A DNA stretch of 64,000 nt from an uncultured Actinomycetota bacterium (GTDB taxonomy: Bacteria; Actinomycetota; Actinomycetes; JAHEKZ01). Of this stretch, positions 1 to 64,000 are shown one piece after another. A model generated the notes under the pieces. It saw only the letters and a list, made by a program, of their open reading frames with translations. It searched no databases and had not been told where the DNA came from. The stretch spans positions 320,001 to 384,000 of the forward strand of contig CAVURN010000002.1 of assembly GCA_963743915.1 (NCBI GenBank), read 5' to 3'. How positions within the stretch are numbered: the stretch's first letter is position 1; each line of letters starts with the position of its first letter. The translations under genes and the position numbers were made by a program.

Positions 1-58
1 ACATCGGTGAGCGGGGCGTCGGCGAGCTGTGCGTGCTCGGAGGTGCCGGCGTCTTCGC

Positions 59-1756
<1,698 letters not shown>

Positions 1757-1832
1757 GGAGGGCTCCCGTGGTCGTTCCCGATGTTGTGCGGGCTCGGCCT
1801 TGAGCACCGATCCACGGGAGACCAGGCTATCA
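1757..1832 (-). promoter_or_regulatory. pyrG promoter and 5' UTR with SD-sequestering inverted repeat (putative CTP-sensitive TSS switch)
   Basis: Extended -10 TGaTAGCCT (1832-1824). Inverted repeat CTCCCGTGG (1820-1812) / CCACGGGAG (1771-1763); the second arm contains the SD. Confidence 0.6.
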
Positions 1833-1913
1833 GCCGACCTGTTCAGGTTCTGCGGTGACGCGCGGCAGGTTTTGTGCGTCGGCCCCCGTTCCGGCGGATG
1901 AGGCGAGGGCCGA

Positions 1914-2684
1914 CTACGGAGTCACTGAAGGCTTGGGCGGGATCGGGAGCAGCGGGCCCACTCCCCGTGCCCGTAGGGCGCGCCACACCGCCCAGAACTG
2001 CCGTGCGCGGTGGCGCTGGGCTCGCCAGCCTCGTCCGGTGACGCGATGGCGCAGGTCGACCGGCACCTCCTTGACCACGAACCCTGCGCGCAGCAGGTCG
2101 ATCGTCAGCCCGACCTCGACACCGAAGCCGGGTGCGAGCGGTCGACCGGCCTCGAACGCATCGCGGGTGAGCGCCCGTTGGCCCGACAGAGGCTGCGTCG
2201 GTGCCCATCCCGTGGCGTCGCGAACACCCTGGCGGGCGAGATTCACCACGAATCCGTGCCCGCCGCCAGGCTGCGGTGGCAGCTGCGCGATCGCCATGTC
2301 AGCGTCACCGGACACCACAGAACGGATCAGCGGCTCTGCGCGTGCGGCGCTGGCTTCGAGATCCGCGTCCAGGAACAGCAGGGGTCGGCGTCCCGCCCCA
2401 GCTGCCATCTCCAGCTGCAGCACGGCGTCGGCCCCGCGCTCCATCGCGGCCGCCTTTCCCTCGTTCGTCGGCGATGAGACCACGTGTGCTCCGGCCCCCT
2501 CCGCGATCTCAGCAGTTTCGTCGCTGGACCCGTCATCCACCACGACGACCAGGTCCACCGCGGGCACGGAGAGAGCAGCCCGGACGGTCGCGGCGATCCT
2601 CTGGCTCTCCTGATAGGCCGGGATGACGACTGCAGCCCGAGTACCCGTGACGGAGTTCTCACGGTCGACGTGCGGTGTGTCCAC
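1914..2684 (-). CDS. Glycosyltransferase family 2 (GT-A fold, GpgS/DPM-synthase-like)
   Basis: [22 protein letters not shown] (DxD), [18 protein letters not shown]. Confidence 0.85.
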
Positions 2685-2761
2685 GCGGCGATCCTTCCAC
2701 GGTGTCGCCCCCTAGGTGAGACGCCGGTCGAGCACGCCGGTCGTGCACACGGCCACACGGT

Positions 2762-4417
2762 TCATCCCTCGTCGAGCCCCGCCCGCGACCGCAGCCGCAC
2801 GAGCCCTCGAGCCGACTGTGGATCGACCAGTAGGGCCACACCACCGACGGCGGCCAGCGAGACCACGCCGATACCCAGCAGCTGGAGCAGCGCTGCACCG
2901 ACCGAACCGGTCGAGGGGATGGCGAGATGGCCGAGCCATCCGACGACAAGCGCGGTCATGCTGACGGCCACCGTCATGCGGAGAACCCCGCGGAGGGCGC
3001 GACGACCGTCCCGCAGCCTGACCAGGACAGCGAGAAGGAGCGCGGCGACCGTCACCCCGACGCTGAACCCGATACCGATGGCTCGCGCCACCTCTGTCGC
3101 TCCCTCGGCTGCGCGCACACCCGTTCCGGCAGCCACAAGCGCAACCGCCCAGCCGACCACCGTGCCGGCGGCAGCGCTCGGCGAACGATGTCCTGCGGCC
3201 AGCACGCGGACGAGATGGCCATGTGCTCCGTACGCGATCACGCCCGGTGCCAGCGCCACCAGCATTCCGGCCAACATCGGCACGGCATCGGTACCGGGAG
3301 CACCCTGGACCATCAACACCGCCAGTGGCTGCCCGGCAGCCGCAAGGCCGGCTGCGCCCACCGCAGAAGCCGCAATGATCGTCCGCAGACTGAGCGCGAT
3401 GGTCTCCGTCACTTCGTCCCGGTCCCCGCGGGCATAGAGGGACGAGAGCCGAGGAAAGGTGGCGGTCGCGATCGGGAACGCCAGCACCGCCCACGGCAGG
3501 AGAAAGACCGTCCACGCCAGCACGAAGACCAACGCGCTGCCTTCACCGCCGTAGACGTTGCTCCACCGGATGGCCAGCGCGTAGGCCACCCACTGGGAAC
3601 CCACGACCACCGCACCGCTCCACGCGAGCGTGAGCGCCTGCCGGGAACGACCCTCCGGAAAACGCAACGAGGGCCACACGACGAGGTCTGCGCGGCGAAG
3701 CGCCGGTATCTGCACCACGAGCAGGGCGAACACGGCAGCGGTGGTGCCACCGGCCAGGATCCAGAACTCCGCCGTCGTCAGATCCTCCAGTGATCCGCGG
3801 TGGTCGCCTGCGAGTACCGCGTAGGCCCCATAGCTGGCGATCATCAGGACGCTCGAGACGGCCGGCGCTACAGCCGGAGCCAGGAATCGGTGGTGCGACT
3901 GCAGCGCGCCCTGCGCGATGACGGTGGCGCCGTACACAGGGATCTGCAGCAGGAAGACCCAGAGCATCTCGACCGATGTCTGGTCCGCCGCGCTGCCGCA
4001 GGCGCTGGTCGATCCGAGGAGCAGCTCGATCACCCACCCGGAAGCGAGGTAGATCACCGCCGTCACGGGAACGAGCAGGAGCAGCGACCACCCATGGAGG
4101 GCCGCGACCACGGCGCGCACCTTGTCGGGATCAGAGGCACGCGCACCCGCGACCAACGGAACGACCAACGCCACCAGTGCGCCACCCACCACGAGCTCGT
4201 AGACGATGTTCGGCACGGCGTTTGCGGTGGCGTAGACGTCGCCCAGGCATGTCGTCCCCACCGTCCGAGCGAGAACGAGGTAGCGGACGAAGCCGATCAC
4301 CCGGGCGACGACGGTCACGCCCGCGATGAGCAGTGCGGCGGTCACCCACTCCGGCTGCGCGCCGTGCGGATGAGGCGTGTCCTCGCCCCTGCTTCCGCTT
4401 GGCGCTCCGCTGCTCAT
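2762..4417 (-). CDS. murJ: MurJ/MviN-family (MOP) flippase
   Basis: Many TM helices; RVIGFVR, YATANAVPNIVYELVVGGAL, IATATFPRLS. ATG at 4417 overlaps the upstream stop. May be a paralog rather than the lipid II flippase. Confidence 0.8.
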   Translation of the reverse strand: MSSGAPSGSRGEDTPHPHGAQPEWVTAALLIAGVTVVARVIGFVRYLVLARTVGTTCLGDVYATANAVPNIVYELVVGGALVALVVPLVAGARASDPDKVRAVVAALHGWSLLLLVPVTAVIYLASGWVIELLLGSTSACGSAADQTSVEMLWVFLLQIPVYGATVIAQGALQSHHRFLAPAVAPAVSSVLMIASYGAYAVLAGDHRGSLEDLTTAEFWILAGGTTAAVFALLVVQIPALRRADLVVWPSLRFPEGRSRQALTLAWSGAVVVGSQWVAYALAIRWSNVYGGEGSALVFVLAWTVFLLPWAVLAFPIATATFPRLSSLYARGDRDEVTETIALSLRTIIAASAVGAAGLAAAGQPLAVLMVQGAPGTDAVPMLAGMLVALAPGVIAYGAHGHLVRVLAAGHRSPSAAAGTVVGWAVALVAAGTGVRAAEGATEVARAIGIGFSVGVTVAALLLAVLVRLRDGRRALRGVLRMTVAVSMTALVVGWLGHLAIPSTGSVGAALLQLLGIGVVSLAAVGGVALLVDPQSARGLVRLRSRAGLDEG

Positions 4418-5238
4418 GGCGCCGGACGGCGGCCGAGCGCGTCGAGGGTGCGCAGGGCCGGCGTCGACTCGATCACCCTCGAGAAGCTGATCTTCTCGCT
4501 GGCGAGCGTGAGGGCGACGACGGCGATGGTGGCCGCGAGCAGACCGCGTCGGCCCAGTGCGGACGCCGCCGAGACCCCCCACGCCGCGCCCAACGCATTG
4601 GCCCCGGTGTCGCCCAGCATCGCGCGCTCGCCGAGGTCCTCCGGCAGGAGGGACGTGACGGCTCCGGTGGGACCGGCGAGGACGGCACCGGGCTCTCCGC
4701 GTGACAGCAGTGCAGGAGCCGACGCCGCGAGGTAGACCTTGGCGGCGCGACCGGGACGCAGGTCGAACAGGTTGGCGAGGTTGGCGCCGCCGGCCACGAG
4801 AGCACCTGCGAGAACCGCGTCCACCACCCCGCCCCTCCCCCGCCGCGCGAGGGCGCCGGTCACGACCCCCAGGGCCCCCAGCCCGCCGAGCTTGAGCGCT
4901 CCGGTGGTCACCTCGCCCTCGCGGAGCGCTCCGAGGTGTCCCCGCAGTCCCTTGACGTCGGTCGCCCCGACGAGGTCGTCCCAGGCGCCGAGCGCGGCCG
5001 CTCCCCCGACCGCCAGCGTCGCGGCTGCGCGCGTCGTCGCCGGCAGGTCCGGTGTCACCAGCAGTCCTACGACGGCCCCGGCCGCAGCCGCCGGACCTTC
5101 GGCGAGGGTGACCGGCTCGCCCCGGTGGTTCGTGCGCGCCCACCGGTCGGCCTGCCCTCCGTCCAGAAGCGCCCGGTGGACACCGCGCGCCACCGTTGCC
5201 CCGACGACGGCCCCTACGGCCCGCCCCAGGAGACCCAC
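4414..5238 (-). CDS. MraY/WecA-like (glycosyl transferase family 4) membrane phosphotransferase
   Basis: GAWDD, NLANLFDLRPGR and MLGDTGANALG motifs in a hydrophobic protein. Confidence 0.7.
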   Translation of the reverse strand: MGLLGRAVGAVVGATVARGVHRALLDGGQADRWARTNHRGEPVTLAEGPAAAAGAVVGLLVTPDLPATTRAAATLAVGGAAALGAWDDLVGATDVKGLRGHLGALREGEVTTGALKLGGLGALGVVTGALARRGRGGVVDAVLAGALVAGGANLANLFDLRPGRAAKVYLAASAPALLSRGEPGAVLAGPTGAVTSLLPEDLGERAMLGDTGANALGAAWGVSAASALGRRGLLAATIAVVALTLASEKISFSRVIESTPALRTLDALGRRPAP

Positions 5239-5239
5239 C

Positions 5240-6157
5240 TCAGCCTCGAGGCAGCGGGTCGGGGGCCGGCCCGTCGACGTCCGCTCCGGTGCCGTAGTGA
5301 CCCACCCCGCCGGAGAGCTGCTCGGCGAGGGCCAGCACGGTGACGGTCACACCGGACACGGTTTCGAGCCGGTCCACGCTGGAGACCAGACCATCGACGT
5401 CGGACCCCCTCAGCACCCCCACCGCCCCTCCTGGGCGATCGCTGCCGACAGGGGCCGCCAGCACGGTGCCGAGGCCGACGTCGTCGAGCGCTGCCAGCAG
5501 CGGGACCAGCGTCAGGTCACCGTCGACCACCTGACGATCGGATCCGACGACGACGGCGATGTCGCCACGGATCACCTCGTCCTCGTCGGCGGAGAGGAAC
5601 TCCTCCTGCTCCAACGCGGCGAGCACCGAGATCGAGTCGACGTACGGCTCCCCCACGAACCGTCCGCCCGGCGTCAGCAGGGCCTCGGCGAGCACGCGGC
5701 TGGCCAGCGTGTACGGGTCCTGGTCCCCGCCCCCGCGGGCGAGTCCCTCCGCCACGCGTCCGAGCACGTCGCTCTGCTCGGGGTCGCTCCAGGCGTCCTC
5801 GAGGGTGACCCGTTCCCCCACACTCGCTCCGGCACCGTCGATGGCCTGCTCGACCGCATCGACCTGGTCTCCCGAGGCGCCCGGCAGCACGATGATGGTG
5901 GCGACGTGGTCGTTGAGCAGGTCCTCGGTGAGCACCGGTTGCGTCAGCTGCGCGAGCTCCTCGTTGGCCTCGAGGTCCCCACGGAGCGCCGACACCTCGT
6001 CCTGCAGGTCGACCTTCTCCTGCGCCAGCTGCTCGGTGCGCGCCTCGAGGAAACCGCTGATGTCGTCCTTCAGCGGTCCGGACCCCAGCACGATGCCGAC
6101 CGCGAGGGCCAGGAAGATCCCGACGATCGACACGACGTGGTAGCGGAAGTCGATCAC
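5240..6157 (-). CDS. steB: SteB / MctB (DUF3186) family protein
   Basis: MIDFRYHVVSIVGIFLALAVGIVLG N-terminus, coiled coil, C-terminal GHYG; directly downstream of steA. Confidence 0.85.
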   Translation of the reverse strand: MIDFRYHVVSIVGIFLALAVGIVLGSGPLKDDISGFLEARTEQLAQEKVDLQDEVSALRGDLEANEELAQLTQPVLTEDLLNDHVATIIVLPGASGDQVDAVEQAIDGAGASVGERVTLEDAWSDPEQSDVLGRVAEGLARGGGDQDPYTLASRVLAEALLTPGGRFVGEPYVDSISVLAALEQEEFLSADEDEVIRGDIAVVVGSDRQVVDGDLTLVPLLAALDDVGLGTVLAAPVGSDRPGGAVGVLRGSDVDGLVSSVDRLETVSGVTVTVLALAEQLSGGVGHYGTGADVDGPAPDPLPRG

Positions 6158-6209
6158 GGTGCGGTCCTTCCACGGACGGTCGGGCCAGGTGTGGGGAGGG
6201 CGAACGCGT

Positions 6210-7391
6210 TCACCCGGTGGCCCAGAAGACGAGGTCGTGCCACCACGACTCGAGCAGGTCGAAGAGGCTACGCCCGGCCGCCGTCGAGACCAGCGCCGCG
6301 ACCATGGCGGCCAGGCCGGACGAGACGAGCAGCACCAGCTGCCAGGTGGAGATACGGCTCCGGTAGAGGCGGCTCACGCCTTTGGCGTCGACCAGCTTGC
6401 CGCCGACCCGCAGCCGGGTCAGGAAGGTGCTGGCCATGCCCGCCCGACCCTTGTCGAGGAACTCCACGAGCGTCACGTGCGTGCCCACCGCCACGATCAG
6501 GCTCGCCCCCTTGTCGTCGGCGAGCAGCATCGCGACATCCTCACTCGTCCCGGTGGCGGGGAACACCACCGGGTCGACACCCAGCGCCTCGACCCGCTCC
6601 AGACCCGGTGCCCGACCGTCCCGGTAGGCGTGCACCACCACCTCTGCGCCGGCACTCAGCGCCTCGTCCGAGACCGAGTCCATGTCGCCCACGATCAGGT
6701 CCGGGCGGTACCCCATCTCCAGCAGCGCGTCGGCGCCGCCGTCCACGCCGATCAGCACCGGCCGGTACTCGCGGATGTAGGGGCGAAGGGTCTGCAGGTC
6801 CTCCTTGTACGAGTAGCCCCGCACCACGATCAGCACGTGCCGGCCATCGATCGGGGTGCTGATGTCGGGCACGCCGACGCCATCGATGAGCAGGTCGCGC
6901 TCCTGGCGCAGGTACTCCATGGTGTTGCTGGCGAACGCCTCGAGCTGCACCGACAGCCCGGCCCGCGCCTCCTCCATCGCGTCCTCGACGGCGGCGGTGT
7001 CCAGCAGCAGTCCCTTGGCGACGACCGCGCCGTCCCTGAGCAGGACGTCACCGTCCAGCACCACGTGGTCACCTTCGTGGATCCGGCCGAAGACCTCGGG
7101 GCCGACCGCGTCCAGCAACGGGACCCCGGCGTCCACGAGGATCCCCGGACCCAGGTTGGGGTAACGACCACTGATGCTCGACGAGGCGTTCACCACTGCC
7201 GCCGGCCGGCACGCCACGAGGCCCTCGGCCGCCACGCGGTCGATGTCGAGGTGGTCGATCACCGCGACGTCCCCCGGACGCAGCCGTTTCGTCAGGTTCT
7301 TGGTGCGCTTGTCCATGCGGACCGAGCCCGCCGGCTCAGGCCCGAGGGCCTGGCTGGAGCGGCGGAGCAGGGGCAGACGCATACCGGTCAT
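6210..7391 (-). CDS. steA: Cytokinetic ring protein SteA (thiamine pyrophosphokinase-like, C-terminal TM)
   Basis: DKRTKNLTKRLRPGDVAVIDHLDIDRV, SGRYPNLGP, GVDGGADAL, FLDKGRAGMASTFLTRL. Start may be ATG 7382. Confidence 0.9.
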   Translation of the reverse strand: MTGMRLPLLRRSSQALGPEPAGSVRMDKRTKNLTKRLRPGDVAVIDHLDIDRVAAEGLVACRPAAVVNASSSISGRYPNLGPGILVDAGVPLLDAVGPEVFGRIHEGDHVVLDGDVLLRDGAVVAKGLLLDTAAVEDAMEEARAGLSVQLEAFASNTMEYLRQERDLLIDGVGVPDISTPIDGRHVLIVVRGYSYKEDLQTLRPYIREYRPVLIGVDGGADALLEMGYRPDLIVGDMDSVSDEALSAGAEVVVHAYRDGRAPGLERVEALGVDPVVFPATGTSEDVAMLLADDKGASLIVAVGTHVTLVEFLDKGRAGMASTFLTRLRVGGKLVDAKGVSRLYRSRISTWQLVLLVSSGLAAMVAALVSTAAGRSLFDLLESWWHDLVFWATG

Positions 7392-7418
7392 CCTGCCAGA
7401 GCGTGCGGTCCGGAACGG

Positions 7419-8480
7419 TCAGCGTTGCAGCAGGAGGGCGTCCACACCGACCTGTGAGCGCCGGTCCGAGGACCGATTCACCACGGTCACCCGGGTCGCC
7501 TCGGCCCTGGTCACCGGTGCCGTCCACACCACCCGGGCCGGTCTCCGCTGCGGCGAGTGGAGGTCGACGGTGGCGACGACGACGCCGTCCATGAGCACCT
7601 TCGCCGACCCCTTGCGCGGCCCGGTGGTCGCGACCCAGGCCACTGACCGTCCCTTGACCGTGGCACTGAAGCGGTCGCCTGCTGTGCGACTCACCCACTC
7701 CGAGCCACCCAGGACGCCCGGGGCCGGGACGACGGACCAGCCTGACGAGCGGCGCGTCTCCGACCAGTCCACCGGAGCCACGTACCCGTCCCGACCCACG
7801 CGGGTCACTCGCCCGACACCGTCGTACAACCAGATGCGCCATGCGGTCGACGACCGGGGTCGGACGGTGAAGTCGTACTGGTCCAGTGTCGGGTCGAACG
7901 AGTAGCAGCAGGTCGCGTTGGGTCCGATGCGACCCAGCGCCAGACCGGTTCCCTCGTCCTTGCCGGACCACGTGAACCGGAGCGGGTATCCGGCGTCAGT
8001 GACGCGTCCGGTGCGCAGCAACAGCCGCGGACCGGAGGTGAACACAGGCGCGACGGTGTCGACGACGACGTCCAACGCGTGCGTCGCCAGCCGCTCGTTG
8101 CCCGCTTGGTCGTACGCCGCAACGGTCACGACATGCTGGCCGTCCGGCACGTCGATCCGCTTGGTCACTGTGCTCCCGGCCACATCGGTGAGCTGGCGGA
8201 CGACCTCGCCGTCGACGCGGATGCGGTAGGTCACCGCGCTGGTCTCGTCGGTCGTGACCTGCCACGTGACGTAGACATTGCTGTACGGCGACAGCACCGA
8301 CCACCCCGTCTGGAACTCGCCGTCGGGGACGACGTCGAAGGCCGCCGGCGGCGTCGTGTCCCCCTGGCCGGCAGCGGCAGTGGTGGCCGGAAGCAGGCCC
8401 AACACCCCGGGCAGCGACAGGGCGACCACCAGGAGGGCACGACGACGCGCCGTCAGTGCGCGCCGGCATGGTCGCCCCAC
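7419..8480 (-). CDS. Secreted hypothetical protein (signal peptide, Ig/FN3-like and C-terminal beta-sandwich domains)
   Basis: GTG 8480 after a GAGGGGG SD; RRRALLVVALSL...AAA signal; DTTPP and VDTVAP boundaries; HVVTVAAYDQAGN; GPRKGSAKVLMDG. Confidence 0.7.
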   Translation of the reverse strand: MGRPCRRALTARRRALLVVALSLPGVLGLLPATTAAAGQGDTTPPAAFDVVPDGEFQTGWSVLSPYSNVYVTWQVTTDETSAVTYRIRVDGEVVRQLTDVAGSTVTKRIDVPDGQHVVTVAAYDQAGNERLATHALDVVVDTVAPVFTSGPRLLLRTGRVTDAGYPLRFTWSGKDEGTGLALGRIGPNATCCYSFDPTLDQYDFTVRPRSSTAWRIWLYDGVGRVTRVGRDGYVAPVDWSETRRSSGWSVVPAPGVLGGSEWVSRTAGDRFSATVKGRSVAWVATTGPRKGSAKVLMDGVVVATVDLHSPQRRPARVVWTAPVTRAEATRVTVVNRSSDRRSQVGVDALLLQR

Positions 8481-8611
8481 GGAAGACCCCCCTCGGTCCG
8501 TCCGGGCCACTCGACCCCGACCCCAGCATGATGCGGGCCCGGCGGTGGACGCCGTGGGCGTAGTCGAGGGGCATCCACCCAGATGGACCAACCGATGCCG
8601 GCACGGACGGG

Positions 8612-10330
8612 TCAGCGGGACGTCCGGGCGACCTCGAGCAGCTCCTCGGCATGTGCCTGTCCGGTGCTCGAGTCGGCGAGACCGGCGAGCATGCGGGTCA
8701 GCTCACGGACCCGGCCGGCGTCGTCGAGCAGGTGCACGTCGCTGGCCGTGACCTCGCCGGAGGTGGCCTTGCTCACCACCCAGTGACGGTCGGCGAACGC
8801 GGCGACCTGGGGCAGGTGGGTCACCACCAGCACCTGACGGCTGTGGGCCAGCCGCGCGAGACGTCGCCCCACCTCGACCGCGGCCGCTCCTCCGACCCCG
8901 GCATCGACCTCGTCGAAGACCAGGGTGGGCACCGGGTCGGCGTCGGCCAGCACGACCTCGAGCGCCAGCATCACCCGCGAGAGCTCGCCGCCGCTGGCCC
9001 CCTTCTGCAGCGGCAAGGGGCTCGACCCGGAGTGCGGCTTGAGCTGGAAGCTGACCTCGTCCACGCCGCTCGGGCCGCTCTGCACCCGACGACCGTCCGG
9101 CAGGGTGAGGCCGGCGACATCCCCGTCGTCGACCTCACGTTGCCCCACCGCGACCACGAGCTCGGCGTCCGGCATCGACAGCGCACCCAGCTCGGCGGTG
9201 ACCGCGGCCGCAAGGCGGTCGGCGTACTCCTGGCGCGCACGGGACAGGGCGCCCGCACGTTCACCGAGCCGGCGTTCGGTCTCGGTGATCTGCTCGCCCA
9301 GGGAGGCCAAGCGCCCATCGGTGCCGTCCACGTCCACGACGCGGCGATCGGCGTCCTCGACCCAGCGCAGGACGTCGGCGAGCTCGGGCCCGTACTTGCG
9401 CTGCAGACCGGTGAGCGCGGCCCGGCGTTCCTGGACCGCGGCGAGCCGGACCGGGTCGGCCTCCACCTCGGAGGCGTACGCATGGAGCTCGCCGACGACG
9501 TCGTTCAGCAGGTAAGCGAGCTCGCCGATGCGCCCCGCGAGCTCGGCGAGGACGCCGTCGTGGGCGCCGACCGCTTCGAGCGTGCGGCGAGCGGTCGACA
9601 GGTCGGTCAGGGCCGAGCGTTCGTCGTCGGAGAGCTGTTCCGCCACCGATCCCGCAGCGGTGGTCAGTTCGACCGCATGGGCCAGACGCTCCTCCTCCGC
9701 CCGCAGGGCGACGTCCTCGCCGGGTTGGGGCTCGACCGCGGCGATCTCGGCCAGGCCGGCCCGGAGCAGCTCCGCCTCCTGCATCCGCTGCTGGCGGTGG
9801 CTCTTGAGGTGCTCCCACTCCTGCCGCAGGTGGGACAGCTCGGCGTGCTCGGAGGCCACCGCCTCGCGGGCGGGCAGCAACGCTCCGTAGCGGTCGAGCA
9901 GATCGCGCTGGCGGGCCGGTGCCACCAGGTGGACCTGCTCGCTCTGACCGTGGATGGCCGCCACCGCGGCGCCCAGCTCGGCCAGTGTGCCGACCGGGAC
10001 CGCCGCCCCGCCAGCAGCTGCACGGGACCGACCGCCCGCGAGGACGGTCCGGACCAACGTCAAGGACCCGTCGTCGACGGCGCCCCCGATCTCGCCCACC
10101 CGGTCAGCCAGCGCCGCAGGACACGTGACAGCGGCAGTCACCTGGGCGGCGGCAGCGCCGGACCGGACGAGGTCGGCGCCCCCACGCCCCCCGAGCAGCA
10201 GACCGAGCCCGGTCACCACCATCGTCTTGCCGGCGCCCGTCTCCCCGGTCAGCACCGTCAGACCAGGGCCTAGCTCCAGCTCAGCGGAGTCGATGACCCC
10301 GAGCCCCGTCAGGCGCAGGTACTCGATCAC
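8612..10330 (-). CDS. recN: DNA repair protein RecN
   Basis: GETGAGKT Walker A, ASGGELSRVMLALE, FDEVDAGVGG, THLPQVAA; GTG start overlaps the nadK stop. Confidence 0.96.
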   Translation of the reverse strand: MIEYLRLTGLGVIDSAELELGPGLTVLTGETGAGKTMVVTGLGLLLGGRGGADLVRSGAAAAQVTAAVTCPAALADRVGEIGGAVDDGSLTLVRTVLAGGRSRAAAGGAAVPVGTLAELGAAVAAIHGQSEQVHLVAPARQRDLLDRYGALLPAREAVASEHAELSHLRQEWEHLKSHRQQRMQEAELLRAGLAEIAAVEPQPGEDVALRAEEERLAHAVELTTAAGSVAEQLSDDERSALTDLSTARRTLEAVGAHDGVLAELAGRIGELAYLLNDVVGELHAYASEVEADPVRLAAVQERRAALTGLQRKYGPELADVLRWVEDADRRVVDVDGTDGRLASLGEQITETERRLGERAGALSRARQEYADRLAAAVTAELGALSMPDAELVVAVGQREVDDGDVAGLTLPDGRRVQSGPSGVDEVSFQLKPHSGSSPLPLQKGASGGELSRVMLALEVVLADADPVPTLVFDEVDAGVGGAAAVEVGRRLARLAHSRQVLVVTHLPQVAAFADRHWVVSKATSGEVTASDVHLLDDAGRVRELTRMLAGLADSSTGQAHAEELLEVARTSR

Positions 10331-11262
10331 GCCCGGTCGCCCCGCCCCGTCGCCTCGTCCGCCTCGCTGTACGGGCGAGTGCGGCCTCGCTCCACGGTCC
10401 AGCCCTGGACCGGCAGCGCGAACTTCGCCACCAGCCGCTCGGTGAAGGGCGTCTGGTGGAGGCGTGCCAGCAGCACCGGCTCCGCACTGCTGCGCACAGC
10501 GACGCAGGCGCCGGGCACGAGCTCGGTGCCGCGACGTCCGTCCGCGGACAGGACCGCGGGTGCGCTCATCGGCAGCAGGTCGATCCGGATGACCGACGTG
10601 GGGGCGATGACCAGTGGTCGCGCGAAGAGCGCGTGGGCGGACAGCGGCACCACCAGCAGGGCATCGACCTCCGGCCACACGACCGGACCTCCCGCGGAGA
10701 AGGCGTAGGCGGTCGAGCCGGTCGGCGTCGCACACACCACACCGTCGCACCCCCAGCGAGACAGCCGCAGGCCGTCCACCTCGACCCCGACCTCGATCAT
10801 CCGGGCGCGGGCCGCCTTCTCGACGGCGATCTCGTTCAGGGCCCAGTGCCGTTCGACGACCTCACCGTCGACCTCGATCGCGACCTCGACCGTGGCTCGT
10901 GGCTCCACGACGTAGTCGCGGGCCACGACCTGGGCGGCGACCCGGTCGAGGTCGTGCTCCTCGGCCTCGGCGAGGAAGCCGACCCGCCCGAGGTTGATGC
11001 CGAGCAGCGGGGTGCCGCCGGTGCGGGCCAGCTCGGCACCGCGCAGGATCGTGCCGTCCCCGCCGAGCACCAGCACCAGCTCGACCGGCTGACCAGGCGT
11101 CCAGCGCGCAAGGTGCGGCAGAGCCAGCTCGTCGGACTCCTCAGCGGGTGCCACCACCTCGATGTCCGCCGCGTGCCAGCGCTCGACGAGCCGGGCCGCA
11201 CTGGCGGCGGCGCCCTCGCGACCCGTGTGCGTGACCAGGAGGATGCGGCGGGCGCTGCTCAC
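10327..11262 (-). CDS. nadK: NAD kinase
   Basis: GGDGTILR, NE, ATPTGSTAYAFSAGG. Confidence 0.95.
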   Translation of the reverse strand: MSSARRILLVTHTGREGAAASAARLVERWHAADIEVVAPAEESDELALPHLARWTPGQPVELVLVLGGDGTILRGAELARTGGTPLLGINLGRVGFLAEAEEHDLDRVAAQVVARDYVVEPRATVEVAIEVDGEVVERHWALNEIAVEKAARARMIEVGVEVDGLRLSRWGCDGVVCATPTGSTAYAFSAGGPVVWPEVDALLVVPLSAHALFARPLVIAPTSVIRIDLLPMSAPAVLSADGRRGTELVPGACVAVRSSAEPVLLARLHQTPFTERLVAKFALPVQGWTVERGRTRPYSEADEATGRGDRA

Positions 11263-12062
11263 GTCGGACCCTCCTCGATCGCTCGTTGCACCGCTGCGGC
11301 GTCCAGCGGACCGCTCCCCTGGCGCAGCCAGAGGAAGTACTCGACGTTGCCGGCAGGGCCGGGCAACGGGCTGGCGGTGACGCCCGCCGCGCCCCAGCCC
11401 AGCTCGGCCGCCGCTGCCCCGATCCTAAGCACCGCGTCGCGCCGGAGCCTCGGGTCGCGAACCACGCCACCGTCCGGGAGGTGCTGACGCCCGACCTCGA
11501 ACTGCGGCTTGACCATGAGCAGCAGGTCGCCTGAGGGTGCGCACACCCCGGCCAGTGCCGGCAGCACCAGCCGCAGCGAGATGAAGGAGAGGTCGGCGAC
11601 CACGAGATCGACCGGTCCTCCGACCAGGTCGAGCGTGAGGTCACGGACGTTGGTCCTGTCACGGACCTGGACGCGGGGATCCTGCTGCAGCCGCCATGCG
11701 AGCTGGCCGTACCCGACGTCCACCGCGACCACCTCGCGGGCTCCCTCGCGCAGCAGGACGTCGGTGAACCCGCCCGTGCTCGCGCCGGCGTCCAGGCAGC
11801 GTCGTCCGCGCACGACGAGACCGTGTCGCGTGAAGGCGGCCAGCGCTCCCAGCAGCTTGGTGGCGCCGCGGGAGGCGAAGGGCTGCTCGGCGTCCGCGGC
11901 GACCACGACGATCGCTGCGCCCTCGTCGACCTGCGTGGCCACCTTGCGAGCGGCGATGCCCCCGACCGTCACCTCACCGGCCTCCACCAGGTCGGCGGCG
12001 TGCTGCCGGGACCGCGCCAGGCCACGACGGACCAGCTCGGCGTCGAGCCGTCGGCGGGCCAT
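11259..12062 (-). CDS. tlyA: TlyA rRNA 2'-O-methyltransferase
   Basis: S4 domain RLDAELVRRGLARSR, DAGASTGGFT, KPQFE, GNVEY. Confidence 0.95.
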   Translation of the reverse strand: MARRRLDAELVRRGLARSRQHAADLVEAGEVTVGGIAARKVATQVDEGAAIVVVAADAEQPFASRGATKLLGALAAFTRHGLVVRGRRCLDAGASTGGFTDVLLREGAREVVAVDVGYGQLAWRLQQDPRVQVRDRTNVRDLTLDLVGGPVDLVVADLSFISLRLVLPALAGVCAPSGDLLLMVKPQFEVGRQHLPDGGVVRDPRLRRDAVLRIGAAAAELGWGAAGVTASPLPGPAGNVEYFLWLRQGSGPLDAAAVQRAIEEGPT

Positions 12063-12089
12063 CGGGGGCGGTCTCGACCGTCGCGGCGG

Positions 12090-12377
12090 TCAGCCGTCGC
12101 CCCCGGCGATCGGCGTACCCGCCGATTCCACCGGGGCGGCCATCGTCGACGCCAGTGACTCGAGCACCTGCTCGTAGACCTCGGCGTGCTCGCTCACCGG
12201 ACGCTCCGTGAGCGCCTCGAGTGGACGGAGCGCGGCGTCGACGTCCGCTGCGCCGGTCGACACGACCCCGAGGTCGAGCTCGGACTGGCCGTCGGCTCGC
12301 GGACCGACGCGCGGGGTCTCGTCCGGCGTGTCCTGCTCTGCGACGCTCTCGGGGACCTCGGCCCTGTCTTCGGTCAC
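12090..12377 (-). CDS. Small acidic hypothetical protein upstream of tlyA
   Basis: GC-biased ORF; TG..DVDAAL..L..L...PV.EHAEVYE pattern recalled from this position in actinobacteria. Confidence 0.65.
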   Translation of the reverse strand: MTEDRAEVPESVAEQDTPDETPRVGPRADGQSELDLGVVSTGAADVDAALRPLEALTERPVSEHAEVYEQVLESLASTMAAPVESAGTPIAGGDG

Positions 12378-12440
12378 GACGCCGGCTCCTCCTGGTCCAC
12401 CCGCTGTTGCCCTGCCCGGAAGGCCCCGGGCGGTCTCACG

Positions 12441-12836
12441 CTAGCGGCTCGACGCCCGTGCCTTCAGCGTGGCCCGCACCTGACGCAGCTGCTCGACGTA
12501 GTCGTCCCGGTCCGGACGCATGGCGACGGCCAGCGCCAGGTGCTCGGCCGCGGCAGCGAAGCGTCCCTGCCGGGCGAGAGCCAGACCGAGCCCGAGGTGG
12601 GCGTAGTCGTCGTCCGGCTGCTGCTGCACCAGCTGGCTGAAGTCCGCCTCGGCGGCGGCGTACTGCCGGGCCGCGAGCCGGGCGCGGCCGAGGGTCTCCC
12701 GCACGTGGCGGGCCTGCGGCTCTGCGTCCGCGACGCGTTCCAGGAGTGTCACGGCTGCCATGGGATGGCCGTCGTCGAGCAGCCGGCACCCGCGTCGGTA
12801 CCAGTCGTAGACGTCCCCGGTCGGCTCGCCTTCCAT
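12441..12836 (-). CDS. Tetratricopeptide repeat protein
   Basis: TPR-like helices (ETLGRA...AEADF, PDDDYAHLGLGLAL); TACCCT -10 six nt before the ATG (leaderless). Confidence 0.8.
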   Translation of the reverse strand: MEGEPTGDVYDWYRRGCRLLDDGHPMAAVTLLERVADAEPQARHVRETLGRARLAARQYAAAEADFSQLVQQQPDDDYAHLGLGLALARQGRFAAAAEHLALAVAMRPDRDDYVEQLRQVRATLKARASSR

Positions 12837-12866
12837 CCCTCGAGGGTACGTCGCCCCGCCCGCGGG

Positions 12867-13223
12867 TCAGCGGAGGCGCCGGGCCTGGGCCACCTCCACG
12901 TCGTAGCGGCTCCGGGCACCCGCGGGGGTGCGCCAGAACCGCCGTCTGAGGCAGCCGCTCAGGCTGACCACGTCCCCGGGTTGCCAGCGCTCCACGCGTC
13001 GCGCGAGTCCGGCGGTCCACACCGAGCACTCGATGGTGTCGACCGTGGGTGCCGATCCGGCAGCGTGCCTGCGCGCGGGACGGTCCACCACCACGCGAAG
13101 GCTGACGAGCTCGTCGCCACTGGGCAGGGTGATGCGACGCGGGGCCGCGGCCAGTCGACCCGTCAGGCGAATCTCGTTCTCGGGAGGGGGCACAGCTGAC
13201 GGCTGCTTCGGCGACGGTGGCAT
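12867..13223 (-). CDS. Single-stranded DNA-binding protein paralog (OB fold, no acidic tail)
   Basis: NEIRLTGRL, LPSGDELVSLRVVV, CSVW, GDVVSLSGCLRRRFW; ATG 13223 with GGAGGA SD. Confidence 0.8.
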   Translation of the reverse strand: MPPSPKQPSAVPPPENEIRLTGRLAAAPRRITLPSGDELVSLRVVVDRPARRHAAGSAPTVDTIECSVWTAGLARRVERWQPGDVVSLSGCLRRRFWRTPAGARSRYDVEVAQARRLR

Positions 13224-13388
13224 GGAGTCCTCCTCGGACGTGCGGAACGTGCGGGATCCCAGGCTCCTCACCGCAGGGGACGTCCGACACCGCATGCCTG
13301 CCGACCTGGGGACGACCAAGGGGTGAGCGCACTGGGGACAGACGCCGGCTGATGGCGCGGTTCGCCGTGATCCGTGCCGGCCATCGAG

Positions 13389-13419
13389 TACGGTATTTCC
13401 CACTTGCTGGGCGGGAATT
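13389..13419 (+). promoter_or_regulatory. Possible -10 plus 25-bp imperfect palindrome (Rrf2-type operator?)
   Basis: TACGGT followed by ATTTCCCAC-N7-GCGGGAATT, an AT-rich patch upstream of the TauE gene. Confidence 0.4.
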
Positions 13420-13461
13420 CCCCCGCTCGCTGCGGAAAAGCCGAGCACGGAGGGGACGCGG

Positions 13462-14535
13462 GTGGACACCACCGTCGATCTCGGGGCCTTCGACCTCGAC
13501 CTCGGGCTCGTGGTCGCCGGTGTCGTCGTCGGGTTCGTCGTCGGGCTGACCGGCATGGGCGGCGGCGCCTTGATGACGCCGTTGCTGATCCTCTTCTTCG
13601 GGATCGACCCCGTCACCGCGGTGAGCAGCGACCTGATCGTCTCGCTCTTCATGAAGCCGGTCGGCGCCGCCGTGCACCTCCGCCGCGGCACGGTGAACCT
13701 TGTCCTGGTCCGCTGGCTGGTGATCGGCTCGGTGCCGGCCGCGATCGGTGGCGTCCTGATCATCACCTCGATCGGCGAGAGCGCCAGTGTCGAGACCTTC
13801 ATCAAGGTCGCGCTGGGCGTGGCCCTGCTGCTGTCGGTGGCGACGATGGTCGGCAAGGCTTTGGTGTCGCTGCGCCAGCACTACCGCGACCAGGCGGCGG
13901 GCATCATCGGCCAGAGTGGCGACTCGGTGTTCGGGATCACCGTCAAGCCGGTCCCCACGATGATCGTCGGGATCCTCGGGGGCGTCGTGGTCGGCATGAC
14001 GTCGGTCGGGTCGGGATCGCTCATCATCGTCGGGTTGCTGCTGCTCTACCCGACGCTCCGCGCCGGCGGACTGGTCGGCACCGACCTGGTGCAGGCGGTG
14101 CCCCTGGTCGGGGCCGCGGCGCTGACGTACATCGTGCTCGGCGAGTTCCACGCCGACGTGACCCTCGCCCTGCTCATCGGTGCGCTGCCCGGCGTGTACC
14201 TGGGGGCCCGCGTCTCGTCGCGCGGCCAGGCGGGGATCATCCGACGGGCGCTCGTGCTGGTGCTCTTCGCGAGCGGCCTGAAGCTGGTCGGTCTCAGTCC
14301 AGAGGCCGTGGGGATCGCGGCGTTGGCGCTGGTGCTCGTCGGGCCCGTCCTGTGGGCGGTGGTCCGCAGCACCCAAGGGTTCCAGCGTGCACCGTCGCGC
14401 AACCCCGACGTCCCGCTGTGGCGGTTGGTGTGGGCCGCGGCCAGCGGTGTCCCACCGCGCTACCAGGGTGAGTCGATCACCGACGAGCCGAAGCCGGAGT
14501 GGGACCCCGAGCGGTCGGCCTCCGACCCGCTCTAG
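13462..14535 (+). CDS. Sulfite exporter TauE/SafE (TSUP) family protein
   Basis: GLTGMGGGALMTP, AVSSDL, GMTSVGSGS, LVGTDLVQAVPL; two repeated TM halves. Confidence 0.9.
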   Translation: MDTTVDLGAFDLDLGLVVAGVVVGFVVGLTGMGGGALMTPLLILFFGIDPVTAVSSDLIVSLFMKPVGAAVHLRRGTVNLVLVRWLVIGSVPAAIGGVLIITSIGESASVETFIKVALGVALLLSVATMVGKALVSLRQHYRDQAAGIIGQSGDSVFGITVKPVPTMIVGILGGVVVGMTSVGSGSLIIVGLLLLYPTLRAGGLVGTDLVQAVPLVGAAALTYIVLGEFHADVTLALLIGALPGVYLGARVSSRGQAGIIRRALVLVLFASGLKLVGLSPEAVGIAALALVLVGPVLWAVVRSTQGFQRAPSRNPDVPLWRLVWAAASGVPPRYQGESITDEPKPEWDPERSASDPL

Positions 14536-14550
14536 CCCTCGACGCGTCTC

Positions 14551-15274
14551 TCAGCCCTCGACGCGCTCGGCGGCGTCCGTGACACCGTCGACGTCCGCCT
14601 CCGCCACCTGCCGGAACCATCGGGCCGCCTCTTCGCCCCGACCCACCCGCGAGAGCGTCTCGGCGTAGGCGTACCGGAGGCGCAGTGCCGAGACGCTCGG
14701 CGCGGCACGTAAGGACCCTTCGGGACGTTGCAGTGCAGGATCCTGCTCGAGCAGGTGCAGCGCGGCCTCGTCCTGACCCAGGTCACTCCGCGCACCTGCG
14801 GCGACGATCCGCAGCTCCCGCTGGACGTCCGGAGGCAGGGTCGAGGCCTCGGGCGAGGCCACGAGCTCGAGAGCACGCTCCGGGCGGCCGAGCCCGCGCT
14901 CGCAGTCGGCCATGAGCGGAAGGTGCGACTGGTCGCCGCTGAGCCGGCGGTAGGCCCGCAGCTCGGCCAGTGCCGTCTCGAAGTCTCCGCAGGCATAGGC
15001 GGTCAGCGCCATCGCCTCGCGCACGACCGCGACCCGCGAGGCGAGTCGCCGTGCGACCTGTGGCATGCTCCCGAGCCTGCTCCGGATCCTCGTCGACGAG
15101 CAGTCCGGCCATCGCCAGGTGCCCTCCGACTCGCTCGGCCATCTCCTTGGGGAGCGAGCGCAGCGCGGCTCGCGCGTCGCGGTCGAGAGCGAACCAGGTG
15201 ACGTCTTCGGGGACCTCCGGCTCACGGGGGCGCTCCTCGCGGCTGCGCGGCCGGCCGTGCGGGGTCTGAGCCAT
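14551..15274 (-). CDS. TPR-like conserved actinobacterial protein downstream of rrn (apparent +1 frameshift near 15060)
   Basis: N-terminal LD...RAALRSLPK..AERV..HL..AG in one frame, C-terminal VVREA..YACGDF..ALAELRA..ADCERGLGRP in the next; span is 3n+1. Confidence 0.75.
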
Positions 15275-15332
15275 GGTCGCTCCTGGCGGTTGCGGGGTCG
15301 TGAGGGGGCGTGGCGAACAGGGTCCTGACATG

Positions 15333-15365
15333 CGACGAGGGGCCACCGGTGGTGGCCCCTCGTCG
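15333..15365 (-). terminator. rrn operon terminator hairpin
   Basis: Perfect 15-bp inverted repeat CGACGAGGGGCCACC-ggt-GGTGGCCCCTCGTCG just past the 5S 3' end. Confidence 0.75.
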
Positions 15366-15375
15366 AGAAGAATGT

Positions 15376-15492
15376 TCGGCGGCGTCCTACTCTCCCACGC
15401 AGTCTCCCACGCAGTACCATCGGCGCTGAAGGGCTTAGCTTCCGGGTTCGGAATGGGACCGGGCGTTTCCCCTTCGCTATGGCCACCGAAAC
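15376..15492 (-). rRNA. rrf: 5S rRNA
   Basis: Reverse complement GTTTCGGTGGCCATAGCGAAGGGGAAACGCCCGGTCCCATTCCGAACCCGGAAGCTAAG...GAGTAGGACGCCGCCGAAC. Confidence 0.97.
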
Positions 15493-15595
15493 TCTATGGA
15501 GTTGTCCGGGCCGACGACCGGTGAAGGTCGAGGGCGGCCGACCGCAACTCGGGAACCGCACAGTGGACGCTTGAATACACGCAAATCTTGGTAAG

Positions 15596-18716
<3,121 letters not shown>

Positions 18717-19153
18717 ACATTGACCACAAATTGATTTGTTTGGATGCTCGCGTCCACTGTGCAGTTCTCAAGGTACGGGCGGCGCGCAGTCCGTCGATCT
18801 CCCGGGTGCCGTGACGCGCACGGTCCTGCGGAAAGCGACTGCGGCCCACCGGTCCAGCGCCCCGAGGGGCGCCGGCCGGTCTGAAGGAGAGACACCGCGA
18901 GCACCTGCGCCGCCACCCGGAGGTGGAGCGAGGTGCTCGAAGCGGCCCGAACCCTCAGGACCCAACAGTGTGTCGGATGGCGTTCTCCACCTCGAGGTTC
19001 CACACGGCCGGCGAACCGGACGCAGTACTGACGAGGCGGGTGCAGCCACCCACTCAGCGATGTTCCACCCATGAGCAACCTCGGTGGGACGTGTGCCCAC
19101 TCAAAAGGCTCTGGACAGTCCGGACGCGCGACGGCGCCGAGCTGCCAGGTGCT

Positions 19154-20678
<1,525 letters not shown>

Positions 20679-20899
20679 AAAAACTTTGAGTTGCTGCGGA
20701 CCGGTCGAGACCGGGCGCAGTGATCCCGCGACCATCGCACGCGATGGTCGGTTCTCGTTTTGCTCGCATCCACCCGGACGGGGCCGGATGTCACGAGCGC
20801 CAAATGCTTGGCATCGCTGTTTGACACACTGTTGAGTTCTCAAGGTTCGAGCGCGCACTGAGCCAGGCCGTTTCCGGCCGTTTTCAGGGCAACCCAGTC

Positions 20900-20928
20900 A
20901 GGCTACCACCCTTGGCAGGGCGGTCCAA
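20900..20928 (-). promoter_or_regulatory. rrn proximal sigma-A promoter
   Basis: TTGGAC-17 bp-TAGCCT (with extended TG); boxA-like CTTGAGAAC downstream at about 20836-20844. Confidence 0.7.
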
Positions 20929-21179
20929 ATCGGGTCCGACGGTGCAGGAGCAGCTCTCGTGAGCGCGCACCTCGCGACGTCGGGACCCGAACGCTAGCAC
21001 GCGACGCGTGCTGCTCCCCTCGCGGGGTCGGGTCGTTGCTGAGGACCACCGACAGTGGTCGTTGTGGTGCTGTGTCACCCGCACGAACCCGCACGATCCA
21101 GGGCGCTCGGCGGGGGACGGTGACCGCTCCAGACCGGCCGCACCCGAGGGGCGTCCGTTCCTCATGGAGGGCGTCGCAG

Positions 21180-21208
21180 ACCCTATGTCGCTGGGGGTGG
21201 AGCGTCAA
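21180..21208 (-). promoter_or_regulatory. rrn distal sigma-A promoter
   Basis: TTGACG-17 bp-TAGGGT preceded by an AAAA tract. Confidence 0.65.
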
Positions 21209-21242
21209 ATGCGTTTTCCGGCGCCGCTCGGGGGGCCGGTGG

Positions 21243-22534
21243 TCAGACGACCTCGACGCCTGCCACGGCGCGCTTGCCCCGGCGCAGCACCAGCCAGCGG
21301 CCGTGGACGAGGTCGCCGGCCGCCGGCCGGTGGTCGGGGTCGGACTGCCGGACGTTGTTCAGGTACGCCCCGCCCTCGCTCACCGCACGGCGGGCGGCGG
21401 ACTTGCTCGGCGAGAGCTCGGTGGCGACCAGCAGGTCCACCAAGGGCGGCAGCTCACCGGCCGGCACCCGCACGTGTGGCGTCTCGAGAAGTGCAGCACC
21501 CAGGGTCTCCGCGTCGAGGCCGGCGAGATCGCCCTTGCCGAACAGGGCAGCGCTCGCAGCCTCCACCCGTGCCGTGTGGTCTGCGCCGTGCACCAAGGTG
21601 GTGAGTTCCTGGGCCAGCGCCCTCTGGCCCGCCCGCAGATGGGGACGCTCCCGCGTGTCGCTGTCGAGGCCCTCGATCTGCTCGTGCGGCAGGAAGGTGA
21701 ACATGCGCAGCAGCCCGGGCACGTCACGGTCGTCGGCGTTGATCCAGAACTGGTAGAAGGCGTACGGGCTGGTCAGCGCCGGATCGAGCCAGATCGCCCC
21801 TCCCTCGGTCTTGCCGAACTTGGTTCCGTCGGACTTGGTGAACAGGGTCGTGGTCAGCGCGTGCACGCGCTCTCCGGTGACCCGACGGATGAGGTCGACC
21901 CCGGCGGTGATGTTGCCCCACTGGTCCGAGCCGCCGGTCTGCAGCACGCAATGGTGACGACGGAACAGCTCGAGGTAGTCGTACGACTGAAGCAGCTGGT
22001 AGCTGAACTCGGTGTAGCTGATGCCCGCACCGGTCAGGCGCGCGGCCACCGCCTCCCGGTCGAGCATCCGGTTGACGCTGAAGTGCTTGCCGACGTCACG
22101 CAGGAAGTCGAGTGCGGAGAGGGTGGACGTCCACTCGTAGTTGTCGACGACGATCGCGCCGGTCACGGCGTCGTCGACGTCGAGGTAGCGCGCCACCTGT
22201 CGGCGGATCCGCGTCGACCCACTCCCCGACCACGTCGGCGTCGTTCAGGGTGCGCTCGGCGGTCATCTTGGGGTCGCCGATCAACCCGGTCGCCCCGCCG
22301 ACCAAGGCCAAGCGGCCGGTGACCGGAGAGCTGGAACCTGCGCAGGGTGATCAGCTGCACGAGGTTGCCCAGGTGCAGGCTCGGTCCGGTCGGATCGACT
22401 CCGCAGTACAGGGTGAGGGGTCCCTCGTCGAGGGCGGAGCGCAGGGCGCCGAGGTCGGTGGAGTCGGCGATCAGGCCACGCCAGGTGAGGTCCTCGAGGA
22501 CGCCGGAGGATGCAGGTGCGGTCACGGGGGTCAT
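21243..22534 (-). CDS. tyrS: Tyrosine--tRNA ligase (two apparent +1 frameshifts near 22310 and 22215, probably sequencing errors)
   Basis: [44 protein letters not shown] and the S4 domain are split over three frames; span is 3n+2. Confidence 0.93.
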
Positions 22535-23139
22535 CTTGGCGCATCGGCGCTCACGACCCGGGGGCGGCTGACGGACGGCGCGTCCTGGACCCACCACCGC
22601 CACGGCCGGTCGAGCGCCTCCCGGATGCCGATGCGAGGTCCGGAGGCGACACGCGCAGGGGACACACGTCTGCCGGTCTCCAGCCGCACGGATCCCCCGG
22701 CGTCCAGCAGGTCAGATCCGTCGAGGGCCCCGTCGAGGCCGAGGCACTTCGCCAGGTTCGCCGGCCCCCGGGCGAGTGCGGCGTCCGAGGCGGCGGTCGG
22801 TCGCCGGCTGCGCGCAAGCTCCAGACCCTCGACCACGGCTCCGGCGCGCAGCAGCACCGCGGACGCCGCACCTGCCGGCCCGGTCACGACGTTGGCGCAC
22901 CAGTGCATGCCGTACGTGAAGTACACGTACAGCGTGCCGGCCTGCGCGAACATCGAGGCGTTCCGCCGAGTCGCTCCGCGGTGTGCATGGGAGGCAGGGT
23001 CTTCACCTGTCCCGCCATACGCCTCCACCTCGGTCAGCCGGACCGTCACGGTCCCGTCGTCAGTGGTGTGGGTCAGCAGCGCTCCCAGCAGCCGGGGTGC
23101 GACGTCCTCCGCGGGCCTGTTCAGCGCTGAGCGACGCAC
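22531..23139 (-). CDS. mpg: DNA-3-methyladenine glycosylase (MPG/AAG family)
   Basis: [41 protein letters not shown]. Confidence 0.92.
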
Positions 23140-23143
23140 GGCA

Positions 23144-25798
<2,655 letters not shown>

Positions 25799-25799
<1 letters not shown>

Positions 25800-26386
25800 C
25801 AGGTTCTCCCTTTGCTGGAGGGCTCTGTTGCGAGCCCGACGGTGACAGCCCCGACGGTGACAGCGGAGTGCGGCTCGAGCCCGGTGCGGGCACGCTCCGC
25901 GGCGGCGAGCAGCTCGTCGGCGACGTTGGCGCCGCCGTCCGGCTCTCGCGTCACGAGCAGGACGGTGTCGTCACCGGCGATGGTGCCGATCACCGAGCTG
26001 AGCAGGCTGTGGTCGATCGAGGACGCCAGGAAGTGGGCCCCTCCCGGGGGTGTCCGCAGGACCACGAGGTTCCCGGAGTGGTCGGCGGACACCAGGAGCT
26101 CCGCCAGTCGACGCACCATGCGTTCCATGGCGGCGTGCTCCTCCTCCGACGCCACCGAGGCGCGCGCGCCACCCTCCGGTGGCACCGCGTAGACCAGGTG
26201 CCCGTCGGACGTGCGGACACGAACGGCGCCGAGCTCGTCGAGGTCGCGGGACAAGGTCGCCTGTGTCACGGCCACGCCGTCGTCGGCCAGCAGTCGCGCG
26301 AGCTCGGACTGCGAGCGGATCTCGTGACGACCCAGGAGCTCGACGACCCGCTGCTGACGCGCGGCCTTGGTGCGGGGCAGGGTCAT
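25799..26386 (-). CDS. argR: Arginine repressor
   Basis: [35 protein letters not shown]; ATG preceded by GGAGG. Confidence 0.95.
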
Positions 26387-27280
26387 CGGCTGACCTCCTC
26401 GAGCGGGTCCGCCAGCACGAGGGTGCCGATCCCCTCGTCGGTGAAGACCTCGAGCAGCAGGGCGTGCGGCGACCCGCCCGTCGAGGACGTGCGCCCGCTC
26501 CACCCCCCCATCGACTGCAGACAGGCACGCTGTCATCTTCGGGATCATCCCGGCCTGGAGGGTAGGGACCATCGTCCGCAGCTCCGAGGCGCTGATCTCG
26601 CTGATCAGCGACGACTCGTCGGGCCAGTCGGCGTACAGCCCGGGCACGTCGGTGAGCACCACGAGCTTGTCCGCGGCCAGCTGCACGGCCAGCGCGGCTG
26701 CGGCGGTGTCGGCATTGAGGTTGTACGTGAGCCCGTCCTCACCCCGGGCCACGCTCGAGACCACGGGGACCAGGCCGTCGTCGAGGACGGTGCGCACGAA
26801 CCCGTCGTCGACCGCCACGAGCTCTCCCACGTGGCCGAGGTCCACTTCTTCCCCGTCGTCGGCGACGACACGCCTGCGCGCCGTGAACAGGTGGGCGTCC
26901 TCACCCGACATGCCGACGGCAAGCGGCCCGTGCTGGTTGATGAGCCCGACCACCTGCCGCTGCACCTGGCCGGTGAGCACCATCCGCACGACGTCCATCG
27001 CCTCGGGGGTGGTGACCCGGAGCCCACCGACGAACTCCGACGGGACGCCCAGCGTGTCGAGCATGGCCGAGATCTGCGGCCCGCCGCCGTGCACGACCAC
27101 CGGTCGCAGGCCCACCCGGCGCAGGAACACGACGTCCGCAGCGAAGGACGCCTGCAGCTCGGGATCGACCATCGCGTGGCCGCCGTACTTCACGACAACC
27201 GTCGCGCCGCTGTACCGCTCGAGCCAGGGCAGGGCCTCGGCGAGGGTGGCGGCCTTCACGGCGAGCGAGGGCGTGGTCAT
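26383..27280 (-). CDS. argB: Acetylglutamate kinase (apparent +1 frameshift near 26470; as read it runs in frame into argR)
   Basis: [31 protein letters not shown]; the native C-terminus [16 protein letters not shown] lies in the shifted frame and ends at a TGA overlapping the argR ATG. Confidence 0.93.
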
Positions 27281-28506
27281 GACGAGTACGCCGAGTTCTC
27301 GTGCACGTAGGCAGCGGTCAGGTCGTTGGTCCAGACGTGCCCCTCGGCGTCCCCCGCCCCGAGGTCCACGTCGACCGTGACCCAGGCGTCGCGCATGTCC
27401 ACCTGGGGCAGCGTCCCGGAGGCCGCCGCACCTCCCGCGGCGACGGTGACACCGTTGATCGCCACGTCGACCTGGTGAGGATCGAACTCCGCCTCCGTGG
27501 TGCCGACCGCAGCCAGCACCCGGCCCCAGTTCGGATCCTCTCCGTGGACCGCGCACTTGAACAGGTTGCTGCGCGCCACCGACCGGGCCACCGTGACCGC
27601 ATCGTCGCGTGACACCGCGCCGCGCACCCGGATCTCGATCTGCTTGGTGGCGCCCTCGGCATCGGCGAGAAGCTGCAGCGCGAGGTCACCGCACACAGCG
27701 GCCAAGGCCTCGGTGAACGCTGCTTCGTCGAGGTCGCGCCCGACCAGGCTCCCGGACGCGCCGCTGGCGAGGACGAGCACGGTGTCGTTCGTCGACATGC
27801 ACCCGTCGGAGTCCAGACGGTCGAACGTCCCGGAGACGGCCGACCGGAGCGCGGCGTCCAGCGTGGCCGGCGCCGCGTCGGCGTCGGTGGTGATCACGGC
27901 GAGCATCGTGGCCAGCCCGGGGGCCAGCATCCCTGCTCCCTTGGCCATGCCGCTGACCGTGACTCCTTGCACCGAGACGGTCGCGGTCTTCGGGCGGGTG
28001 TCGGTCGTCAGGATCGCGCCCGCGGCGTCGGCACCTCCCGCGGGCCGCAGGGCGGCAGCCGCAGCGGCGACACCGGCACTGAGGCGCTGCACCGGGAGCC
28101 GCACCCCGATGAGCCCGGTCGAGCACACGGCGACGTCCTGCGCATCGCACCCGAGCTGCGCAGCGACGGCGTGCGCCGTCATGACGACGTCCGCCTCGCC
28201 GGCAGCGCCCGTGCATGCGTTGGCGCCCCCGGAGTTCAGGACCACCGCGCGCAGTCTCCCGTCGGCCACCACGCGACGCGTCCAGACGACCGGTGCCGCC
28301 TGGACCCGGTTGCGCGTCAGCACGGCAGCAGCGGCATGCACCGGCCCGTCGTTGACCACCAGGGCGACATCCAGCGCACCCGACTGCTTGAGGCCGGCGG
28401 CCACGCCGGCGGCCCGGAACCCGGACGGCTCGGTGACCCCTGCGGTGTCCCGGGCGACGGGGACCCCGGCGACGGTGAACGGTGTCGGCGGCCTCGTCTT
28501 GTTCAT
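27277..28506 (-). CDS. argJ: Ornithine acetyltransferase ArgJ
   Basis: [45 protein letters not shown]. Confidence 0.95.
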
Positions 28507-29537
28507 GGCGCCACCCCCTCGACGGACAGACCCGAGCCCTCCGGAAGGCCGAGGGCGAGGTTGGCGTTCTGCACCGCCTGCCCAGCGGCCCCCTTGACCA
28601 AGTTGTCGATGGCCGACACCACGACGACGCGGCCGGCGACCTCGTCGACCGCCACCTGCAGGTGGACCGCGTTGCTGCCCACCACGTCCGCGGTCCGCGG
28701 CCACGATCCCTCAGGCAGCAGGTGCACGAAGCGCTCGTCGTCGTACGCGGCGTGCAGCGCGTCCCGGACCTGCGCGGTCGTGACGCCCGGCACGGCCGGC
28801 GCCGAAGTGGTGGCCAGGATCCCGCGCGGCATCGGAGCCAGCACAGGGGTGAAGGAGACCGTCACCGGGCGGTCGGCCGCGGCGCTGAGCGTCTGCGCCA
28901 TCTCCGGTGTGTGCTGGTGGGCGCCCCCCGCCTTGTAGGCGGACAGAGAACCCATCACCTCGCTGCCGAGCAGGTGGGCGGAGGCGCTGCGGCCGGCGCC
29001 CGAGGTGCCGGAGGCGGCCACGACCACGACGTCCCGGGGCTCGGCCAGGCCGGCCGCCAGCACCGGACTCATGCCGAGCGCCACACCCGTGGGGTAGCAG
29101 CCCGGGTTGGCGATCTGCCGGGACGAGGCGATGGCCGCCCGGGCACCCGGGAGCTCCGGCAGACCGTACGTCCAGGCCCCCGCGTAGGGACCCCCGTAGT
29201 AGCCGGCCCAGGCGTCGGCGTCGGTGAGGCGGTGGTCGGCCCCGAGGTCCACCACCAACGGAGCGTCCGGCGGCAACCCGGCCGTGAGGGCACCGGAGTG
29301 GCCGTGCGGCAGCGCGAGGAAGAGCACGTCGACGTCGTGCGGCAACCCGTCGTCGATCGGCGTGATGGGCCGATCGGCCAGCGACGGCAGATGGCGGTGC
29401 ACCGCGCCGACCGCCTGACCCGCCGACGACGCCCCGAGGAGCGGCCCGACCTCCAGGGCGGGGTGGCCGACGAGCAGCCGCAGCAGCTCGCCTCCGGCAT
29501 AGCCGGAGGCGCCCGCAACGGCCGCCGTGAGAGTCAC
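28503..29537 (-). CDS. argC: N-acetyl-gamma-glutamyl-phosphate reductase
   Basis: [38 protein letters not shown]. Confidence 0.96.
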
Positions 29538-29574
29538 CTGCAGAACTATACAGATGGCTGCATGATACTGCGAA
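29537..29574. promoter_or_regulatory. Tandem ARG boxes overlapping a leaderless argC promoter
   Basis: TGCAGAACTATACA (29539-29552) and TGCATGATACTGCG (29559-29572), 20-bp period; -10 TATAGT 7 nt before the GTG. Confidence 0.75.
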
Positions 29575-29583
29575 GGGAGGTCG

Positions 29584-30174
29584 TCACCGAGCGTCCGGGA
29601 GTCGCTCTTCGATGGAGACCTCGACCACCCAGACCCCTGTCGCCCGGTCCCACAGCGTCCTGCGCCCGGGTGCGACGACCACGAGCCAACCGACGAGTAC
29701 CGCCAGAGGCGCGCCCAGCCCGGCCACAGTCCACGAGCCGACGAACGCGAGCAGACCGACCAGCCACCACCGCAGTACCAGGCGAAGTCGCGCCACGGTC
29801 GCATCCGGGTCATCGCCGTCGGACACGCGCCGGGGCAGCAGGTTCATGATGCGCATCCCAACGGTCCTGCCCTCGCTGTCGAGCGCACCCGACATCAGCG
29901 CCAGGGCCACCAGGGCGACCGCCAGCACGAGCAGCCCGTACCAGAGGGGCACGGGATTCGTCGACTCCTCCAACCGCGTCTCGCACAGCCGGTAGGCCGA
30001 GCAGGCTCCCGACCGGTACTGCCTGACGCTGAGGTCGAGGGGGAACAGCAGTGTCAGCCAGGCGAAGATCGCGAACACCGCGAAGATCAGGACGCCGCCG
30101 ACCAGCAGGTCAATGAGGGTCTGCAGCCCCCTCACCCGCACCGATGCCGCCCGGTACGTCCTGACCAGTGACAT
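29584..30174 (-). CDS. RDD family membrane protein
   Basis: [37 protein letters not shown]; TAGCGT -10 six nt before the ATG. Confidence 0.75.
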
Positions 30175-30209
30175 GCACGGACGCTAGCAGCGCTGCACCT
30201 GGCTCGATG

Positions 30210-32716
30210 TCAGGCGCGGAGGACCGCTCCGGTGCTCCGCGCCGCCTCAGCGAGGGCGTCGGCGCGCACCTGCGCGACCTCGTCGGGCGTCAGCGTGCGG
30301 TCCGGTGCGCGCAGGCGCAGCGCGAACGCCAACGACCGGTGACCGGTCGGCACCTGCTCGCCCTCGTAGACGTCGAAGAGGCGCACGGACTCCACGAGCT
30401 CGCCTCCCCCTCGCCGCAGGGCGGTCGCGACGTCGACGGACAGGACGTCCTCGGGCACGACCAGCGCCAGGTCCTCCTTGGCCACCGGGAAGGTCGAGAA
30501 CCGCGGTGCCGGGAGCACGACCTCCTCGTCCGTGGCCAGAAGGTCCAGCTCGACCTCCATCGCGCACGTGCGCTCCGGGAGGCTGAAGGCGTTCACGACG
30601 TGCGGGTGCAGCTCGCCGGCGTGACCGACCACCCGTCCGTCGACGCTCAGCGCGGCGCAACGCCCGGGATGCCAGGGCGCGTGGGCGTCCGGTGCGACGG
30701 TGAGCTCGACGCCGCACGCCTCGGCGACGAGGTGCGCCGCGTCCACCGCGTCACCCCAGGCGACGGGACGCCCCGCGCCCCACCATCCCGAGGTCTCGCG
30801 CTCGCCGGCGAGCAGCACCGCGACGCGGCGTGGCTGCCGCGGGAGCAGGGCCTCGACCGCCGCGAGCTCGTCGGCGTTGGGACGGCGGTCGACGACAGGA
30901 CGCGGCGGTGCCCCGTCTGCGCCCGCGGCGTCCGGTCGGAACACCAGGCCGGTCTCGAAGAGCGCGAGGCTGTCGGTGCCGCGGCCCAGGTTGCGTCGTG
31001 CGACGCCGAAGAGCCCCGGCAGCAGGGTCGTGCGCAGCTCCGGCTCCTCCTCCGACAGCGGGTTGGCCAGGCGCAACACGCGACGTCGGGCGTCGTCGTC
31101 CGGCAGTCCCATCTGGTCGAGCACCTCAGGAGCCAGAAACGGGTACGCCTGCACCTCCACGTACCCGGCGCCGGCGAGGGCCAGGCCCACCCGGCGGCGC
31201 AGCCGTTGCTGCAGCGTGAGCCCCGAGCTGACAGGCGCGGGCGGCAGCTCGGACGGAATGTGCTGGTACCCGTGCAGCCGGGCGACCTCCTCGATGAGGT
31301 CCGCGGGGACCGACAGGTCCGGCCGCCACGTGGGCGGAGTCACCGTGAGCAGCTCGTCCCCCTGGCGCTCGACGGCGCACCCCACGGCCGTCAGGTGGTG
31401 GACCACCTCGTCGTCGCTGAAGGGAATCCCCACCAGCGCGCCGACCTGCACCGAGGTGATCGGCACCCGTTCCGGCGCCGAGACGGCGCCGACGACGGTG
31501 CGTCCCGGCACCACATGGGCACCGCCGAGCTCGCGGAGCAGCGTCGCCACCCGTTCTGCGGCCGCCTCCTGCAGCGCGGTGTCCACGCCTCGGGCGAAGC
31601 GTCGGGACGCCTCGCTCGGCAGCTTGTGGCGGCGCGCGCTGCGGGAGATGCCCGCCGGCTCGAAGTGCGCGGCCTCGATGACCACGTCGGTGCTGGTGGC
31701 GTCGATCTCGGTGGACGCGCCGCCCATCACCCCCGCGATGCCGATGGGGCCGGAGTCGTCGGTGATGAGCAGGTCGTCGGCGTCCAGCGTGCGGACGACG
31801 TCGTCGAGCGTGCGCAGCTTCTCCCCGGCGGCGGCGCGGCGCACCACGATCGCGCCGGACAACCGGCTGCGGTCGTAGGCGTGCAGCGGCTGGCCGGTCT
31901 CCAGCATCACGTAGTTCGTGACGTCGACGGGCAGCGAGATCGGTCGCATGCCGCAGAGCCGGAGCCGCTGCTGCATCCAGTGCGGGGTGGGAGCGGTCGC
32001 GTCCAGCCCGGTCACGGTGCGCATCACGAACCGGTCGCACCCCAGGGGGTCACGCACCTCGACCGGCCACGACGGCTCGTCCTCGGGCGGCGGAGCCACG
32101 ACCGGGTCGCGGAACGGCAGGTCGAACGCCCCGGCCACCTCGCGCGCCACTCCGCGCAGCGACAGCGCGTAGCCGCGGTCAGGGGTGACGGCGATGTCGA
32201 GCACGTCGTCGCGCAGCCCCAGCGCCTCGACGGCGTCGTCGCCCGGAGCACCCACGTCGGCGGACAGCACCCAGATGCCGTCGTGGTCCTCGCCGACGTC
32301 CAGCTCACGAGGTGAGCAGATCATCCCGTCGGACACGTGGCCATAGGTCTTGCGGGCGGCGATGGCGAAGCCACCAGGAAGCACAGCCCCGGGGAGCGCC
32401 ACCACGACCAGGTCGCCGTCGGCGAAGTTGCGGGCGCCGCAGACGACGCCCCGGCCGTCCGGCTCGCCCTCCGCCCCGGCCTCGTTGTGAGAGCCGACGT
32501 CCACCCGGCACCAGCGCACCGTCTTGCCGTTGGAGTGGGTCTCCTCGGTGAACGTCAGGACCCGACCGAGCACCAGCGGTCCGACGATGTCGGCGCCGAC
32601 CTGGTCGACGGTCTCCACCTCGAGTCCGACGGCGATCAGCCGCTCGGCCACTTCGCGCGCCGCGACGCCTGGTGGCAGGTCGACGACCTCACGCAGCCAC
32701 GAGAGCGGGACGCGCA

Positions 32717-32717
<1 letters not shown>
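30210..32717 (-). CDS. pheT: Phenylalanine--tRNA ligase beta subunit
   Basis: MRVPLSWL, tRNA-binding OB fold, TPDRGY, B3/4, B5 and FDX-ACB (LFDVYEG). Confidence 0.97.
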
Positions 32718-34914
<2,197 letters not shown>

Positions 34915-35005
34915 GGCCGGATTGTGCCAGTCGGTCGCCCCGGGGCCATGCCGCCGCACGGGGGTCGTCGCGCTGTCACGTGACGACGCAGGCGAGGATT
35001 TGTTC

Positions 35006-35047
35006 GGCGTGATGGCTGCGGGCGTGATGGCTGCGGGGCGTGATGGC
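35006..35047. repeat. Tandem repeat of GGCGTGATGGCTGCG (two full copies and one partial)
   Basis: Direct reading: 35006-35020, 35021-35035, 35037-35047. Confidence 0.85.
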
Positions 35048-35070
35048 CTCGAGAAAGTTGTGCGCAGGGG

Positions 35071-35114
35071 TTGCGTGGGTGAGGTCTGTCACCTACAATC
35101 GAACATACGTTCGA
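35071..35114 (+). promoter_or_regulatory. Sigma-A promoter with LexA (SOS) box
   Basis: TTGCGT-17 bp-TACAAT; perfect TCGAAC-N4-GTTCGA at 35099-35114 covering the predicted TSS. Confidence 0.85.
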
Positions 35115-35204
35115 AGCGATCAGCACCACCCGAGAGAGCAGTTGTCGAGCAGATGAGTCCTTCCGCTTCGAGGCCCTGCTCCGACTCCTCTCCGGTGGTC
35201 CTGC

Positions 35205-36461
35205 GTGTTCCTGCCCGATGCACTCCCCGAGCCGCTCGTGAGCGTGCTCGCGGAGGTGCGCGCATGGAGCGAGTCCGAGGTCGGAGCCCCAGCGTCACCT
35301 GAAGAGCGTGCCGCCTGGGTCTCGGGGCTGCGACAGCTCGTCGACGCCGCCGAGGCGGTGTACCTGCAGACCCTGGCCGACTTCGACACACATGGTGACG
35401 GTGCCGTCCTGCACGGCGCGCGGACCACCTCTGCCTGGCTTCAGGGGGCTCTCCACCTCGCCCCCGGGGAGGCGAGCACCCACGTCCGGGTGGCGCGAGC
35501 CTCGCGGGATCAGCTCAGTGGACCACTGGATGACCTTCTCCAGGGACGGATCACGGCCGGACATCTGTCCGGCATCGAGCGGAGTCTGCGTCGTCTGCCC
35601 GAAGCTGTCGTCCCCGAGGCGGCCGCCACGTTGGGGGCGCTGGCCCGCCAGGTCGACGTCGGACGCCTCCGCACAGCAGGACGCCGGCTCCAGCACGTCG
35701 TCGATCCCGACGGCGCACTGCGCGACTGCGAGAAGCAGTTCGAGCGTCGGTACCTGCAGCTGTCGCCGCTGCTCGACGGCATGGTCGCGATCGACGGCCT
35801 GCTCGACGCCGAAGGCGCCGAGGCCGTCGGGGCGGCGCTCGCACCGGCGCTCGTCCCCGCTGGCGAGCACGACCTCCGCAGCACCGCCCAGCGCCGCGCG
35901 GACGGCCTCGTCGACCTTGCCCGCACGGTGATCGACCTGCCCGACGCCGGCACGCTCTCGAGGCAACCCGTGCAGCTGCAGGTGCACGTTCCCTGGCAGA
36001 CGCTCATCGACACCCGGGGCGAGCCGGCGTTGCTCGGAGACTCACCGCGCGAGGGTGTCCCGCTCCCCTGGCTGACGGGTGAGCGTCTCGGATGCGATGC
36101 ACACGTCGCGCGCATCGTGCTGGGTCCCGACGGTGTCCCACTCGAGCTCGGACGTTCCGCACGCCTCTTCTCCCCCGCTCAGCGTCGCGCGCTGGCGGTA
36201 CGTGATGGCGGCTGTCGTTTCCCCGGTTGCCCGCGGCCCCCGCGGTACACCGACGCGCACCACATCACCCCGTGGTCGCAGGGCGGCGCCTCTGACCTCG
36301 ACAACGCCCTGCTGCTCTGTCGTCACCACCACCGCCTCGTCCATGAGGGCGGATGGAGCATCCGCGGGCCCGACGGCGAGCTCGCCGCCGACGGCAATGC
36401 GCTCCTCTGCTTCTGTGGTCCGGATGGGCAGAAGCTCACCAGCGATGCGCGAGGTCCGTAG
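35205..36461 (+). CDS. DUF222 / HNH endonuclease (13E12-repeat-like family)
   Basis: QRRADGL, RLGCDA, QRRALAVRDGGCRFPGC, HHITPWSQGG.SDLDNALLLCRHHHRLVH; start uncertain. Confidence 0.9.
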   Translation: MFLPDALPEPLVSVLAEVRAWSESEVGAPASPEERAAWVSGLRQLVDAAEAVYLQTLADFDTHGDGAVLHGARTTSAWLQGALHLAPGEASTHVRVARASRDQLSGPLDDLLQGRITAGHLSGIERSLRRLPEAVVPEAAATLGALARQVDVGRLRTAGRRLQHVVDPDGALRDCEKQFERRYLQLSPLLDGMVAIDGLLDAEGAEAVGAALAPALVPAGEHDLRSTAQRRADGLVDLARTVIDLPDAGTLSRQPVQLQVHVPWQTLIDTRGEPALLGDSPREGVPLPWLTGERLGCDAHVARIVLGPDGVPLELGRSARLFSPAQRRALAVRDGGCRFPGCPRPPRYTDAHHITPWSQGGASDLDNALLLCRHHHRLVHEGGWSIRGPDGELAADGNALLCFCGPDGQKLTSDARGP

Positions 36462-36521
36462 CTCCATGCGGAGATGCTGATACCTCATTGACGCTCGCCG
36501 TGTGCCGCCATACTGCGCACC

Positions 36522-37007
36522 ATGGCCAAGATCCCAGCGCGACCCGCGCGCCGGAGCGCCTGGCTCCGCCGAAGGTGGCGGTGGCTACTCGTCGCCGTCG
36601 TCCTTCTGTTCGCATTGATCATCGGTTGGGCGTGGCAGCAGTCACGAGAGGCGGAGCTCACCTCGCTGGCCTGGGACAGGGCTTGGGGGGTCCGTGTCGA
36701 GGCGGACTTCGCCCCTGTGCTTCCGATCACGGTCACCGGTGCCACGCTCACCACGGACGCCGGTGGTGGCGTTGGCTATCTCTGGGACACCTCATCGGCG
36801 GCCGAAATGCCCCCTGACCAGATGCGCATTCACTGGGGCCGGCCAGCCTCGCTCTCGTTCACCTTCGTCCCAACATGCGAGGGGCCCGTCGACGACGAAG
36901 GGGTCATCACTCTGCAGACGGCGAACGGGGAACGGCGCGTGTCCGTCGACCTTCCCAGACTGAGTGACGCGGTGAAGGGCTGGTGCGCGTTCGTCGAGAC
37001 CCGCTGA
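36522..37007 (+). CDS. Hypothetical membrane-anchored protein
   Basis: Basic N-terminus, one TM helix, extracellular domain with two Cys; CATACT 7 nt before the ATG. Confidence 0.65.
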   Translation: MAKIPARPARRSAWLRRRWRWLLVAVVLLFALIIGWAWQQSREAELTSLAWDRAWGVRVEADFAPVLPITVTGATLTTDAGGGVGYLWDTSSAAEMPPDQMRIHWGRPASLSFTFVPTCEGPVDDEGVITLQTANGERRVSVDLPRLSDAVKGWCAFVETR

Positions 37008-37046
37008 CCGGTCGGCGCGGCCACATGCAGCATCGCCGGGCAAAGC

Positions 37047-37871
37047 TCACGCGTGCTGCGCGCGGGCGCTCGCGTACAGGCACAACGCCGCCGCTGTGGC
37101 GAGGTTGAGGCTCTCGGCCTTGCCGTAGATCGGGATGCGGACCACGGCGTCCGCCAGTGCGAGGACGTCGGGGGGAACACCCCACGCCTCGTTGCCGAAC
37201 ACCCAGGCCGTGGGGTAGGCCAGCTCACCGCGCGGGGCGAGGTGGTCGAGGTCTGTCTCTCCGCTGCCGTCCGCGATGAGGACCCGCAGCCGTGCTGCAT
37301 GCACTGCGCTGACCGCGTCGGTGACGGTGACTCCCGTCACGATCGGCAGGTGGAAGATCCCGCCCACCGACGCGCGTACGGCCTTGCCGTTGTACGGGTC
37401 CACCGAGTTGCCGGCGAAGATGACGGCGGCCGCACCGGCTGCGTCGGCAGCCCGGATGACCGATCCCGCGTTCCCGGGGTCGCGGACGTCGGCGAGCACC
37501 GCGACCAGTCGAGGGCGCCGCTTCAGCACCGCGTCGAGCGGAAGATCGACGCAGTCGGCGACCGCCACCAGGCCCTGCGGGGTCACCGTTCCCGCGAGCG
37601 AGGCCAGCACGGACTCGGCGGCCGTGACGACGGGGACGCCCGCGTCTGCCGCCAGATCGACGAGCTCGGGGTACCGATCTCCCGCGTCCACCGCCGTGAT
37701 CAGCTCGTGCAGGGTCGCGCGACCTTCGCGCGCGGCGACAAGCGCCTCGCGGACTGCCTGCGCCCCCTCGACCAGGAAACGCCCCTGCTCCTGCCGAGAA
37801 GCACGACGGGCGAGCCCCCGGAGCCGCCGAACCCGGGCAGCGCTCGGGTCGGTGAGCTCAGGGCTCGCCAC
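37047..37871 (-). CDS. TrmH/SpoU family RNA methyltransferase
   Basis: FLVEG, DPGNAG, FGNEAWG, ESLNLA. Confidence 0.92.
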   Translation of the reverse strand: MASPELTDPSAARVRRLRGLARRASRQEQGRFLVEGAQAVREALVAAREGRATLHELITAVDAGDRYPELVDLAADAGVPVVTAAESVLASLAGTVTPQGLVAVADCVDLPLDAVLKRRPRLVAVLADVRDPGNAGSVIRAADAAGAAAVIFAGNSVDPYNGKAVRASVGGIFHLPIVTGVTVTDAVSAVHAARLRVLIADGSGETDLDHLAPRGELAYPTAWVFGNEAWGVPPDVLALADAVVRIPIYGKAESLNLATAAALCLYASARAQHA

Positions 37872-37889
37872 GTCGATGGGTGCCGCCGG

Positions 37890-38270
37890 TCAGGCAGCGG
37901 GTGCGTTGCGGTCGTCGGGCAGCGCCGCCTTGGCGGTCTCGACCAGAGCCTCGAAGGCCTTCGGGTCGTTGACCGCGAGCTCGGCGAGCATGCGGCGGTC
38001 GACCTCGAGGCCGGCCGCCTTCATTCCCTGCACGAAACGGTTGTAGGTGAGCCCGTGCGAGCGGGAGGCAGCGTTGATGCGCTGGATCCACAGCCGACGG
38101 AAGTCGCCCTTGCGCGCCTTGCGGTCGCGGTAGGAGTAGCCGAGGGAGTGAGTGACCTGCTCCTTGGCCTTGCGGTACAGGCGCGACCGCTGCCCGCGGT
38201 ATCCCTCGGCGCGGGACAGGACGGTACGACGCTTCTTCGACGCGTTGACTGCGCGCTTGACGCGTGCCAT
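37890..38270 (-). CDS. rplT: 50S ribosomal protein L20
   Basis: [30 protein letters not shown]. Confidence 0.98.
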
Positions 38271-38303
38271 GGGGTGTCTCCTGGGGTTTCGGGTCAGCCA
38301 GGC

Positions 38304-38498
38304 TCAGCGGCCGAGCAGCTTCTTGGCTTTGCGGGTGTCGGCGGGTGAGAGCTCGACGTCGACCGACAGACGTCGGGTACGACGGCTCGACTTGCCCTCG
38401 AGCAGGTGGCGCTTGTTGGTGCGCTCGCGCATCAGCTTGCCGCTCCCGGTGACCCGGACGCGCTTCTTGGTGCCGCTGTGCGTCTTGTTCTTCGGCAT
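38304..38498 (-). CDS. rpmI: 50S ribosomal protein L35
   Basis: [21 protein letters not shown]. Confidence 0.97.
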
Positions 38499-38591
38499 CG
38501 CTCTCTCCTTGCCCTTCTTGACTCGACGCGCCCGGTGGGCCCGCTCTGGCTGTGGCCTTCGGTGCGTCGGCCGGTGGTCTGTGGTGTCCTG

Positions 38592-39235
38592 CTACTCGCT
38601 GGCGTCGCTGCTCTCGGTCGCCGCGTGGCCTCGGCCTCGGCGTCCTGGGCGGCCGCGTACTCGGCGTCGGAGTCGCGCTTGCGGGTCTCCCGCTCAGCGC
38701 GCTGCTCGGCCATCACGTCGGCCTTCTTCCGGGTTGGCCCGAGGACCATCACCATGTTCCGGCCGTCCTGCTTCGGCGACGACTCGACGAAGCCGAGCTC
38801 GGCGACGTCCTCGGCCAGCTTCTGCAGCAGGCGGAACCCGAGCTCGGGACGGCTCTGCTCACGACCACGGAACATGATGGTGATCTTCACCTTGTCCCCG
38901 GCCTTGAGGAAGCGGACCACGTGACCCTTCTTGGTCTCGTAGTCGTGCTGGTCGATCTTGGGGCGCAGCTTCATCTCTTTGATGATGGTGTGGGCCTGGT
39001 TCTTGCGGGCCTCACGGTCCTTCATCGCCGACTCGTACTTGAACTTGCCGTAGTCCATGAGCTTGGCCACGGGCGGACGGGCCATCGGGGCCACCTCGAC
39101 GAGGTCGAGGTCGGACTCCTGGGCCAGCCGCAGCGCGTCCTCGATCCGGACGATGCCGACCTGTTCGCCGTTCGGACCGACCAGCCGCACCTCGGGGACG
39201 CGGATCCGGTCGTTGATGCGGGTTTCGGCGCTGAT
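38592..39235 (-). CDS. infC: Translation initiation factor IF-3 (non-canonical AUC start; probable indel near 38625 makes the called ORF run into rpmI)
   Basis: AAGGAG SD then ATC AGC GCC GAA ACC CGC ATC AAC GAC; [26 protein letters not shown]; acidic tail ends at TAG 38592 in the shifted frame. Confidence 0.93.
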
Positions 39236-39246
39236 GAGTGCTCCTT

Positions 39247-39470
39247 GTTCCGGTGACAGAGACGGACCCGGACACGAAGAAGGCCCCCGTGCCTGTGCAG
39301 ACGGGAGCCCGAATGGTCAGGAAGTCAGCGGAGCCGACACCCTGCGCACCGGCGTACACCGGTGCTGACCGGACCCGACGACCTGTGGTCCACGACGTGG
39401 AGCCGGCGGTCGATGCGGGTGGGAGGCGGGCCTCCGCTTGCAGATCCGGCGGTGAACCGGATCGGTCGTG
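39247..39470 (-). promoter_or_regulatory. Structured 5' leader of infC-rpmI-rplT with terminator-like hairpin
   Basis: TGgTACCCT -10 (39476-39484); hairpins at 39443-39463, GGAGGC/GCCTCC and 39346-39365; GGCTCCCGT..ACGGGGGCC-TTCTT at 39277-39309. Confidence 0.55.
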
Positions 39471-39486
39471 GTGAGAGGGTACCAGG

Positions 39487-39861
39487 ATGACCGGCACACC
39501 CTCGAATTCGGACGCAGCCGACGGAGCCCTGCGCGACATCGCCGAGGTGCCGGCCATTGAGGTGGTCACGACCGTGGCCCTGCACCTGATGAGCGCCGCC
39601 GCGGTCAAGGTCGGGCTCGGCGCCCACGACGATGCGACCGACGAGACCGACCTGGACGAGGCGCGCACCCTGATCACGGCGCTCGCAGGGCTGGTCACCG
39701 CTGCCGCTCCGCGACTGGGGACCTTTCACGCCGCGCCGCTCCGGGACGGGCTCCGGACCTTGCAGCTCGCCTTCCGCGAGGCGTCGCCGGTCCCCGATGA
39801 GCCCGGACAGGGACCCGGCGAGGAGCTGACCGGGCCGGTCTTCCCCACCGCCCCGCGCTAG
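39487..39861 (+). CDS. DUF1844-like conserved actinobacterial protein, divergent from infC
   Basis: RDIAEVPAIEV, LMSAAAVKVGL, DLDEARTLI, LRDGLRTLQLAFREAS, PGQGPGE. Confidence 0.8.
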   Translation: MTGTPSNSDAADGALRDIAEVPAIEVVTTVALHLMSAAAVKVGLGAHDDATDETDLDEARTLITALAGLVTAAAPRLGTFHAAPLRDGLRTLQLAFREASPVPDEPGQGPGEELTGPVFPTAPR

Positions 39862-39894
39862 ACGTCCGCCACCTGGGGTGGCTGGAACTCCCGA

Positions 39895-40617
39895 CTACTC
39901 CACGACGGTGGCGTCAGCAGCCGCTGGGGCAGCGGAGTCTCCCGCGCGCAGCAGCGGGTAGAGAAGGGCGGCCAGCAGACCGCCGACCGCGGGGGCCAGG
40001 ATGAAGACCCACAGCTGGCTGAGCGCGTCCCCGCCCTCGAAGAGCGCAGGCCCGAACGAACGGGCCGGGTTCACCGAGGTGCCCGTCAGGGGGATGCCGA
40101 CGAGGTGCACGACCGCCAGCGCAGTGCCGATGCCGATGCCGGCCAGCGCGGCGGTGGCGGCCTTGTCCGTCACCAGCAGGATGACCAGCACGAAGACCAG
40201 GGTGAGCACGGTCTCGACGACCAGGGCACCGGCGAGGTTGATCCCCGCACCTTCGCCGTAGGCGTTGGTGCCGAGCGCTCCGGTCTGGTCGAGCACGTCG
40301 AACTGCTCGACCATGAGCCAGAGCAGGAATGCGCCCAAGGTGGCGCCGAGGAACTGCACCACCGCGTAGAGCCCACCCGTGGCAGCGTCCATGCGCTTGG
40401 TCACGACCATGGCGATGGTGACGGCCGGGTTGACGTGGCAGCCGCTGATCGGCCCGAAGGCGTACACGCCGAACGCGAGCACGAAGCCGAAGGCGAGGGC
40501 CACCGCCAACGACCCGTTGGTCTCGATCCCGGAGACCGCTGCGCCCACGGCGAGGAACACCAGGGCGAACGTTCCGACGAACTCGGTGAGCAAGCGCTTG
40601 GTCAGGTCATCAGCCAT
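39895..40617 (-). CDS. MIP family channel (aquaporin Z-like)
   Basis: Two NPA motifs ([20 protein letters not shown]); EFVGT. Confidence 0.93.
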
Positions 40618-41443
40618 GGCCCTCATGGTGCCGGGTTCGCGACCCCCGGGGCGAGAGGACGTCCGGCGTGTCGGGTGTCCGGTCAGGGGGCACGGACGCG
40701 ACCCGCAGCCCGTCCGGCAGGGCCGCGACCAGGGCGCGGTCGCCGCGCAGCCGGGTGAGCAGCGGCTCCAGCTGGTCCCGTGACAGGGGCGGGTCCGCCA
40801 CCAGGACGAGGCCGACGGAGGGCTCCTCCGCACCTGCCGGTCCCGCTTCCACCGGAGGTGCGGCGGTCGTCACCAGGTGCGCGGACAGCAGCAGGCTCGT
40901 GACGCCGGGTTCGGCCTCCAGGACGCCCCGCGCGGCTGCCTGCACGACCGGGTCGGCCGAGGGGTCCCCGGGTGCGCGCGCCGCAGCGGCCAGGAGCAGC
41001 AGCTCACCGTCCGCGACCGCGAAGGGCACGGGGCCGGCGGCATCGACCAGCAGCGCGTCGGCGCCCTCGTCCAGGGCGGCACGTGCGGCCAAGGGGGCTG
41101 CCAACGGCACCGGTCGGGCGTCGTCCTGCCAGGCCCGAAGACTCTCGGTTCCCGTGAAGGCCAGCAGCGAACGTCGCCCGTCCGCCGCCTCGATCAGGAC
41201 CGTGGCCATGGAGGACTGCTTGTCCCGGCGCAGTCCGTCCGCGCCGGTCTCCGACTCATCGAGCATCGCGACGACGGGCACGAGCAGCCGGCTCGCGGCC
41301 AGTGCGCGCAGCACGCCGGAGCCGTCGCCCGTCCCCGCGGCGGCCGCGTGGAGGGCGTGCACCAGGTCGGCCGACGGCGCACCGTCGTCGTCGGGCAGCG
41401 GAGGTGCGGGGACGGGCGCACCGGCGAACCGCGGATCGGTCAC
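40610..41443 (-). CDS. SseB family protein
   Basis: [38 protein letters not shown]; GTG overlaps the hisG stop. Confidence 0.78.
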
Positions 41444-42304
41444 AGGCGACAGGCGTGGATGTCGGTGACGAGGATCCCGCGGGCACCGAGGTCGTAGAGC
41501 TCGTCCATCACCTTGTTCGTCTGCGGCCGCGGCACCAGAGCACGGACGGCCACCCATGCCGGGTCGTGCAGCGGCGAGATCGTGGGTGACTCGATGCCCG
41601 GGGTGATCGCACACGCCTGCTCGACCAAGGTCGACGGGACGTCGTAGTCGACGATCACGTAGGTGGCGGCCGACGATCACGCCGTTGCAGCCGTCGCTGG
41701 AGCTGGTCGAGCGCGGTCTCGACGTCCGCGGCGGCGCTGCCGTTCCCCGAGCCCCGGATGAGGACCGCCTCGCTCTGCAGGATCGGCTCGCCGAACACCT
41801 CGAGGCCGGCCTGCCGCAGGGTGGACCCGGTCTCGACGACGTCCGCCACGACGTCGGCCACCCCGAGCCGGATGGCCGTCTCCACCGCGCCGTCGAGCCG
41901 CGTGACGGAGACCTCGATGCCGTGGTCGGCCAGGTACGCCTGCGACCAGCCGGGGGTACGACGACGCCACCCGCAGCCCCTCGAGGTCGGCGATGGTGTC
42001 CGCGGTCCCGGGTCGCGCCGCGAACCGGAAGGTGGACGCCCCGAAGCCGAGTGGCATCACCTCCTCGGGCGTCGGAACCGCTGTCGAGCAGCAGGTCCCG
42101 GCCGGTGATGCCGACGTCGAGCTGCCCGGACCCCACGTAGGTGGCGATGTCGCGGGGACGGAGGAAGAAGAACTCGGTGTCGTTGTCGGGGTCGTGCAGG
42201 ACGAGCTCGCGTGCCACCGTGCGCTGCCGGTAGCCGGCCTCGCGCAGCATCCGGGAGGCCGGCTCGGAGAGCGACCCCTTGTTGGGGACGGCGACGCGGA
42301 GCAT
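41440..42304 (-). CDS. hisG: ATP phosphoribosyltransferase, long form (about four apparent +1 frameshifts)
   Basis: [34 protein letters not shown] and [13 protein letters not shown] are spread over several frames; span is 3n+4. Confidence 0.9.
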
Positions 42305-42351
42305 GGCGTCCTTCCTGAGGGCGGAGGTGGGTGCGGGTGTGGTCGGAGCGG

Positions 42352-42616
42352 TCAGAGGCGCCGGTAGACGTCCTCGAGGGACAGGTCGCAGGCGATCATC
42401 ATCACCTGCACGTGGTACAGCAGCTGGGCGAGCTCCTCGGCCGCGCGGTCGGCGCCCTCGTGCTCGGCGGCCATCCACGCCTCGGCAGCCTCCTCGACCA
42501 GCTTCTTGCCGATCGCGTGCACACCCGTCGTCGAGCAGGCGCACCGTGCCGGAGCCGTCGGGCCGGGTCAGGCTGCGCGCCTGCAGCTCGTTGAAGAGGT
42601 CGTCGAAGGTCTTCAT
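42352..42616 (-). CDS. hisE: Phosphoribosyl-ATP diphosphatase (apparent +1 frameshift near 42522)
   Basis: [10 protein letters not shown]...RPDGSGT, then [23 protein letters not shown]...QLLYH in the next frame. Confidence 0.9.
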
Positions 42617-42656
42617 GGCAGGCCCCAGCGTAGTGAGCGCACCACAGGCCGACCCG

Positions 42657-43127
42657 TCACCCTCGTCTCGTCCGCAGTCCGGTCGCCATGGCGACGGCGG
42701 CGGCGGCCGCCTCGGCGCCCTTGTCCTCGGTCGAGCCCGGCAGGCCCGCCCGGGCCAGTGCCTGCTCCTCGTCGTCACAGGTGAGGACGCCGAAGCCCAC
42801 CGGGCGTCCGCTGTCCAGCATCACTCTCAGGAGACCGTCGGTGGCGGCCCGGCACACGTACTCGAAGTGCGGAGTCCCTCCGCGCACGACCACCCCGAGG
42901 GCAACCACCGCGTCGTGCTGCTCGGCGAGCGCGGCCGCACCGAGCGGCAGCTCGAACGCCCCAGGCACGCGCAGCTCCTCCACCACGGAGACGCCGGCAG
43001 CCGCGAGGGCGCGTCGTGCGCCCTCGAGCAGCCCGTCCATCACGACGGTGTGCCACTGCGAGGCGACGACACCGACGCTGAGCCCGCTGCCGTCGACCTC
43101 CAGGTCGGGTGCTCCTGCTCCGCTCAT
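42657..43127 (-). CDS. ribH: 6,7-dimethyl-8-ribityllumazine synthase
   Basis: [24 protein letters not shown]. Confidence 0.96.
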
Positions 43128-44374
43128 CGGGTGCCTCCTTCGGTGGGGGTGTCGAGATCCGGCAGCTCGTGCCCCATCCGGTCGCGCTTGGTCGCCAGGT
43201 AGCGCACGTTCGCGTCCGTGACCGACGGTGGCAGCGGCTCGCGGGCGACGATGGTCAGGCCGTAGCCCTCGAGACCGGCGCGCTTGGTGGGGTTGTTCGT
43301 GAGCAGCCGCATCGTGCGCACCCCGAGGTCGGCCAGGATCTGGGCCCCGGTGCCGTAGTCACGGGCATCGGCGGGCAGTCCGAGCTCGAGGTTGGCCTCG
43401 ACGGTGTCGGCGCCGGCGTCCTGCAGCTGGTAGGCGCGCAGCTTGTGCAGCAGCCCGATGCCGCGGCCCTCGTGGCCGCGCAGGTACAGCACCACCCCGC
43501 GACCCTCGTCGGCGACCCGCTGCAGGGCCGTGGCGAGCTGCGGGCCGCAGTCGCACCGGGTCGACCCGAGCACGTCACCGGTGAGGCACTCGCTGTGCAC
43601 CCGCACGAGCACGTCGTCGCCGTCGCCGATGTCGCCGCACACCAGCGCCACGTGGTCGGTGCCCGTGATGGTGTCGCGGTACCCGAAGGCGGTGAAGGTG
43701 CCGAAGCGCGTGGGCAGCTGGGTGGAGGCCACCCGCTCCACCTGGCGTTCCGTGCACCGGACGTGAGCGATGAGGTCCGCGATCGAGATCATCGTCAGGC
43801 CGTGCTCGTCCGCGAACTCCCGCAGCTGCGGTGCCCGCATCATCGAGCCGTCGTCGTGGACGATCTCGCAGATCGCTCCCGCGGGGCTGAGCCCCGCCAG
43901 GCGGGCCAGGTCCACGGCCGCCTCGGTGTGGCCCGGCCGGCGCAGCACCCCTCCCTCGGCCGCCCGCAGCGGGAAGACGTGACCGGGCCTGGTGATCTCG
44001 TTCGGCTCGGTCGCCGAGTCGGCCAGCACGCGGATGGTGTGGGCCCGGTCAGCCGCTGAGATCCCGGTCGTGATGCCGTCGCGGGAGTCGACGCTGACGG
44101 CGTACGCCGTTCCCTTGCGGTCCTCGTTGACCATGGTCATCGGGGGCAGGGCGAGCCGGTCGAGGTCGGGGCCGGTCATGGCCACGCAGATGACGCCGGA
44201 CGTGTGGCGGATCATGAAGCCCGCCAGCTCCGGGGTGGCACGCTGCGCGGCGAAGATGAGGTCGCCCTCGTTCTCGCGGTCCTCGTCGTCGACGACGACA
44301 ACAGCGCGGCCGACGGCGATGTCCGCGATGGCCTGCTCGACCGGATCGAGCCGCAGGGGGACGGTGGTGGCCAT
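43124..44374 (-). CDS. ribBA: Bifunctional DHBP synthase / GTP cyclohydrolase II
   Basis: [46 protein letters not shown]. Confidence 0.96.
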
Positions 44375-44967
44375 CAGCGGTCTCCTCGCATCATCTGCTC
44401 CACGTACTTGGCCACGACGTCGACCTCCAGGTTCACCGGGTCACCGGGTTGTCTGCTGCCCAGAGTGGTGAGCGCGAGCGTCGCGGGGATCAGGCTCACG
44501 GTGAAGGTGCCCTCACCGAGCGCAGCCACCGTCAGCGACACCCCGTCGACCGTGATGGAGCCCTTCTCCACGACGTACCGGTTCAGGTCGGGAGGCAGCG
44601 AGATCTCGACGAGCTCCCAGCTCTCGCCGGGCGTGCGCCGCACGATCGTGGCTGTCGCGTCGACGTGCCCCTGCACCAGGTGCCCGCCGAGCCGCGACTG
44701 GAGGGTCAGCGGCCGTTCCAGGTTCACCGGCGAACCGGGTCGCAGGACGCCCAGGCTCGAGCGCTGCAGCGTCTCCTCCATCACGTCGGCGGTGAAGGTG
44801 CCGTCCTCGACCGAGGTGACGGTCAGGCACACCCCGTTCACCGCGATGGAGTCGCCGTGTCCGGCGTCCTCGGTCACGAGTGGACCGCGGATCCGCACGG
44901 CGGCCGATGCCGCTCCATGCTCGACCGTGACGACCTCGCCGAGCTCCTCGACGATCCCTGTGAACAT
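44374..44967 (-). CDS. ribE: Riboflavin synthase
   Basis: [36 protein letters not shown]. Confidence 0.96.
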
Positions 44968-46012
44968 CTAGTCATCTCCCTCGAAGCGTGGCGCGTCCGG
45001 GTGCAGGAGCGCCGTCCATCGGATGTCGGGGCCGACGCGGCGCACGTCGTCGAGCTCGAGCCGTCTGACGTCGCCGATCGTGGCCACGCCGAGGTCGCCG
45101 ATCAGCGACGGACCGGCACCGAGCAGCGCAGGGGCCACGAAGCCCACCATGCGGTCCACCAGGCCGGCACGGAGAAAGGCGGCCGCCAGTGTCGGCCCCC
45201 CTTCGAGCAGGACGTGCTGCACGTCGCGGTCCACGAGCGACGTCAGGAGCCCTTCGACATCGTGACCGGGGACCAGAATCGTCGGTGCGGCGTCGTCCAG
45301 CACGCGCGAGGACGCCGGCAGCGCGCGGTCCCCGAGGACGACGCGGAGAGGTTGGTGGGGCAGCAGGGAGCCGTCGGTGTCCCGTGCGGTGAGGTGCGGG
45401 TCGTCGACGAGGGCGGTACCGGTGCCGACCACCACCGCATCGACCTCGGCCCGCAACCGGTGCACCTGCGCGCGTGCCTCGGCCCCGGTGATCCACCGGC
45501 TGGTGCCGTCGGCCGCTGCCGTCCGGCCGTCGAGGGTGGAGGCGGTCTTGAGGGTCACCAGGGGTCGGCCGTGCTCCAGCGCGAACGACCAGACCCGGTT
45601 GAGGCCGGCCGCCTCGTCCTCCCGCAGACCTCCTTCGACGGAGAGCCCGGCAGCGCGGAGCGCCTCGGCCCCGCCGCGGGCGACGGGGTTGATGTCGTGC
45701 TGTCCGAAGACGACCCGCGCCACGCCGGCGTCGAGCAGCGCTTGCGTGCAAGGACCGGTACGGCCTCTGGTGGTGGCACGGCTCGAGGGTGACGACGACG
45801 GTGGCGCCGCGCGCTGCGACCCCCGCGGCGGTGAGGGCGTCGATCTCGGCGTGCGGCGTACCAGCGCCACGGTGGAAGCCTTCACCGACCACGCGTCCGT
45901 CGTCGTCGAGCACGACGGCACCGACGCGGGGATTGGGGCCTCGCGGCACGCCCGGGGTGGCCGCCAGGAGCAACGCGCGCTGCATCGCTGCGCGTTCGGC
46001 GTCGCTGGCCAT
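44968..46012 (-). CDS. ribD: Riboflavin biosynthesis deaminase/reductase RibD (apparent +1 frameshift near 45770)
   Basis: [11 protein letters not shown] and TLEPCHH in one frame; GRTGPC, ASTLDG, WITG and LEGGPTL in the next. Confidence 0.93.
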
Positions 46013-46107
46013 GCCCGGCTCCCGTCGGTTCAGGCTCCGGGGTCGGACGGGTGCAAGGACGCACCTCGGGGCCGGGCCTCCGAGCCGCTGCCCGGACGCC
46101 AGACCAC

Positions 46108-46233
46108 GCACGCGCCTCCCATCCGGACTTTGACCGTCGGCCTCGGAGTTCCACCGAGTCAACCGGTCACTGGAGGTGACCGGGTCGCGGGCTGTAACCG
46201 CCGGTTCGGAGTTGCACCGACCCCGGAGCGTGC
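46108..46233 (-). ncRNA. FMN riboswitch (RFN element)
   Basis: GGGGTCGGTGCAACTCCGAACCGGCGGT..AGCCCGCGA..GACTCGGTGGAACTCCGAGGCCGACGGT..AGTCCGGATGGGAG upstream of ribD. Confidence 0.95.
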
Positions 46234-46306
46234 TTCGCGGGTCAGTCTCTCACAGCGGCCGTGCGCCCGGCATCCCCGCGCGCCTTCGCTGCTGACCCGC
46301 GACCGG

Positions 46307-46972
46307 CTATCCGGCGGCCGCCTCGGCGGCCTTGCGCAGCTCGGCGACCATGGCGCCGGGGTCTTCGGCGGAGTACACGGCAGAGCCGGCGACGAAGACG
46401 TCCGCACCGGCAGCTGCCGCTCGCTCGATGGTGGCCTCGGAGATGCCACCGTCGACCTGCAGCCACACCGCGGAACCCTGGTCCCGCAGCAGGGCCCGGG
46501 CCCGCTCGATCTTCGGCAGCACGACGTCGAGGAAGGGCTGGCCCCCGAACCCGGGTTCGACGGTCATGAGCAGCACCATGTCCAGCTCGGGGAACAGGTC
46601 CGCATACGGCTCCACCGGGGTCGCCGGCTTGAGCGCCATGCCGGCACGCGCTCCGGCTCTGCGCAGCTCGCGGGCGAGCCGCACCGGTGCGCCGGCCGCT
46701 TCGACGTGGAAGGTGACCGACGCCGCCCCGGCCTCGACGTAGGCGGGTGCCCAGCGGTCGGGGTCCTCGATCATCAGGTGGCAGTCGAGGGGCAGCCGGG
46801 AGACCGCGGCCAGCCGCTCGACGATGGGCACGCCCAGGGTGAGGTTGGGGACGAAGTGGTTGTCCATCACGTCGACGTGGACCCAGTCGGCGGTGTCCGC
46901 GATGCTCTCGACCTCGTCGGCCAACCGGGTGAAGTCGGCCGTCAGGATGCTCGGCGCGATCTGGATGCCCAC
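46307..46972 (-). CDS. rpe: Ribulose-phosphate 3-epimerase
   Basis: [40 protein letters not shown]; leaderless (TAGACT plus 6 nt). Confidence 0.96.
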
Positions 46973-47105
46973 GGGCGGAGTCTAAGCCGGTCACGCGCCC
47001 GGCAGCGGGGGCGGCCCGCCGCACATTGCTCCATCCGGGAGACAGGCGGGCCGACTCGGTGGCGCAGCGCGCCACCGTCGGTCACGATGGAACCAGGGAG
47101 GGGAC

Positions 47106-48327
47106 ATGGGGGGAAACACCAGCGTCGGGGGGCCGCGGCTCGTCGACCGCGTCCTCGCCGTGCCCTCCGGGTTCACCGGAGCGGAGCGACGCCGTGCGCG
47201 GACGCTGCTCGGGATCTCCAGCGCGCTGGCAGTGGCCGCGGTGCCGGTCGCCGTTCTGGTGGGTCTCACGCTGCCCGACCCGACGCGCAGCGTCCCGGTC
47301 GTCCTCGTGGGTCTGGTGTTCTACGGGGTCATCCGCACGCTCGTCGCGCGCTCGCACGGCACGGCAGCGGCGTGGGTCTTCCTCGGCTACTTCGTGCTGG
47401 TTCCCGTCAACGGCGTCATCACCGACGGTGCCCCGCTCGCCATCGACGTGCTCTTCCTCCCGGTGATCCCGATCCTCGCCGCCCTCGTGCTTCCCCTGCG
47501 ACATGTCGTCCTCGCCTTTGCGTTGGCGATTCTCGAGCTCGGCCTCGTGGCAGCGTGGTCCCCGGACGCGGCGTACGACTCCGCCGACCTCAGCGTGTAC
47601 GTGGTGATCCTGCTGGCCATCTGCGGATCGGCCGCTCTCGCCCTGTCGGTGATCATCGATGGTGCCTTCGTCGAGGTCGACACCACCAGGGTCGAGGCCC
47701 AGAGGTTGGCCGACGAGCTGCAGGTGGCCAACAGCGAGCTGGAGGTGCGCGTCCGGTCCCGCACCGCTCGAGCTCGCCGAGGCGTTGCAGCGCGAGCAGC
47801 GGCTCAGCGCCCAGCTCGCCGAGCTGTCGGTCCGTGACTCCCTCACCGGACTGCACAACCGACGGCACATGGACGAGTCGATCGACCAGATGTTCCGTTA
47901 CGCCCAACGCAGTGGGAGCCCACTCAGCGTCGCCATCATCGACCTCGACGACTTCAAACGCATCAATGACGAGTACACGCACCTGGTGGGTGACCAGGTG
48001 CTGCGCGAGGCCGCGACCGTCATGGCTGCGTGCGTCCGTGGCGCCGACGAGCTGGTCCGCATGGGAGGCGAGGAGTTCGCGCTGCTCATGCCTGGCACGT
48101 CGTCGGGCGAGGCCATCACGGTCTGCGAGCGGATGCGACGTTCCCTCGAGACCCACGACTGGTCCACGGTGAAACCCGGCGCCCGGGTGACCGCGAGCTT
48201 CGGTGTCGCCACCAGCGGAACCAGCCGCGAGGTCTCCACGCTCATGCGTCACGCCGACGAGCAGCTGCTCAAGGCCAAGCGCAGCGGAAAGAACCGCGTG
48301 CTCTGCGCCACGGCGGAGGTGGCCTGA
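47106..48327 (+). CDS. Membrane-bound diguanylate cyclase (apparent +1 frameshift near 47770)
   Basis: About 5-6 TM N-terminus and coiled coil (ELEVRVRSRT), then DSLTGLHNRR, DLDDFKRIND and RMGGEEF in the next frame. Confidence 0.85.
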
Positions 48328-48342
48328 TCCGACCCCTCGCCC

Positions 48343-49740
48343 TCAGCTGCGGCGACGGAGCAGAGCCAGGTACATCGCATCGGTGCCGTGCCGGTGCGGC
48401 CACAGCTGCACGTCCGGTCCCGGCCCGAGGAAGGGCAGCTCGGCCGGCAGGCAGCTCCGCGCGTCGAGCGGCTCGAAAGCGTCAGGGAGCGCCTCTCGTA
48501 CGGCTCCGACGACCTCGACCGTCTCCTCCAGCAGCGGTGAGCACGTGACGTATCCGACCACCCCGCCGGGTCGCACCAGCCGCAGCGCGTTCTCGAGCAG
48601 CCGACGCTGCAAGGTGACGAGGTCCGGCAGGTCGCCGACGCGTCTGCGCCACCGTGCCTCCGGCCGACGACGCAACGCTCCCGTCCCCGTGCAGGGGGCG
48701 TCCAGCAGCACCCGGTCGTACCGGCCGGCTGCCTGCTCGCCCACGACGGGATCTGCTGCATCGACCACGCGCACGGTCGCGGAGCCGTAGCCGGCGACTG
48801 CCTGCTCCACCAGGCGGGCCCGGTGCGGCTGCAGCTCCCAGGCGTCGAGCGTCGCACGGCTCTGGGTGCCCAGGGCGGCCAGCAGCGCGGCCTTGCCCCC
48901 GGGCCCTGCGCACATGTCGAGCCATCGCTCCGGGCTTGCCGGACCACCGGCGGCGACCACCGGGGCCGCGAGCAGGGCAGCGGCCACGAGCTGGCTGCCT
49001 TCGTCCTGGACGCCGGCCCGGTGCTCGCGCACCGCGGGCAGCTGACCCGGGTCACCGCCCGGCCAGACGACCGCCCACGGTGACCAGCGTCCCGGTTCTC
49101 CCCCGGCGCTGACCAGCTCGGACACGTCGCAGCGTCCGGGGCGAGCGACCAGCGTGACCGCCGGGCTCCGGTTGTCGGCGGCGAGGAGCGCCTCGAGCTC
49201 GCCGGCGCCGTCCCGGGCCACCAGGGCCCGGTCGAAGGCCTCCACGACCCAGCGCGGGTGGGCATGCCGGAGGGCGAGCCCGTCGAGAGGGTCGTGGTGC
49301 GGGTCGTCGGCGAGCAGCGCGTCGACCCACGCGTCGTAGTCCTTGCTACTGATGCGGCGGAGCACGGCGTTGACGAAACCTGCCCGTCCAGCCCCGAGCT
49401 CGCGCCTGGCGAGGGTCACGGTGGTGGCGACAGCGGCGTGCGGCGGCACCTGCATACCGAGGAGCTGGTGGGTACCCAGCCGTAACAGGTCGCGCACCGG
49501 GGGGTCGACGCCGTCCCAGGGGCGGTCGATGCTGGCAGCAGCGATCCGGTCGTACGTACCCGAACGACGGAGGGTCCCGTAGGTGAGCTCGGTGGCAAAG
49601 GCCGCATCGCGTCCGGCCAGACCGGCCTTCCGCAGCCGTCGCGGGAGCAGCAGGTTCGCGTACGCGCTCCGTTCGGAGACGGCGCGCAGCACGCTGAACG
49701 CCACGGCCCGGGCGGAGTCGTCGGGCGGCTGGGGTGTCAC
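48343..49740 (-). CDS. rsmB: RsmB/Sun rRNA m5C methyltransferase
   Basis: NusB-like N-terminus, [27 protein letters not shown]. Confidence 0.92.
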
Positions 49741-50684
49741 GAGAAGCGCTCGTCACCGACGAGTCGGGCACCACGCGCCCAGTCGGAGGCGGCCATCGGT
49801 CGCCTGCCGGCCGGGCGCACCTGTCCGAGCTCGACGGGCACCGACCCGGTGCCGACGTAGACCGCACCCTTTGTCACCGCCACCTGGCCCGGGGAGAGGG
49901 GGTCGATCCCTGCATCCCGCAGGTCGGTGGAGGCGTCGCTGGAGGCAAGGCGCAGCAGTCCGAGCCGGACGCCGGCGACCTCGCTCCAGGCGCCGGGCGC
50001 CGGGGTGCACGCACGGATCCGTCGGTCGACGGCAAGGGCGGGATCGGTCCAGCGGACCCGCGCGTCCGCGGTCGTCAGCTTCGGCGCGTGACTGACGTCC
50101 GCGGCCGACTGCGGCACCGGACGGAGCTCGCCGCTGGCGATGCCGTCGATCGTCTGGGCCAGCAGCTCGGCTCCGCTCGTCGCCAGGCGGGCCAGCAGGT
50201 CACCGGCGGTGTCGGAGGGCCGGACGGTCTCGGTGACCGTCCCGTAGACCGGTCCGGTGTCCAGTCCCTCCTCCAGCAGGAAGGTGGAGGCACCGGTGAC
50301 CTCATCCCCGTGCAGCAGCGCATGCTGCACCGGTGCTGCGCCGCGCCACGCCGGGAGCAGCGAGAAGTGCAGGTTGACCCACCCGTGCGGCGGGAGCGTC
50401 AACAGCGGACGTGGGACGAGACCGCCGTACGCGACCACCGGACAGCAGTCCGGGGAGAGGGCCGCGATCTCGCCAGCTGTCTCGGCGTTGAGCGCTGCCG
50501 GCCGCAGCACGGGAAGTCCGAGCTCCGACGCACGCCGCGCCACAGGAGACGGCTCGAGGCGGCGTCCCCGTCGCGACGGCGCGTCCGGCCGGGTGAGCAC
50601 ACCGACGACCTCGTGGGGCGAGGCGAGCAGCCGCTCCAGGGACGGAAGGGCGACGTCAGGCGTTCCGGCGAAGAGGAGACGCAT
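49737..50684 (-). CDS. fmt: Methionyl-tRNA formyltransferase
   Basis: [26 protein letters not shown]. Confidence 0.96.
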
Positions 50685-50695
50685 GGACGGCGGAC

Positions 50696-51241
50696 TCAGA
50701 GGGCGACGCCGCGGGTGGGGTGGGGACTGACCTTGACCGTGGGCACCGGTCCCCCCGCCCACTCCGCCTCGCGGATCGCCTTCATGGCCGCCTTGCGCTG
50801 CTCCTGGTCGAGCCGGTCGATGAACAAGATCCCGTCGAGGTGGTCGGTCTCGTGCTGCACGCAGCGCGCGAGCAGCTCGGTTCCCTCGATCACCACCGGG
50901 TCGCCGTACATGTTGAATCCCTTGGCCACGACACCGAAGGCGCGCCTGCAGTCGAACGTCAGCCCGGGGAGCGAAAGACACCCCTCCTCGCCGTCCTGTG
51001 TCTCCTCGGTGAGGTCGAGGGTCGGGTTGACCAGGTGTCCGACCACGTCGTCGACGTCGTACGTGAAGACCCGCAAGGAGACCCCGAGCTGGGGTGCGGC
51101 GAGACCGACTCCAGGCGCGTCGAGCATGGTCTCGGTGAGGTCCTTGACCAGCGTCCGCAGCTCCTTGTCGAAGTCGACCACCGGCTGCGCCGGCATGCGC
51201 AGCACCGGGTCGCCGAAGAGCCGGATGGGTTGGACGGTCAT
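50696..51241 (-). CDS. def: Peptide deformylase
   Basis: [22 protein letters not shown]; TAGACT 7 nt before the ATG. Confidence 0.97.
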
Positions 51242-51280
51242 GCAGATCAGTCTAATGATCGCCGCGGCAGCAGCTGGTCT

Positions 51281-51332
51281 CAGCGTCAGGTCACAGCGTC
51301 AGGTCACAGCGTCAAGTCACAGGGCCAGGTCA
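51281..51332. repeat. Four tandem 13-bp units (CAGCGTCAGGTCA consensus) overlapping the priA stop
   Basis: 51281-93, 51294-306, 51307-19, 51320-32. Confidence 0.85.
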
Positions 51333-53422
51333 CTGGGATCGACCTGGACGCGGGGCACCCGGTGCTTGCGCACGGTGATCTGACCCAGGGCGCGCCGGAG
51401 CGCGAGCGCCAGCTCCGAGGCGCGCTGCGGCGGTGCGGCGAGCATCCAGGTGGCCTGGGCCTCGTCTCCCCCGGTCGGCCGGGCGACCGGTCCGTAGGTG
51501 TCCGTGCCCTCCGGGAGCTCGAGCAACTCGCGGAGCTCGGCGACCGCCGCGGTGCCACCGGAGACCACCGCGAAGCGACGACCGGGGGGCAGTCCGAGCG
51601 CCTGGCGGTCGGCGAGCTCGTGGCCGGCGAAGCCGACCGGGTCCCACCGCACCAACGCCTGGACCACCCGCATGGCCGCGTCGGCCACGACCACGACCTG
51701 GCCGCCGGCCTCCGAGCTGCGGACCAGGGCTGCCGCGGCGACCCACCGACGCAGTGCCTCTTCGTCGGCCCGCAGGTCGGCCCGACCGACGAGCGCCCAG
51801 GTGTCGAGCAGCAGAGCCGCTGCGTAGCCGCCCGGTGCCAAGGGCTCGGCGCCCGGCGTCGCTACCACCAACGAGGGCTCGGCATCGACCTGGCGAAGGA
51901 CGTCGCGACCGCCGGAGGTGATCACCGGCACCCCAGGGAACGCGCGCCCCAGCTCTTCGGCGGTGCGACGAGCGCCGACGACTGCAGCACGCAGCTGGTC
52001 GTGCCCACACTCGGTGCAGCGGAACCCGGCGACCACGGTCGCGCACCACTGGCAGGCCGGGGTCCCGCCTGCCGACGGGACGCCGACCGGGCCCTGACAC
52101 TGCGCGCACCGTACGCGTGACCGGCACCGGCCGCACACCACTGCCGGCAGGTAGCCGCGTCGGGGCACCTGCACGAGGACCGGGCCCCGGGTGAGGCCGT
52201 CGTGGGCGGCCCTCCAGGCGACCGAGGGCAGCCGCGCGGCAGCCGCGAGCGGGTCGCGGTCGGAGTGCGCGTCGCTGCTGGCGCGCACGCGTGGGGCGGA
52301 TCGCCGGACCTCGGCGCGGTCCGGTGACACCGGCTCGAGGAAGCCGCGCTCCACCATCGCGGCCACCTCGGTGCTGCGGGTGTAGCCGCCGATCAGCAGC
52401 GCGCTGCCGCTCTGGTGCACCCGTAGCGCGGCGACCTCGCGCACGTGCGGGTACGGCGCGCGGGGCTCGGCGTGGAGGTCGTCGCCGTCATCCCACACGA
52501 CGACGAGGCCGAGCCGTGCCACGGGCGCATACACCGCGGCGCGGGTGCCGACCACGACCGACGCCTGTCCGCGCAGCACCCGGAGCCACCGGCGGTAACG
52601 CTCCCGCGGACCGAGATCGGCGGTGAGGACGACGTGCTCGACCTGCGCCGCGGTGAGGGCGGAGGCCATCTGCTGGACGTCTCGGTGGTCGGGCACGACG
52701 ACCAGCACCCCGCGACCGGCGGCGGCGGTGGTGGCCACGGCGGCCACGACAGCACCGATCCAGTGGAGCGGCCGGTCGTCGGACGGTGGCCCGGGCAAGG
52801 TCGTCCAGGCCGCACGCGGGCGTCGGCCCTCCGCCAGGGCGCGGAGGAAGGCCGGCCCACGGCGGTAGCGCGCCCAAGGTTCGTCGTCGACGCGTGGCAC
52901 CAGAAGCTGCTCGGGTCGCGCCGGATCCGCGGTGGCCTCGCGTTCGACGGCGGCGTGGCGCGGAGGCACCGCCAGCCGCAGCACGTCGGCGAGGGTACCC
53001 GCGTACCGGTCGGCCACTGCCCGGGCCAGCCGGAGGACCTCAGGGGTGAGCACCGGCTCGGGTGAGAGGACCGACGCCAAGGGACTGAGTCGACCGCCGT
53101 GCTCGCTGGTCGCCAACCGTTCGAGCAGGAACCCGTCGACCAGCTGCCCGGCGAACCGCACCCGCACCCGGCAGCCCGGGACCGCCGAGGCGTCCTGCGC
53201 CTCGGTGACGAGGTAGTCGAAGGGACGGTCGAGGTGGGCGAGCGGCACATCGACGGCGACCCGCGCCACCGGCAGCAGCTCGGCCACCGGACGCGCGGTG
53301 GAGGGTCCCGCCCGCCGGGCGCGCGCCGCCCGGCGGCGCACCGCCGCCTGCGGAAGGTCGGACAGACGCAGCTGCTCACCCTGTTCGCCGCCGGGCGGTG
53401 CGGGCGCGGGGCTGTCGGTCAC
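51317..53422 (-). CDS. priA: Primosomal protein N' (actinobacterial type)
   Basis: HLDRPFDY, GCRVRVRF, GTRAAVYAP, EPRAPYPHVREV, four CxxC motifs; position between metK and def. Confidence 0.93.
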   Translation of the reverse strand: MTDSPAPAPPGGEQGEQLRLSDLPQAAVRRRAARARRAGPSTARPVAELLPVARVAVDVPLAHLDRPFDYLVTEAQDASAVPGCRVRVRFAGQLVDGFLLERLATSEHGGRLSPLASVLSPEPVLTPEVLRLARAVADRYAGTLADVLRLAVPPRHAAVEREATADPARPEQLLVPRVDDEPWARYRRGPAFLRALAEGRRPRAAWTTLPGPPSDDRPLHWIGAVVAAVATTAAAGRGVLVVVPDHRDVQQMASALTAAQVEHVVLTADLGPRERYRRWLRVLRGQASVVVGTRAAVYAPVARLGLVVVWDDGDDLHAEPRAPYPHVREVAALRVHQSGSALLIGGYTRSTEVAAMVERGFLEPVSPDRAEVRRSAPRVRASSDAHSDRDPLAAAARLPSVAWRAAHDGLTRGPVLVQVPRRGYLPAVVCGRCRSRVRCAQCQGPVGVPSAGGTPACQWCATVVAGFRCTECGHDQLRAAVVGARRTAEELGRAFPGVPVITSGGRDVLRQVDAEPSLVVATPGAEPLAPGGYAAALLLDTWALVGRADLRADEEALRRWVAAAALVRSSEAGGQVVVVADAAMRVVQALVRWDPVGFAGHELADRQALGLPPGRRFAVVSGGTAAVAELRELLELPEGTDTYGPVARPTGGDEAQATWMLAAPPQRASELALALRRALGQITVRKHRVPRVQVDPSDLAL

Positions 53423-53471
53423 GACGGAGTTCTACCGGTCGGGACCGACGAGGTCGGGCCGGATCCCGGCG

Positions 53472-54665
53472 TCAGGCGCCCGCTGCTGAGCGGAGCGCGT
53501 CCGCCCGGTTGGTGGCCTCCCACGTGAAGTCCGGCAGCTCCCGGCCGAAGTGGCCGTAGGCCGCGGTCTGGGCGTAGATCGGCCGGAGCAGGTCGAGGTC
53601 GGCGATGATCGCCCCCGGGCGCAGGTCGAAGACCTCGAGCACCGCGCGCTGGATTTCCGCGTCCGGGACCGTTCCGGTGCCGAAGGTCTCGACGAACAGC
53701 CCCACGGGATGGGCCTTGCCGATCGCGTAGGCGACCTGTACCTCGCACCGTCGGGCCAGTCCGGCCGCCACGACGTTCTTGGCCACCCAGCGCATGGCGT
53801 AGGCGGCTGACCGGTCGACCTTGCTCGGGTCCTTGCCGGAGAAGGCCCCGCCTCCGTGCCTGGCCATGCCGCCGTAGGTATCGATGATGATCTTGCGTCC
53901 GGTGAGGCCGGCGTCCCCCATGGGCCCGCCCACCTCGAACCGGCCGGTGGGGTTCACGAGCACCCGGTAGTCGCTGGCGTCGACCGCGAACCCGGCAAGC
54001 GTCGGCGCGATCACCAGCTCCTCGATGTCGGGCTGCAGCAGCGTCTCGAGGTCGATGTCACCGGCGTGCTGGGTGGAGACGACCACCGTGTCGACCCGCG
54101 CCGGGCGGTCGCCGTCGTACTCGATGGTGACCTGCGTCTTGCCGTCCGGGCGCAGGTAGGGCACCTGGCCGTCGCGCCGCACCGCGGCCAGCTGCTGGGC
54201 CATCCGGTGGGCGATCATGATCGGGAGCGGCATGAGCTCGGCCGTCTCGTCGCACGCGTAGCCGAACATCAGCCCCTGGTCGCCCGCCCCCTGCCGGTCG
54301 AGCGGGTCGGCGGAGTGGTCGTGGCGCTCCTCGTAGGCGTCGTCGACGCCCTGGGCGATGTCGGGAGACTGCGCGCCGATCGACACCGAGACGCCGCAGG
54401 ATCCGCCGTCGAAGCCCTTCTTGCTCGAGTCGTAGCCGATGGACAGCACCTTCTCGCGGACCAGTCCGGGGATGTCGGCGTAGGCACTCGTCGTGACCTC
54501 GCCGGCGACGTGCACGAGGCCGGTGGTGACGAGGGTCTCCACCGCGACCCGGCTGCTCGGGTCGTCCTTGATGAGTGCATCGAGGATGGTGTCGCTGATC
54601 TGGTCGGCGATCTTGTCCGGGTGACCTTCGGTCACGGACTCGGAGGTGAAGAGGCGGCCAGTCAC
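53472..54665 (-). CDS. metK: S-adenosylmethionine synthetase
   Basis: [28 protein letters not shown]. Confidence 0.98.
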
Positions 54666-54727
54666 GACGGGTGCTCCTCGTGTGCGCGGGGCGATGGGAC
54701 GCCGGCGGGCCGCCGGCACCGGGCAGT

Positions 54728-55933
54728 CTAGTGAGCGGGCAGCCGTTCGACGACGAGGTCCCAGACGCGGTGGGCCAGCGCCGTCTTCGGGCCTCGCTGC
54801 ACCTCGGTCATGCTGCCGTCGCGGCCCAGGATCACCGCGGCGTTGTCGTCCGTGCCGAAGGCGAGCCCGGGGCCCACCTCGTTGACCACGAGCAGGTCGC
54901 ACCCCTTCCGGGCGAGCTTGGCGGCACCGTGCGCACGCCAGTCGGCCACGTCGTCACCGGTCTCGGCCGCGAACCCGACGACCACCTGTCCCTGACCCCG
55001 CGCCGCCACCAGCGCGGCGAGCACGTCGTCGGTGGGCGAGAGCACCATCGTGGGCACCCCCTCGTCCTTCTTGATCTTGTGATCGATGACGTCCGAGGGC
55101 CGGAAGTCGGCCACTGCAGCGGCCATGACGACCGCGTCCGCCGACGGGGCGAGGCCGAGGACTGCATCCTTCAGCTCAGCCGCCGTCTCGACCCGGTGCA
55201 CGGTGGCACCGGCGGGATCGGGAAGGGACACGTTGGCGGCGACGAGCTCCACCCGCGCTCCCCTTGCCACCGCTGCACTGGCGAGCGCGTACCCCTGACG
55301 CCCGCTACTGCGGTTGCCCAGGAACCGCACCGGGTCGACCGGCTCGCGGGTGCCACCCGCCGAGACCACGACGGTGCGACCGATCAGGTCAGGAGCTGCT
55401 GACGGACGGGCGAGCACCTGCTCGGCGACCGCGACGATCGCGTCGGGGTCGGGGAGCCGACCCTTGCCGGAGTCCGCGCCGGTCAGCCGACCCTCGGCCG
55501 GTTCGAGCACCAGGACCCCGCGCTGGCGAAGGGTCGCGACGTTGGCGACCGTGGCGGCCTGCTCCCACATCTCGGTGTGCATCGCCGGCGCCATCACGAC
55601 CGGGCACCGGGCGGTGAGCAGCACGTTGGTCAGCAGGTCGTCGGCGAGTCCGTGCGTCGCCTTCGCGAGCAGGTTGGCGGTCGCCGGGACGACGAGCACG
55701 AGGTCGGCCTCCTGGCCGAGCCGGACGTGTGGGACGGCGTGGGCGTCGGCGAACGGATCAGCGGTGACGGGTTCACCGGAGAGCGCGGCCCAGGTCGGCG
55801 CACCGACGAACTGCAGCGCCGCGGCCGTGGGGACGACCCGGACGCGGTGCCCGGCCTCGGTGAGGCGGCGCAGCACCTCGCAGCCCTTGTACGCCGCTAT
55901 TCCCCCGGAGACCCCGAGGACGATGCGCGCCAT
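54728..55933 (-). CDS. coaBC: Phosphopantothenoylcysteine decarboxylase / synthase
   Basis: [36 protein letters not shown]. Confidence 0.96.
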
Positions 55934-55955
55934 GTCGTGGAGGGTGACGCGTCGG

Positions 55956-56267
55956 TCAGGAACCCTTGGCGCCGCCGCCGGACTGGACGCCGTGCTCGTC
56001 GAGGTCACCCTCGACACGCTCGTAGGTGAGCAGGTCGGCGCTGATCTCACGCATCGCGATCGACAGCGGCTTCTCCTGGACGTGGGTGTCGACGAGCGGG
56101 CCGACGTACTCCAGCAGGCCCTCACCGAGCTGGGAGTAGTACGCGTTGATCTGCCGGGCACGCTTGGCCGAGTACAGCACCAGCGCGTACTTCGAGTCGA
56201 CCTTGCTCAACAGGTCGTCGATCGGCGGGTTGGTGATGCCTTCGGGGACGCCGGTGACTCCGGACAC
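55956..56267 (-). CDS. rpoZ: RNA polymerase omega subunit
   Basis: [32 protein letters not shown]. Confidence 0.96.
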
Positions 56268-56321
56268 ACGAACTCCTGCAGGTAGGGGGTGGGCAACCGG
56301 GCCGCCTGCGCCGGTGGGCGG

Positions 56322-56918
56322 CTAGACGCTCAGGTCGTTGTCGGACCGCATCAATGCTACCAAGCGCTCGCAGACCTCGTGCACGTCGTTGTTCACCAGC
56401 TGCACGTCGAACTCCGGAGCGGCCGCCAGCTCGACCCGAGCCCGGGCCAGCCGGCGGGCGATGACCAGCTCGTCCTCGGTGCCACGGCCGGTCAGCCGCC
56501 GCGCCAGCACCTCCCACGAGGGCGGGGCCAGGAAGACCAGAAGGGCGTCCGGCATCTCCCTGCGCACCTGGCGGGCGCCTTCGAGCTCGATCTCGAGCAG
56601 CACCGGTTCCTGACGCGCGAGCCGCTCCAGGACGGGGGCCCGCGGTGTGCCGTAGCGGTGGCCGGCGAACTCCGCCCACTCCAGCAGCTCCCCCGCCGAC
56701 ACCGCGGCGTCGAAGGTGGCGTCGTCACAGAAGACGTACTGGATCCCGTCGACCTCCCCGGGTCGCGGGGCGCGGGTGGTCAACGAGACCGACTGCCAGA
56801 TCTCCGGGTGCGTGGCCCTGAGACGTGCCACGACGGTGCTCTTGCCCACACCGGACGGGCCTGACAGCACGGTGAGACGGGACCGCCGGCCGCCGGCGGT
56901 CGGTACGGGGTCGGTCAC
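56322..56918 (-). CDS. gmk: Guanylate kinase
   Basis: [24 protein letters not shown]. Confidence 0.96.
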
Positions 56919-57280
56919 GAGGGGGAAGTGTTCCCCAGTCCGGACGCACCGAGCTCACCGAGCGACGAGGTGCCGAACTCCTTGCGCAGCGCGGCAACCT
57001 GGTTGGTGCCGAGCCCGCGCACTCGTCGGCTCTCGGAGATCCCGATGCGCTCCATCAGCTGGCGGGCCCGGACCTTGCCGACGCCGGGCATCGACTCGAG
57101 CAGCGCCGACACCTTCATCTTGCCGATGATGTCGTCGGTCTTCCCCTGGTCGATGACCTCGAAGAGCGAGGCGCCCGAGTGCTTGAGCCGGTTCTTCACC
57201 TCGGCCCGCACGCGACGGGCCTCGGCGGCTTTCTGTAGCGCCGCCGCGCGCTGCTCGGGTGTCAACGGGGGGAGCGCCAC
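56915..57280 (-). CDS. mihF: Actinobacterial integration host factor (mIHF/sIHF)
   Basis: [46 protein letters not shown]. Confidence 0.95.
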
Positions 57281-57342
57281 GGTTCGAACCTTTGCTGGAG
57301 CCGGCGGAGCGGCGGCTGCCGCCCCGGAGGGACAGGGCGAAC

Positions 57343-58059
57343 CTAGCGACTCCGGTCCGCGGACGGCAATGTCCTGCAGGATGCCGCGATCGCTGCAGCC
57401 GCAGCCGCCGGGTCGGGTGCCGCGGTGATGGGCCGTCCCACCACCAACAGGTCAGCCCCGTCCGCGAGTGCCTGCTCCGGCGTGGCGACGCGCTGCTGGT
57501 CGGCCAGGTCGGCACCGTGCGGGCGTACGCCCGGGGTCACCAGCAGGACGTCTCTCCCCACCACCTCACGCACGGCGACGACCTCGTGCGGGGAGCACAC
57601 GAGTGCGCGCGCCCCCGCAGCCACCGCGAGCTCGGCGAGCCGCAGCACCGACGACCGTGCATCGCCGAGTCCCATGGCGTCCAGGTCGCGAGGACCGAGG
57701 GACGTCAGGATGGTGACGGCGGCGATCCGAGTGTCCGGAAGGGCCTCTGCGGCCGCAGCCACCATGGCGGCGCCACCGAGTGCGTGGACCGTGAGCAGCT
57801 GCGGTGCAAGGCCCGAGACCGACCGGGCACCTCCCGCCACTGTGGTCGGGATGTCGTGCAGCTTCAAGTCGAGGAAGAGTGCACACCCCGGCGCCCGCTC
57901 GGTCACGGCGCGGACGCCGTCGCCGCCGGAGCGCAGGTAGAACTCCAGCCCGAGCTTGAGGGTGGAGACGTGCGGCGCGACGGCACTCGCCCATCGGGCT
58001 GCCGTCGTCACATCAGGTGCGTCCAGTGCGACGGCGACCGGGGCCGGGGTGGCAGTCAC
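57343..58059 (-). CDS. pyrF: Orotidine-5'-phosphate decarboxylase
   Basis: VALD, DLKLHDIPTTV, VTPGVR, DQQRVATP, VVGRPI. Confidence 0.95.
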   Translation of the reverse strand: MTATPAPVAVALDAPDVTTAARWASAVAPHVSTLKLGLEFYLRSGGDGVRAVTERAPGCALFLDLKLHDIPTTVAGGARSVSGLAPQLLTVHALGGAAMVAAAAEALPDTRIAAVTILTSLGPRDLDAMGLGDARSSVLRLAELAVAAGARALVCSPHEVVAVREVVGRDVLLVTPGVRPHGADLADQQRVATPEQALADGADLLVVGRPITAAPDPAAAAAAIAASCRTLPSADRSR

Positions 58060-59171
58060 CGTGGCGGCTCCCGGTCCCCTGCCTGGTTCTCCCCTGGCTG
58101 GGTCGCAGACGCATCGGGGGCCGGCGGCTCGGCTGGTGGCGGTTCGGCGGCGGGCGGCTCAGGCGCCGCGGCGGGAGTGGTCACGGCCGTGGGGCGGGGC
58201 CGGTGCGCGTGGCCCACCGCGTCCTCGAACCGGGAGAACCCGCGCGCCGCCACGAGCCGCTGCAGCTCGTCCAGCACCCGCACGGGAGCATGCGGGTCGT
58301 GGAAGACGGTCGTCCCCACCTGGACTGCCGACGCCCCCGCAAGGACGAACTCGAACGCGTCCTGACCCGTGCGGATGCCTCCCATGCCGATGATCGGGAT
58401 GTCGGGCATGGCCTGGTGCACCTGCCACACCGCGCGCACCGCGACCGGCCGGATGGCGGGACCGGACAGGCCACCGGTCACACCGCCGAGATGCGGACGC
58501 ATCGTCTCGGTGTCGATCACGACCCCCAGCAAGGTGTTGATCATCGACAGCCCGTCGGCGCCCGCTTCGACGCACGCCCGGGCGATGGCCACGATGTCGG
58601 TGACGTCAGGGGACAGCTTGGCGAAGACCGGCACGCCGGGCGCGCTGTGGCGTCGCACACCCTCGACGACGAGAGCGCTCGACACGGGGTCGCACGCGAA
58701 GACCTGGCCGCGGTCCTCGACATTGGGGCAGGAGATGTTCACCTCGAGAGCGGTGACCGCCGTCGAGTGCCGCAGCCTCTGTGCCAGCCGCGTGTACTCG
58801 TCCGCCGTGCCGCCGGCGATGGACACCACGACGCGCGCGCCCCGCTGCTCGAGCCAGGGCAGGTCGTGCTCGACGAAACGGTCGATCCCTGGCCCCTGCA
58901 GGCCGATGGAGTTGAGCATGCCGCTCGGTGTCTCGGCCATCCGTGGGGTCGGGCGGCCCGATCGTGGCTGCAGCATGATCGACTTGGTGACCACGGCACC
59001 CAGGGCGGTGATGTCGAAGAACTGGTCGAGCTCGCGTCCGTAGCCTGCGCAGCCCGAGGCAGTCATCACCGGATTCGGCAGGGTCGTGGTCATCAGTCGG
59101 GTGGACATGTCGACGTCCGGCAGCGGCACCTCCGTCTCGGCGGGGGCGATGACCCGGGTCAGGCGCGTCAT
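58056..59171 (-). CDS. pyrD: Dihydroorotate dehydrogenase family 1B catalytic subunit
   Basis: ASGC, NSIGLQGPG, NISCPNV, KLSPDVTDI, GGLSGPAIRP. Confidence 0.94.
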   Translation of the reverse strand: MTRLTRVIAPAETEVPLPDVDMSTRLMTTTLPNPVMTASGCAGYGRELDQFFDITALGAVVTKSIMLQPRSGRPTPRMAETPSGMLNSIGLQGPGIDRFVEHDLPWLEQRGARVVVSIAGGTADEYTRLAQRLRHSTAVTALEVNISCPNVEDRGQVFACDPVSSALVVEGVRRHSAPGVPVFAKLSPDVTDIVAIARACVEAGADGLSMINTLLGVVIDTETMRPHLGGVTGGLSGPAIRPVAVRAVWQVHQAMPDIPIIGMGGIRTGQDAFEFVLAGASAVQVGTTVFHDPHAPVRVLDELQRLVAARGFSRFEDAVGHAHRPRPTAVTTPAAAPEPPAAEPPPAEPPAPDASATQPGENQAGDREPPR

Positions 59172-60031
59172 CAGTGACCTCCTCCGGTCGGGGCGCCCCA
59201 GGTGTCCGCGGGCACCGTGCCGACGGCGTCCCACCGCACGCGGTCGCCGCGGAAGACCGGTCCGTCGACGCACGAGCGCACCATGCGGGTGACCCCGTCG
59301 TCACCGACGACCGGCAGCACGCAGGTCATGCAGACCCCGATGCCGCACGCCATCGCCTCCTCGACCGCGCACTGCGAGTGCGCCCCGAAGCGGGACGCGA
59401 GATCGGCGACCGCCGCCAGCATCCCCATCGGGCCGCAGGCGTAGATGACGTCGGCATCGGTTCGGCGGAGCAGTCCGGGCAGGACGTCGGTGACCCGCCC
59501 GCGATCCCCCAGCGAGCCGTCCTCGGTCGTCACCACCACCGACTGGGCCATCCGTTTGGCCTCGAGCACGCCGAAGAGGCGACTCTCGGTCGCCGCGCCG
59601 AGGACGAAGTCGACCCGGCAGCCACGCTCACGCAGCTGCTCGGCGAGCGAGAAGAGCGGGGCGCTGCCGTACCCGCCCCCGACCAAGGTGCACGTGACCG
59701 GCTCCTTGGGCAGGGCGAACGGCTTGCCCACGGGTCCCACGACGTCGAGCGCGTCGTGCTGCCGGACCCTCGACAGCCAACGGGTGCCCCTGCCGTGCTC
59801 GGCCACCACGATCTCGACGGTGCCGCCGTACACGCCGCGGTCCTGGGTGCGGTAGACCGAGAAGGCGCGGCGCAGCAGCATGGACGTTTCCTCGCCGCCC
59901 ACCGCCAGCGCGACGAAGTGGCCCGGCCTCACCTGCTCGGCGACGCCTGGCGCCACCAGGGTCAGCTGGTGGTAGTCACCGGCACGGCGGATGCTGAGCA
60001 CCTCACCACGGACCTGCACGGGGCTCATCAA
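59171..60031 (-). CDS. pyrK: Dihydroorotate dehydrogenase electron transfer subunit
   Basis: [26 protein letters not shown]...CVDGPVF [2Fe-2S] motif. Confidence 0.93.
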
Positions 60032-63000
60032 GCGTCTCCTCGGGCTGCGGTGAGGTGTGCCGCGTGCTCCTGGAGCGACCGCACCCCCACCTCGTCACGG
60101 ATCAGCGCCTCGATGCCCTGCACCGCGGCGGCCAGGCCCTGGACCGTGGTGATGCAGGGCACTCCCTTGGCCACCGCTGCAGAGCGGATCTCGTACCCGT
60201 CGAGACGGGCACCTACGCCGTAGGGCGTGTTGACGATGATGTCGATCGTCCCGTCGAGGATGAGCGACAGCGTGTCCTGCTCCCCGCCGGACTCGAAGTG
60301 CTTGCGAAGGACAGTGGCCGGCACGCCGTTCCGTCGCAGCACCTCGGCGGTCCCGGCCGTCGCCACGATCTCGAAACCGAGGTCGTGCAGACGCTTGACG
60401 GGGAAGATCATGGACCGCTTGTCCCGGTTGGCCACGGACACGAACGCGGTGCCGCTGGTGGGGAGTCCGCCGGCGTACGCGGCCATCTGCGACTTGGCAT
60501 AGGCCGTGCCGAACAGTGCATCGATGCCCATCACCTCGCCGGTCGACTTCATCTCCGGGCCGAGAACCGTGTCGACGCCGTGGAACCGCCCGAAGGGGAG
60601 CACCGCCTCCTTGACGGCGATCGCGGTGTCCATGGGCAAGGTGCCGCCGTCACCCTCGGCGGGCAGCATGCCCTCGGCGCGCAGCTCGGCGATCGTCGCT
60701 CCCATCGTGACGCGCGCTGCCGCCTTCGCGATCGGTGTGGCGGTCGCCTTCGACACGAAGGGCACGGTGCGGGACGCCCGCGGGTTGGCCTCGAGCACGT
60801 ACAGGACGTCCGACGCCTGGGCGTACTGCACGTTGAGCAGCCCGTGCACACCGACCCCTGCGGCGATGGCCTCGGTGGCTAAGCGGATCCGCTCGATGTC
60901 AGCGCGCCCGAGTGTCATCGGCGGCAGTGCGCACGCCGAGTCACCCGAGTGGATCCCGGCCTCCTCGATGTGCTCCATCACGCCGGCGAGGAAGAGCTCC
61001 TCACCGTCGTAGAGCGCATCCACGTCGATCTCGACGGCGTCGTCGAGGAAGCGGTCGACCAGAACCGGGTGCTCCGGACTGACCTGTGTGGCGCGCCCGA
61101 TGTAGTCGCGCAGCATGTCGTCGTCGTACACGATCTCCATGCCACGTCCACCGAGCACGTACGACGGTCGGACCAGTACGGGGAAGCCGATCTCGTCGGC
61201 GATCTCCTTGGCTTCGTCGAACGACATCGCCATGCCGTGCTTGGGAGCGATCAGGCCCGCATTCGCGAGCACCTTGCCGAAGGCACCGCGCTCCTCCGCG
61301 AGGTGGATGGCCTCCGGGCTCGTGCCGACCACCGGGACCCCGGCGTCCTTCAGCCGCTGCGCCAGGCCCAGCGGGGTCTGCCCACCGAGCTGCACGATGA
61401 CACCGGCCACCGGTCCGGCCTGCTGCTCGGCGTGCACCACCTCGAGGACGTCCTCGAGAGTGAGCGGCTCGAAGTACAGACGGTCGCTGGTGTCGTAGTC
61501 GGTAGAGACCGTTTCGGGGTTGCAGTTCACCATCACCGTCTCGTAGCCGGCCTCACGGAGCGTCAGCGCCGCGTGCACGCACGAGTAGTCGAACTCGATG
61601 CCCTGGCCGATCCGGTTGGGCCCCGAGCCGAGGATGACGACGGCGGGCTTCTGGCGCGGCCGAACCTCGGACTCCTCGTCGTACGAGGAGTAGTGGTACG
61701 GCGTGTGCGCGGCGAACTCGGCGGCGCAGGTGTCGACCGTCTTGTAGACCGGTCGGATCCCCAGCGCCTGACGGAGCTGTCGCGCGACGTCATCGGAGAT
61801 TCCGCGAAGCTCGGCCACCTGCTGGTCGGAGAAGCCGTGGCGCTTGGCGCGCCGCAGCAGAGAAGGGTCGAGGTCGGTGGCGGCGCGCAGCTCGGCGGCG
61901 ATCTCGTTGATGAGCGCGATCTGGTCGAGGAACCAGGGATCGATCCCGGTCACCTCGTACATCTGGTCGACGGTGGCGCCATGCCAGAGTGCGCGCTGCA
62001 CGACGGTGATGCGTCCGTCGTGCGGACGCCGCGCCTGCTCGACGAGCGCATCGAGGTCGACCTCGCCGGCAGGGGCGGTCCACGAGAAGGAGGCGTCCGG
62101 CTTCTCGACCGAGCGCAGCGCCTTCTGCAACGCCTCGGGGATGTTCCGTCCGATGGCCATCGCCTCGCCGACACTCTTCATGTGCGTGGTGAGCGTGGGG
62201 TCGGCCGAGGGGAACTTCTCGAAGGCGAAGCGTGGAACCTTCACGACCACGTAGTCCAGAGCCGGCTCGAACGACGCCGGCGTCTGCGTCGTGATGTCGT
62301 TCGGCACCTCGTCCAGGGTGTAGCCGATCGCGAGGCGCGCCGCGATCTTGGCGATCGGGAAACCGGTCGCCTTGCTGGCCAGTGCGCTCGAGCGGGAGAC
62401 CCGCGGGTTCATCTCGATGACCACGAGCCGGCCGTCGACAGGGTTGACGGCGAACTGGATGTTGCAGCCACCGGTGTCGACCCCGACCGCGCGGATGATG
62501 GCGATGCCGACGTCGCGCATGTGCTGGTACTCGCGGTCGGTCAGCGTCATCGCCGGGGCCACGGTGATGGAGTCGCCGGTGTGGACACCCATCGGGTCGA
62601 GGTTCTCGATCGAGCAGATGACCACGACGTTGTCGTTCCGGTCGCGCATCAGCTCGAGCTCATACTCCTTCCAGCCGATGATCGACTCCTCCAGGAGCAC
62701 CTCTGTCGTGGGGCTCGCCTGCAACCCCTCACCGGCGATCCGGCGCAGGTCCGTCTCGTCGTAGGCCATGCCGGAGCCGGCACCGCCCATCGTGAAGGAC
62801 GGCCGGACCACGACCGGGTAGCCGAGGTCGTCGACGGCCGCCAGGCACTCGTCCATCGAGTGGCAGATGGCCGACCGCGCCACCTCCGCTCCGACCTCGT
62901 TCACGATCGCCTTGAACATCTGCCGGTTCTCACCGCGCTGGATCGCCTCGACGTCCGCGCCGATCAGCTCGACGTCGTACTTCTCCAGGACCCCGGAGTC

Positions 63001-63309
63001 GTGCAGCGCGATGGCCGCGTTGAGGGCGGTCTGCCCGCCCAGCGTCGGCAGCAGGGCGTCCGGGCGCTCCTTGGCGATGATCTTCTCGATGATGTCCGGG
63101 GTGATGGGCTCGACGTACGTGGCGTCCGCGAACTCCGGGTCGGTCATGATCGTGGCGGGGTTGCTGTTGACCAGGATCACCCGCAGGCCCTCGGCGCGGA
63201 GGACGCGGCAGGCCTGGGTCCCTGAGTAGTCGAACTCGGCCGCCTGACCGATCACGATCGGCCCCGACCCGATGACCATCACCGACTGCAGGTCGTCACG
63301 CCGCGGCAT
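60028..63309 (-). CDS. carB: Carbamoyl-phosphate synthase large subunit
   Basis: [17 protein letters not shown], duplicated ATP-grasp domains, MGS domain. Confidence 0.98.
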
Positions 63310-64000
63310 CAGCGGACCTCCCCGTGAGGCGCCGGGTGCTCTTCCGGGGCCAGCATGAGGTCGACGAACCGGTCGAACAGGTAGGCGGAGTCGTGCGGCC
63401 CGGCGGCCGCCTCCGGGTGGTACTGGACGCTGAAGGCCGGGGTGTCGAGCAGCCGGAGGCCTTCGACCACGTCGTCGTTGAGACAGACGTGGCTGACCTC
63501 GGCACGCCCGAAGGGGGTGTCGGAGACGCCGCCGAGCGGGGCGTCCACGGCGAACCCGTGGTTGTGGGCGCTGATCTCGACCTTGCCCGTCGCACGGTCC
63601 TGCACCGGTTGGTTGATGCCGCGGTGCCCGTACTTCAGCTTGTAGGTGCCGAATCCGAGCGCCCGCCCCAGCACCTGGTTGCCGAAGCAGATGCCGAAGG
63701 TCGGGATCCGCCGCCCGAGGACCTCGCGCATCAGGGCCACGGCGGCGTCCGCGGTGGCCGGGTCGCCCGGGCCGTTGCTGAAGAACACGCCGTCCGCTCC
63801 GATGGCGACGATGTCGTCGACCGTGGCGGAGGCGGGGAGCACGTGCACGTCGATCCCGCGCGCGGCCATCAGGCGCGGCGTCATGGCCTTGATGCCGAGG
63901 TCGATGGCCGCGACGGTCAGCCTCGCGTCGCCGAGGGCGGGCACGACGTAGGGATCGGCCGTGCTGACGTCGGCGGTGAGGTCGGCCCCGGCCATGTCGG
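63309..64000 (-). CDS. carA: Carbamoyl-phosphate synthase small subunit (5' part outside the window)
   Basis: [32 protein letters not shown]. Confidence 0.96.

Follow-up and report, generated by a model that had tools for sequence, protein, structure and literature searches.

The closest described counterparts of the arrangement analysed here are the pyrC and pyrD genes of Escherichia coli and Salmonella. As set out in the relevant portions of a published account (PMC6524683), a high CTP/GTP ratio leads to a start with CTP 6–7 nt after the −10 hexamer, leaving two extra C's on the RNA and a hairpin that hides the ribosome-binding site, and a low CTP/GTP ratio leads to a start with G. The corresponding region of E. 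coli K-12 pyrC reads TATCCT-TTGTG-TCCGG...CCGGAG...ATG, and that of E. coli K-12 pyrG reads TATACT-GCTTT-CCCG; for the latter promoter, a section of a 2025 study (PMC12709180) reports a ‘CCC’ initially transcribed region. The pyrG leader of Bacillus subtilis, by contrast, starts with GGGC and combines CTP-sensitive reiterative G addition with antitermination at a terminator. A search of full-text literature, covering non-subscription papers, found no description of actinobacterial pyrG regulation, of a pyrG leader or of start-site control in these bacteria.

The pyrG locus considered here lies in a 64,000-nt stretch of DNA (the window, meaning the whole stretch that was analysed) from an actinobacterial genome of 2.9 Mb and 70% G+C. 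An earlier sequence-only reading had described its promoter and leader, and when we read the minus strand again, every element that it had listed (the −10, CCCG, the two arms, GGGAG and TTG) was present where it had been placed (Table 1). The promoter carries an extended −10 and no usable −35, and a simple sigma-70 scan, in which a −35 is compulsory, returned no promoter at pyrG. Within the leader, CUCCCGUGG (1820–1812) is complementary to CCACGGGAG (1771–1763), and the Shine-Dalgarno (SD) sequence GGGAG (1767–1763) lies inside CCACGGGAG; it is followed by CCCTCC (1762–1757), which places it 6 nt from the TTG of pyrG. We refer to the helix between the two arms as P1. The GCAC and GGGAAC segments of the leader interior are kept within the family to which the window's genome belongs. 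The upstream neighbour is a glycosyltransferase-2 gene that ends at 1916–1914 (minus-strand reading). As a separate observation, in a comparison with four metatranscriptomes, two runs from two studies contained near-identical contigs that extend to 1797; no contig ran over 1810–2080, and such contigs cannot show 5' ends.

Table 1. Positions in the window of the pyrG promoter, leader and coding sequence
Feature	Position	Strand	Detail or basis
Extended −10 TGATAGCCT (TG-n-TAnnnT)	1824..1832	-	TG 1832-1831, TAGCCT 1829-1824
Spacer GGTCT, 5 nt, from hexamer to C run	1819..1823	-	Length fixed, letters variable
CCCG, candidate alternative starts	1815..1818	-	C6/C7/C8 = 1818-1816, G9 = 1815
P1 5' arm CCCGUGG-A-UCG	1808..1818	-	Fold and relatives
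Variable interior: GCUC/GAGC hairpin between CGG/CCG, then GCAC, GGGAAC	1775..1807	-	ViennaRNA fold
P1 3' arm CGA-CCAC-GGGAG, including Shine-Dalgarno	1763..1774	-	CGA 1774-1772, CCAC 1771-1768, GGG 1767-1765
pyrG (CTP synthase), TTG start 1756-1754	59..1756	-	Pfam and start comparison
Possible leaderless uORF, 5' GUG on G-start RNA, 43 codons + TGA	1684..1815	-	Out of frame with pyrG, overlaps its start

Any role of GGGAG depends on where pyrG begins. In the protein translated from TTG, Pfam matched CTP_synth_N from residue 8 onwards (E 3.4e-123) as well as GATase (E 3.7e-32), and close relatives keep the arrangement GGGAG-N6-7-TTG-GCC. The distance from the G of the start region to TTG is 59, 58, 57 or 49 nt among these relatives; since these lengths differ by non-multiples of 3, the stretch before TTG is noncoding and GGGAG is the Shine-Dalgarno sequence. 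The same length changes exclude a candidate pyrG start upstream of TTG, the in-frame GTG at 1807, from which translation would have run through GGGAG as coding sequence. Judged by sequence comparison, TTG is the true pyrG start, and the assumption of the sequence-only reading that GGGAG serves this start is borne out by the spacing in relatives together with the position of the CTP_synth_N match.

An RNA starting at G9 would open with GUG, from which a putative leaderless upstream ORF could be read, a speculative feature. The GTG (1815–1813) lies 59 nt from TTG in another frame, so pyrG of the window is itself not leaderless. The peptide of the upstream ORF is not conserved (it reads VDR* in five relatives), nor is its frame relative to pyrG kept. 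A conserved peptide or an N-terminal extension starting at the 5' GUG was rejected as well: just 7 of 33 relatives with a pyrG leader have it in frame 0, two of them with stops, and the peptides differ.

With pyrC and pyrD of E. coli and Salmonella, the locus shares a −10 followed by 5 nt and YCCG, and a hairpin that added C's would extend over the GGAG of the SD. As in pyrC, C's occupy positions 7–8 after the hexamer and a G position 9, and the 5' end of the longer RNA is complementary to a segment overlapping the SD (CCCGUGG/CCACGGG). The likeness to pyrC, first proposed from the window alone, thus extends to a nucleotide-level match of the layout with the E. coli K-12 sequence. Both genes belong to pyrimidine synthesis and, by analogy, CTP would be the effector here. 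The two systems also differ: the small, simple hairpin of pyrC contrasts with a long-range P1 that closes a 52-nt loop containing variable hairpins, the gene is pyrG, the G-start RNA retains 7 helix pairs, the polymerase is actinobacterial, and sister lineages within the actinobacteria use the same promoter for a leaderless pyrG. E. coli pyrG is alike in being the same gene with the same start-region geometry and a CCC initially transcribed region, but its leader, inspected by eye, has no evident complementary arm that would cover the SD. The geometry of E. coli pyrG, combined with its reported CCC transcribed region, indicates that such a layout can give C starts.

The comparison with Firmicutes gave a different picture. 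B. subtilis pyrG is the same gene, and protein-free sensing of CTP at the level of the polymerase would be common to both; the pyrG leader of the window, however, has CCCG in place of GGGC and no terminator, and its output would be translational. Rfam holds models of pyrimidine leaders, among them PyrC_leader and PyrG_leader. A cmscan search of positions 1400–2300 against all 4227 Rfam families (E ≤ 10) returned just two chance matches, both to unrelated families, and no intrinsic terminator was found on the minus strand between 1600 and 2100. With no Rfam match, no terminator on that strand and a CCCG start region, the leader is not the Firmicute attenuator, as the sequence-only reading had held.

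By analogy with pyrC, the pyrG leader may be a CTP/GTP-sensitive start-site switch, a tentative reading that in our judgement falls a little short of probable. A sigma-A-type promoter and the leader would together allow the first transcribed base to set translation of the pyrG mRNA. At C7/C8 (1817–1816), polymerase would find a favoured position and need CTP; at G9 (1815), it would find a less favoured position and be offered a purine. With position pulling towards C and chemistry towards G, the choice of start could depend on the CTP/GTP ratio. In a C-start RNA, the extra 5' C's would lengthen P1 (CCCGUGG/CCACGGG) into the GGG of GGGAG, which would lower pyrG translation when CTP is ample. 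In a G-start RNA, just GUGG(A)UCG/CGA-CCAC would be left, and GGGAG would be freer. We infer from the layout the C starts themselves, their dependence on CTP/GTP and their effect on translation.

The positional preference in this scheme draws on the window's own genome, in which we took TAnnnT, n nt and an (A/G)TG opening an ORF of 150 codons or more as a proxy for leaderless promoters. Such sites numbered 229 with a spacer of 6 nt, 115 with 7 nt and 49 with 8 nt, and between 9 and 31 with other spacers. Predicted leaderless promoters of this genome thus prefer a start at position 7 over 8 over 9. With 6 and 7 nt as the preferred spacers, C7 and C8 of the pyrG promoter sit at favoured starts and the purine G9 at a less favoured one.

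To follow the elements across the class, we used a sample of 41 genomes from 22 families, consisting of the window's genome and its relatives. Readable pyrG upstream regions were available from 39; one genome (76% complete) had no pyrG match, and one match was cut at a contig end. These and all further counts describe samples in which related genomes are not independent. TAnnnT, followed by exactly 5 nt and YCC(G/A)TG, was present in 39 of the 39 readable relatives (37 of 37 when the unpublished genomes G025 and G033 are set aside), and TGn precedes the hexamer in 36 of the 39. The fixed spacing between −10 and CCCG that had been predicted from the window is therefore a property of the whole sample.

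A position-wise comparison of 42 genomes, made up of these 39 and three Streptomyces-like genomes from a phylum sample, located the invariance more precisely. T1, A2 and T6 of the hexamer were the same in 42 of 42, and the preceding TG was found in 39–40 of 42. Downstream of the hexamer, C7, C8 and T10 were each present in all 42 genomes and G9 in 41, with A in the remaining one. Position 6 is C in 31 of 42 and T in 11 of 42, and at spacer positions 3–5 all four bases occur.

This pattern bears on CTP-dependent reiterative transcription, in which polymerase, having started in the C run, would stutter at high CTP, add extra C's and release or alter the RNA, in a mirror image of the G stutter of B. 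subtilis pyrG. The three C's in the pyrG start region of most genomes would suit such a mechanism, and in Firmicutes pyrG is the classical gene under stuttering control. The T at position 6 of the other genomes, however, leaves just two C's, the section of PMC12709180 cited above gives a low slippage ratio of 10.1% for the CCC of E. coli pyrG, and the locus has no terminator to which stuttering could be coupled. We consider stuttering very improbable.

A leader precedes pyrG in 33 of the 39 relatives, and in all 33 a CGGG(G)AG arm (CCACGGGAG-type) stands just before the start. The P1 core (YCCGUGG/CCACGGG), read in a fixed register, forms 7 of 7 pairs in 28 of these 33 and 6 of 7 in another 4; in the last one, an extra G moves the register by 1 nt, and the arms pair after this shift. 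Between the arms, the loop of P1 (position 6 to its partner G) ranges from 37 to 160 nt among leadered relatives of the class and contains differing G+C-rich hairpins, whereas the flanks GGA(C/U) and GCAC are conserved beside the arms. RNAalifold, applied to a MAFFT alignment of 25 short leaders (none longer than 85 nt and none from the two unpublished genomes), recovered P1 alone as consensus structure, and the interior hairpins could not be aligned. The interior varies in length and sequence, and we found in the leader no conserved ligand-binding core of the kind expected of a riboswitch.

Compensatory exchanges in P1 numbered 0 of 7 pairs within the class, where we saw only one-sided C/U and A/G changes. 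The sequence-only reading was thus partly upheld: the spacing, the conservation of both arms, the SD and the likeness to pyrC stood, and the covariation of the arms that it had called for was not found within the class and appeared just in comparison with other classes (see below). The lack of compensatory pairs within the class leaves room for sequence-specific recognition by a trans-acting factor, which could be a protein bound to the leader RNA or its helix, or else a DNA regulator bound to the inverted repeats CCCGTGG/CCACGGG, the geometry of the start being incidental. Arms that are conserved in sequence without covarying, accompanied by the conserved flanks GGA(C/U) and GCAC, are in keeping with such a factor. 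Yet arms that lie 37–160 nt apart are ill-suited to a dimeric operator. The invariance is explained by the constraints on the start site and the SD themselves, both of which the element overlaps, and leaderless lineages retain the promoter half only. No known RNA family matches and no candidate factor was found; overall, control by a trans-acting factor seems improbable to us.

We also examined the folding of the leader. In ViennaRNA, CUCCCGUGG and CCACGGGAG form a perfect 9-bp helix with the GCUC/GAGC hairpin inside. Compared with shuffled sequences, the energy of the whole leader was not better (z −0.59, and −0.34 to +0.42 in a further comparison), and with z near zero the single-sequence fold is no more than expected by chance in 70% G+C DNA. 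The strong signal is the conservation, rather than the fold of a single sequence.

For 38 loci, including two unpublished ones, we computed the energy needed to open GGGAG in RNAs starting at positions 6, 7, 8 and 9. Mean values for C6, C7, C8 and G9 were 7.0, 5.3, 4.3 and 4.0 kcal/mol, and those of the window were 7.9, 5.4, 4.1 and 3.9 kcal/mol. The difference between C7 and G9 reached 2 kcal/mol or more in 12 of 38 loci and 1 kcal/mol or more in 15 of 38; it was not above zero in 3, and many more were near zero. The modelled trend has the right sign and a modest size. As to the earlier proposal that a C start occludes the SD, the modelled energy does rise with an earlier start, but the gain at C7 of the window is small (1.5 kcal/mol). 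In the minimum-energy folds of the G-start and C8-start RNAs of the window (and for C7 by MFE only), GAG of the SD is likewise paired, with GCUC, which argues against the switch.

Published maps of transcription start sites (TSSs) show where pyrG transcription begins in several actinobacteria. In Corynebacterium glutamicum (cg1606), the promoter reads ...TATGCT-ggggt-tcc-g, the last g being +1, with 8 nt between −10 and TSS (PMC3890552 Tables S1, S3); the calling rule described in part of that dRNA-seq study requires at least five times as many read starts as at the preceding base. This motif is that of the window, and the mapped start is the G of TCCG, which occupies position 9 after the hexamer. 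The Mycobacterium tuberculosis gene Rv1699 has one upstream TSS at −81 with G as +1, filed as leaderless with the remark ‘extends annotated ORF’ (PMC4633059 file 10), an entry that fits a 5'-terminal GTG. Single TSSs are recorded for M. smegmatis MSMEG_3746, 61 nt before the annotated start (PMC6448022), and for Streptomyces coelicolor SCO1776, 125 nt before the annotated start (PMC4895711), both as coordinates without sequence. The latter length equals the distance from G9 to ATG in 12 loci of Streptomyces, S. parvulus and S. tendae among them; the leader lengths of both species are compatible with a G9 start and are not placed on the motif directly.

From these data, the pyrG promoter is real and G9 is its main start in laboratory cultures. 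The published actinobacterial maps, none of them made at varied CTP, record no C-start pyrG transcript, and the C start of the sequence-only reading found no counterpart in the maps of C. glutamicum and M. tuberculosis, where only G appears. Promoters can be sensitive to initiating GTP and growth-rate signals, as is E. coli rrnB P1. Transcription of pyrG might likewise always start at G9, with YCC as part of an unusually long (8-nt) G+C-rich stretch between −10 and +1 that renders the promoter responsive to GTP or growth rate; the P1 RNA would then be GUGG(A)UCG/CGA-CCAC, a 5'-protecting stem or one for constitutive translational tuning, and the pairing CCC:GGG would never be realised. Published starts that are all G, single TSSs in M. 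smegmatis and S. coelicolor, the Streptomyces leader length and the small energy effect of extra C's in many loci argue for an exclusive G9 start. Against it, YCC precedes the start in just 6 of the 49 predicted leaderless promoters with an 8-nt spacer, which indicates that YCC is no general promoter requirement.

Leaderless pyrG genes speak to both readings. In six of the 39 relatives (L020, L027, L030, L037, L038 and L039), there is no leader and the GTG of the motif (ATG in L037) is in frame with pyrG, pointing to a leaderless gene that starts at position 9. In Gaiellaceae and Thermoleophilia genomes, too, the (G/A)TG that this promoter puts at the start site is in the reading frame of pyrG. 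Neither this leaderless use of the promoter nor the CCCG layout of E. coli pyrG had been noticed in the sequence-only reading. The leaderless variants, with a start codon that falls precisely on position 9, are in keeping with an exclusive G9 start; YCC is kept also in the six relatives, where no SD exists for it to pair with. The window thus resembles actinobacterial leaderless mRNAs through the (G/A)TG at the start site of some relatives, and differs from them in that its GUG is out of frame and pyrG has its own SD and TTG.

To look beyond the class, we used a phylum sample of 61 genomes, one without a match and one with a fragment only, in which 54 out-of-class upstream regions were readable. 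TAnnnT-N5-YCC(G/A) adjoins pyrG in 13 of these 54, or in 13 of 51 without the unpublished G041, G057 and G087, all of which lack the motif; several of the arms and frames were read by eye. The leaders here are short, and their 5'-terminal hairpin starts exactly at CCC (in L046 and L047 by eye). The hairpins read CCCGAGAGCC/GGCUCUCGGG-AG in L045, CCCGUAGG/CCUGCGGG-AG in L048, CCCGAGGG/CCCUCGGG-AG in L049 and CCCGUC/GACGGG-AG in L051, and L046 and L047 have CCC, an internal loop, a helix and GGG. Set against UGG/CCA of the window, pairs 5–7, those after CCCG, show compensatory changes on both sides out of class, a comparison that presumes the short hairpins to be homologous to P1. In the family of L045, L048 and L049, a U7 tract lies between GGGAG and the start codon and may be a terminator.

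One out-of-class family was sampled more deeply (31 genomes, 29 readable). The motif was present in 28 of 29, with an in-frame GTG at position 9 in nine, and 15 loci carried CCCGUC-AUG with the AUG in the pyrG frame. In 14 of these 15, the next two codons read (G/A)A(C/U)GGG and, by eye, are able to pair back with CCCGUC. As this GGG partner is no ribosome-binding site, the complementarity to CCC is not a by-product of a G-rich SD. In the same family, a U-rich tract after the 5' hairpin was considered as a terminator and rejected, the tract being coding sequence behind the in-frame AUG.

An exclusive G9 start leaves unexplained both the 5' hairpins of other classes that begin at CCC and a GGG that is not part of an SD, lies two codons from the start of the ORF and is kept complementary to CCC in those 14 loci; on balance, we hold it to be rather unlikely. 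Under a start-site switch, the promoter would also serve the leaderless lineages, where added 5' C's would impair initiation, and the lineages with a start-codon hairpin, where they would close that hairpin over AUG. Extended to the phylum, the pyrG promoter, with YCC at 6–8 and a purine at 9, would be a protein-free CTP sensor with three interchangeable readouts: a long-range helix that covers the SD (the window), a 5' hairpin that buries the start codon (the CCCGUC-AUG-GACGGG family), and leaderless translation that is lost when 1–3 C's precede the 5' GUG/AUG. This wider proposal strikes us as doubtful.

Start-site switches as a class are already known; such a switch at this gene and in this clade, with a long-range helix and a link to leaderless starts, would be new. 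If the pyrC-type reading is right, a simple polymerase-based end-product sensor would be conserved from Microbacteriaceae-like genomes to Streptomyces, Corynebacterium and mycobacteria, and would connect promoters without a −35 with leaderless mRNAs, both of them characteristic of the phylum. Control of leaderless translation by start-site switching would, if true, be a regulatory mode for which we found no description. CTP synthase is an essential enzyme. In M. tuberculosis it is also a drug target, according to parts of PMC4521081.

Finally, we asked how specific the layout is. TGnTAnnnT-N5-YCC(G/A) occurs a single time in the window's genome, at pyrG. The shorter TAnnnT-N5-YCC(G/A)TG has thirteen sites there, and inspection by eye, without a family search, revealed no evident pyrimidine gene behind them, which suggests that the layout marks no regulon in this genome. 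We further scanned one genome per species from about 185,000 species with the pattern TGNTACNNTGNNNNCCCGTGGNC, which is derived from the feature itself, so that the scan measures specificity and not frequency. Among the 80 loci fetched from at least 120 matches, five were without pyrG, all of them non-actinobacterial, and 75 lay directly upstream of pyrG on the same strand. These 75 came from Streptomyces, Kitasatospora, Actinacidiphila, Rugosimonospora, Actinomycetospora, a Mycobacteriales genome, Gaiellaceae and Thermoleophilia. The motif also indicates where pyrG transcription begins in genomes without annotation, and it aids in assigning the correct start codon of the gene.

The frame that opens with the 5'-terminal GUG of the window's pyrG transcripts, when these begin at the presumed start-site G, is not that of pyrG, and its 43 codons overlap the pyrG SD and start. 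A ribosome initiating in leaderless fashion at this GUG could unfold P1, the long-range leader helix whose 3' arm includes the SD. The encoded peptide is not conserved, and in five relatives the frame is reduced to VDR-stop. Within the 2.9-Mb genome of the window, approximately 229, 115 and 49 candidate leaderless genes have 6, 7 and 8 nt, respectively, between a TAnnnT hexamer and an (A/G)TG start, which suggests several hundred leaderless genes in this genome. At the other end of pyrG, the neighboring ORF continues past the edge of the window, and the short fragment inside it gave no family assignment.

Open reading frames adjoining pyrG in the window
Feature	Position	Strand	Description
Possible leaderless upstream ORF	1684-1815	minus	43 codons from GUG at the 5' end of G-start transcripts
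Next ORF 3' of pyrG	1-62	minus	GTG start overlaps the pyrG stop at 59-61 (GTGA)

Among the leadered relatives (pyrG with its own SD and start downstream of the leader), five loci (L028, L009, L019, L025, L026) carry a 5' GTG that is open and in the pyrG frame. Such an arrangement would allow an N-terminally extended PyrG of the kind that Shell et al. (PMC4633059) annotated for M. tuberculosis. The pyrG frame of the 5' GTG is not kept across the class.

In one family of another class, the pyrG AUG itself lies 3 nt downstream of the presumed start-site G and is located in the loop of CCCGUC-AUG-(G/A)ACGGG (15 loci: L223, L225, L229, L230, L234-L238, L241, L243-L245, L247, L250). Given this position of the AUG, the first pyrG codons (Met-Asp/Asn-Gly) seem to be kept for pairing with the promoter-proximal CCC. 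In another family (L045, L048 and L049), a simple 5' hairpin ends in CGGGAG, and a run of seven U separates it from the start codon, a combination that looks like an SD-occluding stem and an intrinsic terminator alike. The distinct pyrG leader of a further family (L057, L058, L059 and L061, all but L059 from unpublished genomes) runs from the -10 into GACUUCCCCC ... GGGGGUCGUC, a C-rich/G-rich hairpin at the 5' end without the YCCG geometry (TAnnnT, 5 nt, YCC(G/A)).

The ancestral pyrG start region may persist as an upstream ORF in the 246 nt leader of C. glutamicum cg1606, whose sequence is listed in Table S3 of PMC3890552. By eye, the segment CCACGGAGG near +107 of the leader in that table resembles the 3' arm; a GTG with a short open frame lies downstream of it, and the annotated pyrG ATG is found ~125 nt farther along, after a weak ribosome site.
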